A stretch of 64,000 bases of DNA from Acidobacteriota bacterium. GTDB taxonomy: Bacteria > Acidobacteriota > UBA6911 > RPQK01 > JAJDTT01. The notes beneath the pieces were generated by a model. That model was not told the DNA's origin and did not search any database. It saw only the letters and a program-made list of their open reading frames with translations. The translations under genes were made by a program, and so were the position numbers. Positions 1 through 64,000 of this stretch are shown one piece after another; position 1 is the first letter of the stretch, and every line of letters starts with the position of its first letter. The DNA lies in the NCBI GenBank assembly GCA_965263035.1, contig OZ253580.1:384001-448000 (forward strand), read 5' to 3'.

Positions 1-980
1 TCTACAACACCTACACCACCGTCGACGGGGTGGCCGAGGCCATCCGGAGCATGGTGATCCGGGGAGCCCCCGCCATCGGCGTGGCCACCGCCATGGGTTT
101 GGCGCTGGGGGTGAAGAACCTGACGTCCGAGGAGGACCTGGAATCGGAATGGCACGGGATTTGCGAAACCATCCGGGTGACCCGGCCCACCGCCAGGAAC
201 CTGTTCTGGGCCATTGAACGGATGGACCGGGTGTTCCGGGCCCACTGCGGTTCCCTGGCCGAAGTTCAGGACGCCCTGGCTAGGGAAGCCCAAGAGATGC
301 ACCGGGAGGACATCGAGACCAACCGGCGCATCGGCCGGCACGGACAGCAGTTGCTCTCGCAAGGCTCGACGGTGCTGACCCACTGCAATGCCGGCGCCCT
401 GGCCACGGCCGGATACGGAACGGCGCTGGGGGTCATCCGCGCGGCAGTCGAGGCGGGTAAGGGCATCCAGGTCTTCGCCGACGAGACCCGGCCTTTTCTG
501 CAAGGGGCGCGCCTCACCTCCTGGGAGATGGTCCGGGAAAACATCCCCTGTACGCTCATCACCGACAACATGGCCGGGTACTTCATGCAATCGGGAAGGA
601 TCCAGGCCGTGGTGGTGGGCGCCGACCGGATCGCCGCCAATGGCGACACGGCCAACAAAATCGGCACCTACAGCGTGGCCGTGTTGGCCAGAGAGCACGG
701 GATCCCCTTCTACGTGGCGGCCCCCCTCTCCACCATCGATATGGGCACACCCACAGGCGCCCAGATCCCCATCGAGCAGCGGGACGTGGCCGAGATCACG
801 CGGATGGCCGGACAGGATCTGGCTCCCAAGAGGGTCCAGGTCGCCAATCCCGCCTTCGACGTGACCCCCAACCGGCTGGTCGACGGCATCATCACCGAGG
901 AGGGCGTGGCCCGTCCGCCTTACGGCGAGTCATTGGCCGGTTTCTACCGGAAGGCTGCTGGTGATCGTTCTGGGGATTGA
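1..980 (+). CDS. mtnA: S-methyl-5-thioribose-1-phosphate isomerase (5' truncated by window)
   Basis: Motifs [58 protein letters not shown]. Confidence 0.95.
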
Positions 981-2001
981 GACCAGCTGCGACGAGACCG
1001 CGGCGGCCCTGGTCGAAGACGGACGACGGATCCTTTCCAGCGTGGTGGCCTCCCAAGTGGATGTCCACGCCGTCTACGGCGGCGTCGTCCCGGAGCTGGC
1101 CAGCCGGGAACACGCGTCCAACCTCAACACCATCGTCGATCTCTGCCTGGAACAGGCCTGGAAAGATGAAACGGCCTGGGATCGGGTGGACGGAATCGCC
1201 GTGACCCGGGGCCCGGGTCTGGTGGGAGCGTTGCTGGTCGGAATGGCCTACGCCAAGGCGCTGGCCTTCGCACTGGAGATTCCCATGGTGGGGGTCAACC
1301 ACCTGGAGGGGCATATCCGTTCCGTCTCTCTGGAGCACCCGGGCGCGGAGCTGCCGGCGCTGGCTCTGGTGGTGTCGGGCGGGCACACCAGCCTCTTTCT
1401 TCTGGACCATGAGAATTCCTGCCGGGAGATCTCCCGGACTCGCGACGACGCCGCCGGCGAAGCCCTCGACAAGCTCTCCAAGGCGCTGGGCCTAGGATAT
1501 CCCGGGGGTCCCGTCATCGATCGTCTGGCCCCGCTGGGGAACCCGAAGGCGGTGAGGTTTTCGCTCCCGAGAATCAAGAGCGGAGAGCTGGACTTCAGCT
1601 TCAGCGGAATCAAGACAGCCGCCTTGCGTCATTGCCGGTTGCACGGAATTCGACCCGTGGAGCCTGAATCGGCGAAGCATCCGGAACGGATGCCGGAGAA
1701 GGTGTTGGACCTGGTGGCCAGTTACCAGAAGTGCGTGGTGGATCAACTCCTGGACCGGATCGAGAAGGCCTGGAAACAACACGACGTGCGGTCCATTCAG
1801 ATTTCAGGCGGCGTCTCGGCCAACAGCGAACTCCGCCGCCGGGCAGCGGACCATTTCCGTGACCGGGCTCCCGTCTACTTTCCTTCCCTGCTTCTTTCCA
1901 CCGACAACGCGGCCATGATTGCCGCCACCGGACACCGGCGACTCGCCGCGGGAGAGAAGGATTCGTGGGACCTGACCGCCGAGCCAAACCTGCCCCTCTG
2001 A
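961..2001 (+). CDS. tsaD: tRNA N6-threonylcarbamoyladenosine transferase
   Basis: [53 protein letters not shown]. Confidence 0.97.
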
Positions 2002-2149
2002 TCCCTGTTTCTCCGTTGCGCCGCCTGCGAAGCGTTTTCGTGTTTTCGCTCCAACTGTCGTTTGGTTGACTGATGCACCTCTCCCAACGGGGAATCTTCG
2101 GATTCGCCTCCCCAAAGTCGCGGCCGAGGCCACATGACCGGAAAAGGCT

Positions 2150-2419
2150 ATGGACCAGGACTACCGAAACTTCGTTGAGCAGCTGACCGAAACCCGGCGC
2201 CATTTCGACGTGGTGGGCGAAGCCTTACGGGACGAGATCCAGATCGTGGCCGAAGGAGAGATGAACCTGGAAAAGGGCCTCGGGGGTATCCGTCAGGAAA
2301 TGACGGTGGAACTCTCTCAGGTCAAGGCCATGCTCCGGCTGTCCCACGCCGATCTGAAGCACCGCATCTCCTGTCTGGAAAGGACCGTGGAGGCGTTGAT
2401 CCGGGAATCGAACCTCTGA
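2150..2419 (+). CDS. small coiled-coil hypothetical protein
   Basis: 89-aa helical ORF with a purine-rich RBS (GAAAAGG) upstream. Confidence 0.6.
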   Translation: MDQDYRNFVEQLTETRRHFDVVGEALRDEIQIVAEGEMNLEKGLGGIRQEMTVELSQVKAMLRLSHADLKHRISCLERTVEALIRESNL

Positions 2420-2494
2420 CGGGTCCGAAGTAGTCTTCCCTTCGAAGACCGGCGCGGTTGTTCTTGCCGGCCGGCAAGTGGAGTGAGACCAGTC

Positions 2495-4033
2495 CTACTC
2501 GGTGCCGATGGCGGCCAAGATGCCTTCCAATGCCTGGTTGACCTTGGACTTGCTGTGCGCCTCCAGGGAGTCGTCGTAGTCCGTGAGTCTGGCCAGAACC
2601 AGGTTGCGGGACGGAATCACCACCGTGCTCTGTCCACCGGCCCCGGCCGCGTAGTAGGCGTCCTCCGGAGCCGCCCAGTTCCTCTTGGTGTTGACCCACC
2701 ACATGCCGCCGTACCGGGACACGCTCTCGCCCCGGTTCTCCTCGTTCTTCCACGCCGGGGCCGGAGTCTGAACGAAGTCGACGAACTCCTCAGAAAGGAG
2801 GCGTTTGCCCTGCCACATCCCGCGCTGCAGATAGAGGAGACCGATGCGGGCCCAGTCCCGCGGCGTTCCGTGCTCGTAGCCGGACAAGACGAAGTTTCCG
2901 TAGGGGTCCGTGTCCAGGACCATGCGCCGGATCCCGATCTGGTCGAACAGCGCCCGCTGGGGGTAGGTCAGATACTCCTGGCCCTGTTCCTGGACGATCC
3001 GTTTGACGATGTAGCCCAAGGTCAGGGGATCGCAGTTGCGGTAGCGGCCCACCGTGTTGGGCGGGAACTGGAGGGGCCGGCTCACCACGTAGCGAAAGAC
3101 GTCGACGGCGCCTACATAGGGGTAGTAGTGATCCGGGTACTCGGGCCCCACCTCCGATCGCCCTTCGGGACTGGTCACCAGCCTCTCGTAGAGCGTGAAC
3201 TCGAGTCCGCTGGACATCCGCATCAGGTCGGCGATGGTGATCTTGGACCGTTCGTCGCCGGGCCCCTGCCATTCGGGGACCGGAGCCGGATCCTCCAGTT
3301 TCAGCAGGCCCTCCTGCTCGAGGCGGCCGATGAGCGTCCCGGTCAGGCTCTTCCCCTGGGACCAACTCTCCATCAACGTGTTCTTGGTGATGCCTTCGGC
3401 GTAGCGCTCGGCCACCAGCCGGCCCTTGTAGACGACGACCAGGCCGGCGGTTCGAGACGGCGGCTCGAAGGCCACCTCCACCGCCGCCTTCAGCTTCGCC
3501 CCGTCCACCTCGGGGGGCAGCGGATCTTCCGGCAGGAGATCCCCCATGGGCCAGGGCAGGGTATCCGCACCGGGCAGAGAGGTTCGAACGGGAACCGGGT
3601 CGAAATAGATGCCGTCGTGGTCCTCGGGATGAATGATGCAACCTTGGTCCCCATAGAGCTTGGCCGTCCGCGTGAGGGACCCACGCAGAGTGGCCCGCAC
3701 CAGACGGTTCTCATGGTCGATGGACTCAGTGACCTGCGCCATGTCCTCAGCCGGGAGACGCACCAATGCCCGCGTGACTCTTCGGCTGTGTTCGATCGCC
3801 ACGTCGTCTTCCATTTTCGAGACGAAGACCGACGAGCAGAGAAGCTTGGCGTAACCCGCCACGCCCAGGCTGCCGATATCCTGGTCCTTGGCTTCCGGGA
3901 TGGGTTTGGACGCGGGCTCGTCGCCGGGGCCGGCGCAGGAGGTGCCTGGAAACAAGCCAATCATCAGAACCAAAAGGAATGAACCAGCAGAGACGATGGA
4001 ACGACACGTGGAAGACAATTTCTCTTGAGACAT
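2495..4033 (-). CDS. serine hydrolase, beta-lactamase class C / 6-aminohexanoate-dimer hydrolase family
   Basis: SxxK motif SWSQGKS, LMRMSSGL, YRNCD, PRDWARIGLLYLQRG; N-terminal hydrophobic segment. Confidence 0.85.
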   Translation of the reverse strand: MSQEKLSSTCRSIVSAGSFLLVLMIGLFPGTSCAGPGDEPASKPIPEAKDQDIGSLGVAGYAKLLCSSVFVSKMEDDVAIEHSRRVTRALVRLPAEDMAQVTESIDHENRLVRATLRGSLTRTAKLYGDQGCIIHPEDHDGIYFDPVPVRTSLPGADTLPWPMGDLLPEDPLPPEVDGAKLKAAVEVAFEPPSRTAGLVVVYKGRLVAERYAEGITKNTLMESWSQGKSLTGTLIGRLEQEGLLKLEDPAPVPEWQGPGDERSKITIADLMRMSSGLEFTLYERLVTSPEGRSEVGPEYPDHYYPYVGAVDVFRYVVSRPLQFPPNTVGRYRNCDPLTLGYIVKRIVQEQGQEYLTYPQRALFDQIGIRRMVLDTDPYGNFVLSGYEHGTPRDWARIGLLYLQRGMWQGKRLLSEEFVDFVQTPAPAWKNEENRGESVSRYGGMWWVNTKRNWAAPEDAYYAAGAGGQSTVVIPSRNLVLARLTDYDDSLEAHSKSKVNQALEGILAAIGTE

Positions 4034-4093
4034 GCGGCGTACTCTACTACGCCCCTGCGAAACAAGTCCCGCACACCCGAGAGGCCGGCCGAG

Positions 4094-5134
4094 TCACACG
4101 AAATCGGACGGCTGCAGATCCTGGGCGATGGGACGAAACGAGAACCAGCGCGCGACGGAATCCGCCGGCACTCGGCGCGAAACCTGTACCCACTCCCGCT
4201 TCCGGAGGAAGCGCTTCCTGAGCCTCCACACCTCCCGGAAGGCGCCCGACGAAGATCGCTCGCGCAGAAGCACGTACGCAATGATCCCCAGATCCCGAAT
4301 CCACATGTAAGGCAGACATCGGCGCCTGACCGCCGGGTCCAGGTTCTTGATCCTCATCAGGTAGCGGTTCTTGAGCGAATGGTAGTTGATGTGGGAGGCG
4401 AGACGAGCGCGTCGAGAGGGGAGGACCCGGCGCAGGTGCAGCCCCTGGGCAGCCGGCTCGTAGAGAGCCCGCCACCCCCGGAGTTGAGCCCTCCAGGCCA
4501 GGTCCGCGTCCTCCCGGTAGGCGAAGAAGTCCTCATCCAGGTATTCGTCCCGGTACCGGACGTCCTCCAGCATCTCCCGGGTGCAGAGGAGGGCGGCGCC
4601 GCTGATTCCGAACACCAGTTGGCGGCGATCGTACTGGCCCCGGTCCGGTTGCTGGCTGCCCCGGTCGAAGTGCCGCTGAGTCGGAGTGAAATAGATGCCG
4701 GTCGTGTCCAGCACCGGGTATCCACCTGCATGAACGGTCCGGCCCGCGGCGTCCATGCGATAGAGCTTCCCCCCCGCCATTCCCACGCGCTTCACGCCGG
4801 CCATGGAATCGATCAGCGTCTTCAGATACCCCTTGGAGAGAACAACGTCGGGATTCAGGATGAGGACGTGATCGAACCCCCCTTGGCGAAGGTGGAAATT
4901 GTGGCCGTGGCTGAATCCACGGTTCTGGCTGGAGCGGTGCAGCCGGGCCCCGTGGTTCAGCGCCACCCGGCAGCTGTCGTCATGGGAGGCATTGTCGTAG
5001 ACGCGGATCCGGACCGGAACCTCCTGCTCCCGCACCGAGCGCAGACAGGCATCCAGGTGCGCCTCGCTGTCGTAGGTGACGATGCTGACCAGGACGGGAA
5101 GACTGCCCATTTCGAAAATCACCTCTGACGCCAT
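4094..5134 (-). CDS. glycosyltransferase family 2
   Basis: VSIVTY, DNASHD, NRGFSHGHN, LNPDV, FFAYREDADL; start placed at MASEVIF (5134), the longer ORF extension overlaps the upstream gene. Confidence 0.88.
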   Translation of the reverse strand: MASEVIFEMGSLPVLVSIVTYDSEAHLDACLRSVREQEVPVRIRVYDNASHDDSCRVALNHGARLHRSSQNRGFSHGHNFHLRQGGFDHVLILNPDVVLSKGYLKTLIDSMAGVKRVGMAGGKLYRMDAAGRTVHAGGYPVLDTTGIYFTPTQRHFDRGSQQPDRGQYDRRQLVFGISGAALLCTREMLEDVRYRDEYLDEDFFAYREDADLAWRAQLRGWRALYEPAAQGLHLRRVLPSRRARLASHINYHSLKNRYLMRIKNLDPAVRRRCLPYMWIRDLGIIAYVLLRERSSSGAFREVWRLRKRFLRKREWVQVSRRVPADSVARWFSFRPIAQDLQPSDFV

Positions 5135-6003
5135 CGGCCGATCACGCCACGCCGCACCAGGGCTCCCAGCCGAATCAGGGGCCGCAGGAGCGGATAGGCC
5201 AGCTTGTGGTGCTTGGCCAGATACCGGAGCATGTTGCGGGTGTAGATCTCCACGAAAGCGGCGTATCCCAACCGATCCAGGGAAGAGCCGCCCAGATGGG
5301 TCCCGACCCGGAGCTGGGGAAAATGAAGGATCTCCCAGCCGGCGTCCAGAAGCCTGCGGCAGAAGTCCACGTCCTCGAACCAGGCTGGATGGAACCGGCG
5401 GTCGAAACCGCCGACGGCTTCCCAGGCCCGGCGCCTCAGCATCCAGAAAGCGGCCGCCGGCTGTTCCACTTTCAGCGCCTGCACGGAGGAACCGTCCCCC
5501 GCAGGACCGGCACTGCCGGGATCTCTCCTGCGGTCCAGACCGGAGAACGCCAGCAGCTCGTCCAGGAAGACGGCGTCCCGGAGCAGGCTCCACGGATTGG
5601 GAAGAGGACGAATCTGGGGTGTCCTTGGGGAGAGGGAGAGAAGAGTCCCGGTGGCGATCCCGCAACGCGGCCATTCATCGACCTCGTGAAAGAGGGTTTC
5701 CACCGCCTCGGCATCAAGGGTCAGGTCGGGGTTCAACAGCAGGACCCAGGGCGTCGAGACCCGGGCGATTCCCCGGTTGGCCGCGCCGGCGAAGCCCAGA
5801 TTCTCCCCGGCCTCCACCAGTTCGACCCCGTCCCTTCCCCGGGCCGGACCGGCGCTGCCGTCCTGAGACGCATTGTCGACCACCACGACCTGGCCCATGC
5901 CGCTCCGGAGCGGCTCCAGAGATTCCAGCAGCTTCTCCAGGCAGGAACCGCTGTTCCAGTTGACGACGACGGCGCTCAGCCCCAAGCAGTCGGCCATGGG
6001 CAA
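5119..6003 (-). CDS. glycosyltransferase family 2
   Basis: VVVNWNS, VVDNASQDG, NLGFAGAANRG, LLLNPD, WFEDVDFC. Confidence 0.9.
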   Translation of the reverse strand: MPMADCLGLSAVVVNWNSGSCLEKLLESLEPLRSGMGQVVVVDNASQDGSAGPARGRDGVELVEAGENLGFAGAANRGIARVSTPWVLLLNPDLTLDAEAVETLFHEVDEWPRCGIATGTLLSLSPRTPQIRPLPNPWSLLRDAVFLDELLAFSGLDRRRDPGSAGPAGDGSSVQALKVEQPAAAFWMLRRRAWEAVGGFDRRFHPAWFEDVDFCRRLLDAGWEILHFPQLRVGTHLGGSSLDRLGYAAFVEIYTRNMLRYLAKHHKLAYPLLRPLIRLGALVRRGVIGRWRQR

Positions 6004-6006
6004 TCA

Positions 6007-7311
6007 TCAGACCGACGGGCCGTCCCCGTCCCGAAAACGGCGGAACCTGGGCGTGACCGCCCAGCGCATCATGCCGTAGACCAGGTCCGGACTGGTCAAA
6101 TCCAGGATGTAGGCGTTGTCGATCCAATCCTCGATGGTGTGTTCCCAGATGTTCCCCCGGGCGACGGCTGTGGAAATGGAATAGCTGCCCGGCCGCAACT
6201 CGGGGATCCGGAACTGGAAGCTCGCCGACAGCACGTCTCCCGTCCGAGCCGGCGGCAGGTCCAGTCCCGCATAGGAGGTGTTGGAAGAGGTGATCTCCAC
6301 GCCCATGCGGTCCCGAACCGTGAAGCCGACGATGGGGTTCTCCAGATCCCTCAGGATCCGGACCGAGATCAGCAGGTGGACCTCCTCTCCGACCTGCGCT
6401 TGATTCAGGACCCGTCCGCCGGGAGAGTGGAGCAGGACCCCCATGATGCGGGCGCCCCCCTCGCCGTAGCGGTTGTGCACGTGAGGAACGGTGCGGACGA
6501 TCTGGAGGCGGTCATCCTCGCCGGCGCCGCTCCATTGGAGCCTGTCTCCCTCCTCTCCCGCTTGTCTCCGTGCGACCAGGGCCTGATACCGCTGGACCAC
6601 CCGTTCCGGCGAGCCGTCTTCCAGCATTCTCCCCCCTTCCAAAAGAATGGCCCGGTCGCAGAACTGGGTGATCGCCTGCAGATCGTGGCTGACGAAGAGA
6701 ATGGTCTTGCCCAGGCTGCTCAGATGACGGATTCGCTGGATGCAGCGGTGCTGGAATATGAGGTCGCCCACCGCCAGGGCCTCGTCCACCAGCAGGATAT
6801 CCGGGTCCACGTGGACGGCCACGGAGAAGGCCAGCCTCATGAACATCCCGGTGGAATAGACCTTGACCGGTTGGTCGATGAAATCGCCGATCCGGGCAAA
6901 CTCCAGAACGTCGTCCTGGCGTTCCTCCATCTGCCGCTTGTTGAATCCCATGACGGCGCCGGCCATGAGCATGTTCTCCCGGCCCGTGAACTCGGGGTTG
7001 AACCCGGAACCCAGCTCCAGCAGGGCGGAGACCGTGCCTCGGACCGCCAGGTCGCCTGCGGTCTGCCGGTGGATCCCGGCCAGTAGCTGCAGCAGCGTGC
7101 TCTTGCCCGATCCGTTCCGGCCCACGACGCCCAGAGTGGTCCCGGCGGCCACTTCCAGATCGATCTCCCTCAGGGCCCAGAATTCCCGGTGCAGGTGTTT
7201 CCGTTCTCCCAGGAACAGCTCCAGGAACTTGTGGCTGGGCCGTTCGTAGATCCGGTATTTCTTGGAAACGCGCCTCAGGCTGACGACCGGCGCCGGCAAC
7301 TCAGAGGGCAT
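6007..7311 (-). CDS. wzt: polysaccharide ABC exporter ATP-binding subunit with Wzt C-terminal domain
   Basis: Walker A GRNGSGKST, YSTGMFMRLAFSVA, DEALAVGD, C-terminal beta-sandwich extension. Confidence 0.9.
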   Translation of the reverse strand: MPSELPAPVVSLRRVSKKYRIYERPSHKFLELFLGERKHLHREFWALREIDLEVAAGTTLGVVGRNGSGKSTLLQLLAGIHRQTAGDLAVRGTVSALLELGSGFNPEFTGRENMLMAGAVMGFNKRQMEERQDDVLEFARIGDFIDQPVKVYSTGMFMRLAFSVAVHVDPDILLVDEALAVGDLIFQHRCIQRIRHLSSLGKTILFVSHDLQAITQFCDRAILLEGGRMLEDGSPERVVQRYQALVARRQAGEEGDRLQWSGAGEDDRLQIVRTVPHVHNRYGEGGARIMGVLLHSPGGRVLNQAQVGEEVHLLISVRILRDLENPIVGFTVRDRMGVEITSSNTSYAGLDLPPARTGDVLSASFQFRIPELRPGSYSISTAVARGNIWEHTIEDWIDNAYILDLTSPDLVYGMMRWAVTPRFRRFRDGDGPSV

Positions 7312-8116
7312 CGGCGAACTCCCGCTTCATCCCTCTGAAGACCAGGCCCCCCAGGAAGAAAGTCGCCAGCGAGAGCCCGGCCAGGGCCAGCCACGACTCG
7401 GGCGCCGGTATCCGGCCCTCCAGCAGCAGCAACCGGTAACCCTCCACAACGTGGGTCAGAGGATTGAGCCGCAGCCAGGGCTGGAACCGGGGCGGCACCA
7501 TCTCCACCTGGTAGAAGATGGGAGTGAACCAGAACCAGAAGACGAGAAGCACCGACAACACCTGTGCGGTGTCTCTCAGGAAGACCTGCAAAGCCGCCGC
7601 CAGCCAGCCCAGGCCCAGCGCCAGCAACATCAGCCAGAAGCTCCACGCCGGCAACAAACAGACGGTCCAGGTCAGCAGGTCGAGATACACGAGCAGAGCC
7701 AGAAGCACCGTCAGCCCGAACAGATGCGTCACCAGGTTGGAGATGGCCAGAGTCAGGGGCAACACCTCCGAGGGAAAGAGAGTCTTCTGAATGAGGTTCC
7801 TCTGCTCCACGACCGAAGTGCAGGAGCGCTGCAAGGTGTCCTGGAAGTAGAGCCAGGGCAAGAGTCCACAAAAGAGAAATACGGCGAAGCTGTCGGTCCT
7901 GCCCAGGAGGGGCCGGACCTGGAAGATGACCTGAAAGACGAAGGTATAGGCCGCCAACAGAACCAGGGGATGGAGAACCGACCAGCAGAGCCCCATGACC
8001 GAGCCCACGTAACGGCTCCTCAGGTCCCGCCTCACGAAGGTCCAGATCAGGTGCCTCCTCACCACGAGTTGGGTGAGGAAGCTGGACAGGATTTGAAACG
8101 GCACCGTGATCTTCAC
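7301..8116 (-). CDS. wzm: polysaccharide ABC exporter permease (ABC-2)
   Basis: RDLRSRYVGSVMG, TPIFY, LNPLTHVVEGYR; overlaps the wzt start. Confidence 0.9.
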   Translation of the reverse strand: MKITVPFQILSSFLTQLVVRRHLIWTFVRRDLRSRYVGSVMGLCWSVLHPLVLLAAYTFVFQVIFQVRPLLGRTDSFAVFLFCGLLPWLYFQDTLQRSCTSVVEQRNLIQKTLFPSEVLPLTLAISNLVTHLFGLTVLLALLVYLDLLTWTVCLLPAWSFWLMLLALGLGWLAAALQVFLRDTAQVLSVLLVFWFWFTPIFYQVEMVPPRFQPWLRLNPLTHVVEGYRLLLLEGRIPAPESWLALAGLSLATFFLGGLVFRGMKREFADAL

Positions 8117-8175
8117 TCGGGAAATGACCTCACTGCGGCCCGCGCCAACTCCTTCCCTTCCCGGCTGTATGGTAA

Positions 8176-8212
8176 CAGTCCGTGGTGAAAGTCCCGCATA
8201 GCACCGAGACCG
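8176..8212. mobile_element. truncated MITE (one end only)
   Basis: CAGTCCGTGGTGAAAGTCCCGCATAGCACCGAGACCG matches the end of the MITE copies at 16465 and 59328. Confidence 0.75.
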
Positions 8213-8306
8213 GGGGCGCTCTCAAATGGTGGCCCCTCTGCTATCATCGGCGGCGACTGTGGATCGCTTCGACGGACTCGGGGCGATGGCCGGTGGAGAG
8301 GGGATA

Positions 8307-9104
8307 GTGACAGAGAACATCCTGGCCCTGGATTTCGATGGCGTGATCTGCGACAGCGCCCGGGAATGCCTTTACACGGCATACGCGTGCTACGGACCCG
8401 TGGCGGGATTCCCTCCCGCATCGAACCTGAGGGAGATCTCCCCGAGCGTGCAGGGACCCTTCTTCCGAATGCGGCCCTTTGTCCGGGACGGCAAAGACTA
8501 TATCGTCATCCTGAATCTCATCCTGGGCCAGGAGGCGGTTTCGCGGCAGCAGGACTTCGACCGTCGCTCCCAGAAACTCCTGCCGGATCTCTGCGCTTCC
8601 ATGGGAGTCTCCAACCCCCGGACATTGGAGGAGGTGTTCCAGGAGCACCGAAGAACACTGCGCCAACGGGACGAGGCGGCGTGGATGGAGATGAACCCTC
8701 TCTATACCGGAGTGGAAGACGGCCTGCGATCCTGCCGGAGCCACTTCGACCGGATCTACGTCACCACCTCCAAGCCCAGCGACGCGGCGGTCAAGATCCT
8801 CCATTATTACAAGATCGATCTCGCCACCGACCACGTCTACGGGTATGACCGGGTCCGGCGGGCCCGGGGCAAGAATGGGCACTTGACCCACCTTCATGAC
8901 CTGACCGGCACACCCTACTCCCACATCCACTTCGTCGACGACCAGGTCTCTCACCTGCAATCGGCGTCGGAACTGGGAGTCGGCTGTTACCACGCCACGT
9001 GGGGATACACGACTCCAGAGCAGGTCAAGGACGGGATTTCGGCCTCGGTGATCCCTCTACACGAAGATTCGGTGGCCGCCTGGATGCGCCGGCGGCTGGA
9101 TTGA
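8307..9104 (+). CDS. HAD-family hydrolase
   Basis: Motif I ALDFDGVICDS, TTSK, FVDD, TWGY; GTG start after GGAGAGGGG. Confidence 0.85.
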   Translation: MTENILALDFDGVICDSARECLYTAYACYGPVAGFPPASNLREISPSVQGPFFRMRPFVRDGKDYIVILNLILGQEAVSRQQDFDRRSQKLLPDLCASMGVSNPRTLEEVFQEHRRTLRQRDEAAWMEMNPLYTGVEDGLRSCRSHFDRIYVTTSKPSDAAVKILHYYKIDLATDHVYGYDRVRRARGKNGHLTHLHDLTGTPYSHIHFVDDQVSHLQSASELGVGCYHATWGYTTPEQVKDGISASVIPLHEDSVAAWMRRRLD

Positions 9105-9114
9105 AAGCTGTCGA

Positions 9115-9402
9115 TCAGGACGTCTCACCCTGCCGCGTCTCGGCCTCTCGGGCTGGAGGCGGCCTTTCGGCGTTTTGATCCCGCAGGGAGCGCAGCTCCC
9201 GGACCAGTTCCTGCTGTACCCGGGTCTGCTCCTGGACCGCCCGGATGACCGAGTCCAGGCGCGGCTTGATTCCGAAAATCGCGAACGGAACCAGGCACCA
9301 GATCAGCGCCAGCACGACCAGCAAGCCCAGAATCAGAACAAACGAGCTTCCCAGGATGAAACCCAAGATGTCCATGATCGGCTCGGCATCCATCGGAGAC
9401 AC
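9115..9402 (-). CDS. small membrane protein
   Basis: Hydrophobic N-terminal half, LVPFAIFGIKPRLD followed by a coiled coil. Confidence 0.65.
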   Translation of the reverse strand: MSPMDAEPIMDILGFILGSSFVLILGLLVVLALIWCLVPFAIFGIKPRLDSVIRAVQEQTRVQQELVRELRSLRDQNAERPPPAREAETRQGETS

Positions 9403-9459
9403 TCCCGAAAACGGCTGACTGATCGTACTCAGCCGGAATTCGAAGGAACCAGCATTGCT

Positions 9460-10320
9460 CTAACCGGCCGGTTCCAGAACGTGGGCGAATTCCTCACGCC
9501 GGACCTGATCTCCGAACAGGACCGGTGCACACCCTTCCAGGTCGTAGAGGAACATGGCCCGGGTAGCCTGTTCCGGATCGACGTCCCGTACCAGAAGCTC
9601 CTCCTCTCCCAGTCCGGTTTCTCCCACGACCCGGCCGTCCGGGGCCACCACCAGGCTGGTGCTGTTCTGATGCTCTTCGTAACAGCAGTTGCAGGATGCG
9701 ACCCAGACCGTGTTCTCGGCCGCTCGAGCCACGATCAGGGAACGGTGAATCGGGATCTTCCAAGCGGCAGGACGGGTGGTGTTGTTCTGAGGGTGAAAGA
9801 TCAGCTGGGCTCCCTGGGAGACACACTCTCGCGTCGATTCGGGAAAGCGGAATCCCTCAAAGCAGATGACCACCCCCACCCGGACTCCCCACAGCTCGTA
9901 GGTCTCGAATCGGGTCCCCGAAGTATAGGCGGTGGCGTCCAGAGGAGTCAGCCGGGCCTTGTGGTGGGTCCCCAGAATCCGTCCCTTCTCCGAGACGACC
10001 AGAGCCGAGTTGTAGGGTTTTCCCAGGACCGGATCCTCCGGGTTGGGAATCTCGGTCCCCAGGATGCAGGCCATTCCCAATTCTCCGCAGCGCTGCGCCA
10101 CCTGCCGATGGAGTCGGGAAAGGTGGTCCACCGGCACCGGCCGCTCTGGTGGGGGCGGCGCCACGTCGACGCGGTAGCCGACGGTGTGGGTCTCGGGAAA
10201 GCAGAGGATCTGCACGCCCTGAGCCGCGGCCTCCTCCATGAACCGAAAGATGGTCCGGGCATTGATCTGAAGGTCATCCACCTGCTTGGCCTGAGCCAAC
10301 CCAATCCTGATTGAAGCCAT
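9460..10320 (-). CDS. carbon-nitrogen hydrolase (nitrilase superfamily)
   Basis: Catalytic triad motifs CFPE, HHK, ICFEG; ARAAEN. Confidence 0.9.
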   Translation of the reverse strand: MASIRIGLAQAKQVDDLQINARTIFRFMEEAAAQGVQILCFPETHTVGYRVDVAPPPPERPVPVDHLSRLHRQVAQRCGELGMACILGTEIPNPEDPVLGKPYNSALVVSEKGRILGTHHKARLTPLDATAYTSGTRFETYELWGVRVGVVICFEGFRFPESTRECVSQGAQLIFHPQNNTTRPAAWKIPIHRSLIVARAAENTVWVASCNCCYEEHQNSTSLVVAPDGRVVGETGLGEEELLVRDVDPEQATRAMFLYDLEGCAPVLFGDQVRREEFAHVLEPAG

Positions 10321-10356
10321 TATCGCCTCCCCCGCCTGCCTCGAATCCTACCATTT

Positions 10357-10410
10357 CTCTCCACTCTTTCCTCTTTACTCTTTTCTCTTTACTCTTTTCT
10401 CTTTACTCTC
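10357..10410. repeat. heptamer tandem repeat CTCTTT(A/T/C), about 7.5 units
   Basis: ctctcca ctctttc ctcttta ctctttt ctcttta ctctttt ctcttta ctctc in a divergent intergenic region. Confidence 0.85.
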
Positions 10411-10443
10411 CGAACGGTTTATTCTGAAAACGGGAGGACCAAC

Positions 10444-11196
10444 ATGAACAGGATCGATCTGACAGGAAAGAATGCGGTCGTCACCGGTGGAGCTCGGGGC
10501 ATCGGCTATGCCATTGCCCGTCGCATCTTGGAATCGGGAGCGGCCTGCTGTATTTGGGACGTCAATGAAGAGGGCGCGGCCGCGGCCGCGGACCGACTCG
10601 GGGAAAGGGGAGCATGCAGCTTCCGGGCGGTCGACCTGACCCGGGCGGATCAGGTCGATGCCGCTGCCGAAAGCACCCGCGGCGAGCTGGGGTCCATCGA
10701 CATCCTGGTGAACAACGCCGGCATCGCCGGCGCCGCCAAGCGCCTTTGGGAGTACGACCCGGGGGAATGGCACCGGGTCATCGAGGTCGACCTGTACGGC
10801 GTCTACCACTGCTGCCGCTCGGTGGTCCCCATAATGCTGGAGCAGGGCTGGGGCCGGATCGTGAGCATCGCCTCCATCGCGGGCAAGGAGGGCAATCCCA
10901 ACGCCTCGCACTACAGCGCGGCCAAGGCCGGCGTCATCGGTCTGACCAAGGCCCTGGGCAAGGAATTGGCCACCAGCGGGATTCTGGTCAATTGCGTCAC
11001 ACCGGCCGTGATCGAGACCGACATGCTGAAACAGCTGACCCAGCAGCACATCGACTACATGCGCTCGAAGATCCCCATGGACCGTTTCGGGAAGACCGAA
11101 GAAGTGGCGGCGCTGGTGACTTGGCTCGCGTCTGGAGACTGCTCCTTCAGCACCGGCGGCGTGTTCGATATCTCAGGCGGGCGAGCCACCTATTAG
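10444..11196 (+). CDS. short-chain dehydrogenase/reductase
   Basis: TGGARGIG, NNAG, YSAAK, SFSTGGVFDISGGRATY. Confidence 0.93.
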   Translation: MNRIDLTGKNAVVTGGARGIGYAIARRILESGAACCIWDVNEEGAAAAADRLGERGACSFRAVDLTRADQVDAAAESTRGELGSIDILVNNAGIAGAAKRLWEYDPGEWHRVIEVDLYGVYHCCRSVVPIMLEQGWGRIVSIASIAGKEGNPNASHYSAAKAGVIGLTKALGKELATSGILVNCVTPAVIETDMLKQLTQQHIDYMRSKIPMDRFGKTEEVAALVTWLASGDCSFSTGGVFDISGGRATY

Positions 11197-11291
11197 ATCA
11201 ATACAGACTTGTAGCGATGGCGCTTGCGGCCTTCCATTCCTGGCTCAGCCGTGGCGCGGCGCCGTTGGAATCAGGTGCCACAAAATGCGAA

Positions 11292-11322
11292 GGGCCCCGG
11301 CCTGGGGTCAGGCGCGGGGCCC
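11292..11322. terminator. GC-rich hairpin, possible terminator between convergent genes
   Basis: GGGCCCCG-GCCTG...CAGGC-GCGGGGCCC inverted repeat; U-tract is weak. Confidence 0.45.
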
Positions 11323-11564
11323 AGAAAGGATATGGTTTCGGTGGCGTTGGGTCTCCTTCCGTGGGGAAACCCTACTTGACACCACTGGACAAGAGTGACT
11401 TCCGTTAGGAGGACGCCACCTCCGCCATACCATGTTTATCTAATTCCACTGAGTCACCTCCTTTCCGGGCAATACCCTCAATCAGCAGGGCCCATCCTGC
11501 TCGGTCCCGTTGGCCGCCCAAGACCGTGGAACCGCCACCGCTTCAGCTTCGAAGCCTGTGGAAC

Positions 11565-12458
11565 TCAGTCATGTTCGACGATCGAACGTCCGCTTGTCAA
11601 ATAGCGGCCAGCAAACCCGTCGATGCTGACTCCGACCCGTCCCGGCAGGAACTTTTGGGCCACCTGAACCATTCGGTCCCTGTAGGCAAGACGGGTGGAT
11701 TGCTCGTCGATTTGCTTCATGGCCCTAGGCAACGCCGTCTTCAGAGTCCGGGACCCGTCCCGTGTGCCATCTCCCTCGATGAAATGGTCGATCACGACCC
11801 GATCCGCGGCTTCACCGATGCGCCGGAAAAAGCGTTCCGGGGCCCGGATCGGCAGCAGCGGAGAAACGGTGATCACGGTAAAGAGACCGAGCCGTCTGAG
11901 CCGGCGCGCGACTTCGAAACGGCGGTCGACGGAACTGGCGTGCGGGGGCAGGCCCGGGAGCGCGTCGAGATCGGTCTCGATGGAGATATGGACCCGCAGC
12001 CGGCAGCGCCGGGAGATTTCCAGACAGAGGTCTTCGTAGTCCATCACCCGGTGGGAGTGGGTCTGGAGCACCAGCAAGTCGGGTGGCTGCTCCAACATGG
12101 CCTCCAGGACGCTGCCGGTCACGCGATAGCGGAACTCCTGGGGCAGGAAAGGCTCGGTGGAACTGGACAGAAAGACCCCGAACCGCCCTCGGTGGCGCCG
12201 AGCCCAGTTCCTTTCCCGCCGCCAATGCCTCCGATATGAAGCGGCCGCGTTCTCCCGGACCTCCAGAAAACTCCCCCAGGCACGACCCCGGGTCACATAG
12301 GGATTGTGCCGGACGTAGCAACCGACGCCGCAGAGAGAGTTGCCGAAACTGCAGCCCCGATAGGGTTGGAGCGAATGGGAAGTGACGGTCTTGAGGAAAC
12401 CGGTGGTCCGGGTGAGGACGTTTCCCACTTCCCGCAGGGCGACTTCCATCTTTCCCAC
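11565..12458 (-). CDS. radical SAM protein, spore-photoproduct-lyase-like family
   Basis: SLQPYRGC...C...CY, LSSSTEPFLPQE, ISIETD, SPLLP; cysteine motif is Cx6Cx3C. Confidence 0.8.
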   Translation of the reverse strand: MGKMEVALREVGNVLTRTTGFLKTVTSHSLQPYRGCSFGNSLCGVGCYVRHNPYVTRGRAWGSFLEVRENAAASYRRHWRRERNWARRHRGRFGVFLSSSTEPFLPQEFRYRVTGSVLEAMLEQPPDLLVLQTHSHRVMDYEDLCLEISRRCRLRVHISIETDLDALPGLPPHASSVDRRFEVARRLRRLGLFTVITVSPLLPIRAPERFFRRIGEAADRVVIDHFIEGDGTRDGSRTLKTALPRAMKQIDEQSTRLAYRDRMVQVAQKFLPGRVGVSIDGFAGRYLTSGRSIVEHD

Positions 12459-12495
12459 TCCGGCCCGCCGTCTCCAGCGAGTTCGGGACGGATCT

Positions 12496-13095
12496 TCAGT
12501 TGATGGTGCTCTGACCCGGCGTCGGCAGATCGTTGGGGAGGACGTTTCGGTTCACCGCCTGGTCCAGATCGATGACGTAGGTGTGGCGAGACTCCAACAG
12601 AGCCGGCGAATGGGTGGCCGTGACGATGCGCATGTTCTTCTGATCCACCAACTCCATGAGCATCTTGAGCACCCGGCGCTGGTTCGACTGGGACAGGGCC
12701 ATCTCCGGCTCGTCCAACAGGAGCACCGTCCCGTCCGGCAGCTTGGGAAACGAATCCTTGAACAGCGACAGCATGACCTGACCATGACTGGCGGACCGCA
12801 GGAACTCCAACATTTGCGGCTCATCCTTGAAGAGGTGCAACTGGTTCCGGGGGTTGTGCTGCTCGGCGTCGAAGAGACGGACTTCCTTGACCTCCAGGTC
12901 CCGGGTTTCGAGACGGTACGAGAAGTTTTCCAACGTCTCACCCTTGAGGGCGTAGTAGATGGAATGAAGGAGCGTCGACTTGCCGGACCCGTTCTCGCCG
13001 CTCAGCATGATGAGAGGATGACGCAGGTCGATGATCATGGGCATGTGAAAGTTCAGGTTCATGAAGATGGGATGCGTGAGAATTTTCAGATACAT
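12496..13095 (-). CDS. ABC-type (AAA_21-like) ATPase
   Basis: Walker A GENGSGKST, SHGQ signature, LLLDEPE Walker B, ATHSP. Confidence 0.85.
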   Translation of the reverse strand: MYLKILTHPIFMNLNFHMPMIIDLRHPLIMLSGENGSGKSTLLHSIYYALKGETLENFSYRLETRDLEVKEVRLFDAEQHNPRNQLHLFKDEPQMLEFLRSASHGQVMLSLFKDSFPKLPDGTVLLLDEPEMALSQSNQRRVLKMLMELVDQKNMRIVTATHSPALLESRHTYVIDLDQAVNRNVLPNDLPTPGQSTIN

Positions 13096-13555
13096 GGTTC
13101 GCTCGTTTCGACGGGGATGATGCCAGCGGCGGAGTTCGCCGCCGGACGGGACCGGAGCCCCATGTTAGGGAGCGTGCCGGGACCCGTCAAGGACAGACCA
13201 GCAGCATGGGTCGTGAGCACGTGAAGTGTCCGGTCCGAGCCGGGCGAGGTCAGGATGAGCTCTTTTCGCCATAAGGAGAGGAGGAGAATGCTATCCCTTC
13301 ACCGACCGGACAGATCAGGTGTCAAAAAACCGGACTTGCAACTGTCTTGAAGTAACCCTTTCGGAGTCATCTCCTTCGATTGGACCACTGGTCTAAAGCC
13401 TGTTCCGGCGCGTTCCTTGCCACGAACCGTCGCAGAGGCGTATTTTGAAGCATTGATCGATAATGTCCAGCGAGCGCGCATCCGATCGCTGTGACTAGAC
13501 CGGTGCCACTGGCGAGCAGGCGTGACGGAAGCATTTTGAACCGCGAGAGCAGGAG

Positions 13556-14527
13556 TTGGCCATGACGGAAGCGCCGAATGGTTTCATGCGGCAATTCGAG
13601 GCAAAGGGCTACGTGGTGCTGAAGGGAATTTTGGACCCGGAGCAGGATCTCCAACCCATCCTGGACCATTACGGACGGCTTCTGGAAGATCTGAGCCGCC
13701 AGTTAGTGGACGAGGGGGGTCTCTCCAGAAGCTACGACGGCCTGCCTTTCGGGCCGCGTCTGGCGGCCGTCGTCAGCGAGACCGGAGGTGCCTTCTTCCA
13801 GCGGATGGAAATCTCGCTGCCTCAGAGCGGGGTCGACCGCGACACCCCGATTCATCATCCGCCCGAGGTGTTCCATCTTCTCAGACACCCGAGACTCCTG
13901 GATGCGGTCGAAGGTTTCATCGGTCCCGAAATCTACTCCAATCCGGTCCAACACATCCGCATCAAGCCGCCCCAGCGCCTGCTGTCCGAGGACGTGCAGT
14001 CGAATTCCCTGGTCTCGCGCACCTTCTGGCATCAGGACCAGGGCGTCGTGACGCCGGACGCCGACACCACCAAGATGCTGACGGTCTGGGTTCCGGTCAC
14101 TGATTCCACCAGAGAGAACGGTTGCCTGATGGTGGTGCCGGGCAGTCACAGACGGGGATTGGCCGTGCACTGCCTTTCTCCGGGAAAGTTCCAGATACCC
14201 GACCGGCTCATCGGCGCCGGGGCCATCCCGCTACCCATGAAGGCGGGCGACGTGCTCTTCATGCACAAGCTGACCATGCACAGCTCCCTTCCCAATCGGA
14301 GCGACCAGCTGCGATGGAGCTTCGATCTTCGTTACAATCCCACCGGGCAGGCCACCGGGCGCTCCTGGTTTCCGGGCTTCGTGGCGCGGAGCCGTTCCCA
14401 TCCCGAATCGGAACTCCGGGACCCGGCAGCCTGGGCCGAAAGCTGGCGCCAAGCCAGGGACTACCTGGCCGAAGTCGATAATCCCAAGTTTCAACGCTGG
14501 GTCGAAGGCGACCCCCGCTGCGCCTGA
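13556..14527 (+). CDS. phytanoyl-CoA dioxygenase (PhyH) family Fe(II)/2OG enzyme
   Basis: WHQD, ENGCLMVVPGSH, HSSLPN, RWSFDLRY. Confidence 0.92.
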   Translation: MAMTEAPNGFMRQFEAKGYVVLKGILDPEQDLQPILDHYGRLLEDLSRQLVDEGGLSRSYDGLPFGPRLAAVVSETGGAFFQRMEISLPQSGVDRDTPIHHPPEVFHLLRHPRLLDAVEGFIGPEIYSNPVQHIRIKPPQRLLSEDVQSNSLVSRTFWHQDQGVVTPDADTTKMLTVWVPVTDSTRENGCLMVVPGSHRRGLAVHCLSPGKFQIPDRLIGAGAIPLPMKAGDVLFMHKLTMHSSLPNRSDQLRWSFDLRYNPTGQATGRSWFPGFVARSRSHPESELRDPAAWAESWRQARDYLAEVDNPKFQRWVEGDPRCA

Positions 14528-14560
14528 AGTGTTTCTGACTCTCAAATTCCCGGGAGCAGA

Positions 14561-16338
14561 CTATCCGGCCGGATGAAAGCTCCACAAACGCGGGATGAAG
14601 ATCACGGAGAGGATCCAGAACAGGATGCTCAATGGCACCCCGGTGCGCAGGAAGTCGGTGTACTTGTAGCCGCCCGGGTTGTAGATCATGGTGTTCGTCT
14701 GGTAACCGACCGGTGTGGAAAACCCGGTCGAGGCGGCGAAGGTGATGGCCATCAGAAAGGGCCGCGGGTCGACTCCGATCTGTTCGGACGTCGAGATGGC
14801 GATGGGCGCCAACAGCACGGCCGCGGCATTGTTGCTCATGGTATCGGTCATCACCGAGGTCATCAGATAGACGACAGCCAGCACCGCGACCGGTCCCATC
14901 CCACCCACCATGCCCACCGCGCTCTCGGCGATGAAGCCGGCCGCGCCGCTCTTCTGCATGGCGATCCCCAGAGGAAGGATGCCGGCAAGGAGGACTATGA
15001 CCTGCCAGTTGACGGCGCTATAGAGTTCATCCAATCGCAGACAGCGCGTCAGCACCAGCGTCAGACAACCGAGTAGCGCCGTGACCAGGATGGGAAAGAC
15101 GTTGAAGGCGGCGAGTCCGACGACCGCGACCAGAATGCCCAGCACCAGGGGGGCCTTGTGCCGCAGGGGGGTCCCCGGCACCTCGTCGAGCACGATGAAG
15201 TTTTCGTTGCCCCGGAGTTCCGTGATCTGGGCCTCGTGGGCCTGAATCAACAGGGCGTCCCCAAGACCGAACCGGATGGAGTTGAGCTTGTCGAGAATCG
15301 TCTCTCCCCGCCGCTGGATCGCCAAAACCAGCGCCTTGTGCCGGTTGCGGAAATCCAACTCCTTGAGATTGTGGCCAATCAGCTCCGATCCCGGCGCCAC
15401 CAGAGCCTGGACGAGCCGCAGGTCCCCGGTCTGTAGCGTCTCGTCCCGCAGCTTGAAGTCGACGTTGAGCTCGAGCCGCATCGAGTCCCGGAGGCGCATC
15501 AGCTCGTCGATCCGGCCGCGGACGAGCAGCACGTGGTCGGCCTTGAGGACCTGGCGCAGGGGCGCCCAGACATCCTCGCCGACACGCAGGATTCGAAGGA
15601 CCGTGACGTCATGCTCCTCTCCCAGCCGGCTCTCCAGGACGGACTTGCCGATCAGCGGCGAGTCGTGGCGAATCCGCATCTCGGTGACGTACTCACCCAG
15701 CTGATAGCCGTGGCGAGTGCCGGCGCCTGGCGCTCGGGGAGCAACCAGCGTCCCAGAAGCAGGAAGAAGAGGGCCCCGGCCACGAACAGGATCAGTCCCA
15801 TACGGCTGAACTCGAACCTGCTGAACGCCCCGTACCCGGCCTGCTCGGAGATGGAGCTGACCAACAGATTGGTCGAGGTGCCGACCAGCGTGCAGACGCC
15901 GCCGAACTGGGAAGCGTAGGAGAGCGGGATGAGCAGTTTGGAGGCGGCAATCTGGCGTCGAGTGGCGACGATCATCACCAGCGGTATGAACACGGCGACG
16001 GCCGCCGTGTTGTTGACGAACGCCGACATGACGGTGATCGTCCCCATGATCACGACCAGCGCCGTGAAGTAGCTCCGGCTGAAGCGCAGCATCAGACGCC
16101 CCACTACGGCCGTGGCGCCCGTCTTTTGTAGTCCCGCGCTGAGGATGAACATTGCCGCGACGGTCACGGTCGCCGGATTGCTCAAGCCGGAGATGCCCTC
16201 TTGAGGCGTGACAAGACCCAGGGCGAGCAGGGTGCCGAGCACCAGCAACGCGACGAAATCGATGGAGTACTTCTCGGAGACGAAGAGGGCGACCGCTCAG
16301 ACCAGGATCGCCAGCACCAGGATTGCGTCGATGGACAT
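14561..16338 (-). pseudogene. SLC13/CitMHS permease with TrkA-C domains, disrupted
   Basis: Motifs SAFVNNTAAVA, GTSTNLLV, TPVGYQTN; in-frame TGA at 16297-16299 (codon 14) and a 1-nt frameshift near 15708. Confidence 0.88.
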
Positions 16339-16464
16339 CGCGGAGAATCTATCACGGCGTCCCGGGGGAAACTTCGCCGTCACCGGGACCACTGACGATC
16401 CGATCGCTGGGCGGGGTGCGATCATCGCGCCCTCCGGTGAGGACTGCAGGCTGCTGCGGGTTAA

Positions 16465-16624
16465 CAGTCCGTGGTGAAAGTCCCACGAGCACCGAAACCG
16501 TTCCTGCGCCCGCCGGACCAGGCGCAACGGAGGGAGCATACCGGGAGTACGTGAGCCGATAGCAACGCAGTCCGCGCACGATGCAGGGACGGTCGAATGC
16601 CGTGACGACTTTTGCCACGGGCTG
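16465..16624. mobile_element. MITE, 160 bp, flanked by TTAA
   Basis: Imperfect terminal inverted repeats CAGTCCGTGGTGAAAGTC / GACTTTTGCCACGGGCTG, TTAA on both sides; homologous to 59171-59328. Confidence 0.9.
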
Positions 16625-16698
16625 TTAAGGACGAGTGTCCTCAAGGGGCGACGACGAGCGCCGCCCCTTCGGAGTCGTCTCCAACGCCTTGACGACGC

Positions 16699-19600
16699 TT
16701 AGAAGATGTACTTCACGCCCAGCATGATCCGTCTGGGCCAGGTCACGTCCCTCTGAACCAACCCGAAGCTGCCGCTGGTGGGGTTGGTCACCACGGGGCC
16801 GAAGCTGGCGTGGTTGAAGGCATTCAGGAACTGGGCTTGAAAGCGAAGCCGGTGTCCCTCGGTGATGAACGTGTCCTTGATGACGCTGATGTCCCAGAAG
16901 TCGACGGGTGCGGAACGAAGATTGCTGAAGCGGAAGGGGAAGGTCCGCTTGTGGGTCCCCTCGGGCGCCCTGCTGGGATTCGTCTCGAACCCGGCGTTGG
17001 TGTTGAACCATTTCTCCACGGTCCCGCCGGACAAAGGCAGCTTCTTGGGGTCGAAGCCCGAAGTGGTGAAGACGTTTCCGAAATTCAGGGGAAATCCGCT
17101 CTGGAGCTGCCACACTCCGGAGACCTGCCAGCCGCCCAGCCAATGGCCGCGTCCGAAGGGCACCTTCCAGATTCCCGTGAGCTTGAAGTTGTGGGTCCGG
17201 TCCGCGGTCGCCACCACTTCGTAGGGGACCGGATCGCTGGCGTTGAGGAACTGTCGGGCCTCCATGAACTTGGACCAGCTGTAGCCCAGCATGTAGCTGA
17301 TGCCTCGGCTCAACCGCCGCTCCAGCCGGGTCTCCAGCGCGTGATACCAAGCGTAGTTCTGATTGGTCTGGCTCAGACTCACCCCCCGGAAGTGAGGATA
17401 CGGCTTGAGCAGATCGCTGCGGCTGATGTTGGCGGTGTTCAACCCCGTCCCCGGGAGCAGTCCGGCGAAGGGATTGGCAAAAGACGCGCCCAGGAACGCG
17501 ATGTTGGCTTCGTTGCGCTGGCTCGACGTGCTCAGGTACCGGCCCGGCAGTAGGTTCAGATTCCGTGAGCCGAAACCGCCCGTCGCCCGGGTTCCGACGT
17601 AACCCACCTCCAGCAGCGTGTCGGCCGGCAGCATACGCTGGATGGTCAGAGACCAGCGCTGGTTGTAGGGGATCTTGATCTGGTTCCGGTCGAAGAAGCT
17701 CACGCTCTGACCCAGGTTGGTGGCCAATCCCATGCTGTTACCGATGGGCTCCTTGATCCCGCTGGGAAATGGATCTTCGAAGCTGGCGACGTAAGTGACG
17801 CCGTTGTCGAAGCTGGGAACCAGGTCGGTCGATTGACTGAAGCCGGTCAGGATGGGACGGAACCGGTTTCCAAAGATACCCACCGGCTCATGAAACAGCC
17901 CGTAGCCGCCGCGCAGCACCGTGTCCTCGCCGAAGCGGTAGGCGAAGCCGAAGCGGGGAGCGAAGAGGTTCGAGGGAACGTCCCACAGCGCCCGTCCGAC
18001 TCCGCCGACCCCGGCATAGGTGATCCCTCCCTTGACCTGGAAGTCGCCAGGAGAGATCTCGGGGATGGGACTGGTGCCGTAGGCGGCTGCGGCTGCGGCT
18101 GCGATGGGGCTGTCGGCCCCGAAGTCGAAGCTGCTCACGCTCCGGTCGAAGCGCTCCGTCACCGGAGCGAAGTATTCCCAGCGAATCCCGATGTTGAAGG
18201 TCAATTCGGGAGTCGCCCGCCAATTGTCCTGGATGAAGATCCCGTAGTAGTTGGTGTGGGCGGCGAAGTTGGCGTTCCGGTTGATGAAACCGCTGGAGGG
18301 TTGCCCCAGCAGGAAAGCGGCGAAGCCCTGCCCCTGGGCACAGGGTGAGGTGTTCAGCGGCCCGTTGGTGAAATCGCAGCCGAAACGGAAGACCGGGTTG
18401 GCCCAGGTGAAGCTGGCCTGGTTGGTCAGGCTGCTTCGGAACTCCATACCCAACTTGACGTTGTGGTTGCCGCGGTTGAGATCGGTCGAGGTCTCGGCGG
18501 TATGGACCATGGTGCGGTAGAGGGCGTTTCGGGTCTCGTCGTGGATGCCGCTGAAGCCTTGGATCTGGATGTGGGGGAGCGCCGTCTCGGTCGGGTCCAC
18601 CTGACTCAGCATGTTCTCGGAGAAAGGAAGGGTGGCCAAGTCGAAGAAACCGGAGGGATGATTCGTCTTCTTCATGCTCTTGGCGTAGGCGGGATACCCT
18701 CCCCGGTTGAAGCTGTAGCGAAAATTGAGGATGGTCGTGGGACTCACGGTCCAGACGTCGTCCAGCCCGAAGTTCCACCGTTTGATGGCCTGCCAGAAAC
18801 CGGTGGCCAAGTTGCCGTAGTAGTCCCGCCATTCACCCGACCAGTTGCCCAGGAGGGCGTAGCTCCCGAAGAGCCGGTTGCTGGGACTGAAGGTGTGGTC
18901 CACCCGGGAAAAGTACTGGGTCCACCCGGTGGGAGACGGAGTCACGGGCTGGAAGTTCCGGGTTCCGTCGCCTCCTCCGGCCACGTTGGGCTCGGGCCAG
19001 AATTCCAGCAGCTTCTGGGAAATGGGGTGGATCTGGCTCGAGGGAATGATGTTGTTGGGAATGGGCATTCGCGAAAAGAACCCGTCCCCGGTCGCCTGGA
19101 TCGTATTGGGATCGTAGATCTGGTATTCGGGACCGGCGTCCAGCAATGCCGACAGGTCCCCCCGCAACATGGCGGGGGTGGGCACGGTCCGGGTCCCGTA
19201 GAACTCGGTGGTCTCCTGGAAAGTGCTCTCGAAGGTGAAGGCGAAGAAGGTCTTGTCCTTGAAGACGGGACCGTTGACTCCGCCGCCGTGCCGCCGATAG
19301 AAGGAGGGCACCTTGTCGGCACCGGCACGGTTGTCGAAGAAGCCGGCGGCATTCCAGTCGCTCTTGCGCCAGAATCCGTAGACCGATCCGTGCCATTTGT
19401 TGGTGCCCGTCTTCATGGTCACGTCCATGGTGGTCCCCGAGTGGTGTCCCTTGGTGGCGTCGTAGTCGTGGGAGATCTTCATCTCCTGGACGGCCTCGGT
19501 GGAGGGCTGCACCTGGGCCTGCTGGCTGCCGCCGACGGCGTTGCCCACGTTGTTGATGCCGTTGAGAGTGAAACCGATGGCGTTTCCCCGAGTCCCGTGG

Positions 19601-20154
19601 AAATAGAAGCCGGTGGCGATGGACCAACCCGGTTCGTCCCACTTCCAGCCGCCACCCGGCGGGCTGGAGGCTCCGGGCGCCAGGATCAGCAGGTGACTCG
19701 GATTCCCTTGAGCCAGCGGCAGCGTCTCGATCAGCTCGTTGTCGATGAGATTGCTCAGCGTAGCGTTGCTGCTCTGAAGCAGGGGCGCCCGGGCCTGGAC
19801 CGTCACCTCCTCGGTGACCTCGCCCACCTCCAGCGTGTAGTCCCGAATCAGACTCTCACCCGTCCGCAATTGGACCGGCTGCTTAATGGTCTTGAATCCG
19901 GGAAGTGATACGGTCAGCTCGTATTCTCCCGGGTCCATGTAGTTGATCCGGTACGAGCCGGTGTCGTTGCTGACGGTGGAAAGATCCACTCCGGTGGCGA
20001 CGTTGGCGGCGGTCACCGACACGCCGGGAATGACGCCGCCGGTGTCGTCCACCACGCGGCCGCCGATGGAGCCGCGGGTTCTCTGAGCCCAGACGGGACT
20101 CCACGCCAACACGGCGACCAGCAGAAAAAGGACCAAGCCCTTCCGCTCGCTCAT
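16699..20154 (-). CDS. TonB-dependent receptor, Oar-like, with carboxypeptidase-regulatory N-terminal domain
   Basis: Signal peptide, GRVVDDTGGVIPGV, TGTNKWHGS, QDNWRATPELTFNIGIRWE, C-terminal aromatic strand GVKYIF. Confidence 0.92.
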   Translation of the reverse strand: MSERKGLVLFLLVAVLAWSPVWAQRTRGSIGGRVVDDTGGVIPGVSVTAANVATGVDLSTVSNDTGSYRINYMDPGEYELTVSLPGFKTIKQPVQLRTGESLIRDYTLEVGEVTEEVTVQARAPLLQSSNATLSNLIDNELIETLPLAQGNPSHLLILAPGASSPPGGGWKWDEPGWSIATGFYFHGTRGNAIGFTLNGINNVGNAVGGSQQAQVQPSTEAVQEMKISHDYDATKGHHSGTTMDVTMKTGTNKWHGSVYGFWRKSDWNAAGFFDNRAGADKVPSFYRRHGGGVNGPVFKDKTFFAFTFESTFQETTEFYGTRTVPTPAMLRGDLSALLDAGPEYQIYDPNTIQATGDGFFSRMPIPNNIIPSSQIHPISQKLLEFWPEPNVAGGGDGTRNFQPVTPSPTGWTQYFSRVDHTFSPSNRLFGSYALLGNWSGEWRDYYGNLATGFWQAIKRWNFGLDDVWTVSPTTILNFRYSFNRGGYPAYAKSMKKTNHPSGFFDLATLPFSENMLSQVDPTETALPHIQIQGFSGIHDETRNALYRTMVHTAETSTDLNRGNHNVKLGMEFRSSLTNQASFTWANPVFRFGCDFTNGPLNTSPCAQGQGFAAFLLGQPSSGFINRNANFAAHTNYYGIFIQDNWRATPELTFNIGIRWEYFAPVTERFDRSVSSFDFGADSPIAAAAAAAYGTSPIPEISPGDFQVKGGITYAGVGGVGRALWDVPSNLFAPRFGFAYRFGEDTVLRGGYGLFHEPVGIFGNRFRPILTGFSQSTDLVPSFDNGVTYVASFEDPFPSGIKEPIGNSMGLATNLGQSVSFFDRNQIKIPYNQRWSLTIQRMLPADTLLEVGYVGTRATGGFGSRNLNLLPGRYLSTSSQRNEANIAFLGASFANPFAGLLPGTGLNTANISRSDLLKPYPHFRGVSLSQTNQNYAWYHALETRLERRLSRGISYMLGYSWSKFMEARQFLNASDPVPYEVVATADRTHNFKLTGIWKVPFGRGHWLGGWQVSGVWQLQSGFPLNFGNVFTTSGFDPKKLPLSGGTVEKWFNTNAGFETNPSRAPEGTHKRTFPFRFSNLRSAPVDFWDISVIKDTFITEGHRLRFQAQFLNAFNHASFGPVVTNPTSGSFGLVQRDVTWPRRIMLGVKYIF

Positions 20155-20284
20155 GATTTCCCCCTCTCTACAAGACCAATAGGAAAGAAGCCGGGATGCG
20201 ACTTGCCTCAAGCCTAATCACCATCAAGGTCCAGAGTCAAGAGATGGCACCGGACCGTATCCGATTCCAGGTCCGGACCGGCCA

Positions 20285-21394
20285 TTGCCGCCGCGTTGTA
20301 GAGTAGGTGAGATGCGGGCAGGCCTGAGTCTACGGGTTCTGGGGTCGCTCCTGATGGCTATTGCCGCCGTCAAACTGCTGGACTGGTCCTTGGTCCAGCT
20401 CAACGCCCGGAAGATCGTCCTTCCCCAGTTCGACGTCCGCTTGATTCCGACCCACGATCCCCGGGTGACGAAACGGCTGGCCAGCGTCCTCAGGTACGAG
20501 CGGCCGCCGCGAATCATCTTTACGGGAGACTCCCGGACCAAGTGCGGTTTCGACCCGGAGGTGATCGGCCGCACCCTGGGCGTTCGGCCCGAAACCTTCT
20601 TCAACTTCGGTACCGGCTCGCAGACGGTCCATTTCACGCGCCAGGTATTCCTGCCCGAGCTCCTCCTGGGCAACGGCATCCGGACCGAGACCCTGGTATT
20701 CGGGGTGAGTCCCGATTGGCTCCTGACGACGGACAAGTCGGAACGACTGATCCGCCACTACCGGGAGTCGCTGCACTACCGGATGGCGCATCCCGATTCC
20801 GGCTCGGACGATCCGTTCGGGACGGCCGTCTCCCATTTCCTGGCCCGCCATCTGGCCCTTTACCGCTACCGTTCCGACCTCATCCATCAGGAGGTGATCC
20901 CGGACCTGAAGTGCTGGTTTCTGGGAGACTGCCACGTCACTCCCTACGTCGACGCCTCCATGACTTTCCGGGAGGCGGAACGGGTGGCCGGCCTGCAGAC
21001 TCGATATGGGTGGCACAGCGATCTGTGGGCCTTGCTGACCAGCGGCGAGTACCGGAGCGAGGGGGACCGGCCCCGTTTCACGGAAGAGAATGCAGTCGAC
21101 AGGAATAATCTGTCAGGGCTGATCGATGAGGTCAGAGACGCCGGGATCAATCCGGTCTTCCTGATCATGCCCCTGCACCCTTCGTTCCTCCGGGTCCACG
21201 AGCCGGCCACCTCCCGAAACAAGCGCCTGCTGGAATCTCTGGCCGAAGAGAAAGGGGTCGACGTTCTGTACCCTCTCCAGGATTACTCCGACGCCAGTCT
21301 CTTCACGGATGGGCACCACCTCTCCCCTACCGGCGCGGCATGGTTCAGCGCCGACATCGCCCCTCGGCTCAGACCGTACCTGTCCGGCCGTTGA
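20285..21394 (+). CDS. membrane-anchored SGNH/DUF1574-like protein
   Basis: N-terminal TM segment, GDSR block I, FTDGHHL (DxxH) at C-terminus. Confidence 0.65.
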   Translation: MPPRCRVGEMRAGLSLRVLGSLLMAIAAVKLLDWSLVQLNARKIVLPQFDVRLIPTHDPRVTKRLASVLRYERPPRIIFTGDSRTKCGFDPEVIGRTLGVRPETFFNFGTGSQTVHFTRQVFLPELLLGNGIRTETLVFGVSPDWLLTTDKSERLIRHYRESLHYRMAHPDSGSDDPFGTAVSHFLARHLALYRYRSDLIHQEVIPDLKCWFLGDCHVTPYVDASMTFREAERVAGLQTRYGWHSDLWALLTSGEYRSEGDRPRFTEENAVDRNNLSGLIDEVRDAGINPVFLIMPLHPSFLRVHEPATSRNKRLLESLAEEKGVDVLYPLQDYSDASLFTDGHHLSPTGAAWFSADIAPRLRPYLSGR

Positions 21395-21606
21395 ATTTCC
21401 CCGCCGCAACACAAAATGATCCAACCTCGGGCGCCATGCCGAACTGAGTCCGCCGACTCTGCTATTTTAAGATCTCGTCGCGGTTATATTTACGGACCCT
21501 TGATGTGGGCGCCGGCGATGGAAGAGGGGAGAATCGTGATCAGCCGCCGCAAGTCGACGTGTGCCTCTCGGTCGATCGTGAGAACGGTCAAGAGAGGTTC
21601 GACGAT

Positions 21607-22575
21607 ATGAAGCTGGTCGTCACGGGGAGCAACGGCTTCATCGGCCAGAACACCTGCCGGAGGCTGATCGACCTGGGCCATCAGGTCATCGGCGTCGACG
21701 ACCTGTCCGAGGGTTCCTCCAGGCGCCCGGTGGATGGGGTCCGGTACCACGTCCGATGCGTCACCGATACGGAGTGGCTCCGCCGCCTGTTCCGGGAAAC
21801 CAAGCCTTCTGGGGTGATCCATTTGGCGGCCGTGCCGCGGGTCTCCTATTCGGTCCAGGAACCTCTGAGGAGCGCCACGCCCAATCTGACCGGGACCATC
21901 TCGGTGCTGAATGCGATGCTCAAGGCGGGTCTCGTGGGAGAGAGCCGGCTGGTCTTCGCCAGCAGCAGCTCCGTGTACGGCGGCGCCGACACCCTGCCCA
22001 CGCCCGAGACGCACCCCTGCAATCCACAGTCGCCGTATGCTCTGACCAAGCTGCAGGGGGAGCAGTGGTGCCGGATGTTCCACCACCTCTACGGTCTGGA
22101 CGTGGTGAGTCTGCGCTACTTCAACGTGTTCGGGCCCGGGGCCCGTTTCGGCGGGGCCTATTCCACGGTGTTGCCAGCGTGGCTCCATCATCTGTACGTG
22201 GATCCCTCATACCAGCCTTACCTGGAAGGGGACGGCACGCAGACGCGGGACTTCTGCTTCATCGACAACGTGGTCCAGGCCAACGTCGCCGCGGCGGAGC
22301 GGACCGGTGGCTTTTCGGCTGAAGTGCTGAACATCGGGCAGGGACAGGCCTACTCCCTGCTCGAACTCCACCAGGCCTTGGAGCGGATCAGCGGCAGGAA
22401 GCTCCCGCTCGAACGCCGGCCACCCCGCACCGCCGACGTGGCCCACACCCAGGCCGACATCTCTCAGGCGCGGGCCGAGCTGGGTTTCAATCCGACCAGC
22501 GACTTCCAGACCGAGCTCACTCGGACCGCGGACTGGTACCGGGAACGCCGGCCGGCGCCCGGCGGGAACGCCTGA
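21607..22575 (+). CDS. NAD-dependent nucleotide-sugar epimerase/dehydratase
   Basis: TGSNGFIG, ASSSSVYG, YALTK, LRYFNVFGP, QTRDF. Confidence 0.93.
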   Translation: MKLVVTGSNGFIGQNTCRRLIDLGHQVIGVDDLSEGSSRRPVDGVRYHVRCVTDTEWLRRLFRETKPSGVIHLAAVPRVSYSVQEPLRSATPNLTGTISVLNAMLKAGLVGESRLVFASSSSVYGGADTLPTPETHPCNPQSPYALTKLQGEQWCRMFHHLYGLDVVSLRYFNVFGPGARFGGAYSTVLPAWLHHLYVDPSYQPYLEGDGTQTRDFCFIDNVVQANVAAAERTGGFSAEVLNIGQGQAYSLLELHQALERISGRKLPLERRPPRTADVAHTQADISQARAELGFNPTSDFQTELTRTADWYRERRPAPGGNA

Positions 22576-22631
22576 CAAGCCGCCATGGCGAGCGGACCCG
22601 GATCCCAGCGAAGACGATCAGACCTCAGCCG

Positions 22632-24012
22632 ATGATCGAGTGGTTCCGACATCTCGGCGCTTCCCTCTCCCGCTTCACCGAACGCTGGGTGCCCGATTCG
22701 TGGGTGATCTGCATGTTTTTGACGGGCGCGGCACTGCTGCTGGCGGTGGCCGGCGCCGGCGTGGGGGTGGAGGCGGCGGTCCTGGCCTGGGGGACGGGCA
22801 TGTGGGCCCTGCTGGAACTGGCGATGCAATTCGCCATCGCCATAGGTAGCCTCCCACGCCTGCGTGTCGTCGCGGCCGGTCTACCGGCTGCTGGATCGCA
22901 TCGCCCGGATTCCCGACTCCGAGCGACCGCTTCAGGCCGTGCTCCTTGCGGGCCTGTTCTCTCTGGTCACCGGATACCTCAACTGGGCCTTCTGCATCGT
23001 CGGCGGCGCCCTCTTTGTTCCCTTCCTCTGCCGTCACAATCCGAAGGCGGACGTCCGAATTCTCATCGTCGGCGCCTACCTGGGAATGGGGACGGTGTGG
23101 CACTGCGGACTTTCGGCTTCGGCGCCCCTCATCATGGCCACTCCGGGGAATCCACTTCTGGAGCCGGCTGCGGGCCAGCCGGTGGTTGATCGCCTGCTTC
23201 CGGTCACCGAGACGCTGTTCTCCCCTTTCAACCTGGTCTACACGATCGGGATCGCCGCCGTCGGGCTGGCGGCCCTCCTTCTGCTGCACCCCGGACGAGA
23301 TCGGATCACGCTCACTCGGGAGCAGGTGGAAGCCATTCTGCCTCGGCCTCCCGTACTTCCGGAGAGGATCTCGACACCGGCCGGAGCTTTGGAACGCTTC
23401 CGGGGCTGGGTTGCGCTGGCCGTGGTCCTGATCCTCTACCCCTTGGGCCATACCCTGGTGACTCGTGGCTTCGGGACGGCCTGGACCATCAACGGCTACA
23501 ACATGGTGTTTCTGGGAGCGGCCCTGCTGCTCCATGGGCGTCCCGATTCCTTCGTCCAGGCCTGCCGCAAAGGTGCGGGGGCGACGTGGGGAATCATCCT
23601 GCAGTTCCCCTTCTATGCCGGCATCTTCGGGGTGATGAACAACACCACGTTGGGTGCCTGGCTGGGAGGGTTGTTCGCCAAGCTGGCCAGCGCGGGCACC
23701 TATCCGATCGTGGTCTACGTCTACTCGGGTTTCATGAACCTCTTCGTTCCCTCGGGAGGCTCCAAGTGGATGATCGAGGCCCCTTTCCTGATCCCCGCCG
23801 GCGAGGAGCTGGGTGTTTCGGTGACTACCATCCTGCTTTGCTATGCCTATGGCGACTCCACCACGAACCTGATCCAGCCCTTCTGGGCCATCCCCATCCT
23901 GTCCCTGACGCGGATGCGATTCGGCGACGTAGTAGGCTACTCCTCCCTGGTGGGTCTGGCCTGCTTCTGCTTCAGCCTGATCGCCATGCTCCTGATCCCG
24001 ATCCGGCTCTAG
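22632..24012 (+). pseudogene. atoE: short-chain fatty acid transporter (AtoE family), frameshifted
   Basis: ERWVPD, WHCGLSASAPL, IILQFPFYAGI, FVPSGGSKW, NLIQPFWA; +1 base near 22843 splits it into two ORFs. Confidence 0.85.
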
Positions 24013-24100
24013 GAGCGAGGGTTTTCAACCCCCGAATGGGAGCGGGGGGTTGTAACCCCCGATTCTTGAGATGGTGGGGGACAAGGCTATCCCCCCTCCC
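24012..24100. repeat. REP-like palindrome cluster (GGAG family)
   Basis: GGAGCGAGGGTTTTCAACCCCCG, GGAGCGGGGGGTTGTAACCCCCG and an inverted copy ending CCCCCTCCC. Confidence 0.65.
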
Positions 24101-24181
24101 ATGGCGCGTTGACCGGGATGCCCGGCCGGGAATAGACTCGATTCGAGCAGATCATTTCATGGCCTTGCCAGGAAGCAGCCG

Positions 24182-25642
24182 GTGAATTTGAATCAAGCCC
24201 TCCATCCGGAGTGGACGCGGCGCCATTTCTTCTCTCGGACCACCTTGGGTGTGGGGACGGCGGCTCTGGCGTCGTTGTTACCTCCCGAGCTGGCGGCCGG
24301 TTCCGTGGACAGCGGAGCCGGGAAAAGGGGCCTGCCCGGCCTTCCTCACTTCGCTCCCCGCGCCAAGCGGGTCATCTTCCTCTACCAGTCGGGTGGACCC
24401 TCCCAACTGGACCTGTTCGACTACAAGCCCCGGCTCCAGGCGCTGAGAGGCACCGATCTCCCCGCCTCCATCCGCATGGGCCAGCGCATCACGGGAATGA
24501 CATCGCGGCAGGCTCAACTCCCGCTGGTCCCCTCCCTCTTCAAGTTCGAACAACACGGCCAGTCCGGGACCTGGGTCAGCGAGCTTATGCCTCACACCTC
24601 CCGGATCGTGGACGAACTGCTGGTGGTGAAGACGGTGCACACAGACGCCATCAACCACGATCCGGCCATGACCTTTATTCAGACCGGAAGCCAGCAGCCG
24701 GGGCGGCCCAGCATGGGCGCTTGGCTGAGCTACGGCCTGGGAAGCGAGAACGACAGCCTGCCCAGCTTCGTGGTCCTGGTCTCCAAGGGGGAGATTCGGG
24801 CCATGCAGCCCATCATGTCCCGGATGTGGGGAAGCGCTTTCCTCCCCTCCAACCATCAGGGCGTGAGATTCCTCGGCCGTGGCGATCCGGTGCTGTATCT
24901 CTCAAATCCGCCTGGCATCAACACGGCCACCCGGCGGCGGATGATGGACGGAATCGGAGAGTTGAACCGGATCCGGATGGATACTTTGGGCGATCCCGAG
25001 ATCTCCGCCCGCATCTCCCAGTACGAGATGGCTTTTCGGATGCAGGCCTCGGTCCCCGAGTTGACCGATCTCTCCCTGGAACCGGAGCGCACTTTCGATC
25101 TCTACGGTCCCGACGCCAGGAGACCGGGGACCTATGCCGCCAACTGCCTGCTGGCCCGGCGTCTCAGCGAGAAGGGGGTCCGCTTCGTGCAACTCTTCCA
25201 CCGGGGTTGGGACCAGCATCTGGACCTCCCCAGCGCCATCCGGGAGCAGTGCACTGCCACCGATCAGGCCACGGCCGCGCTGGTGACGGACCTGAAGCAA
25301 CGAGGTCTACTTGAGGAGACTCTGGTGATTTGGGGCGGCGAATTCGGAAGAACGGCCTACTGCCAGGGCCAGCTCACCGAGGACAACTACGGGCGCGACC
25401 ATCATCCCCGGTGCTTCACCATGTGGATGGCAGGCGGCGGCATGAAGGCAGGAACGGTCTACGGAGAGACCGACGACTTCGGCTACAACGTGGTCCGGGA
25501 CCCGGTTCACGTCCACGACTTCCAGGCCACGGTCCTGCACGCCCTGGGCATCGACCACACCCGGCTCACGTACAAATTCCAAGGCCGCCACCACCGGCTG
25601 ACCGACATCCACGGAAGAGTGGTGGAGGATTTCCTGGCCTGA
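24182..25642 (+). CDS. DUF1501 family (sulfatase-like) protein with Tat-type leader
   Basis: TRRHFF, GGPSQLDLFDYKP, LLARRL, WDQH, WGGEFGRT, GRDHHP. Confidence 0.92.
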   Translation: MNLNQALHPEWTRRHFFSRTTLGVGTAALASLLPPELAAGSVDSGAGKRGLPGLPHFAPRAKRVIFLYQSGGPSQLDLFDYKPRLQALRGTDLPASIRMGQRITGMTSRQAQLPLVPSLFKFEQHGQSGTWVSELMPHTSRIVDELLVVKTVHTDAINHDPAMTFIQTGSQQPGRPSMGAWLSYGLGSENDSLPSFVVLVSKGEIRAMQPIMSRMWGSAFLPSNHQGVRFLGRGDPVLYLSNPPGINTATRRRMMDGIGELNRIRMDTLGDPEISARISQYEMAFRMQASVPELTDLSLEPERTFDLYGPDARRPGTYAANCLLARRLSEKGVRFVQLFHRGWDQHLDLPSAIREQCTATDQATAALVTDLKQRGLLEETLVIWGGEFGRTAYCQGQLTEDNYGRDHHPRCFTMWMAGGGMKAGTVYGETDDFGYNVVRDPVHVHDFQATVLHALGIDHTRLTYKFQGRHHRLTDIHGRVVEDFLA

Positions 25643-25703
25643 GACAGGCGTCAACATCGGGTGAAGATCACGCGGTTGGCCACTCCCCGGATTTTTGATT
25701 TTC

Positions 25704-26825
25704 CTACGATCGCGGCCGGCCGGACGCCGTGTAATCCCCCGGACGCCAAGTGGCCACGCGCATCTCGTAGTGGAAGTCCTCCGAGACCTGAGTGTAGTAG
25801 GCGGTGACGGCCTGGCCGTCAGCCAGCTGCACGCTGCTGGGATACCCGCAGTCGGCCCGGGGACAATCGGCAATACGGATGGGCGGGCTCCAGGTCTTAC
25901 CCTTGTCCTCGCTGAGCCGGACGTCCACGCCGAAGTTGTTCCAACAGCGGTTCCCATAGCTGAGGAGAACGCGTCCGTCCGAGAGTGCGGCCAAGTTGCC
26001 CGTCACCTGCAGGGGCAGACTCAGTGGCATCTTCCGCTGCCAGGTGCGGGCGTCGTCGCTGGAAACGAACAGTTTCAAATGAACGTCGCGCCTCTCCTTG
26101 AACTCTCTCGAGGCGGCCAACCAGTGTCCTCCCCCCAGATGCAGGATATCGGTCTCGTTTCCGCCCGGATTCAAGGGAACCGGATCGCCCCAGGTCCAGC
26201 CGTCGTCGCGGCTGCGAAGCAGGTAGGCTTCCCGCAGGTCATCCCGCCGGAGGTAGACCGCCGCGCACAGAGATCCGTCTTCTGCGATGCGAATATTGCC
26301 GAACGCGATGAACTCATTGTCTTTGCCGGCTGGAGACTCGGGAGGCGCGGGGAAGTCCCGGCTCACCTCCCAGGTCCGGCCGCCGTCGGACGAGCGGCAG
26401 ACCCAGGCCCGGATCACCCGCCGGTGAGGCCCGCTCAGGACACCCTTGGGAGCCCGGCCCCCCCAACCGCTGCACAGGACCACCAGATCACCGTTGGCGG
26501 CGAAACCGGCTGCGCAGTTCATCCGGGCCGTGGTGGGCTCATGTTCGGCCGGCCGGCTGCGAAAGCGCCAGGTCCGGCCGTCATCCTCGCTGGCCCAGCA
26601 GTCCAGGTCCCCCTCCCAGAGCCCGTGACAGGGTTGGTTGTAAAGGAATGCGACCAGGGTTCCGTCCTCCAGGCGCTTGAGATTGGGCCAGGCGCAGACC
26701 TTCTGGATGGCCGTCCGAATTCGGCTGCCCGAAGGACCTCCGGCGGTGTGGGCCGACGTTGGAGAGACCAGCGACGGCAGGATCAGCGAAGCCGCGCCGG
26801 CTTGAAGCGCTTCCCTTCGATTCAT
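25704..26825 (-). CDS. BNR/Asp-box beta-propeller (sialidase-like) protein, Tat-exported
   Basis: MNRREAL leader; five SxDxGxTW-type Asp boxes; DCGYPSSV. Confidence 0.85.
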   Translation of the reverse strand: MNRREALQAGAASLILPSLVSPTSAHTAGGPSGSRIRTAIQKVCAWPNLKRLEDGTLVAFLYNQPCHGLWEGDLDCWASEDDGRTWRFRSRPAEHEPTTARMNCAAGFAANGDLVVLCSGWGGRAPKGVLSGPHRRVIRAWVCRSSDGGRTWEVSRDFPAPPESPAGKDNEFIAFGNIRIAEDGSLCAAVYLRRDDLREAYLLRSRDDGWTWGDPVPLNPGGNETDILHLGGGHWLAASREFKERRDVHLKLFVSSDDARTWQRKMPLSLPLQVTGNLAALSDGRVLLSYGNRCWNNFGVDVRLSEDKGKTWSPPIRIADCPRADCGYPSSVQLADGQAVTAYYTQVSEDFHYEMRVATWRPGDYTASGRPRS

Positions 26826-26999
26826 GGAGTCCACTCCCGATTGGATTCGGTGCCGCTGCGGGAGGCGCCAGTATAGCAGCCGGCTGCGAAAGTCCGATTC
26901 GGCGTTGCTTCCATAGGATGGTTCACTTGCCGCTTGGCATATGCCCGTGATATACAATGGTCGCATTGAGACGGTGCAGGTCAGAGTCGGAGTGCAAGT

Positions 27000-27233
27000 A
27001 TGGAAACTACTGCCAAGCTGTTCGTAAATGGTCGCAGTCAAGCCGTTCGGATCCCCAAAGCGTTTCGTTTCGAGGGCGTCGATGAAGTGATCATCCGTAA
27101 GGACGGAGAAGCCCTGATCTTGTTGCCTGCTCGCAAGAGTTGGAAATCCTACGCCGAGGAAGCTCCGACCGTGGGCGACGATTTTATGGAGTCCAGACCA
27201 GAGCTGATGGATAGGCATCGAGTCACGTTTTGA
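27000..27233 (+). CDS. vapB: VapB antitoxin (AbrB/MazE fold)
   Basis: TAKLFVNGRSQAVRIPKAFRF. Confidence 0.93.
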   Translation: METTAKLFVNGRSQAVRIPKAFRFEGVDEVIIRKDGEALILLPARKSWKSYAEEAPTVGDDFMESRPELMDRHRVTF

Positions 27234-27643
27234 TGCGGTATATGCTGGATACTGACATCTGCAGCTACGTGATTCGCGAGAAAGATCCGCAACTGCTGGC
27301 GACCTTTCAAGCAAGAGCGCATTCGGGTGCGGAAATATCGATTTCCGCCATCACCTATGCTGAGTTGCGACTTAGCGCCGAGAGGTCTCAACGCGTCAAG
27401 AGTTACAAACGAGCCATCCGGCTGTTTTGCGATCGACTGAACCGCATCATGGCGTGGGACGCAAAGGCAGCGGAGGAGTTCGGAACGCTGCAGGCAGAGT
27501 TGTTCAGAATCGGAACGCCCATCGGCGGCAATGACGCCATGATCGCCGCGCACGCTCTCAGTATCGACTGTGTTTTGGTGACCAACAACCGGAAACACTT
27601 CTCCAGAGTTCCCGGACTCAAGATCGAAAACTGGATCACTTGA
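27230..27643 (+). CDS. vapC: VapC PIN-domain toxin
   Basis: YMLDTDICSY, ITYAEL, IGGNDAMIAAHA, LVTNN, F.RVPGL.IENW; overlaps vapB. Confidence 0.95.
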   Translation: MMRYMLDTDICSYVIREKDPQLLATFQARAHSGAEISISAITYAELRLSAERSQRVKSYKRAIRLFCDRLNRIMAWDAKAAEEFGTLQAELFRIGTPIGGNDAMIAAHALSIDCVLVTNNRKHFSRVPGLKIENWIT

Positions 27644-27664
27644 TTCACATCAGAAAGAGACCCC

Positions 27665-28501
27665 ATGCCCGAACATCGCAAGACCAGCATCGGAATTGAC
27701 AACCCCTGGTACCCGGAGGGGGGACCGGGGCGGCACCTCAAGGCCCGGCTCAAGCGGGGTGAGGTGTTGATCGGCCCCATGCTGGAGGCGTATGCCCACC
27801 CGTCCCTGGTCAAGCTGTTCCAGCACGCGGGATTCGACTTCGTCTACATCGAGTACGAGCACAGCCTCTTCGGCCTGCAGGATCTGGCGGACACCATTCT
27901 CTCGGCCCGGGACAACGGTCTGCCCGTCATCGCCAAGACGCCACAATTGGAGCGTCAGGAGGTCTCGAAGCTGCTGGAGGCGGGAGTGGTGGGCATCCAG
28001 CTTCCCCGGACCGAGACCCGGGAGCAGGTCCAGAAGTTGCTGAGCTACCTGAAGTTTCCACCGGAGGGAACCCGGGCCGTGGCGCCGGGATGGGGCAACA
28101 GCGACTACCGGCACGTCACCGATTGGCAGGGCTGGATGGACGAACAGGACCAGGAGACCGCGGTGGTGGTGCATCTGGAAACGGTCCGCGGATACGAGAA
28201 CGCTGAGGAGATCCTGAGCCTGCCCGGGGTGGACATGTGTTACGTGGGCCCGGGAGATACTTCCATCGAGTTCGGACACCCGGGCGACTACGATCACCCT
28301 GCGGTGCGGGGCCCCATGGAGACGGTCCTGGAGCTCTGCAAGAAGTACGGCGTGGCCTTCGGCACCACCCCGTCGAGCGGCGGCGCCGCCGGCGAGTGGG
28401 CCCGCAAGGGAGCCACCTTCTTCGAAGCCGAATCGGAATTGGGATTCATCCGGACCGGGGCCGCAGCCCTGCTGGACGACTACCGGGCAAACATCAGATA
28501 A
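27665..28501 (+). CDS. HpcH/HpaI aldolase family protein
   Basis: GFDFVYIEYEH, KFPPEGTR, HLET, VGPGD. Confidence 0.88.
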   Translation: MPEHRKTSIGIDNPWYPEGGPGRHLKARLKRGEVLIGPMLEAYAHPSLVKLFQHAGFDFVYIEYEHSLFGLQDLADTILSARDNGLPVIAKTPQLERQEVSKLLEAGVVGIQLPRTETREQVQKLLSYLKFPPEGTRAVAPGWGNSDYRHVTDWQGWMDEQDQETAVVVHLETVRGYENAEEILSLPGVDMCYVGPGDTSIEFGHPGDYDHPAVRGPMETVLELCKKYGVAFGTTPSSGGAAGEWARKGATFFEAESELGFIRTGAAALLDDYRANIR

Positions 28502-28506
28502 GGATT

Positions 28507-28584
28507 GGAGCGGCGGTTTCCAACCGCCGAACTCCAGAGTGACAATTTGGCGCTGAAGAATGGGCGATTGGAAATCGCCCCTCC
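28507..28584. repeat. inverted REP pair (REPIN-like)
   Basis: GGAGCGGCGGTTTCCAACCGCC ... GGGCGATTGGAAATCGCCCCTCC between convergent genes. Confidence 0.75.
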
Positions 28585-28586
28585 TG

Positions 28587-29255
28587 TCAGACCCGCTCCA
28601 CCGCTTCGGGACAGCGGACTCCCGTCCCGCCCAGACCGCAGTAGCCCGCAGGATTCTTGGCCAGATACTGCTGGTGGTAGTCCTCGGCGTAGAAATAATC
28701 GGGAGCCGGCAGGACCTCCGTGGTGACCCGACCGTATTCGGCCGCAGTCAGCTCCTGTTGGAACGGGTCCCTCGAGGCCACGGCCAAGTCATTCTGACGA
28801 TCGGAACCGGTGTAGATTCCTGAGCGGTACTGGGTCCCCACGTCGTTGCCCTGGCGCATACCCTGGGTCGGATCGTGGTTTTCCCAGAAGATTCGGAGCA
28901 TTTCTCCATAGCTCGTCCGCGTGGGATCGAAGACCACCAGGACCACTTCGTTGTGACCGGTCAGGCCGCTGCACACCTCCTGGTAGGTGGGGTTGGGGGT
29001 GCAACCACCAGCGTAGCCGACGGAGGTCGAGAAGACCCCGGAAGCCTCCCAGAACTTCCGCTCCGCGCCCCAGAAACACCCCAGTCCAAAGAGAGCCGTC
29101 TCCATCCCGTCCGGGAACGGGGGCAGGAGAGAACTGCCCAAGACAAAATGCCGGGCGGGAACCGGCATGCGGTCATTCCGGCCCGGAAGCGAATCCTCCG
29201 GTTTCGGCATTCTGAGCTTGCTGGAAAAGTCCCAAAAGATCATGTTCTCTCCCAC
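28587..29255 (-). CDS. msrA: peptide-methionine (S)-S-oxide reductase
   Basis: [43 protein letters not shown]. Confidence 0.97.
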
Positions 29256-29303
29256 ATTCCGGCGCGCCGTCCGGGAGCCGGTGATGCTGTTTCGAGTTCC
29301 TGC

Positions 29304-31649
29304 CTATTCCTCGGACCGCCGCAAGAAGACGTCGCTGGTGGCGACCGCCACGACCGCAGCGGAGATTCGATAGTCGTTCTCTTCCAGAGCGCGCCGCACC
29401 GACAGCACCGTGTAGAAGTCGCCGGACTGGAGCTCCCGGGTCAGGGCGTATACGACCAGATTCTCGGCAAAGTTCCGGACGAACGTCCGCCTCCGATGTT
29501 CCCGGAGCAGGTAGCGCTTCAGGTCCTGCAGACCCCGCACCAGGGTGCCGTCCGGCAATGGCTCGGGATCCGACACCGGATCCTGGCGCCGGCGTCCGAT
29601 GGCGTCGAACTCCTCCAGCGCCAAACCCAGAGGATCGATGCGGTTGTGACAACCGGCGCAGCGCGTGTCCTGGCGGTGCCTCTCCATCACCTCGCGCAAA
29701 CTCAACTCGGACCCGTCCCCGTCCTGGGAGTCCTCCAGCTTGCCCGTCTCCACCGGCGGCGGCAGCGTGGGCGTGCCCAGGATCTCATCCAGGATGTAGG
29801 CGCCGCGCTCGATGGCGCTGCGGCGATTCGGGTGGGAGGTGAGACTCAGGATGCCCGCCATGCCCAGCAGGCCGCCGCGGCTGTCGCTCTCGGACAACGA
29901 AACCTTCCGGAAGGCGTCGCCTTCGATCCCCTTCATGCCGTAGAAGTCGGCGAGCTCTCCGTTGACGAAGGTGAAGTCCGAGTCCAGGAGATTCAGGATG
30001 CTCAAATCCTGCCGAATGATCTCCTCGACGAAGCTTCGGATCTCTCCGTACATGGCCCCCTGAAGCGACTCGGAGAACGTGGGGAACTGCTCCCGCGAGA
30101 CGTTCAGATGGTCCCTCACCTTGTTGAACCTGAGCCACTGGCCCACGAACTGGGTGGCCAGAGCCGCGGCCCGGGGATCCCGCAGCATTCGCTTCACCTG
30201 GGCCGCCAGGACAACCGGGTCGTGGAGCCGTTCCTCCAGTGCCAGCCGGAAAAGCTCCCAATCAGGCGGTCCTGACCATATGAAGTAGGAGAGACGCGAC
30301 GCCACCGCGTGGTGCCCAAGCGGCCCGGTGGCCTTGGACGGCTTCCGTTTCTTGTCGCTCCAGTTGATCTGCTTCCTCTCCCAGCCGTGCTCTTCGGCCA
30401 GATAGACGAACTGGGGCGAGGCCAGAATGCCCTGCACCACCTTGCGGGCAGCGGTCTGGCGATCCATCCCCTCCCGGATCCGATTGTCCAGAAAAGCGGT
30501 CAGACCTCTGACTTCCGGCTCCCTCAACGGCCGGCGGTAGGCCCGTTCGGCAAAAACCAGCAGATGGTGCAGGGCCCGGGTGCGCCAAGCATCGGCCGGA
30601 AGCGGATCCGGAGTTACAACAGAATCCGGCGGCCCGAATCGGAGACCCCGGTCCGGGTCCAGGATGGCGTGGGAGGCGATCCGGTCGCCCGCTTGCATGT
30701 ACCGCGTCAGCTTGGTGGGCGACAACTGCATCTCATGACCCCGATTCGCGAAGCCGCCGTCGCTGGCCACGCCCCCCGGTTGGGTGAGGCGGCTCAGGTC
30801 CAGGTCGAGTCCGGTCAAGTCGCGAACCGTGTTGTCATACTCGTAGGGAGTCAACTGCCGCAGACGGGCATTGCTGGCCCGGGAGGATTCGGGGGTCACC
30901 CTCTCCTCCAGCGCCCGCTCGTACCACCTGGCGAAGAGCTCCCGCTCCCGTTCCGACGGCTGGTGCTTCTGGGCGGGATGGGGCATGGAACCGGTGGTGA
31001 TGGCCCGGGTCACGTTGCCCCAGGTCTTGTGCCATTTACGCAGCTCGTCATCGAACCGCATCTCGACACTTTCTTGCAGGTCGAGCCCCCCTTCCCGTGT
31101 GGCGTTGTCATGACAGCCGTAGCAGTAGTGCTTCAGGAAAGGGTGGATGTGCTCCTTGAACTTCAACTCCGAGGCGGGTCCTTGGAACTCCACGTAAGGG
31201 ATGGCCGGCTCGGAGGCCTTCTCGGCCGAAAGGTCCGCCGGTTCCGGCCAGGAGGACGCCCGGTCGATCCAGTCGGCCAGCAGGGCGATCTGCTCCGCCG
31301 TGGGCCGGGGAAGACCCTTGGGGGGCATGGTCTCAGGATGGTCCGGAGGCAGGCTGAGACGCTGGATCAGACGGCTTCCGGCCGAATTTCCGGCAATCAT
31401 CACCCGGCCGCTGTCACTGCCCCGAAGGGCGTTTTCGAACCGATCCAGCCGCAGGCCTCCCTGCGGGTTCTGCCCGCCATGGCAGCTCTGGCAGTATCGG
31501 CTGAGGAGGGGCCGGATCTTGGCGTCCCAGTCGCCGGGCGGCGGGGCCGGACGGCCCAGCACGCTTAGCCCCGCCGCACCCAGGAGCAGAGCCCACAGGA
31601 ATCCGCAGGTTCGGATACGGGACGAGCAACGTCCGGGAGCGGACGTCAT
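29304..31649 (-). CDS. DUF1592/DUF1588/DUF1587 protein with planctomycete-type cytochrome c domains
   Basis: CQSCH, CYGCH, CAGCH; LTPYEYDNTVRDL, ASRLSYFIW, IDPLGLALEEFDAIG. Confidence 0.9.
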   Translation of the reverse strand: MTSAPGRCSSRIRTCGFLWALLLGAAGLSVLGRPAPPPGDWDAKIRPLLSRYCQSCHGGQNPQGGLRLDRFENALRGSDSGRVMIAGNSAGSRLIQRLSLPPDHPETMPPKGLPRPTAEQIALLADWIDRASSWPEPADLSAEKASEPAIPYVEFQGPASELKFKEHIHPFLKHYCYGCHDNATREGGLDLQESVEMRFDDELRKWHKTWGNVTRAITTGSMPHPAQKHQPSERERELFARWYERALEERVTPESSRASNARLRQLTPYEYDNTVRDLTGLDLDLSRLTQPGGVASDGGFANRGHEMQLSPTKLTRYMQAGDRIASHAILDPDRGLRFGPPDSVVTPDPLPADAWRTRALHHLLVFAERAYRRPLREPEVRGLTAFLDNRIREGMDRQTAARKVVQGILASPQFVYLAEEHGWERKQINWSDKKRKPSKATGPLGHHAVASRLSYFIWSGPPDWELFRLALEERLHDPVVLAAQVKRMLRDPRAAALATQFVGQWLRFNKVRDHLNVSREQFPTFSESLQGAMYGEIRSFVEEIIRQDLSILNLLDSDFTFVNGELADFYGMKGIEGDAFRKVSLSESDSRGGLLGMAGILSLTSHPNRRSAIERGAYILDEILGTPTLPPPVETGKLEDSQDGDGSELSLREVMERHRQDTRCAGCHNRIDPLGLALEEFDAIGRRRQDPVSDPEPLPDGTLVRGLQDLKRYLLREHRRRTFVRNFAENLVVYALTRELQSGDFYTVLSVRRALEENDYRISAAVVAVATSDVFLRRSEE

Positions 31650-31659
31650 GACGGCCTCC

Positions 31660-33003
31660 TCAACCGGAAAGCGTGGACCCGAGTGAATCGGTGGCTTCCT
31701 TGAACCGGTCCATAGGGGCTCCCATGTTCTCGGCCAGCGACAGAAAGAGCTGAGACATGGATCCGCCCTGGAAATCGATGGCTCGGCCGGTCTTGATCCG
31801 GCCGCCCGCACTTCCGGCCAACAGGATGGGATACTGGTTGCAGGTGTGGCGATTCCCGTCCCACATGCCGGAGCCGATCATGACCATGGAATGATCCAGC
31901 AGGGTTCCCTCCCCTTCCTTCACCTCGTCCATCTTCTGGAGCAGATAGGTGTACTCGGAGACGTGCCAGCGGTTGATGAGATGATACTGGTGCAGCGAAC
32001 TGGGAGTTTCCTTGTGGTGGCTCAGGGCGTGCCACTCTCCCCGTACACCGGGAATGAAGCTGAAGTCGCTGTACTTGGGTCCGTAGCTGTCGAACATGAA
32101 GCTCAGCACCCGGGTCTTGTCCATCCGCAACGCCAACACGATCAGATCCAGCATGAGCCGCGTGTGCTCGCGGAAGTTCCCCGGCTGATAGAGGGCGAAG
32201 TCGGCGGTCTCCCCCGCCCCTCGGGGATCTTCGGGATGAAAGCGCCGGGAGATGGAGCCGGCTTCGGACTGCTGCTGCCGCTGCCAATCGGCCTTGTCCC
32301 GGTCGAGGCGGGCGATCCGCTGCTCCAACTCGCGAATGCCCTGGAAGTACTCCGACAGGGTCTGGCTGTCCTGAGCGCTCAGACGCCTCTCCAGAGTCTT
32401 GGCCTGATCCAGCACCAGGTCCAGAACGCTTCGGTCCCGCTTCAACCACGACTTGTCGGCGAAGAGGGCGTCGAAGGTCATGGCCGGATCGATCTCTTTG
32501 GCCAAGGGCTTGTCGGGGCTGCCCCAGGAGACCGCGGAATCGTAGAACCCGCGGCGGTTTCTGGAGGGCGCAATTCCGAGCGCCAGAGACGGAAACTCGG
32601 TATCGTGCCCGATCCGGTTGGCGATGTGTTGATCGATGGAGGTCCCGGCACGGCTGTGGTCGCGTCCGCCCGGCTCGCCGGTGAGGAGGGAGGCCACCTT
32701 CCCGGCGTGTCCCCGCAGCTTCTTCAAGTGGGGATGGGACAGATCCTGCAGGATATTGACCTTGTGCTGGATTGGCCGGAGCGGTTCCAGGGTCGGCTTG
32801 AGGGTGAGACTCGAGCCCTCGCCGGAGGCGCCCCACTCATGAGTGTTGACGCCCAGGGGAAAGAAAGTCGCTACGAAGCGAAGCGGCGGCCCGGCCGCCA
32901 CATCTCCCACCGGCGCGGCCACCACGCCGGGAATCGACTCCAGCCACGGCAGGGTCAGGCTCACCCCGGCGGCCCTCAGGAATGATCGACGATTTTGCAA
33001 CAT
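31660..33003 (-). CDS. DUF1552 family protein
   Basis: RRSFLRAAGVSLTLPWLES, SIDQHIA, HALSHH, GTLLDHS; directly upstream of the DUF1592 gene. Confidence 0.9.
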   Translation of the reverse strand: MLQNRRSFLRAAGVSLTLPWLESIPGVVAAPVGDVAAGPPLRFVATFFPLGVNTHEWGASGEGSSLTLKPTLEPLRPIQHKVNILQDLSHPHLKKLRGHAGKVASLLTGEPGGRDHSRAGTSIDQHIANRIGHDTEFPSLALGIAPSRNRRGFYDSAVSWGSPDKPLAKEIDPAMTFDALFADKSWLKRDRSVLDLVLDQAKTLERRLSAQDSQTLSEYFQGIRELEQRIARLDRDKADWQRQQQSEAGSISRRFHPEDPRGAGETADFALYQPGNFREHTRLMLDLIVLALRMDKTRVLSFMFDSYGPKYSDFSFIPGVRGEWHALSHHKETPSSLHQYHLINRWHVSEYTYLLQKMDEVKEGEGTLLDHSMVMIGSGMWDGNRHTCNQYPILLAGSAGGRIKTGRAIDFQGGSMSQLFLSLAENMGAPMDRFKEATDSLGSTLSG

Positions 33004-33326
33004 GAGCGATCCCCGCGGAAAACCTCCCGTGGTTTCAAGCATGCCGACGGATCATGATGCTCCGGGAATGGGCAGTGCCGTCAAACCGATGTTCGACAAT
33101 ATAACCTCCTGCTACGACCTCCGCCAGCGGCCGAAGGCGAGGAAAGAGAAAAGAGTGAAGAAAGGCGCGTAGTTTACGCGTAGCGGGCACCTCTACCGAA
33201 AACGATCTGGTTAAGGATTCTGGAGCCAGATTGGTTCGAAGGCTTGTTTCTTCCATGAATCTTCCGGAGCCCAGCCGGTGAGGAAGCTTTCCTCTTTCCT
33301 ATTTTCTCTGTCTTCGACCGGAACAG

Positions 33327-34172
33327 CTAAACGGGGACTTCTTCCGGCGGCAGGTGTCGTTCCATCCAGGCTTTGAGCGGGACGTCCTCGGGGCCCGGCG
33401 AAGTGTAACCCATGCCGCCGGTGCTGACGCCCAGGAGTTGCTGGCGAATCGGGTCGCAGCGGTCCATCACGTGATCGACGGTCATGTCGTCCCGGGGCCG
33501 GAGCCAGCGGTAGCTGTACCCGTAAAAGAGAACTTTTCGGGTCCAGTCCGAATCGTTGGGACTTCCCGAGTGCCAGAGACGCCGGTCGAAGAAGACCGCG
33601 GCGCCCGGCGGCACGCAGACGGTCAGGGCATCGTCCGGGTCGGAGACGCCGCCTTTCGGAAGGTCCAACCGGTTGCGCCGGTGGCTTCCGGGCACGATGG
33701 TGAAGTTTCCGCAACCGGGCACCGACGTGTCCGTGAGGAAGAAACCGATCTTCAACGAGACCCGCGGCCGGGGGTCGCCTTCCAACTCCAGGTTCAGGCG
33801 ACCGCTGTCCTGATGCCATTCCAACCGTCTCTTTTCAGCAGAATGAACTCCTCGGGGCGGCGTGATGACCAGGTCGGAATGATAGAACTGGATGTTCCAA
33901 CCCAGGATTCCCCACACCTTGGGGAAGGTCAGAGGCCAATCCAGCAATCGTAGGAAGAGGTCGTCCCGGCCGATGAAGTCCAGGATGTGGATCATCTCCC
34001 GGCTGTCGATGCCGTGTTTCTGGCGAGACTGGCGATCCAGCCGGTCCACGACCGCCCCCAGGTCGTGGACCAATGACGCCGGCAGGGCGTCGGGAATGAT
34101 GAAATAACCCTCCTGCTCAAACTGACGGCGTTCCTCTGCGGTGAGGCGATAGTCGAGAGATTTGAGATCCAT
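33327..34172 (-). CDS. phytanoyl-CoA dioxygenase (PhyH) family protein
   Basis: WHQD, VPGSH, FDRRLWHS. Confidence 0.92.
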   Translation of the reverse strand: MDLKSLDYRLTAEERRQFEQEGYFIIPDALPASLVHDLGAVVDRLDRQSRQKHGIDSREMIHILDFIGRDDLFLRLLDWPLTFPKVWGILGWNIQFYHSDLVITPPRGVHSAEKRRLEWHQDSGRLNLELEGDPRPRVSLKIGFFLTDTSVPGCGNFTIVPGSHRRNRLDLPKGGVSDPDDALTVCVPPGAAVFFDRRLWHSGSPNDSDWTRKVLFYGYSYRWLRPRDDMTVDHVMDRCDPIRQQLLGVSTGGMGYTSPGPEDVPLKAWMERHLPPEEVPV

Positions 34173-34651
34173 TCTGCCGAACTCTCCGGCGGCCCGGTCG
34201 TCCGCCGCACGACGTTCTCCAGCAATCCTGTACCGGACGTCCTTTCGATATCAGAACGCGGCATGGCAAACAAGCTTCGCATCTTGCGCCTGGTGTCCGG
34301 CTCGATGCGGCTATGAGGCAGTCGGGGAATAGTGCTATTAGGTGGTAGTTTTCACCGATGGTGCCGTAAATGCGCCGGCACCGACGCCTGACGCCAGGAA
34401 CCGGCCAATGGTGATCGGACTGTTAGAATTAACATCCGGAGAACCGATCGGTTCGCAACTGCCGAGCCATCGGATCCTCCTGCAGCACGAGAAACGCTCC
34501 GCAAGCAACGCCTCGCATTCTTTCGACCGATTGCCGGCTCCCCGGCGACGGTCGTATTTTTTCACCCACCGGCGATCGAAAGCCGTCCAGTTCGCGGAGG
34601 GGTAAATCAAACTCAACCTTCACCCAATTCGAATCCGAAAGGAGTAGAGCC

Positions 34652-35299
34652 ATGCCACCACTGGTCAAATGGAGCCGGAGAGAAGGAATTCTGATTGCGA
34701 TGCCCGTCGGCCGTATCGACGGGAGCAACTACCTTGAATGCCAGAACATCCTGGAGTCAGGAGTCGATCCCGACGAGAACACCATGATTCTGGACTTCGC
34801 GCAGTTGGGCTACATCAGCAGCGCGGGTCTACGCGTCTGTCTGATCATCGCCAAGAAGTTCAACCAGACTGACAAGGCCTTCGGAATCTGCAACCTCTCA
34901 GCTTCGATCCGCGATATTGTCACCGTGAGCGGCTTTGATCAGGTCATTTCGCTTTACGACACGCAGCGTGCGGCAATCGAAGCCATCACGGGACAGACGG
35001 GTGCCGGAAGCGATAGGAGAGAAGGCGCGACTCCCCGCACCATCCCGATGAAGAGCGCGGTCAACTTCGACATCGTCGGAGAAAACATCCGGGATATTGC
35101 CAATTTCACGATCGAGAAATACGAATACAAAAACGATCGAACTCTCTCGCTCCAGGCACGGGAGGCGGCGATCGCTGAAATTACGAATTCCCTGTGGAGG
35201 TTCGTCGAGCGCTTGAGAAACCGGCGCCAGAAGATTCTTGAGGAAATGTTCAGCTCGGCTGATAAGGCGCTGGACGAGGTCATAGCGAGGACGGAATAA
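34652..35299 (+). CDS. STAS domain protein (anti-sigma factor antagonist) with C-terminal helical extension
   Basis: GRIDGSN, LDFAQLGYISSAGLRV; RBS GAAAGGAG. Confidence 0.85.
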   Translation: MPPLVKWSRREGILIAMPVGRIDGSNYLECQNILESGVDPDENTMILDFAQLGYISSAGLRVCLIIAKKFNQTDKAFGICNLSASIRDIVTVSGFDQVISLYDTQRAAIEAITGQTGAGSDRREGATPRTIPMKSAVNFDIVGENIRDIANFTIEKYEYKNDRTLSLQAREAAIAEITNSLWRFVERLRNRRQKILEEMFSSADKALDEVIARTE

Positions 35300-35403
35300 C
35301 GGCAACGGTGCCGGTCACGCCCGGGCGTTCCGCAATGGCGCGGCCGCCATTGAGAAGTCCTGGCTCACCGCAAGCGGCGGGCTGACTTGCCAACCGAGCC
35401 GGA

Positions 35404-36758
35404 TCACGAACCGAATTCGCGAATTCCGGTGCGGGTCAGAAATTCTCGATAGCCCGAAAACGCAGTGTTGACGTCCTCGGACGTCAGGCCATAGTCCGCC
35501 AGATCGTAGCGATGTTTCGGCTCCTTGCGGCGACGCTGCGCTTGCTGGTAAAGCCAATCGTCCATCGTGTTCAGGACCGACCGTTTGAGCGGCCAATTGA
35601 ATCGCTCATAGATGCTGTGCACCACGGCCAGCGGATCCTCCACCAGATCGACGTAGTTCACGTCCATCCAGCGATGCTCCAGTTCGGGATGGGTTTCCCG
35701 GAAATGCACGCCTCTGGCCATCATTCCGCTCATGAATTCCAATAGTTCGGAACCGAGGCTCTGGATGGAGGGAGAGCGAGCGAGCCTTTTCCACGAAGCT
35801 GTTCCACGACCCCATGAATTGGCTGGGGCTGCGGTGCGTCTGGATGAAAAGGGCGTCGGGATAGGTCTCGACGAGGGTCTCCAACTCCATGAGGTGAAAG
35901 GGCATCTTGAACAGCCATTGCCCCAGGTGCCCAGGCTGACGTTGCCGGCGCTGCCACGTGTAGTTCTGCATGATGCGGCGGTGGTGGGCATAGGCATGTT
36001 GTGAACCGGTGGCGGCCAGCCAACGGCCGAACTGCGGGACATGGAATCGAACGGTAGAGGTCCATGACCCGAAGGCCATGCTCAAGATCGGGAAGTCCTC
36101 CGCCGGTTCGTCGAGGTTGAAGTCGTGAACCCCCTTGAATATTTCGACGACCCTGGACGATTCAAGCATTTCCTCGACCCGCGCCCGGCGGGGATCGTCC
36201 GGCGTGCCCCCAATCGTTGCGTATTCCTCCTTGGACAGGACCGGCGCGGCGTACTCGTAGCCCCGTAGCGACCAGAAACGCGGGTTGCGGACCATGAGGC
36301 GATGCAGGTAGGTCGTGCCGGTGCGGTTGATCCCGACGATGAAGATCGGCCGCGTGATCTCCTCCCGTTCGATCTCCGGGTAACTGCATCCGTTCACGGG
36401 CGAACGCGGCATTGTTGCGTAAGAGACGGCTGAAATCGAAGACCAGACCAGGCAGCTTGTCCTCCAACAGTTTGACCTCGGACGTTTTCACGGCCCCAAC
36501 CAATTGCTCCAGGTTTCGACGCATCCAGAGGGGATACGCCTGATCGAAGGAGACGCCGTTGTCTTCGGCGTGGCGCTCTGCCCGGGAGACCAGGCAGTCG
36601 AAGTCCAGACGGCCCCGCGACACGGGATGGGGCCATTGCCACCGGTGGTCCATGACCCACTGGTAGGAGTGTCGAAGCTTGGTCAACACACCCGGCCATT
36701 TGATCGGGTGCGGACAGTCCTCCCGGAGGGCACGGTCTGAAATGGGCAGCCTGTCCTC
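35404..36758 (-). pseudogene. sulfotransferase domain, 5' truncated, two frameshifts
   Basis: PIFIVGINRTGTTYLH (PAPS-binding loop), WLFKMPFHL, YPDALFIQTHR, HRYDLADYGL; frame breaks near 36385 and 35760. Confidence 0.85.
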
Positions 36759-37359
36759 CGGCTTGTTCGCAGTCTCCGGAGCGCAACGCGTTGAACGCCG
36801 TGTGCAGCGCCGTCAAGCTGGCGGAACAAGCCGTGCAGCAGGCGAGTGACGGCCCCATCAAGTTGAAATGGTAGGAGATGCGGTTGGCCAGCATGGCCAC
36901 GCTGATGCTGGCGATGGAAAACTCGGTTGCACCGGGCGGCCTGCGCCAATTGGACGTCGCCGGAACCTGCGCGCCGACGAACACACCCGTGCGGCTGTTG
37001 TGCAACGACTACAGGTCCCAGCCCGCTCGTTCGCAGGTCTCCCAGGTGCAGGTCAAGAGCATCCGCACGTGCGGATCGGCGGACAGCATTTCGTGATGCG
37101 ACATCCCGAAGAGGCTGCGATCGAAGAGCTTCTCCCCTTCCTCGCGAATCAGCCCTTCGTACGGGCTGGCAAACCGCCCCGGGCCGGAGAAATCTCCGAT
37201 CGGCCGGTAGCCCCTGCCGTAACGGCCGGTGATCGGCTCCCGGACGATCTCGCGCTCGCTGAGCAAACGCCAGAAGTCGTCGTCCGTGTCCACTCCACCG
37301 GGCATGCGGTAGCTGTAACCTACGATCGCAACGGCGTCTTCGGGTTTAGGGCAGCTCAT
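36759..37359 (-). pseudogene. type I PKS ketosynthase N-terminal fragment
   Basis: VAIVGYSYRMPGG, DPHVRMLL, ANRISYHFNLMGPS, TACSASL (active-site Cys); in-frame TAG at 37009-37011; ends abruptly after GDCEQA. Confidence 0.9.
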
Positions 37360-37651
37360 ACTTCTCTCCAGTCGTCTGCTTGCGATTCCAATCGTTCAGG
37401 GATATGGCTCAAGGATCTGAACGGGACTCCGACCCGACGCGACGGCCCGGCGGCGTCACCCGAAAAAAGACAAGGATACCGCTGTATTCGTGACGACGAT
37501 TCAACACACATTGAATTGCAATCTGCGTCCATCGTACGACGAAACCGTGCCCATGATACCGAGGCGCCCCACTTCCTCACAATAAATCCTCAGCGGTTGG
37601 ACCGCCTATGCAAGCGCCATGCGAAGCAGCCCACTTGCCTCAAACCTTAGA

Positions 37652-37675
37652 AAAGTTTAACTTAAGTTAAACTTT
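37652..37675. promoter_or_regulatory. perfect 24-bp palindrome, probable TA autoregulatory operator
   Basis: AAAGTTTAACTTAAGTTAAACTTT, ending 16 bp before the antitoxin ATG. Confidence 0.7.
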
Positions 37676-37691
37676 GCGAAGAGAGCCCTCG

Positions 37692-37937
37692 ATGCATGAG
37701 ATTCTCAGCGCCAAACAGCTCCGAGAGAGATTGAAGGACGTCGTCGAAAAGGTGAGACATGGTGAGAAGTTTACCGTCCTGTACCGGAGCCGCCCGGCGT
37801 TCGACATCGTCCCGGTAGGCACTCCCTCTGTCGAAAGCGTGCCTTTGGAATCGGATTCCCTGTACCGGGCCGAACCCGTCGGCTCCTCCGACTCGGGGGA
37901 CGCGGCCATGAGGCACGATGAGCTGCTTTATCGATGA
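37692..37937 (+). CDS. Phd/YefM family antitoxin
   Basis: SAKQLRERLKDVVEKVRHGEKFTVLYRSRP; ends HDELLY; ATGA overlap with the PIN gene. Confidence 0.85.
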   Translation: MHEILSAKQLRERLKDVVEKVRHGEKFTVLYRSRPAFDIVPVGTPSVESVPLESDSLYRAEPVGSSDSGDAAMRHDELLYR

Positions 37938-38341
37938 AGCCCATTTACGTGGATACGGCCGCATGGGTTTCCGCCGCCGACAGCGCCGATATTTCGGGTT
38001 CGCTCGTACGGCAAACTCGGGATCGATGGCTTTCGGAGGGCGGCATCCTGGTGACAACCGACTACGTGGTCGACGAGACCCTGACCACGATCCGGTTGCG
38101 CCTCGGTCTCGACGCCGCTGAAGCCTGGTGGCGGCAGATAGAGGGGTCGACCCGACTTCGCATGGAGTCGGTCGGTGCAGCGCGAAGAGCGCGCGCACGA
38201 TCGATTTTCTTCCGCTACCGCGACCAGGACTTCTCCTTCACCAACTGCTGCAGCTTCGTTGTCATGCGGGAACTACGAATTCGCAGGGTCTTGACGTTGG
38301 ACCACCACTTCCGGCAGATGGGTTTCGAGGTCGTTCCTTAA
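37934..38341 (+). CDS. vapC: VapC-like PIN-domain toxin
   Basis: YVDTAAW, DYVVDETLT, SFTNCCSF, LTLDHHFRQMGF; the usual SFTD Asp is Asn here. Confidence 0.88.
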   Translation: MKPIYVDTAAWVSAADSADISGSLVRQTRDRWLSEGGILVTTDYVVDETLTTIRLRLGLDAAEAWWRQIEGSTRLRMESVGAARRARARSIFFRYRDQDFSFTNCCSFVVMRELRIRRVLTLDHHFRQMGFEVVP

Positions 38342-38534
38342 CCCGGCCACACTTGCCGGACTTTGGCTTGTCCCAAGGAGTTCGCATACGCGGCACCCGA
38401 GGTGTTGCTTCGCCGTCTCCTGCTCTTGGAGTCGGCGCTTTCGCGGAACCAGAATCTGGGAGCCCGTGCGGCGCTTTGACGGGAACTGATCGGAAAATGC
38501 ATGATCGAAGAAATCGAACAGGAGGCAGAAACCC

Positions 38535-38969
38535 ATGGAAAGACTCAAGCGAGTCATCGGCGTCTACCTGATCGCGGTAGGGGCTATCGTAGCCGTCCAC
38601 ACGATCATCGAGCCGCTGTATCACACGTCCACCGAAGCCGCCCCGTACACCCCGAATTGGGGCTACATCAACCCGCTGATGGCGCTGGCCGTGGCGCTGA
38701 GCCTGGTCTGCAGCTATGGCTGTAAGAGACGAGCCGACCGTGAGGGGGGCGATGCTCCGGTCACCCGGTATTACTTGGCAGCCAATACGCTGTTCTACGG
38801 CTTCGTTTTCGTTGGAATCCTGTTCTTCTGGAACTGGTTCAACTACGTGAGCCCCGGCTTTACCGCCGTAGGAGACGATACGGTCACACTGGTCTGGGGC
38901 TTCATCGACGCTGCACTCCCGCCGCTTCTGTGGGCGATGGGCATGTGCCTGTTGCGGTGCGAAAAGTAA
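38535..38969 (+). CDS. hypothetical membrane protein (about 4 TM)
   Basis: Four hydrophobic segments; RBS AGGAGG. Confidence 0.75.
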   Translation: MERLKRVIGVYLIAVGAIVAVHTIIEPLYHTSTEAAPYTPNWGYINPLMALAVALSLVCSYGCKRRADREGGDAPVTRYYLAANTLFYGFVFVGILFFWNWFNYVSPGFTAVGDDTVTLVWGFIDAALPPLLWAMGMCLLRCEK

Positions 38970-39022
38970 GCCGGGGAGAAACGTCGTCTGAAGTCCACTG
39001 GCGCTGCGCCGGGCTTACCCCG

Positions 39023-39466
39023 TCAGCGCCGGGACTCGGGGTGGGACTCCAGCACGACGGTGGTGTCCGGTGTCGCGGCGGCGACCGTGCCGTAGAGGGG
39101 ACAGCGAGCCTTCCAAAACCCCGTCAGCACTTCGGCGGCGTCGTCGTTCACCCCCCACATCTCGATCCGGACCCGGACCGAATCGTAGAGGGTCAACTGG
39201 CCGTGGTCCTTGTCGGGATCGCGGTAGGCCTCCACTGAGACGTCCATCCAATCCAGGGAAATCTCGTCCGCCGCAGCGATCCGCTCCACCATGTTGACGG
39301 CGCAGGCGGCGACGCCGGAGAAGAAGAGCTCGCCGGCTCCCACCTCTTCTCCTCCCAGGTCGTCGGCGACGAAATGGTGGGCGCGGGCGCTGCAAATGGC
39401 CCGGCCCAGGGTTCCGGTGCTGTAGCTCCGGGCTTTGTATGCGAGCTTCAACTCTCCCATGATCAT
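39023..39466 (-). CDS. OsmC/Ohr family protein
   Basis: ELFFSGVAAC ... RCPLYGTV two-cysteine pattern. Confidence 0.75.
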   Translation of the reverse strand: MIMGELKLAYKARSYSTGTLGRAICSARAHHFVADDLGGEEVGAGELFFSGVAACAVNMVERIAAADEISLDWMDVSVEAYRDPDKDHGQLTLYDSVRVRIEMWGVNDDAAEVLTGFWKARCPLYGTVAAATPDTTVVLESHPESRR

Positions 39467-39500
39467 TCCCCCCCGATCGGACCTGTGACGCCCCTTGGAT

Positions 39501-40952
<1,452 letters not shown>

Positions 40953-40956
40953 GGGA

Positions 40957-43569
40957 CTACTCCCGCGTGATGAACTCGTCCAGGTTCAAGAGAATCCGGC
41001 TGGCGCCGACCCAAGAGGCCGCTTCCGACAGAGCGATTCCGGGAAATTCCACGGGCAGGGTCAAACGCGCCAGCCCCTGCTCCTGCTCCAGAATCTCCGA
41101 CTGGCGGCGCATGGCCGTTTCCAGCCATTCCAACTCCTCGGGCGCCGGCGACCTGGCGAGACAGAGCCGGAAGGCATGTTCGAGGCGTTCCTGAGGATCG
41201 GCAGGTCCTTCCGCCAAAATCCGGAACGCCATCGCCTGAGCGGCTTCGAAGAAGACCTCATCGTTGAGGAGATTCAGAGCCTGCAGCGGGGAGTTGGACC
41301 GGCCCCGCCGACACACGGCTTCATAACCGCCCGGCATATCGAAGTTGGCCAGAAACGGATACGGAAACATGCGCTGGTACTGGATATAGAGACCTCGCCG
41401 GTAGCGGTCCTGACCTTCGCTCTCCACCCACTTCCTCCGTTGCATCTTCCCCCCGGGCTGGGGCGGACGAACGCTCTTTCCTCCTACCGAGGGATTCAGC
41501 AGTCCGCTCACGGCCAGAGCCGAATCGCGGATCAACTCCGCCGGCAACCGCATCCGCGTCTGCCGCGCCAGCAGGACGTTGCCCGGGTCCTGCGCCTGAA
41601 GGTCGGGCCGGATCGCCGAGGACTGCCGGTAGGCGGCGGACATGACCATGGTCTTGATGGCGCCCTTCAGGCTCCAGCCGTTCTCGCGGAAGTCGCTGGC
41701 GAGCCAGTCCAGAAGTTCAGGATGGGACGGTTTCTCTCCCTGCGACCCGAAGTTCTCTGTGGTGAAGACGATGCCCCGTCCGAACAGTTCCTGCCAGAGG
41801 CGGTTGACCGTCACTCTGGCGGTGAGGGGATTCTCGGGACTGATGATCCATTTGGCCAGCCGGACCCTGGGCGGGGAGGCCTGGTACGGCTCCGGGTGCA
41901 GAAATCCGGGCACTCCGGGCTCGACCGGTTCCCCCATGCGGTTGAATTCCCCGCGGACGTGGATATGGGTGGGACGGACCTCCGCCTCGGTGGCGATGGT
42001 CAGGGCCTGACTCGGAGCCGGAAATTCGGCCTCCAGCTCCTTGAGCTTCTTCAACAGCTCTCCGAACTTGAGCTTCTCCTCGTAGACCTTCTTGGGCACC
42101 ACTTGGCTGGAGTAACGGATGAAGTGCTCGGTGAGGATCTTGGCTTCCTTCTCGCTCCGTTCCGACGGCTCCTTTCGGAGGATCTTCTCCCCCATTCCGT
42201 ACACCGGGTGCATGTCGCCGACTCGGACCGTCCCCACTGCCTTGTCCCAGTTCTGCCACCGGCCTGGATGGGCTATAGCCTCCAGCAGCTTGGCCTCCCA
42301 CGCCGGCTGGAGCTTGGGCACGCGGTATTCGGCCAGCAATTCGGCCCGTTTCTTCCGATACGAAGCCACTTCCCGCAGATAGGGGCCCATCTCCCCCGGC
42401 AAAGGAGCGTCGATGTTCACCTCTTCCGCGTCATTGAAGAAGGAGAACAGCCGGTAATAATCCTTCTGGCTCAAGGGATCGTACTTGTGATCGTGGCACT
42501 GGGCACAGCCCACCGTGAGTCCCAGCCAGACCGTCCCCACGGTGTTGATCCGGTTGATCACCTGCTCGAACCGGAACTGGACCATGTTGGTCCCGCCCTC
42601 CCGGTTGCTGGGCGTGTTGCGGTGGAATCCGGTGGCGACTCTGGACTCGATTCCGCCATCCGGAAGCAGGTCCCCGGCAATCTGCTCCAGGGTGAAGCGA
42701 TCGAAGGGCAGGTCCTGGTTCAGGGCTTGGATGACCCAGTGGCGATAACGCCAGGCATGGGGCCGAAAGTCGTCCTGGCGGTAGCCGTCGCTGTCGGAAT
42801 ACCGGGCCAAGTCCAGCCATTGGCGTGCCCATTTCTCGCCGAAGTGGGACGACTCCAGAAGGCGGTCGACGGCATTCTCATAGGCTGTATCGCTCTCCTC
42901 CGCCAGAAACGCGTCCAGATCGGCAAGCTTGGGAGGGAGCCCGGTGAGGTCCAGGCTGAGGCGCCGCAGGAGAGTCGCCTGGTCCGCCTCCGGTGAAGGC
43001 TCGACGCCCTCGGCTTCCAATTTGGCCAGGACGAACCGATCCACCGGATTCCGGATCCAGGACGAGTCTTTCACCGCCGGCGGAACCGGCCGGACCAGGG
43101 ACCGGAATGCCCAGTGCGAGGACTCCGCTCTTGTGTTCGGACTTGCGTCCGCGGCGGCCTCCACCTCCACCCAGCGGGCGCCCTGGTCGATCCAGGCGCG
43201 CAGGAGTCCGACCTCGTCGGAAGTGAGTCCCTTCCCGCCGGGAGGCATGACCTCACCCGGAACGACGCCGGCCACGAGCTGGATGAGCCGGCTCCGGGCA
43301 CTGTCGCCGGGTCGAATCACGGCGCCGGACTCTCCTCCCCGCAGCGCGTCCTGGGCCCGGTCCAGGCGCAGACCCTTCATCTGCTGCTGGGGTCCATGGC
43401 AGAGATAGCAGCGGCTCTCCAGCAGGGGCGCCACGTCCGTGGCGAAATCGACGGTCTGCTCGACCGGAGGAGGCAGATCGGACGATTGCCCCGACACCGG
43501 CGCCGCCAGACAGAACGGCAGCAGCAAAAGAAACAGAAATAGGAGGTTGGATCGCTTCAAAGGATTCAT
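40957..43569 (-). CDS. PSD1 (DUF1553)/DUF1549 protein with planctomycete cytochrome c domain
   Basis: CYLCH, HWAF, WLDLARYSDS, CAQCHDHKYDP, HPELLDWLA, C-terminus LNLDEFITRE. Confidence 0.92.
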   Translation of the reverse strand: MNPLKRSNLLFLFLLLLPFCLAAPVSGQSSDLPPPVEQTVDFATDVAPLLESRCYLCHGPQQQMKGLRLDRAQDALRGGESGAVIRPGDSARSRLIQLVAGVVPGEVMPPGGKGLTSDEVGLLRAWIDQGARWVEVEAAADASPNTRAESSHWAFRSLVRPVPPAVKDSSWIRNPVDRFVLAKLEAEGVEPSPEADQATLLRRLSLDLTGLPPKLADLDAFLAEESDTAYENAVDRLLESSHFGEKWARQWLDLARYSDSDGYRQDDFRPHAWRYRHWVIQALNQDLPFDRFTLEQIAGDLLPDGGIESRVATGFHRNTPSNREGGTNMVQFRFEQVINRINTVGTVWLGLTVGCAQCHDHKYDPLSQKDYYRLFSFFNDAEEVNIDAPLPGEMGPYLREVASYRKKRAELLAEYRVPKLQPAWEAKLLEAIAHPGRWQNWDKAVGTVRVGDMHPVYGMGEKILRKEPSERSEKEAKILTEHFIRYSSQVVPKKVYEEKLKFGELLKKLKELEAEFPAPSQALTIATEAEVRPTHIHVRGEFNRMGEPVEPGVPGFLHPEPYQASPPRVRLAKWIISPENPLTARVTVNRLWQELFGRGIVFTTENFGSQGEKPSHPELLDWLASDFRENGWSLKGAIKTMVMSAAYRQSSAIRPDLQAQDPGNVLLARQTRMRLPAELIRDSALAVSGLLNPSVGGKSVRPPQPGGKMQRRKWVESEGQDRYRRGLYIQYQRMFPYPFLANFDMPGGYEAVCRRGRSNSPLQALNLLNDEVFFEAAQAMAFRILAEGPADPQERLEHAFRLCLARSPAPEELEWLETAMRRQSEILEQEQGLARLTLPVEFPGIALSEAASWVGASRILLNLDEFITRE

Positions 43570-43636
43570 CCCGAACTGACCTAGTTCCTACATGGAACCC
43601 CTGGCGAAAGTCAACAGGGACCAGGTTTCCACGCCG

Positions 43637-45139
43637 TCAATTGAACCGAATCGAATAGAGGTCGCCGTCCCGGACCAGAATCCGCAGACGAACGGCGCGG
43701 CCGGCCAAGCGGGACAGGTCCGAGCCCCGGTCCCAGGTGACGACCTGCTCGATGCTGTTGCCGTAATGCTCCACGGCCTGCATCAGACCGTATCCCGGCA
43801 AGGGATTTCCCGTTTCGTCCTGGATCTCCACTCGAACGCTTCCCGCCGCCGACGTGGCGTAGTTCATGACCAGGTTCTTGCCTCGGAAGATCAAAGGCCG
43901 GGTCACCAGTTCCCCGCCCCGGTAGGAGGCGTTGACAGAGACCAAGCCGTCGGCTCTCAGAACTCCCCGGCGCAAGTGGATGCTGGGGAGCCGGAAGTGA
44001 CGCAGGACATACACGGACATCTCATCGGACCCGGTGGACACCAGGCCGGCGGCCACGTAGTTGCTCCGGTCGGTCCAGTCGAGGGGATCCGAGCCGGGCC
44101 GGACAAAGCCTTCCAGGTAGCGCCGGTCCCAGTTCACACCGTCGCGGCTGAACATGAATACCGAGTCGGAGAGGCCGATCCCGCGCGTGGCATCGTATTT
44201 TTCGGGTAACTCGGAGCGGCGGTATTTCATCAGTCTCTTGGGAAAGGCCATGTAAATGTGCGGCGCCCTGAAATAGGGCGTCGCGGAGAAAGTGTAGAGC
44301 TGATCGGGCGGGGCGTCGCCCATGTCGATCCATTCCGGGTAGCTCCAATCGGCGAAGTCGGTGGAGGTCGTCACCCGGACGCAGCGGGTCCGCTCGCCGA
44401 GCCCCGGCGACAGGTACATGTCCCGCAGATAGGCCTGGTAACGCTCCCGCTCGGCGTCCCAGAAGATGACGTTGTGGCTGTCGAACCCGTTGATCATGGG
44501 GACCGTGGTCATGTCGTGCTTCATGAAGGGCTCGCTGCCCTTAGCCTTCCAATGGATCCCGTCGGCGGAAACGAGCAGGTAGAGCCCGCGGTTGATGCCC
44601 CCCACTCCCTTGTAGCGTTCCTCCGGCGCCACTTGCGGATTGGTGTCCCGAAAGGCGAAGAAGTTGCTGGTGGGGTTCCCCCAGTCCCCTGGGGGTCCGG
44701 TCAGGATGATGTTGTTCTCCTTGCTCCCCTGGAACTCGGCCAGGCCCAGCTTGGGCCGGGTCCAATTGGTGCCGTCGCGGCTCTCGGCATAACACGTGTT
44801 CATGGGCCACCCCTTGCCGCTGGCCGGCATGTCTCCGGCCCGCACGCAACGGTAATACATGCGGTAGAGGTCCCCATCCTGGAAGACGGTGATGTAGTGA
44901 TTGCCCGGTCCTTCCCAGGGGGCGTCGAACTTGAGTATCGGCTCGGTGAGCCGGGGCCGGTGCATGCGCAGCGAGAGACCGCCGCTCATGCTCTCGATCA
45001 GGTAGTCGTCGACGAAGGGCTCCAGGCGAGAGCCGATCTCGATGGGCTCGGTGGAAGTCTTGCCGCCCCCGCCGGCTAACGCTGCCGTTGAACAAAACAA
45101 CAAAGCAGCGAGCAGGGAAAATATCGACCGTGTCCTCAT
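43637..45139 (-). CDS. secreted beta-propeller glycoside-hydrolase-like protein
   Basis: Signal peptide, YAESRDGTNWTRP, SADGIHW, FDSHN, SRDGVNW, LRADGLVS. Confidence 0.75.
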   Translation of the reverse strand: MRTRSIFSLLAALLFCSTAALAGGGGKTSTEPIEIGSRLEPFVDDYLIESMSGGLSLRMHRPRLTEPILKFDAPWEGPGNHYITVFQDGDLYRMYYRCVRAGDMPASGKGWPMNTCYAESRDGTNWTRPKLGLAEFQGSKENNIILTGPPGDWGNPTSNFFAFRDTNPQVAPEERYKGVGGINRGLYLLVSADGIHWKAKGSEPFMKHDMTTVPMINGFDSHNVIFWDAERERYQAYLRDMYLSPGLGERTRCVRVTTSTDFADWSYPEWIDMGDAPPDQLYTFSATPYFRAPHIYMAFPKRLMKYRRSELPEKYDATRGIGLSDSVFMFSRDGVNWDRRYLEGFVRPGSDPLDWTDRSNYVAAGLVSTGSDEMSVYVLRHFRLPSIHLRRGVLRADGLVSVNASYRGGELVTRPLIFRGKNLVMNYATSAAGSVRVEIQDETGNPLPGYGLMQAVEHYGNSIEQVVTWDRGSDLSRLAGRAVRLRILVRDGDLYSIRFN

Positions 45140-45192
45140 GAGCTTACCTCCAGCATTGAGCATTCTCGCAGATCCGGGTGTCCTCCGCCGGG

Positions 45193-45627
45193 ATGAAACG
45201 GACAGGTCTTCGTCGTGGACACCAACTTCATCGTGTCCGGACTGATCGGTGCCGACCCGAGCAGCCTCCCGCACGTATCCTGGACGCCATGCTGGATGGC
45301 GATCTTCTATACCTGATGTCCAGCGTTCGGCTCGCGGAATACTCGTCCGTATTGCGCCGTCCGCGAATCGCCCGATGGCACGGCCGAGCAGACGACGAGC
45401 TGGACCGGTTGCTGACCGATTTGACGGCAAACGCCGGGTGGCGCCAGCCGTCCACGGATCCTCCAGCTCCGGAATCCGGCGACAACCATTTCTGGGCATT
45501 GCTCTCCAGCTGGCCGCATAGCCGGCTCGGTACAGGTGACCGGCTTCTCGTTGCGAACCCTCCGGCCACCGCCGTCATCGTAACTCCTCGTCAAGTGGCG
45601 GATACTTTCCTTCCAGCGAGGGAGTGA
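45193..45627 (+). pseudogene. PIN-domain toxin remnant
   Basis: VFVVDTNFIVSGLI lies in a different frame from PARILDAMLDG...GTGDRLL; no antitoxin adjacent. Confidence 0.7.
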
Positions 45628-45684
45628 GAAGTTCCGCCATCGGTTCGTGCTTGGGAGATTTCATCGGAGAGCCAAACGAATTAA

Positions 45685-45870
45685 TATTGTCGCCAGACGA
45701 TCGTGGCGCCGGTGTTCGAGCGGATCGGGAACGCGGGATTCCAGGGAATTGGAAGTGCTGGTGACACGGAGGGTGGCAAAGGAACGTTCATCGGTCTCCG
45801 GAGCGTACGACACAATAAACAGCACCTGGGGCCTAGCGGTACGGATTGTGCTGGGAGTTGACACAAGGTA
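45685..45870 (+). mobile_element. possible highly decayed IS1182-family transposase C-terminal remnant
   Basis: One frame reads YCRQTIVAPVFERIGNAGF...HN, resembling the R..IVEPVFG.IK...GF motif; weak. Confidence 0.25.
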
Positions 45871-45965
45871 CCTGAAAGTCGTCGCAGATCCGACTCCACG
45901 CCTTCGACCGAGGACGTAACCATTTAAGGGTCTCAACGAGAAGAGACCCGCAGAGGAGGCTTACG

Positions 45966-47172
45966 ATGGCAATGGGCGTACCCGTGGCAGGCACGGCGCC
46001 AGTCGCCGGATCTCGCAGAGATGCTTGGTTGTTGAACTACATCGAAAGACGGTTGCAAGACAGCGCCATCGGTTTCGAGATGACAACTTCTGACGGGAAT
46101 ACCTACCGTTTCGGCGCCGGTCCGGCCAGCTTCAGGGTAAGTATCACGCATCCGTCCGGGTTGAGGGCGATCGCCTCGCTCGACGAGGGAACCATTGCAC
46201 ACGCCTATGTCGTCGGCTGGTTCGACGTCAAGGGCGACTTCATCAAGATCTTCGATCTGCGTGAGCAGCTGCATGACCGGCACCCGTTCCATTGGCTCTG
46301 GCGGTTCATCGCGCCCTTATTAATGGGGCAGGTCGCGCTCAACATTAATGGGGCAGGTCGCGCTCAACAAGTCGGCCATCAGCCGGCACTACGAACGGGA
46401 TCCGGAGTTCTTCCTTACGTTCCTGGACGAGAGTTTCCATTGCTACACCCAGGGCGTCTTCCTGTCGCCGGATGAGGAGCTCGACGTGGCGTTTCGTCGA
46501 AAGATGGATTGTGTCGTCGAAGAATGCCGGTTGGCCCCCGGCAGCCGGGTACTGGAAGTCGGCCCTGGCTGGGGCGCATTTGCGGCGCACGCTGCGCGCA
46601 AGGGGATCGAGGTTACGGCCGTCACGATTTCCAGGCAGTCGCTCGATTTCATGAATCGGCTGACCGCCGAGGAGGGTCTGCCGATAACCATGGTGATGTC
46701 CGATTTCCTGGAGTTCGAGTCAGAGCAACAGTTCGACGCCGTCGTGGTGCTGGGAATCATGGAGCATATGCCCGACTACCCGCGCGTATTGGCGCGTATT
46801 GACCAGTTGCTGAAACCGGGTGGCCGTGTCTTTATCGACTCCGCGGCCTATACCCGGAAGTACGAGATGTCGTCGTTCATTACGCGCCAGATCTACCCCG
46901 GCAATCATTCGTTTCTCGTACTCCACGATTTCCTGAAGTCGTTGGCGTCTGCTCCGTTCGATTTGAAGGGCGTGTGGGACGACCGGATCAGCTACTACTG
47001 GACAACCGTCGGTTGGGCCAGGCGCCTCGACTCCAAAAAGGAGCTCATCATCGAAAAATTCGGCGAGGTCGAATACCGGCGTTTTCAACTCTACCTGTGG
47101 GGATCCGCGCACTGCTTCCTGCGCAACCGGTTGCAGTGCTACCGGCTGGCACTGGAGAAACACCCGTCCTGA
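45966..47172 (+). pseudogene. cyclopropane-fatty-acid-synthase-like SAM methyltransferase, frameshifted by a 25-bp tandem duplication
   Basis: ISRHYE, VLEVGPGWG, VTISRQS, MEHM, IYPG; TTAATGGGGCAGGTCGCGCTCAACA repeated at 46320-46369. Confidence 0.88.
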
Positions 47173-47301
47173 TGCGGTCTTCCGGGATTCGTGCGGAAAA
47201 GCGGCATGGAGCGAACTTCCTGCCCTTCTCCCAGGTACCGGATCCGTACGAAATCTTGCCAGGCGCCGCCGCCTTGGCCCAAAATACCGTTGGCCCCCAC
47301 C

Positions 47302-49816
47302 ATGAAGCTTCAATCCGGAACCCTCCTCATCCTGATCCTGGCCGCCTGCCCTCTGATGGGCCAGGTCCAGGATGACGCAACGGCCGACGGGTCGTTGCTC
47401 TTCCGGGAGACCATTCAGCCGATACTCCAGAACCGCTGCCTGGCTTGCCACAACCAGAAGGTTCGCAGTAGCGGCCTCTCGCTGGAGAACCGCTCGGAGA
47501 TCCTCACGGGGGGAACTCGGGGTCCCGCCATTCTGCCCGGAGACTCGGAGCAGAGCCGGCTGATCCAGGCGTTGGCCCATTCGTCCGATCTGAATATGCC
47601 TCCCGGAGGCAAGCTGCCCGAGGCGGAGATCCACGCACTGCGTCAATGGGTGGTCCTGGGGGCTCCCTGGGACGAGCCGGGCGATTCCGGCAAGGGCGGT
47701 CACTGGTCATTCCGGCCCGTACGGCGTCCCGTGCCACCGCAGGTGTCCGACGCGCAGTGGGTCCGGAATCCCATCGACCGGTTCATCCTGGAGCGGCTGG
47801 AGGAGGAGGGCCTGGAACCGTCCCCGAAAGCCCCCCGGATCACGCTGTTGCGCCGCCTCAGCCTGGATCTTCTGGGCCTGCCTCCCTCACCGGCCGCCGT
47901 CGACGGTTTCCTTGCGGACACTCGCCCCGGCGCCTACGAGCGGCTCGTGGAGCGCTTGTTGGCTTCGCCCCATTACGGAGAGCGGTGGGGCCGGCACTGG
48001 CTGGACGCGGCCCGCTACGCCGACTCCGACGGGTTCTCCGACGGACCCCGGCAGATCTGGATGTACCGCGACTGGGTGGTCCGGTCCCTGAATCGCGACC
48101 TGCCGTTCGACCGGTTCACCATCCAGCAGTTGGCAGGCGACCTGATTCCGGATGCTTCCAAGAAACAGATCGTCGCCACCGGATTCCACCGGAATACCCT
48201 CCTGAACCAGGAGGGGGGCATTGACGTGGAGCAGTATCGCGTCGAGCGGGTCGTGGACCGGGTCGAGACCACCGGAGCCACCTTTCTGGGTCTGACCGTC
48301 GGTTGCGCCCGCTGCCATGACCACAAGTACGATCCCGTCTCTCAACAGGAATTCTTCCAGCTCTATCTCTTTCTTCAACAACATCGAGGAGAGGAGCCCC
48401 GAACTGGAAAAGACGGACCGGCCCCGTCACTGGCCCTTCCTGGAGTTTGGGAGCGACGAAGAGTTCACCCGGCGAGACATCATCCGGAGTCAGGTGGCGC
48501 TCCTGGAGGAAGAGCTGAAGACCTACGAGAAGGAGCTTCTGGCCCGTTTGCCGCAATGGGAAAAGGAACTGGACCCGGAGCGGCGCCGGGCGTTCCCTCC
48601 CGAGGTTCAGAGGATTCTGGCGCTCCCGGCCGAGGAGCGGAACGAGATTCAACTCAAGACGTTGCATCTGCTCCACAAGGAACAGGATCTGGGCCATTCG
48701 ACCCGGAAGGCCGGCATCGACTCCCTGAAGCAGGCCGAACCGAAGTTGCCCAGCACCCTGGTGATGAAGGAACTGGCGGAGCCCCGGGAGGCCTATATCC
48801 ATCTGGGAGGCGAGTTCACCCGCAGGGGAGACCCGGTCCAGCCGGACGTGCCCGCCGTCCTGCCTCCGCTGAAGGCCCAATCCAGACCCAATCGGCTGGA
48901 CCTGGCGCGGTGGTTGGTGGACCCAGGACATCCTCTCACCGCCCGAGTCACGGTGAACCGCATCTGGCAACGCTACTTCGGGGCCGGCCTGGTGGACACC
49001 GAGAACGACTTCGGAATTCAGGGGACCCGTCCCTCCCACCCGGCACTCCTGGACTGGCTGGCCTCGGAACTGATTCGCAAGGATTGGAGCCTGAAGGCGA
49101 TGCACCGGCTGATCGTCACCTCGGAGGCCTACCGGCAGTCGTCCCGGCACCGGGACGATGCCGCCAAGCTGGATTCAGCCAATCGGCTGCTGGCCCGGCA
49201 ACACCGCCTGCGCCTGGAGTCGGAGGTGGTGCGGGACGTGTCCCTGGCCGCCAGCGGTCTATGGAACCGGGCCCTCGGCGGCCCCCCCGTCTTTCCTCCC
49301 CAACCTCAGGGGAGCAGCCGTCTGGGCCATTCCAAGCGAGCCTGGATGACCAGCCAGGGTGAGGACCGGTTCCGCCGGGGCCTCTACACCCATTTCTGGC
49401 GCTCGACGCCACATCCCGCCCTGATGGTCTTCGACAGTCCCAACGGAATCACCACCTGCACCCGGCGGAGCCGCTCCACCTCGCCCCTGCAGGCGCTGAC
49501 CCTGCTCAACGACGAGGCCTTCTACGAGTTCGCCCAAGGCCTTGCCCACCGGGTACTCAGGGAGGGCCCGGACCAGGACGCGGAACGCATCGACTACACC
49601 TTCCGCGTTTGTCTATCGAGACCGCCCAGCGCAGAGGAGAGCGCTCAGTTGATGCGCTTTCTGGACCACCAGAGGAACGATCTGGCACGGCGCCCGCGGG
49701 AAGCCCGATCATTGCTTTCCCTGGAATCGGAGGACGAAGATCCGCAGGAACTCGCGGCTTGGACCCTCCTCTCCAGCGTGCTCCTGAACCTGGACGAGTT
49801 CATCACCCGGGAGTGA
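47302..49816 (+). pseudogene. PSD1/DUF1549 cytochrome c protein, frameshifted
   Basis: CLACH, WLDAARYADS, CARCHDHKYDP, then +1 base near 48367 (expected LYSFFNN); continues to LNLDEFITRE. Confidence 0.88.
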
Positions 49817-49821
49817 ACCCC

Positions 49822-51273
49822 ATGCAGAGCTACGAACCCTGGCATCTTGCGGAGACACGGCGGCACTTTTTCAGCCGTTGCTCCCTCGGTTTGGGACAGG
49901 TCGCCCTGGCCTCCCTTCTCAGTGACGGGCGGCTCCTCGCCGGGAAACCGGATCTGGCGAATCCCTTGGCGGCCCGGGATCCCCATTTCCCCGCCAAAGT
50001 CCGAAACGTCATCTATCTCTACATGGTGGGAGGACCCAGCCAACTGGATCTCTTCGACCACAAGCCGAAGCTCCGGGAATTGGACAGCCAACCACTTCCC
50101 GATTCCTTCCTGAAGGACAAGCGCTTCGCTTTCATGGACTTCTTCACCAAAGAGAAACCCCGGCTTCTGGGTTCGGAACGGGAGTTCGAACCTTACGGCC
50201 AATCGGGCAAGACCATCTCCGAGTGCCTGCCCCACACCGCGTCCGTCGTCGACGACCTGGCGTTCATCTCCACCGTCTCCACCGACAACTTCAACCACGG
50301 GCCGGCCCAGATCTTCAGCAATACCGGGTCTCCGCGGCCCGGGAGCCCCAGCATGGGTTCCTGGATCAGCTACGGCCTGGGAACCGAGTCCCAGGACCTG
50401 CCCGCCTTCGTGGTCCTCCAGTCCGGCCGGCAAGGTCCCCGAGCCGGCGTCTCCAACTGGGAGAGCGGCTTTCTCCCCACCATCCACCAGGGGATCCCCT
50501 TCTTCAGCAGCGGCGATCCCATCCTGAACCTGGCGAGTCCCGCCGGTATGAGCCGGCAGCGGCAGGCGAGCCGGGTGGAGGCGATCCGCAACCTGAACCT
50601 GGCCCGGTTGGCCGAGACGGGGGATCCCGAGATCGCCACCCGGATCGCTTCCTACGAGATGGCCTACCGGATGCAGACCAGCGGTCCGGAGCTCATCGAC
50701 TACTCCAGCGAGACCCGGCAGACCCTGGACCTGTACGGTGCCGAACCGGGAGCCCGGTCATTCGCCAACAACTGCCTTTTGGCCCGGCGCCTGGTGGAGC
50801 GGGGGGTCCGTTTCGTCCAGCTCTACCACGCCGAGTGGGACCATCACGGAAACGCCCACGTGAACCTGCAGGAGGGGCTGGACAAGGTCACCAGGCAGAC
50901 CGACCGCCCCTCCGCGGCCCTGGTCCGGGACCTGAAACAACGAGGACTCCTGGATTCCACGCTGGTGGTCTGGGGAGGAGAGTTCGGCCGGACTCCCATG
51001 GGGGAGAAACGGGACTCCGTCGGACGCAACCACCACATCGACGCCTACACCATGTGGTTCGCCGGGGGCGGCATCCGGCCCGGTCAGACGATTGGAAGGA
51101 CGGACGACCTGGGCTTTTCTCCGGTGGAGGATCCGGTCCACGTCCATGACATCCACGCCACCATCCTGCATCTGCTGGGACTGGATCACACCCGGCTCAC
51201 GTTCCGTTTCCAGGGACGGGAGTTCCGTCTCACCGACGTCGCCGGCAACGTGATCGAGAAACTGTTGGCATAG
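49822..51273 (+). CDS. DUF1501 family protein
   Basis: TRRHFF, GGPSQLDLFDHKP, WDHH, WGGEFGRTP. Confidence 0.92.
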   Translation: MQSYEPWHLAETRRHFFSRCSLGLGQVALASLLSDGRLLAGKPDLANPLAARDPHFPAKVRNVIYLYMVGGPSQLDLFDHKPKLRELDSQPLPDSFLKDKRFAFMDFFTKEKPRLLGSEREFEPYGQSGKTISECLPHTASVVDDLAFISTVSTDNFNHGPAQIFSNTGSPRPGSPSMGSWISYGLGTESQDLPAFVVLQSGRQGPRAGVSNWESGFLPTIHQGIPFFSSGDPILNLASPAGMSRQRQASRVEAIRNLNLARLAETGDPEIATRIASYEMAYRMQTSGPELIDYSSETRQTLDLYGAEPGARSFANNCLLARRLVERGVRFVQLYHAEWDHHGNAHVNLQEGLDKVTRQTDRPSAALVRDLKQRGLLDSTLVVWGGEFGRTPMGEKRDSVGRNHHIDAYTMWFAGGGIRPGQTIGRTDDLGFSPVEDPVHVHDIHATILHLLGLDHTRLTFRFQGREFRLTDVAGNVIEKLLA

Positions 51274-51322
51274 GCAGGACGCACCCTTTGTCTTCACGGG
51301 CTCCGGCCGCACCACCGAGGTC

Positions 51323-52981
51323 ATGAAAGCCGCCATCTATCGGGGTATCGGGCGAATCGGTCTGCAGGAAGTGGAGCGGCTTCCCCCTCCGCCCGGATAC
51401 GTCACCATCGATACGCGGCAGACGGGCATCTGCGGCAGCGACCTCCACGTCTACCGGGGACACTGGCCTCAGCCCGCGACCTTGGCGCTGGGGCACGAGA
51501 CCTCCGGCGTCGTGGTGGAACTGGGCGAGGGGGTCTCGGGAGTCGAGCCCGGAGACCGGGTCGCCATCGAGTGCTTCTCCCACTGCGGGCGGTGCCGCTA
51601 CTGTCGGGGCGGCCACTACAATCACTGTCTGGAACGGCAATGGGTGTCGCAGGATACGCACGGAGGTTTTTCCGAGTTCACGACCGCTCATGCCTCGGCT
51701 CTCTTCCGGCTCCCTCCGGGCCTGAGCTTTGAAGAAGGGGCCCTGGTCGAGCCCCTGGCCGTGGGTTGCCGGGCGGTGGGTCAGGCAGGCGCGACCTGGC
51801 GGGATCGGGTGGCGATCCTGGGCGGCGGAACCATCGGCCAGTGCTGCCTGGCGGCGGCCAAGGCAGCCAACGTGCGGGAGACCTGGATCACCGTCAAGTA
51901 CCCGCAACAGGCCCGGCTGGCCAGAGATCTGGGCGCCGACCACGTGTTCGTGCTGGGTGGGAGCGACCTCGACGACTGGGTGAGCGATCTGGCCCGGGGT
52001 CCACGGCCGGACGCGGTGATCGAGACGGTGGGCGGAGGAGGCAATTTCGATCTCGCCCTTCAGATTGTCCGGCCCCGCGGCGTGGTGGTTCTGTTGGCCG
52101 GCTATCCGGAGCCGGTGGAGGTGGACCTGGGACGGGTTCTGGAATCCGAGGCGGTGGTAACCGGATCCCACTGCTACGCCTCGACCGGATTGGACACCGA
52201 CTTCGATCGGGTCGGGCGCAGGGGATTGCGCCCCTGCACCCTCCCACACCACCGGACGTACCGTTTTCAGTATCCGGCGGTTGGAGTCACCCGAGGCTCT
52301 TTCGAGCCTCGTACAGGGCCTTTCTTTCCGGTTTCCGCCGCCGCTGAGACTTGATCTCCGCCCTTCCGGCTTGCCGGGCTCCACCCGTGGGCCTTCCATG
52401 CCGGGTCCGAGGGGCCTCCCCCCGCCCCGTTTTCGGAGGTAGTTGCGATCCCGCTGACGAGTCCACCATAGGGCCAGTCCGACTCCTTCGGTCCTTCGCT
52501 CCACCGGCATTACCCGGCTTCTTCGCTACTACGACCTCTGCTGACTTCTCAAGGGCTCTCACCCTTGAGATCTCCCCGAGTAAGGTGCTGCATCTTTCCC
52601 CCCGGGCCGCCCGGCTCTACCTGATGCGTCTGGATGGGGTTCGGGTTTCGCTGTTGCTCGCCAGCTCACCGCCCGCACCCGGCCTCACTGCCGGTTCGTG
52701 TTCCTGCGGTCGTGGGTTTGCCTTCCGCTTCCTTCAGCTTCACCTCGCGGCTACGCCTTGCGGTTCGGCTAGGGTTGGTCCCATCACCTCCCTTGGGATC
52801 TTTCATCCCTTAGATACAGCCCATGTCGGGCGCACGAGCGGCCATCGACCTGATGGCCACCGGCCGGGTGGACGCGACCCGCCTCGTCACCCACCGGTTC
52901 CCTCTGGAAGCGGTCGAGGAAGCCTTCCGCGTCGCAGCCGACAAGTCCTCCGGGTCCATCAAGGTCCACCTCTGCCAGTGA
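51323..52981 (+). pseudogene. zinc-dependent alcohol dehydrogenase (MDR) interrupted by an antisense group II intron
   Basis: GICGSDLH, GHE, CGRCRYC...C, GGGTIG; joining 51323-52205 to 52836-52981 gives 342 aa ending DFGAAIDLMATGRVDATRLVTHRFPLEAVEEAF...IKVHLCQ. Confidence 0.92.
52206..52835 (-). mobile_element. ORF-less group IIC intron (630 nt)
   Basis: 5' end GTGCGCCCGACATGGGC; GAAGTCAGCAGAGGTCGTAGTAG DII/DIII region; domain V AACCGCCGGATACTGAAAACGGTACGTCCGGTGGT with CGC triad; domain VI ending ACCCGAT; no RT ORF. Confidence 0.93.
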
Positions 52982-53214
52982 TCCAATCGCGGCCAGCGGT
53001 CTTGGGGAAAGTCGAATGCCGCCTCCTCCCCGAAAGGATTTCGACCGTGACTTCGCCGGGTCGCCGTACGGCATGGAAACTCATTGCAGAGAACCCGCAG
53101 AATGCGGACGGTGTGGACTGGAACTCACCCCCTCTGTTCCGTCGAGAAACCTAAATAGGTATCCTTGACGACGTAGAAGGCAACAGTCCCATGCGGGTAC
53201 GACGTACTCCGGCC

Positions 53215-54528
53215 ATGACGCGAAGATCGCTGTTGACTCGCGGACTTGCGGGTCTGGCGACGGCAGCTTGGACGAGTCGACCGACTTCCGGAGCCGCACT
53301 CGCCGGAACGGCCGGGTTCGAGACGCCAACGCAAGGCGGGCACGGGGATTCACACTCCTGTCCGGCGGACAATGAGATCGTCCTGGGCATGTCCGCCGCC
53401 TTTTCCGGCCCTTCCCGGGGCTTGGGCAGCGAGCTTTACCGCGGAGCCAAAGCCTACTTCAACCACGTCAACGACAACGGCGGCGTCAACGGCTGCCAGA
53501 TCCTTCTGAAGCTCTACGACGACGGTTATCAACCGGACCCCTGCGTCCGGAACACCATGGAGATCATGCTGGAGGACCGGGTATTCCTCCTGTTCGGCTA
53601 CGTGGGAACACCGACGGTGACGCGCGTGCTGCCCCTGCTCAAGAAGTTTCAGGACGAAAGGGTCTACCTCTTCTTTCCCTTTACCGGAGCCCAGCCCCAG
53701 AGGGAACCGCCCTACGGCGACTTCGCCTTCAACCTCCGGGCGTCCTACCGGCAGGAGACCGCCGGCCTCGTCGACAACTTCCTTCGCGTCGGCAAGAAGC
53801 GCATCGCCGTGTTCTACCAGGCCGATGCCTACGGCAGAAGCGGCTGGGCGGGCGTCCGAGCGGCTCTGGCAGCCCACGGCGAGCGACTGGCCGGTGAGGC
53901 CACCTACCGCCGCGGGCAGAGGTTCACCGGCACCATGAGAGCCCAGGTCGAAATCCTCCAGGCTGCTTCCCCCGACGCCGTGATCTGCATCGGTTCGTAT
54001 GCCGCATGCGCCGCGTTCGCACGCGACGCCGTGGACCTGGGCCTTCGCGTTCCCATCGCCAACCTCTCGTTCGTGGGGAGCGAAAACCTCCTCCAATTGC
54101 TCACCGAGGGTCGCGGCGACGCCGAGAGATACACCCGGTACCTGGTCAACTCCCAGGTGGTTCCCAGCTATGAGAACACTTCCATTCCGGCGGTGCGCGA
54201 GTACCGGGAATTGATGGAACGTTACGACCCCGCCGTTCCCCGGGAGCTGGTCAAGGAACCTTACAGTCCGTTCCCCCAGAGCTTCGTCAGCCTGGAGGGA
54301 TTCCTCGACGCCAAGTTGATGGCGGAGATTCTACGGCGCATGGGGGGCGGGCACGATCGAGCCAAACTGGAGAAGGCGGTCTTCTCGGTGCGGAACTACG
54401 ACCTCGGGATCGGCGAAAAGGTCTCTTTCGGACCCGACCGCCGGCAAGGGCTTCAGACAGTCTATTACACCGTCGTCGAGGGCGGGCGCTTCGTGACTTT
54501 GGAAGACTGGCAGAGTTGGGTCTCTTGA
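53215..54528 (+). CDS. periplasmic solute-binding protein, branched-chain amino acid/LivJ-like fold, Tat leader
   Basis: MTRRSLL, GMSAAFSGP, GGVNG, DDGYQP, GYVGTPT, NLRASY, YQADAYG. Confidence 0.88.
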   Translation: MTRRSLLTRGLAGLATAAWTSRPTSGAALAGTAGFETPTQGGHGDSHSCPADNEIVLGMSAAFSGPSRGLGSELYRGAKAYFNHVNDNGGVNGCQILLKLYDDGYQPDPCVRNTMEIMLEDRVFLLFGYVGTPTVTRVLPLLKKFQDERVYLFFPFTGAQPQREPPYGDFAFNLRASYRQETAGLVDNFLRVGKKRIAVFYQADAYGRSGWAGVRAALAAHGERLAGEATYRRGQRFTGTMRAQVEILQAASPDAVICIGSYAACAAFARDAVDLGLRVPIANLSFVGSENLLQLLTEGRGDAERYTRYLVNSQVVPSYENTSIPAVREYRELMERYDPAVPRELVKEPYSPFPQSFVSLEGFLDAKLMAEILRRMGGGHDRAKLEKAVFSVRNYDLGIGEKVSFGPDRRQGLQTVYYTVVEGGRFVTLEDWQSWVS

Positions 54529-54529
54529 G

Positions 54530-55273
54530 ATGAAGATTCAGAAGCTTTTCCAAAAAACCCGTTTCGGCATCTTCGCCCTCTTCGGGCTGATCGTGCTGTC
54601 CACGTCGATTCTGTGCATCTACACCGTCGACACCCAGTTGTCGGCGGAATACGAGACCAACACCAGGAATATCGCCAAGACCATTGCCGACGCCAGCGTG
54701 GACATCCTCCTGAACCGGAACCTGGCGACGCTGCAGTCGATGATCGACCAGTTCGTGGAGATTCAGGGAATCCGCTACATCTACATCACCAGTGAGTCGG
54801 GCGAATACCTGGCTCATACCTTCGTGCCGGGAATACCCGAGCAGGTCCGGGCCAGCGATCCGTCCAGCACCGAACCGGTCGAACGGAGCATACCGGGGAT
54901 GGGGGATTTCGTAGAAGTGGGCAGCCCCATCCTGGCCGGTGTCGCGGGCACGGTCCACGTGGGAATGGATCTGGACCTGGTTGCACTCAAGATCCAGCGG
55001 GCCATCGGTCAGCAGGTCATCCTCATCTGCATCTTTCTCGTGGTCAGTGTTCTGGCGTCGATCTGGTTCGTCAACCTGGCGGCAAAGCCTCTGGGTGGAC
55101 TCCTCGCCTATGCCGTCGACGTGGCCGGAGACAGAGAACCGGACACGTCGAGGGAGGACGAGCTGCTGGCCCGGGACGATGAAGTCGGAGACCTGGCCCG
55201 CCTCTTTCGTTACGTGTCCGAACGCGGGTCCGGTTCGAAGCGGTCCGGGGCCACGCCGGGACAGGCCGGGTAG
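54530..55273 (+). CDS. two-TM sensor-like protein ending in a HAMP-like segment, no output domain
   Basis: TM1 FALFGLIVLSTSILCIY, Cache-like YIYITSESGEYLAHTF, TM2, KPL...DEVGDLARLF, then stop. Confidence 0.75.
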   Translation: MKIQKLFQKTRFGIFALFGLIVLSTSILCIYTVDTQLSAEYETNTRNIAKTIADASVDILLNRNLATLQSMIDQFVEIQGIRYIYITSESGEYLAHTFVPGIPEQVRASDPSSTEPVERSIPGMGDFVEVGSPILAGVAGTVHVGMDLDLVALKIQRAIGQQVILICIFLVVSVLASIWFVNLAAKPLGGLLAYAVDVAGDREPDTSREDELLARDDEVGDLARLFRYVSERGSGSKRSGATPGQAG

Positions 55274-55287
55274 GAGGAAGTCGAGCG

Positions 55288-56598
55288 GTGCGCATACCGC
55301 GAAGCGTCATAGCTCTTATCTGCACGACTCTTCAAATCTGCTTCGGCACGGTCTACGCGTGGAGCTTCTTTCAGACGATGCTGGTCCGGCAGATGGGCTG
55401 GACCCATACTCAGACCGCCTGGGCCTTCAGTATCGCCATCTTCTCGCTGGGCGTTTCGGCGGCCTGGGCGGGAAGCATGCTGCCCCGGCTGGGTCCCCGG
55501 ATACTGGCCCTGGCCGGCAGCATCATGTTCTCCGGCGGATACCTGATCGCGGGTACGGCGCTCCAATTCGATCTGGTCCCCCTTTTCTACCTGGGCTACG
55601 GGGTGATCGGCGGCGCCGGAATCGGCTTCGGATACGTGACGCCGGTCGCCACGGTCGCCACGGTCGCCAAGTGGTTTCCCGACCGCAAGGGGCTGGCCAC
55701 CGGCATCGTGGTGATGGGATTCGGCGTCGGCGCGTTTCTTCTGAGCAAGGGACTGGCGCCGTTCCTGATCGTCGGGACGGCAGGAGCGCTGCCGCTGGTC
55801 TTCTTCTGGATGGGGATCATATTCGCCTGCATCCTGATTCCCTGCAGTCTTCTCCTGAGCGATCCCCCCGCGCCTGCTTCTCCGGGCGCCGGCAACCGGA
55901 CCTCCCTTCGGGACGCCGAACCCCAGTCTGCCCGGACCTATTTGGGCACCACCCAGTTCGTCATCATGTGGACGGTGTTCTTCTTCAACATCGCCGCCGG
56001 GATATCGGTGATCAGCTTCCAGTCGGAGCTCCTGCAGGAGGTCTGGGGACTCGCCGATCCCTCGATCGAGCCGACCACGCTTGCGGCATACGGAGCGACG
56101 CTCATCGCCGTCAGTTCGCTCTGCAACGGAGTGGGGCGCCTCTTCTGGGGACTCCTCTCGGACCGCTTGGGCCGGGCTGCGGTCTTCCGCATCCTGCTGG
56201 CCAGCCAGATGGTGGTCTTCGGGGTTCTGATGACGGAGACCAACCCCTGGATCTTCTCGATCCTGGTCTGTTACGTGCTCCTCTGTTTCGGCGGCGGGTT
56301 CGCCACCATGCCCTCTTTCGTGCTCGACGTCTTCGGCACCAGGAAGATGTCCACCATCTATGGCGTGATTCTCACGGCGTGGGCCGCCGCCGGCATCTGC
56401 GGACCGCTCTACATGGGGTATCTGAAGGACACCTACCCCGACCGGGCCGTTATGTACTGCTTTCTCATCGGCATCCTCATGCTGGGCGCCGGGTATCTGT
56501 TCTCCTACCTGCTCAATGACGGGCGGATTCGACTGGGGCGTCCGACCCTGGAGAGCACGTTGCACCGGTATGGGATTCCGGTGCCGGGCAAGAGCTGA
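55288..56598 (+). CDS. OFA (oxalate:formate antiporter) family MFS transporter
   Basis: GTVYAWS, KWFPDRKGLATG, NGVGRLFWGLLSDRLGR, FGGGFATMP, YGVILTAW. Confidence 0.9.
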   Translation: MRIPRSVIALICTTLQICFGTVYAWSFFQTMLVRQMGWTHTQTAWAFSIAIFSLGVSAAWAGSMLPRLGPRILALAGSIMFSGGYLIAGTALQFDLVPLFYLGYGVIGGAGIGFGYVTPVATVATVAKWFPDRKGLATGIVVMGFGVGAFLLSKGLAPFLIVGTAGALPLVFFWMGIIFACILIPCSLLLSDPPAPASPGAGNRTSLRDAEPQSARTYLGTTQFVIMWTVFFFNIAAGISVISFQSELLQEVWGLADPSIEPTTLAAYGATLIAVSSLCNGVGRLFWGLLSDRLGRAAVFRILLASQMVVFGVLMTETNPWIFSILVCYVLLCFGGGFATMPSFVLDVFGTRKMSTIYGVILTAWAAAGICGPLYMGYLKDTYPDRAVMYCFLIGILMLGAGYLFSYLLNDGRIRLGRPTLESTLHRYGIPVPGKS

Positions 56599-56737
56599 AA
56601 ACGGCCCGGCGGGTTTGTTGCAGCCCGGATCGGAATGCTTCAAATCGTGATTTTTTCAGTCCGACTTCCGGCACCGGATTGCGGTATCCTTTTCCGGGCG
56701 ATCGGCTCCCGAGTTTGGCGCCGGCGATCGAAGGATC

Positions 56738-57250
56738 ATGCGAAGACGCGAGTGGTTTCAGAAATTGGTGGGCGGCGTCATAGGAATCGGCCTGTTGGTC
56801 GTCCCCCTGGGAGCGGGCCTTCTCTTCCTTCTCAACCCCCTTCGCCGTCGTGCCGAGCAGCACGGCTTCAACCGCGTGGCCTCCGTCGACAGCCTTCCGA
56901 TGGGCACCCCCCGTCACTTCCGGGTGCGAGGCCAGCGCCGGGACGCCTGGGAAGTGGGCGCCCAGGTTCCGCTGGGAGCCGTTTACCTGGTGCGGCAGGA
57001 GACCGGTATCCGGGCCTTCCAGGTCATCTGTCCCCATGCCGGATGCTTCGTCGGATATGAAACGGCCAAGCGCCGGTTCCTCTGTCCCTGCCACGACAGC
57101 TCCTTCGGGCTGGACGGCGCCATTGCCGATCCGGAGAGCCCGTCTCCCCGGGGTCTGGACGAACTGGAGGTCAAGATCGAAAAGGGCGAGGTCCTGGTGC
57201 GCTACCAGGAGTTTCGACCCGGCGTACGCGAGAGGGTCGCCATCTCGTGA
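56738..57250 (+). CDS. Rieske iron-sulfur subunit of a bc-type complex
   Basis: RRREW Tat anchor, CPHAGC, CPCHDSSF, SPSPRGLD. Confidence 0.92.
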   Translation: MRRREWFQKLVGGVIGIGLLVVPLGAGLLFLLNPLRRRAEQHGFNRVASVDSLPMGTPRHFRVRGQRRDAWEVGAQVPLGAVYLVRQETGIRAFQVICPHAGCFVGYETAKRRFLCPCHDSSFGLDGAIADPESPSPRGLDELEVKIEKGEVLVRYQEFRPGVRERVAIS

Positions 57251-59073
57251 GCCGCCCGAGCGACTGGCTGGATCGCAGGACGGGCTACCGGCGACTCGTG
57301 TCCTGGCTGCTTTACGAGTCGATCCCGGGCGGCGCCAGATGGCGCTATGTCTGGGGGAGCACCCTGGTCTTCACCTTCCTGCTCCAGCTCTTCACCGGTC
57401 TCCTCCTTTGGACCGCCTACAGTCCGTCGATCCGGGCGGCCTGGGAGAGCGTCTACTTCATCCAGCACCAGATGGAGCTGGGCTGGTTCATCCGGGGGCT
57501 GCATCACTACGCCTCCCACGCCATGATCGTGCTGCTGGTCCTCCATCTCATACAGGTGGTGATCGCGGGTGCCTACCGTTCTCCCCGCGAGATCAACTGG
57601 TGGTTCGGACTGCTTCTGATGGGGCTGGTGGTGGGAACGGCCCTCACCGGATACCTGTTGCCCTGGGACGAACGGGGATACTGGGCCACCCAGGTCACCA
57701 CCAAGATCCTGGGGATCGTGCCGCTGCTGGGACCGACCCTGGAGCGCCTTCTTCTGGGCGGACCCACCTACGGACATCACACGCTCACACGTTTCTTCGC
57801 GCTTCACGCCGGATTGTTGCCGGCTCTTCTGGTGCTCGTGACAGTGCTGCACGTCGTCCTGTTCCGCCGCCACGGCGTGACCCATCCCGAGGACGCCAAG
57901 GGAGAGACCTATTTCTGGCCCCGGCAGGCGTTTCTGGACGGCCTCGCCTGCTTGGCCGTGCTGGTGGTCCTGGCGGCGATGGCAGGCTGGGGCGGTTGGG
58001 AACAGGGCTTCGTCTTCGGACCCGAAGGCGGAGCTCCCCTGGACGCGCCGGCCGATCCTTCCCGGCCCTCCCCGTCGGCACGTCCCGAATGGTACTTGCT
58101 CTTTCTTTACCAGTTCCTGAAGTACTTTCCAGGACGGAGCGAGGTGATCGGCGCTGTGGTTATTCCCTCGTTCGTGGTGGGAGTGATGTTCTGCTTCCCT
58201 TTTCTGAGCCGCATCCGCCGGGGCCACGCGTTGTGCGTCGGGATCACCTTCGCCACCCTCACCGCTGCGCTGCTGCTGACGGTGACGGCCATTCGGGAAG
58301 ATCAGACCCGGCCCATGTACGAGGCGGGACTGGCCGATGCGGAGAAGAAGACCGGGCGCATCCTGGAGTTGGCCAGGGAAAACGGGATTCCTCCCGACGG
58401 CGCCCTGGCGATGTTGCACCGGGACCCTCAGACTCAGGGTCCGACGCTGTTTCGAGACAACTGCTCCGCCTGCCACCGCTGGGACAGCCATGACGGTACC
58501 GGGGCCCAGGTGACGGAGATCCGGGACGGAGCATCGCTGGCCGTCCCTCCCGGCGCCAGCGATCTGGCCGGTTTCGGGACTCCGGAATGGGTCGCCGAAT
58601 TTCTGAAGGATCCGTCGGCGGAGCGCTTCTTCGGACAGACCCCTCACCGGGATGGGACCATGGTTCAGTGGGCGAGGAAGAACATCCCCCTCATGACGGA
58701 ACGTGAGATCGATGCCGTGTCCGCTTTCGTCATCCACCAGACGAGAGATTCCGAATCAGCGGCGGCGGACCCGGAACTCATGGCGCTCGGAGCGCACGTT
58801 TTCTCGTCAGGAAATTCAGAAGGGGCTCAAGGTTGCATCACGTGCCATCAACTCGACCACCCGGAGGTTTCGGGGTCGGGAATGGCCCTGGGACCGGACC
58901 TGACCGGATATGGTTCTGCGGAGTGGCTGGGCGGAATCATCAGGGATTCTTCCCAACCTCGTTTCTACGGTAACCAGAATTCCGGGATGCCGAAGTTCGC
59001 CCACCGGCTCCGAAACCAGGAGCTCCAACTCCTGACCGAATGGATCCTTGAGGAGAGCCAGACCGAAAAATAG
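57247..59073 (+). CDS. cytochrome b fused to a di-heme cytochrome c domain
   Basis: GWFIRGLHH, GYLLPWD, RFFALH, RPEWY; CSACH and CITCH. Confidence 0.92.
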   Translation: MSRPSDWLDRRTGYRRLVSWLLYESIPGGARWRYVWGSTLVFTFLLQLFTGLLLWTAYSPSIRAAWESVYFIQHQMELGWFIRGLHHYASHAMIVLLVLHLIQVVIAGAYRSPREINWWFGLLLMGLVVGTALTGYLLPWDERGYWATQVTTKILGIVPLLGPTLERLLLGGPTYGHHTLTRFFALHAGLLPALLVLVTVLHVVLFRRHGVTHPEDAKGETYFWPRQAFLDGLACLAVLVVLAAMAGWGGWEQGFVFGPEGGAPLDAPADPSRPSPSARPEWYLLFLYQFLKYFPGRSEVIGAVVIPSFVVGVMFCFPFLSRIRRGHALCVGITFATLTAALLLTVTAIREDQTRPMYEAGLADAEKKTGRILELARENGIPPDGALAMLHRDPQTQGPTLFRDNCSACHRWDSHDGTGAQVTEIRDGASLAVPPGASDLAGFGTPEWVAEFLKDPSAERFFGQTPHRDGTMVQWARKNIPLMTEREIDAVSAFVIHQTRDSESAAADPELMALGAHVFSSGNSEGAQGCITCHQLDHPEVSGSGMALGPDLTGYGSAEWLGGIIRDSSQPRFYGNQNSGMPKFAHRLRNQELQLLTEWILEESQTEK

Positions 59074-59079
59074 AGGACA

Positions 59080-61194
59080 GTGATCATGAAGCCGGAAATC
59101 GTGTCCGACCGGAAGCATCTCACCGCCGCTTCGGACGGCTTCGGAACCGGCTCCCGGGCCCTGTCCTTAACAGCCCGTGGCAAAAGTCGTCGCGGCATTC
59201 GACCGTCCCTGCATCCCGGCGGACTGCGTTGCGATTCGGTCACATACTCCCGGTATGCTCCCTCATCGCGCCTTGTCCGGCGGGCGCAGGAACGGTCTCG
59301 GTGCTCGCGGGACTTTCACCACGGACTGTTAATGGTCCTGGCCGCTGCCGTCCTACTCCCGGCCTGTACTCAACCGGTGCCGGTCGAGACTCGGGAGGAC
59401 GGCCGACTCCCCATCTTCCATCGGACCGAAACTCCCATCTACTTCACCGATCTCAGCCGGTCCCAACCGGCCTCGGCCCTGACCCGCCAAGAGAAACGTT
59501 TCGCCTGGAGACTCATCGACTACGTGGCCGAGGATTTCAAGGGAACCCTGGTTTTTGCGGGAGAGGAGGCTCAGGCGCCCGACCTGACCCTGTCGCTGGA
59601 CACCACCGGCGTCCACGACGTGTACGTGGGCATGTTCAATACGGCCTGGAGGCCCTACCAGAACCTGAATGCGCGGGCCAAGCTGACCGGCGACCCGGCT
59701 TTTTCGACCCTTTTCCTGCCGGCTCCAGAGGGACTGACTTCGGGGGTGCCGGAGGACGACACTGTCCGGGGCCCGCGGATTCAGGACGTCTACTTCAAGA
59801 CGGCCGATCTGAGCGGGCAGGACCTCATCATCCGGCAACCCTGCCAACGGATCGTCCCCCCGGACCAGGAGTACGGCAACCCGTGCGAGAAGGTCTGGAT
59901 CGCCTACGTCAAGCTGGTGCCGCTGAACCCGGAAGAGGTGGCCACCCTGGAGCAGGATCGGGCGCGGACCGATACCCGCCGGCTCTTCGGCTACAACGAT
60001 TCCTGGGGCGTGGCCTGGGGACGTGCGGAGCCGGCCTCGGCGGAGTTCGTCCGTTCACACCTGGAACCCTACCGCGGCACCGATTTCCGGCGGATCTACT
60101 GGGACGGGGTCCACGGGGACGTCTGCAACTACTTCACCCGGGTCGGAAGGATGTGGACCCGGGAACACTATCCTCTGGAGGATTTCGTCCGGACCGGCGA
60201 CCGGCTGCTGGTCGAGTCCTGGACCGAGTACGTGGAGAAAGGGATCGACCCTCTTCAGGTGGCGGCCGACGCCGCCCGCGAGATGGGCCTCGAGATTCAC
60301 GTCAACTACCGGCTGGGTTGGGGGCCCTTCTACTGGCCGCCCCCCTGGGAAGCCTTCAACCGGGGAGGTTTCTGGGACCGGCATCCCGAGTGGCGCACGG
60401 TGTGTCGGGACGGCACCCGCGGCACCGCCATGTCCCTGGCCTTTCCGGGGGTTCGGGACTACATGCTGAGTTTCGTGCGGGAGATGGCTGCCTATCCCGT
60501 CGACGGCATCGCCATCCTCTACAACCGCCAACCCCCGTACGTCGAGTATGAAGCTCCCCTGGTGGAGGGTTTCAAGGGCGAATTCGGTAGGGACCCAAGG
60601 GAGATGGACGGTCAGGATCCGGAGTGGCGCGACTGGTTGGCCTACCGGAGCCGGGCCGCCACCCAATTCATGAAGGACCTGCGCCGGACGCTACAAGAAT
60701 CGGCCCGGGAACAGGGCCGTGGCAAACCCTTCGAGATCACGGCGTGGGTCTTCGGCAACCTTCAGGAGAACCTGGAATTCGGACTGGATCCGGAGACCTG
60801 GGTGCGGGAGGGGCTGGTGGACACCCTGATCCCCTACTCCTCGGCCAAACATCTCTTCAGTTGGCAGCCGTCGTGGGAAGACCCGCGGGACGTGGCCGCG
60901 TGGGTGTCCCTGACCCAAGGAACCCGGACCAAGCTCGCGCTGAACGTCATGCCCCGGAACCTGCCGGTGGCCGAATACCGGCGCAAGGCCCATTCCCTTT
61001 ACGGCGCCGGAGTGGAGTACCTGGCTTTCTGGGACACGGTTATCCACGGAAGCGCCTCATCCCTGGCTCTGAGGCGCCTCGGACACGCCGAAGAGATCGC
61101 CGCCTGGCTGAGAGCGGGACAGCCTGCGGAAAAGCTGCCCTTCTCTCGACTGCGAAAATTGGGCGACTGGGACTTGAGCTTCTTCCCTGAATGA
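59080..61194 (+). CDS. probable lipoprotein with TIM-barrel glycoside-hydrolase-like (GHL10) domain; MITE inserted in frame in its leader
   Basis: LLPAC lipobox-like, FWDRHPEW, SLAFPGVRDY, PVDGI, WVREGLVD. Confidence 0.7.
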   Translation: MIMKPEIVSDRKHLTAASDGFGTGSRALSLTARGKSRRGIRPSLHPGGLRCDSVTYSRYAPSSRLVRRAQERSRCSRDFHHGLLMVLAAAVLLPACTQPVPVETREDGRLPIFHRTETPIYFTDLSRSQPASALTRQEKRFAWRLIDYVAEDFKGTLVFAGEEAQAPDLTLSLDTTGVHDVYVGMFNTAWRPYQNLNARAKLTGDPAFSTLFLPAPEGLTSGVPEDDTVRGPRIQDVYFKTADLSGQDLIIRQPCQRIVPPDQEYGNPCEKVWIAYVKLVPLNPEEVATLEQDRARTDTRRLFGYNDSWGVAWGRAEPASAEFVRSHLEPYRGTDFRRIYWDGVHGDVCNYFTRVGRMWTREHYPLEDFVRTGDRLLVESWTEYVEKGIDPLQVAADAAREMGLEIHVNYRLGWGPFYWPPPWEAFNRGGFWDRHPEWRTVCRDGTRGTAMSLAFPGVRDYMLSFVREMAAYPVDGIAILYNRQPPYVEYEAPLVEGFKGEFGRDPREMDGQDPEWRDWLAYRSRAATQFMKDLRRTLQESAREQGRGKPFEITAWVFGNLQENLEFGLDPETWVREGLVDTLIPYSSAKHLFSWQPSWEDPRDVAAWVSLTQGTRTKLALNVMPRNLPVAEYRRKAHSLYGAGVEYLAFWDTVIHGSASSLALRRLGHAEEIAAWLRAGQPAEKLPFSRLRKLGDWDLSFFPE
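59171..59328. mobile_element. MITE, 158 bp, flanked by TTAA (inverted relative to the 16465 copy)
   Basis: TTAA-CAGCCCGTGGCAAAAGTC ... GACTTTCACCACGGACTG-TTAA. Confidence 0.9.
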
Positions 61195-61230
61195 ACTCGC
61201 ACTGCACTCTCAAGCAGGGGGACTGATCCC

Positions 61231-62000
61231 ATGGAGAATCGCATCGCTTTAGTGACCGGCGCCGGCCGTGGCATCGGACGCGCCATCGCTGCCGGGCTCG
61301 CCGCCGAAGGCGCCCGAGTCGCCGTCACCGCACGCAGCCTGGACGAGCTGGAGAACTTGGCCCGGGAAGTGAAAGCCGGGGGTGGAGCCGCGCTGGTGGT
61401 TCCGGGCGACCTGTCAGATCGATCGGGGCCGGCCCGCATCGTCCGGACCGTCACGGAAACCTGGGGCCCCATCGAAATCCTGGTCAACAACGCCGGTGTG
61501 GGAAGCAGTCAGAATCCCAAGGCTCTGGTCGATTTCGACGACGACTTCTGGGACCTGACGCTCATGGTAAACCTGACCGCTCCCTACCTCCTCACCAAGC
61601 TGGTCCTCCCCTCCATGATGGAGCGGGGATGGGGACGGATCATCAACATCTCGTCCATCGCCGGAAGGATCGGAAGCGAGCACGGCGCCGCCTATGGCGC
61701 CAGCAAACACGGCCTGTTGGGGCTGACCCGCAGCACGGCCGTGGAAGGAGCCCCCCACGGCATCACCGCCAATGCCGTCTGTCCCGGCGTGACCCGCTCC
61801 CGCCTCAACGACCGGCGCCTGGAGTACGACTCGCAGCGGCTGGGGATCAGCTTCGAACAGTTGGAAAAGGAATCCACGCCTCTGGGCCGGCGCCTCGAAC
61901 CCGAAGAGGTCGCCGTCCTGGCCGTCCAGCTGGCCCGGGACGAAGCAGAGGCATCAACGGCCAGTCCATTAACGTCTGTGGCGGCCGGGTGTTCAGCTAA
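61231..62000 (+). CDS. short-chain dehydrogenase/reductase with a 1-nt frameshift near the C-terminus
   Basis: TGAGRGIG, NNAG, YGASK; the normal end GINGQSINVCGGRVFS* is in another frame from about 61948. Confidence 0.85.
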
Positions 62001-62013
62001 GCCGCCAAACCTT

Positions 62014-62254
62014 GGAGGGACGGTTTTCTTGCCGCCCTTTGCGGGGGACAGTCTTGTCCCCCGCTGGGAGGGGCGACTTTCTTGTCGCCCATTGGGACAG
62101 GCGGCTTTCTTGCCGCCTGCTCTTCCATGTTGCTATGCGATTCGGTGGCCTCAAAGTGTAGGAAAGTGTAAAGGGGGGACTCCGTTCCCCCCTGGTCGGC
62201 GACAAGAAAGTCGCCGCTCCACCCCCCATCGGCGACAAGAAAGGCGCCGCTCCC
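62014..62254. repeat. BIME-like cluster of about 7 REP-like palindromes
   Basis: Direct and inverted copies of GGAG(C/G)GGCGACTTTCTTGTCGCC variants. Confidence 0.8.
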
Positions 62255-62298
62255 GCGTCTTCCTTTTTGTCGGCGCACGGGACTATAGTGGTCAGGCT

Positions 62299-63567
62299 AT
62301 GCCACTCAAGAAATCAGAGCTCGATCGAAGAGGATTCTTCCGGAAGACTGCACTCACTGCTGCCGCTCTCTCGGCTCGAAGCTACGGGCGGGTCCTGGGG
62401 GCCAATCATCGGCTCCGCATCGGAATCATCGGCTGCGGAAAGATCGCCGGCAGCCATCATCTGCCCAAGCTGCTGAAGATGGCCGAGGCCGCCAACGTCG
62501 AGGTCGTGGCCGTGTCGGACGTCTACCGGACCCGAGCCCGGAAGTTCCAGGATCGAATCTCGAAGGCCGGGGGAAGCGCCGTGGACAAGGTCCACCATCA
62601 GGACCTGCTGGAGATGAAGGATGTGGATTACGTCGTCATCGCCACGCCGGAGCACTGGCACCACCGGCAAACCCTGGACGCACTGGATGCGGGAAAGCAC
62701 GTCTATTGCGAAAAGCCCATGACCCACACCATTCCCGAAGCCCAGGAGGTGGTTCGGAGGGTCCGGGAGACGGGTCTCAAGATGCAGGTCGGCGTCCAGG
62801 GGATGAGCGACGACAGCTACTCCAGCGCCAATCGGGCCATACGGGCCGGCAAGCTGGGTACGGTGGTGGAAGCCCAGTTGGAGTATGTGCGCAATCACCC
62901 CCTGAACAAGGGACCCTGGCGCAGAGGGATCCGGTCCGACGCTTCCAAGCCTCCCGATCTGGACTGGGATCGCTGGCTGGGACCGGCGACCAAGCGGCCC
63001 TGGTCTCCCCATCGCTACTTCGAATGGCGCAACTACAGGGACTACTCGGGCGGGATCTCGACGGACCTGTTCATTCACCGCCTCACCCGGGTGCTGAAAG
63101 CCTGCGAACTGACGTATCCGAATTCGGTAGCCGGGTTGGGGGGAATCTACATCTGGGACGACGGTCGAGACGTGCCCGACAACTTGGAGATGATCGCCGA
63201 ATACCCGGCAATCGAAGGAATAACCAATGGGATGACCCTTCACATGCTGGGCACCATGGCGAATAAGCACGGTGTCGAGCACTGTATCCGGGGGCACAAG
63301 GGCACCCTGGTCTTCACCAAGAGAGGTTGGAAGATCCTGGATCAGGGAACCGGCAAAGTCGTGGAAACCCACAAGAAGACGGGCGCCGAGGACATGGCGC
63401 TCCACCATCGCAACCTGCAGTCGGCCATTCGGGACGGCAAGGCATTGGCGTGTCCCGCTGAGTTGGGAATGCGCGGAGTGGTCGCCGTGGTCATGTGCAA
63501 CGAGTCCTGGGCTCGAAGGAAGCTCATGACCTGGGATTCCGAAAAGCAGGAGATGCTCGAGGCTTAG
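62299..63567 (+). CDS. Gfo/Idh/MocA family oxidoreductase with Tat leader
   Basis: DRRGFF, IGIIGCG, ATPEHWH, YCEKP, WDRWLGPA. Confidence 0.92.
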   Translation: MPLKKSELDRRGFFRKTALTAAALSARSYGRVLGANHRLRIGIIGCGKIAGSHHLPKLLKMAEAANVEVVAVSDVYRTRARKFQDRISKAGGSAVDKVHHQDLLEMKDVDYVVIATPEHWHHRQTLDALDAGKHVYCEKPMTHTIPEAQEVVRRVRETGLKMQVGVQGMSDDSYSSANRAIRAGKLGTVVEAQLEYVRNHPLNKGPWRRGIRSDASKPPDLDWDRWLGPATKRPWSPHRYFEWRNYRDYSGGISTDLFIHRLTRVLKACELTYPNSVAGLGGIYIWDDGRDVPDNLEMIAEYPAIEGITNGMTLHMLGTMANKHGVEHCIRGHKGTLVFTKRGWKILDQGTGKVVETHKKTGAEDMALHHRNLQSAIRDGKALACPAELGMRGVVAVVMCNESWARRKLMTWDSEKQEMLEA

Positions 63568-63753
63568 GAGCCTGCGCCGCAGAAATTGATCTACTGCGAA
63601 AGCGGTAGAATCGGTCCATATTTCCTCGATTTCTCGGCGAATAGAACAACTATGCACCTCCAAATCGAGAAAATCTGGCCTCGATTCCCCACTTTCTCGC
63701 TACGATCATTTCTACAGCGCAGCCTCCTTAGCCCGCGACGGGCTCATCCAGGT

Positions 63754-64000
63754 TCACAGCAACTCGTAGAACAGTTTCTCGTACTGCTCGGTGATCCGCT
63801 CCCAGGCGAAACGGCGGCGAACCCGATCCTGCGCCGCCTTCCGCAGTTCCCGGTAGTCTTCAGGCGTGCGGCAGACTCTGGCCATGAGCCGGGCGAGTTG
63901 CGTCTCCTGGTTGAAGGGATAGAAGAGGCCGGCGGCGGCTACGGCTTCCCGGTTTTCCGGGATGTCGTTGACCAGGACCAGACAACCGGCGCCCATGGCC
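63754..64000 (-). CDS. glycosyltransferase family 4, C-terminal part (truncated by window)
   Basis: AMGAGCLVLVNDIPENRE ... FAWERITEQYEKL. Confidence 0.8.
   Translation of the reverse strand, partial: AMGAGCLVLVNDIPENREAVAAAGLFYPFNQETQLARLMARVCRTPEDYRELRKAAQDRVRRRFAWERITEQYEKLFYELL

Follow-up and report, generated by a model that had tools for sequence, protein, structure and literature searches.

An ORF-less group IIC intron inserted antisense into a dehydrogenase gene of an Acidobacteriota bacterium and its probable mobilisation in trans by a sister reverse transcriptase

Results

An intron without a reading frame splits a dehydrogenase gene

The locus lies in a window of 64,000 nucleotides (the whole stretch of DNA that was analysed) and consists of a plus-strand dehydrogenase gene that is interrupted by a minus-strand intron. 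The 5' part of the gene (51323..52205) comprises 294 codons and the first base of a Gly codon, and the severed 3' end (52836..52981), which is contiguous with the 5' part in orthologues, supplies the last two bases of that codon, 47 further codons and the stop. The presence of an ADH_N (GroES-like) domain (97.7 bits) and an ADH_zinc_N domain (68.5 bits) places the predicted product as a medium-chain Zn-dependent dehydrogenase/reductase, but not to the level of its substrate. It falls under the curated cut-off of every one of the 21 listed NCBIfam families that it matched, and the substrate was left unassigned because the top match, threonine 3-dehydrogenase, scored 142.9 bits, far below the cut-off of 458.

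Between both parts there is a complete ORF-less group IIC intron of 630 nt (52206..52835, minus strand), detected with Rfam models and whose boundaries were set by contiguous orthologues and by contigs of the empty site that omit exactly 630 nt. On the minus strand the 5' end is GTGCG (GUGCG; 52835-52831) and the 3' end is ...GACCCGAT (that is, ...GACCCGAU), the last base being 52206. The consensus termini of group II introns are 5' GUGYG and 3' AY, and GUGCG ... GAU conforms to both. A preliminary description of this DNA had proposed that removal of the intron restores the dehydrogenase frame with no target duplication, and this was borne out in 7 of the 7 same-genus orthologous loci examined, in which the 60 nt to the left and the 60 nt to the right of the intron abut with gap 0, the joined sequence translates as ...TDFGAAIDL... 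and no target bases are duplicated. The intron is antisense to the dehydrogenase gene, which is itself head-on to replication, and because of this orientation it could not be spliced out of the dehydrogenase mRNA. The interrupted frame continues into the intron as far as 52354 and the last 48 codons are cut off, so that the gene has most likely been inactivated. A plain knock-out, one of the outcomes that the preliminary description had contemplated, is the simplest reading.

Anatomy of the ribozyme

Scanning the whole window with Rfam at gathering thresholds rendered two matches on the minus strand. RF02001 (group-II-D1D4-3; 52754-52587, 85.5 bits, E 1.1e-15, gathering 32, full model 1-170) covers the part of domain I (52587..52754) that holds the EBS1 loop GCGAGCAA, and RF01998 (group-II-D1D4-1; 52584-52491, 45.3 bits, gathering 35) covers the domain II hairpin, J2/3 and domain III (52491..52584), whose helices were also found by RNAalifold. 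RF00029, which represents domains V-VI, gave no match when the whole window was scanned and was recovered in a focused scan only, at 52282-52206, with 40.4 bits against a gathering threshold of 40 and over the full model length. Covariance-model matches, which the preliminary description had put forward as a check, were obtained for domains I-VI. Domain V (52248..52281) has 34 nt, a 2-nt bulge and CGC where the triad is usually AGC (52279-52277, intron positions 557-559), the consensus GAGCCG of the RF00029 alignment reading CCGCCG here. A CGC triad in domain V is typical of class C introns. Domain VI and the 3' splice site (52206..52246) include a predicted bulged A at 52212. An RNAalifold consensus built from 5 ORF-less copies of 4 species has both domains V and VI, with 7 compensatory pairs among 188; all 14 pairs of domain V are invariant in the 5 sequences, and the bulged A of domain VI, the predicted branch point, is seven bases from the 3' end.

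Neither the list of ORFs nor a comparison with two sister copies of 1848 nt revealed any ORF for a reverse transcriptase (RT) in the window copy. In the sisters a 1230-nt ORF encoding an RT occupies domain IV, and this ORF is exactly what the window intron lacks, the hairpin CGAGGCTC-GAAA-GAGCCTCG standing in its place; comparison with the copy at G000:C1:529488-531335 locates this domain IV remnant (CGAGGCUC-GAAA-GAGCCUCG) at 52292..52311 of the minus strand. The element is a complete ribozyme with domains I-VI from whose domain IV the RT/maturase ORF has been deleted. It was classed as a derivative of a IIC intron that has no ORF, and not among the standard IIC retroelements, because the window copy is ORF-less while the RT of its two 1848-nt sisters is of class C. 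The identification of a complete ORF-less IIC intron at this place, already advanced in the preliminary description, is upheld by the three Rfam matches, the CGC triad, a target made of a hairpin and a short IBS1 and the class C sister RT.

A family of 24 copies

A search of the genome (G000) for further copies and for an RT-encoding IIC parent, suggested in the preliminary description, found both. The genome holds 24 copies of the intron, 22 of them ORF-less and 2 RT-encoding (1848 nt; G000:C1:529488-531335 and 2572796-2574643). Among the ORF-less copies 19 are intact, with lengths of 630-632 nt and a mutual identity of 97-100%, and 3 are disrupted by IS elements. The alignment of the 19 intact copies has 632 columns, 47 of which are variable, and all of them have the same domain IV hairpin and one common break point of the ORF deletion. 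Five ORF-less copies are identical, some identical copies occupying different sites, and the copy in the dehydrogenase gene differs by 1 nt from that at C1:508168. The termini are GTGCG in 23 of the 24 copies (GTACG in the other one) and ...CCGAT in all 24. The closest relative, G007, has no copies of the intron. Whether the dehydrogenase copy is the only intragenic one was also considered, and no claim is made, since both approaches, a crude gene finder based on ORFs and GC3 and stop-to-stop ORFs drawn over the junctions after removal of the introns, proved too noisy.

The dehydrogenase site follows the target rule of the family

Immediately 5' of each of the 24 copies the sequence is GCTC, and the first downstream base is C in 23 of them and T in one. 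The usual target is a repeated hairpin, CGGCGRC-AAGAAA-GYCGCCG-CTC, and its exact 22-nt motif occurs 92 times in the genome. When the upstream 28-mers were folded with DNA parameters, 23 of the 24 reached -6.3 kcal/mol or better, one hairpin being degraded; most normal targets lay between -7.7 and -9.9 kcal/mol, with two outliers at -6.3 and -2.3; 3000 random CTC|C sites, taken as background, had a mean of -2.4 kcal/mol and a first percentile of -8.5. The preliminary description had pointed out that IIC introns normally insert downstream of terminator or attC hairpins. The present insertion does not depart from the hairpin rule: the antisense strand of the dehydrogenase gene (52836..52863, minus strand, in the sense of the intron 5' exon) forms the hairpin GTGGCCATC-AGGTC-GATGGCCGC (52860-52838), which has 9 bp and -8.8 kcal/mol with DNA parameters and overlaps IBS1. 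IBS1 is GCTC at 52839-52836, and IBS3 is the C at 52205. The site mimics the target by chance, and the insertion is an ectopic hit at a site as good as the normal targets. The gene is head-on, and the hairpin and the GCTC|C belong to its antisense strand, which explains the antisense orientation of the intron.

The EBS1 that matches this target is 5'-GAGC-3' at intron positions 177-180 (52656..52659, minus strand), which pairs with the IBS1 5'-GCUC-3'. A GAGC EBS1 goes together with a GCTC target in 23 of the 23 readable copies of G000 and in the copy of G004 (24/24), and a GAGG EBS1 goes together with a CCTC target in all five copies of G001, G003 and G008, so that the 4-bp EBS1-IBS1 pairing covaries across species. 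In the structure of the E.r. IIC intron as described in PMC10190682, the EBS1 loop is found at the tip of D1d, to which positions 177-180 correspond. EBS1 was assigned to these positions because of both the covariation with the target and the equivalent place in the E.r. intron, and an earlier candidate in the loop UGAGAG of a hairpin at intron positions 266-289 was dropped. According to the same source, target recognition by IIC introns involves a DNA stem-loop on the 5' side together with short EBS1 and EBS3 pairings, and these introns make use of lagging strands at replication forks (PMC10190682). Class C insertion so defined takes place just beyond a stem-loop, with a short EBS1-IBS1 pairing, one EBS3-IBS3 pair and no EBS2-IBS2 pairing; the stem-loop, the short EBS1-IBS1 pairing and, as the target side of the EBS3-IBS3 pair, the C at IBS3 are all found here.

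Insertion is biased towards the lagging-strand template

The position of the dnaA gene (2.872 Mb) agrees with that of the minimum of the cumulative GC skew (2.86 Mb). With respect to this origin, 19-20 of the 24 copies are on the lagging-strand template (binomial p 0.0015 for 20/24) and 4-5 have the disfavoured orientation. The same was seen with the exact-motif sites, of which 14 of 33 are occupied in the lagging-template orientation versus 3 of 59 in the other one (Fisher p 2e-5), 75 exact-motif sites being empty. Insertion favours the lagging-strand template, and the copy in the dehydrogenase gene has the favoured orientation. Class C introns are described as strongly strand-biased in PMC8919778.

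Occupied and empty alleles

The existence of intron-less alleles, which the preliminary description had proposed to look for, was confirmed in 3 of the 4 public runs examined (X2, X10 and X15), whose contigs join 52205 to 52836 with flanks free of mismatches, each omitting exactly 630 nt. The occupied allele was found in the fourth, X6, at a depth of about 2: one contig (51700-52247) begins in the gene and includes 42 nt of the 3' end of the intron, and another goes (52813-53100) from the 5' end of the intron into the gene, both with no mismatch. X6, the sole run with the occupied allele, may be the source data of the genome itself and does not count as independent support. These runs are assembled contigs, in which ligated exons and an empty DNA allele look alike. 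The joined form in the RNA library X15 is also present in X2, whose kind was guessed as DNA, and for this reason it was assigned to the empty DNA allele and not to splicing. The depth of the intron in X15 was likewise discarded as evidence of expression, since contig depth pools all 24 copies and other organisms. The insertion is recent, because this copy is 1 nt away from another one and the empty allele persists, and the knock-out by a non-autonomous IIC intron is real, recent and polymorphic.

The reverse transcriptase of the sister introns

The RT encoded by the sisters is an intact protein of 409 aa, 100% identical in both 1848-nt copies. It scores 363 bits against TIGR04416 (cut-off 300) and, in protein-family scans, contains the RVT_1 and GIIM domains only, with no endonuclease domain found. 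The closest solved structures are the GsI-IIC RT (E 1.6e-133 over residues 1-394) and then 7uim (E 2.6e-101). From its sequence, the protein is predicted to be a class C RT/maturase devoid of endonuclease. The core of the dehydrogenase-type copy (positions 1-346) is 99.4% identical to that of the RT-encoding copy. In domain IV, the identity between the ORF-less and the resident RT-encoding copies drops to 76-77% over the 5' part, the expected location of the primary binding site of the maturase.

Discussion

Proposed mobilisation in trans and alternatives

The overall explanation that we favour, and hold to be very probable, is that an ORF-less IIC intron, mobilised by the RT of its sisters, has made an ectopic antisense hit that inactivates the dehydrogenase gene. 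The intron would be transcribed from one of the approximately 22 ORF-less copies, and the spliced RNA would be bound by the RT/maturase produced from the two 1848-nt introns. The resulting RNP would recognise the DNA hairpin and then 5'-GCTC-3' (IBS1, through the GAGC of EBS1) and the C of IBS3, and would reverse-splice into the single-stranded DNA of the lagging-strand template at a replication fork. Since the RT appears to have no endonuclease domain, the nascent lagging strand would prime cDNA synthesis. We assume in this scheme that the 409-aa RT can recognise the domain IV of the ORF-less copies. Mobilisation in trans of a non-autonomous intron had been postulated in the preliminary description, and the present data support it well, because ORF-less copies outnumber RT-encoding ones 22:2, the cores are 99.4% identical, identical copies are present at different sites and an empty allele exists. 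Active mobility of the ORF-less copies has strong, although indirect, support from the identical copies at different sites, a correct IBS at every site, the occupied/empty polymorphism and the absence from G007. That the intron moves as RNA with the help of the sister RT, that cDNA synthesis is primed at the fork and that the enzyme has lost its function are put forward as likely events.

The genome contains a second, unrelated group II family with 3 intact copies (at about C1:983769, 5537513 and 5842098), which supplies three further intact RT genes with 317-318 bits to TIGR04416, and the divergence of the ORF-less domain IV from the cognate RT-encoding copies (76-77% identity) might suggest that one of these enzymes mobilises the ORF-less copies. 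We consider this very unlikely: the RT of the second family is just 34% identical to the cognate one, and its intron is matched by different Rfam D1-D4 models (D1D4-4) and has just a 41-nt stretch in common with the ORF-less intron. The cognate RT-encoding copy, on the other hand, has a core 99.4% identical to the ORF-less one and uses the same target. It could also be the case that the ORF-less copies are not RNA-mobile at present, having been dispersed as DNA along with the hairpin repeat, through recombination or transposition, or being old relics. The usual target is indeed a dispersed repeat (92 exact 22-nt copies), and bacterial ORF-less introns are usually considered to have lost retromobility, as stated in reviews (PMC4424553). 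Against this, the dehydrogenase insertion brings no repeat DNA, its flanks being pure coding sequence exactly joined in orthologues; the boundaries are always GUGCG...AU, EBS1 shows covariation with the target base at 4 nt upstream of the point of insertion, and the occupancy of sites varies with their orientation to replication. The copies are also identical or nearly so and an empty allele exists, and immobility in either form appears very improbable to us.

The intron is a 24-copy repeat and three of the four runs show the empty site only, so that a misplaced repeat copy, that is, an assembly artefact, has to be weighed. Such an artefact is extremely unlikely, given the mismatch-free X6 contigs over both junctions, even if X6 may be source data, and given the full match to IBS1 and IBS3, the strong hairpin and the favoured strand, none of which a random misjoin would have. 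The preliminary description had also offered that the insertion acts as an antisense element, and co-option of the intron as a regulator of the dehydrogenase or of neighbouring genes, through an antisense RNA or a structured element, has its orientation alone to recommend it. The insertion is 1 nt from another copy, and other isolates or populations whose flanks are the same as here lack it, which leaves no time for domestication. In addition the reading frame is destroyed, and no minus-strand gene is apparent in the ORF list directly upstream of the intron nor was any transcript context seen, so that this proposal found no support and we give it hardly any credence.

Returning to mobilisation by the sister RT, the long-term history of the ORF-less form is a separate matter. 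It is a tentative possibility, which we rate below an even chance, that the ORF-less intron is a long-lived, SINE-like IIC parasite lineage with its own history and not the ephemeral product of a deletion. An orphan ORF-less copy of another species, G001, which has no cognate RT, shares its domain IV with 88-91% identity. The combination of a 99.4% identical core with a 76-77% identical domain IV would, in the SINE-like reading, result from repeated recombination or template switching with the resident autonomous partner, a process to which mosaic copies between two ORF-less haplotypes also point. The ORF has been lost in the genus at least twice, probably three times. In the present genome the non-autonomous form has outgrown its driver 11:1 and now hits genes.

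Relation to known systems

As judged from sequence comparison, the family would be a class IIC parallel to the ORF-less introns of Thermosynechococcus, in a different intron class. The TeI3 lineage of T. elongatus is CL/IIB-like, whereas the introns described here are class IIC, with a target consisting of a hairpin and a 4-nt IBS1 and with a strong replication-strand bias; the ratio is here more extreme (11:1) and the ORF-less domain IV far more diverged from the driver (76-77%, with a core at 99.4%). The two systems share, according to the account in PMC2882425, a single domain IV ORF deletion common to all ORF-less copies, an ORF-less majority (17/28 there versus 22/24 here), good EBS/IBS matches at the insertion sites, some IS-broken copies and the use of a related intron's RT, established experimentally in Thermosynechococcus and deduced here. 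The T. elongatus RTs, on the other hand, are described as closest to the EcI5 RT, and target recognition in that account relies on base pairing and involves no DNA hairpin (PMC2882425).

Among autonomous IIC introns, such as GsI-IIC of Geobacillus stearothermophilus, the E.r. intron (PMC10190682) and B.h.I1, the likeness extends to the RT, that of the sisters being nearest to the GsI-IIC RT and 7uim and having no endonuclease domain, and to the target, with a stem-loop, a short spacer, an EBS1-IBS1 pairing of ca. 4 bp, a single EBS3-IBS3 pair and use of the lagging strand as described in PMC10190682. Unlike these introns, the window copy is ORF-less and lies inside a coding sequence, and the habitual target of the family is a dispersed hairpin repeat with no obvious U/T tract and no recognised terminator or attC. 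The group IIC-attC introns of integrons, also class IIC, are reported to target a group of related, imperfect DNA hairpins and not a unique sequence (PMC3001079), as is the case here; no integron context was seen at our sites, however, and the short 7-bp stem is not an attC. By analogy, SINE/LINE and MITE/IS pairs also consist of a short non-coding derivative that keeps the cis features, uses the enzyme of its partner and outnumbers it, but the mobile RNA is here a ribozyme carrying out its own DNA integration, and no homology is implied.

A single worked-out exception of mobile ORF-less introns, a cyanobacterial family of another intron class, is described in PMC2882425. A literature search, mainly of titles and abstracts, found no description of a proliferating ORF-less IIC family nor of group II introns in this bacterial group.

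Significance

As regards annotation, the truncated dehydrogenase is a fresh knock-out by a mobile element, not an old pseudogene. Head-on genes with a hairpin and GCTC|C on their antisense strand are predicted to be at risk of insertion. The genome has, side by side, targets with and without the intron in either orientation, which provides a built-in control for replication-strand dependence, and one insertion has been caught as a polymorphism inside a gene. The family is a compact natural setting in which to study the service of a maturase/RT to RNAs that lack its gene, the spill-over of structure-based targeting into coding sequence, and the origin and persistence of non-autonomous bacterial retroelements.

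Identity of the intron and its insertion in the dehydrogenase gene

Read on the minus strand, positions 52835-52206 begin with GTGCG and end with GACCCGAT. A whole-window Rfam scan at gathering threshold gave two matches, both on the minus strand within this interval: group-II-D1D4-3 at 52754-52587 (85.5 bits, E 1.1e-15, full model) and group-II-D1D4-1 at 52584-52491 (45.3 bits). Model RF00029 (domains V and VI) was missing from that scan and came up only in a focused one, at 52282-52206 (40.4 bits against a gathering score of 40, full model), and its alignment places CGC where the usual AGC triad stands. RNAalifold, applied to five ORF-less copies from four species, predicted 188 pairs, with compensatory changes in 7; in this fold domain V is invariant, and in domain VI an A bulges out seven bases before the 3' end. 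No reverse transcriptase (RT) ORF was found within 52206-52835 by ORF search or by comparison with an RT-encoding copy. The covariance models thus all matched where the preliminary description had placed a complete ORF-less group II intron with a CGC triad and a domain VI, and that assignment stands.

The host gene, on the plus strand, encodes a medium-chain Zn-dependent dehydrogenase (ADH_N 97.7 bits, ADH_zinc_N 68.5 bits) that falls below the cut-off of every NCBIfam equivalog family, so that no substrate can be assigned to it. Orthologues with 90-98% identity and open frames of 343-368 aa are present in all eight other genomes of the genus; none of the conclusions draws on G016, an unpublished genome. 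The junction was read in seven of these loci, the eighth having yielded no locus, and in all seven the 60 nt to the left and the 60 nt to the right of the intron are contiguous (gap 0) and translate as ...TDFGAAIDL... The boundaries at 52206 and 52835 are therefore exact and the target bases are not duplicated, which bears out the earlier proposal that removing the intron restores the frame. The intron splits a Gly codon and cuts off the final 47 dehydrogenase codons, the interrupted ORF (51323-52354) consisting of 294 native codons followed by 49 codons of antisense intron.

The intron family and its reverse transcriptase

A BLAST search with the 630 nt against the genome of origin, a single contig (C1) of 6.198 Mb, rendered 34 matches and uncovered further copies, RT-encoding ones among them, as had been suspected: 24 copies in all, two of them with an intact RT gene. 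Nineteen are intact and ORF-less (630-632 nt, 97-100% identity), two are 1848 nt long, each with ca. 1.2 kb extra between intron positions 528 and 540, and three are ORF-less copies broken by other elements (C1:3067627-3070027, plus strand; 3923178-3925592, minus; 5180457-5185638, plus). According to labels taken from reading of translations alone, two of the broken copies hold the same IS3-like element of ca. 1.78 kb, at intron positions 264/276 and 345/350, with orfA and orfB, the latter a 388-aa stop-to-stop frame resembling an IS3-type transposase, and the other an insert of 4.7 kb, in which a recombinase-like ORF of 710 aa accompanies IS21-like istA/istB-type ORFs. A 51-nt remnant at C1:56917-56967 (minus strand; intron positions 5-55, 94% identity) probably derives from a copy that has decayed or been truncated.

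Both 1848-nt copies have, as their extra DNA, the same intact ORF of 409 aa, which matches the group II RT/maturase family TIGR04416 (363 bits, cut-off 300) and contains RVT_1 and GIIM domains; no endonuclease domain was found in protein-family scans. Among solved structures it is closest to the GsI-IIC RT (residues 1-394, E 1.6e-133), followed by the 7uim maturase (E 2.6e-101). The ORF begins ca. 10 nt past the point at which the ORF-less copies diverge and ends with a TGA stop 8 nt before domain V, and at the place of the whole ORF the ORF-less copies have the hairpin CGAGGCUC-GAAA-GAGCCUCG. The core (positions 1-346) of the dehydrogenase-type copy is 99.4% identical to that of the resident RT-encoding copy and their target is common, which points to the 409-aa RT as the obvious candidate driver of the ORF-less copies. 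A second group II intron family (including L047) has three intact RT genes in this genome (C1 ca. 983769-984869, minus strand; 5537513-5538613 and 5842098-5843198, plus) and a split one (5053504-5056830, plus). Its 426-aa RT shares only 34% identity with the IIC-type protein, its RNA matches group-II-D1D4-4 (92.6 bits) and RF00029 (35.2 bits), and its overlap with the ORF-less intron is only a 41-nt stretch of domain III, to which four of the BLAST matches were assigned; to judge from these comparisons the two families are unrelated.

Target recognition and strand bias

The mechanism is that of the class IIC intron type. All 24 copies are directly preceded by 5'-GCTC-3'; immediately downstream, 23 have C and one has T. 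The commonest upstream hairpin is CGGCGRC-AAGAAA-GYCGCCG, with a G/C-rich variant in three copies. Folded with DNA parameters, the upstream 28-mers reach -6.3 kcal/mol or better in 23/24 cases, the exception being the most diverged copy (-2.3 kcal/mol), against a mean of -2.4 and a first percentile of -8.5 for 3000 random CTC|C sites of the genome (the bar marks the insertion point). The dehydrogenase site had been taken as an exception to the IIC hairpin rule, which it is not: the hairpin GTGGCCATC-AGGTC-GATGGCCGC (-8.8 kcal/mol) is followed by GCTC|C. The site mimics a normal target by chance, GCTC|C being here the antisense of a Gly (GGA) and an Ala (GCG) codon; among the orthologous loci read, four have GGC for Gly and lack the match.

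A loop at intron positions 175-182, GCGAGCAA, contains GAGC, the complement of GCTC. In three other genomes of the genus (G001, G003 and G008) the introns have GAGG in the loop and CCTC as target (5/5), and in a fourth, G004, GAGC and GCTC. This covariation identifies the EBS1-IBS1 contact between intron and target as a 4-bp pairing, with GAGC as EBS1. Its position corresponds to the tip of D1d, where EBS1 lies in a IIC intron whose structure was solved by cryo-EM; that structure also has a 5' DNA stem-loop, a spacer and one EBS3-IBS3 pair (PMC10190682).

The usual target belongs to a dispersed repeat, of which a 22-nt motif, GGCGRCAAGAAAGYCGCCGCTC, has 92 exact occurrences in the genome (54 on the plus and 38 on the minus strand), among them those directly upstream of the intron copies at C1:508797 and C1:4234234. 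In many cases a second hairpin (GGGGACTCCGTCCCC) precedes the motif, and some introns have it in tandem immediately after them.

Cumulative GC skew is lowest at 2.86 Mb, close to dnaA (2.872 Mb). With the origin set there, and for any terminus position from 5.5 to 6.1 Mb, the sense strand of the intron is on the lagging-strand template in 19-20 of the 24 copies (binomial p 0.0015 for 20/24). Exact motifs are occupied in 14/33 cases in the lagging-template orientation versus 3/59 in the other (Fisher p 2e-5), occupied and empty sites together being mostly in the intron-disfavoured orientation (59/92). Such a bias is as expected for endonuclease-less IIC introns that use replication forks (PMC10190682, PMC8919778). 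The dehydrogenase gene is transcribed against the direction of replication, so that the lagging-strand template is its antisense strand, and the intron is antisense for that reason.

Polymorphism, distribution and loss of the ORF

Twenty public sequencing runs contain the stretch, and the search for intron-less alleles was carried out on assembled contigs of four. An exact empty site was found in three (X2, X10 and X15), where a contig joins 52205 directly to 52836 and so lacks precisely the 630 nt of the intron; a single contig spans both flanks without mismatch in X2 and X15, and that of X10 extends only 30 nt past the joint, the right flank being on a second contig. Contigs of X6 cross both intron/gene junctions; the assembly may have been made from this run, which is therefore not independent support for the occupied allele. 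Both alleles occur in the runs, and the insertion is a recent polymorphism. Among the intact copies of the genome there are two haplotypes, as well as mosaics; five copies are identical, and 1 nt separates the dehydrogenase copy from that at C1:508168. Those at C1:4234234, 4838477 and 5702123 combine variant positions of both main ORF-less haplotypes. Such mosaics suggest that copies have exchanged sequence, through template switching, gene conversion or recombination.

Intron copies, one to a few each, are present in 5/8 other members of the genus and in 0/6 genomes of the sister genus; at E 1e-20 the intron is absent from G007, the nearest relative as judged from the dehydrogenase gene (98%). 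A caveat to the role of the 409-aa RT comes from the 5' part of domain IV, the usual maturase anchor. In this part the ORF-less copies are only 76-77% identical to the RT-encoding copies of the same genome, and 88-91% identical to the sole, ORF-less copy of G001 (L039, 648 nt, C1:4991714-4992361 of that genome, minus strand), which stands behind a GGGGGACAGGGATGTCCCCC hairpin and CTC. In G001, a single contig that is 99% complete, a search at E 1e-60 detected no cognate RT gene, and its copy is apparently a stranded non-autonomous intron. With a domain IV of its own and a resident-like core, the ORF-less lineage looks mosaic, its core having been homogenised with that of the resident autonomous intron. 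The ORF-less copy of G003 is 100% identical in the core and 98-99% in domain IV to the RT-encoding intron of that genome and retains the ORF's first 12 nt and ca. 27 nt of its end; it is a fresh deletion of G003's own intron. In G008 both the junction and the domain IV type are of a third kind. By these distinct junctions and domains, the ORF has been lost at least twice, and probably three times, in the genus.

ORF-less introns of bacteria are described as rare and generally non-mobile in a 2015 review (PMC4424553), and as increased in certain genomes in a 2022 survey (PMC8919778). An incomplete literature search found no proliferating ORF-less IIC family. The family described here introduces no new principle; it is real and mechanistically clean, and constitutes a useful natural system.
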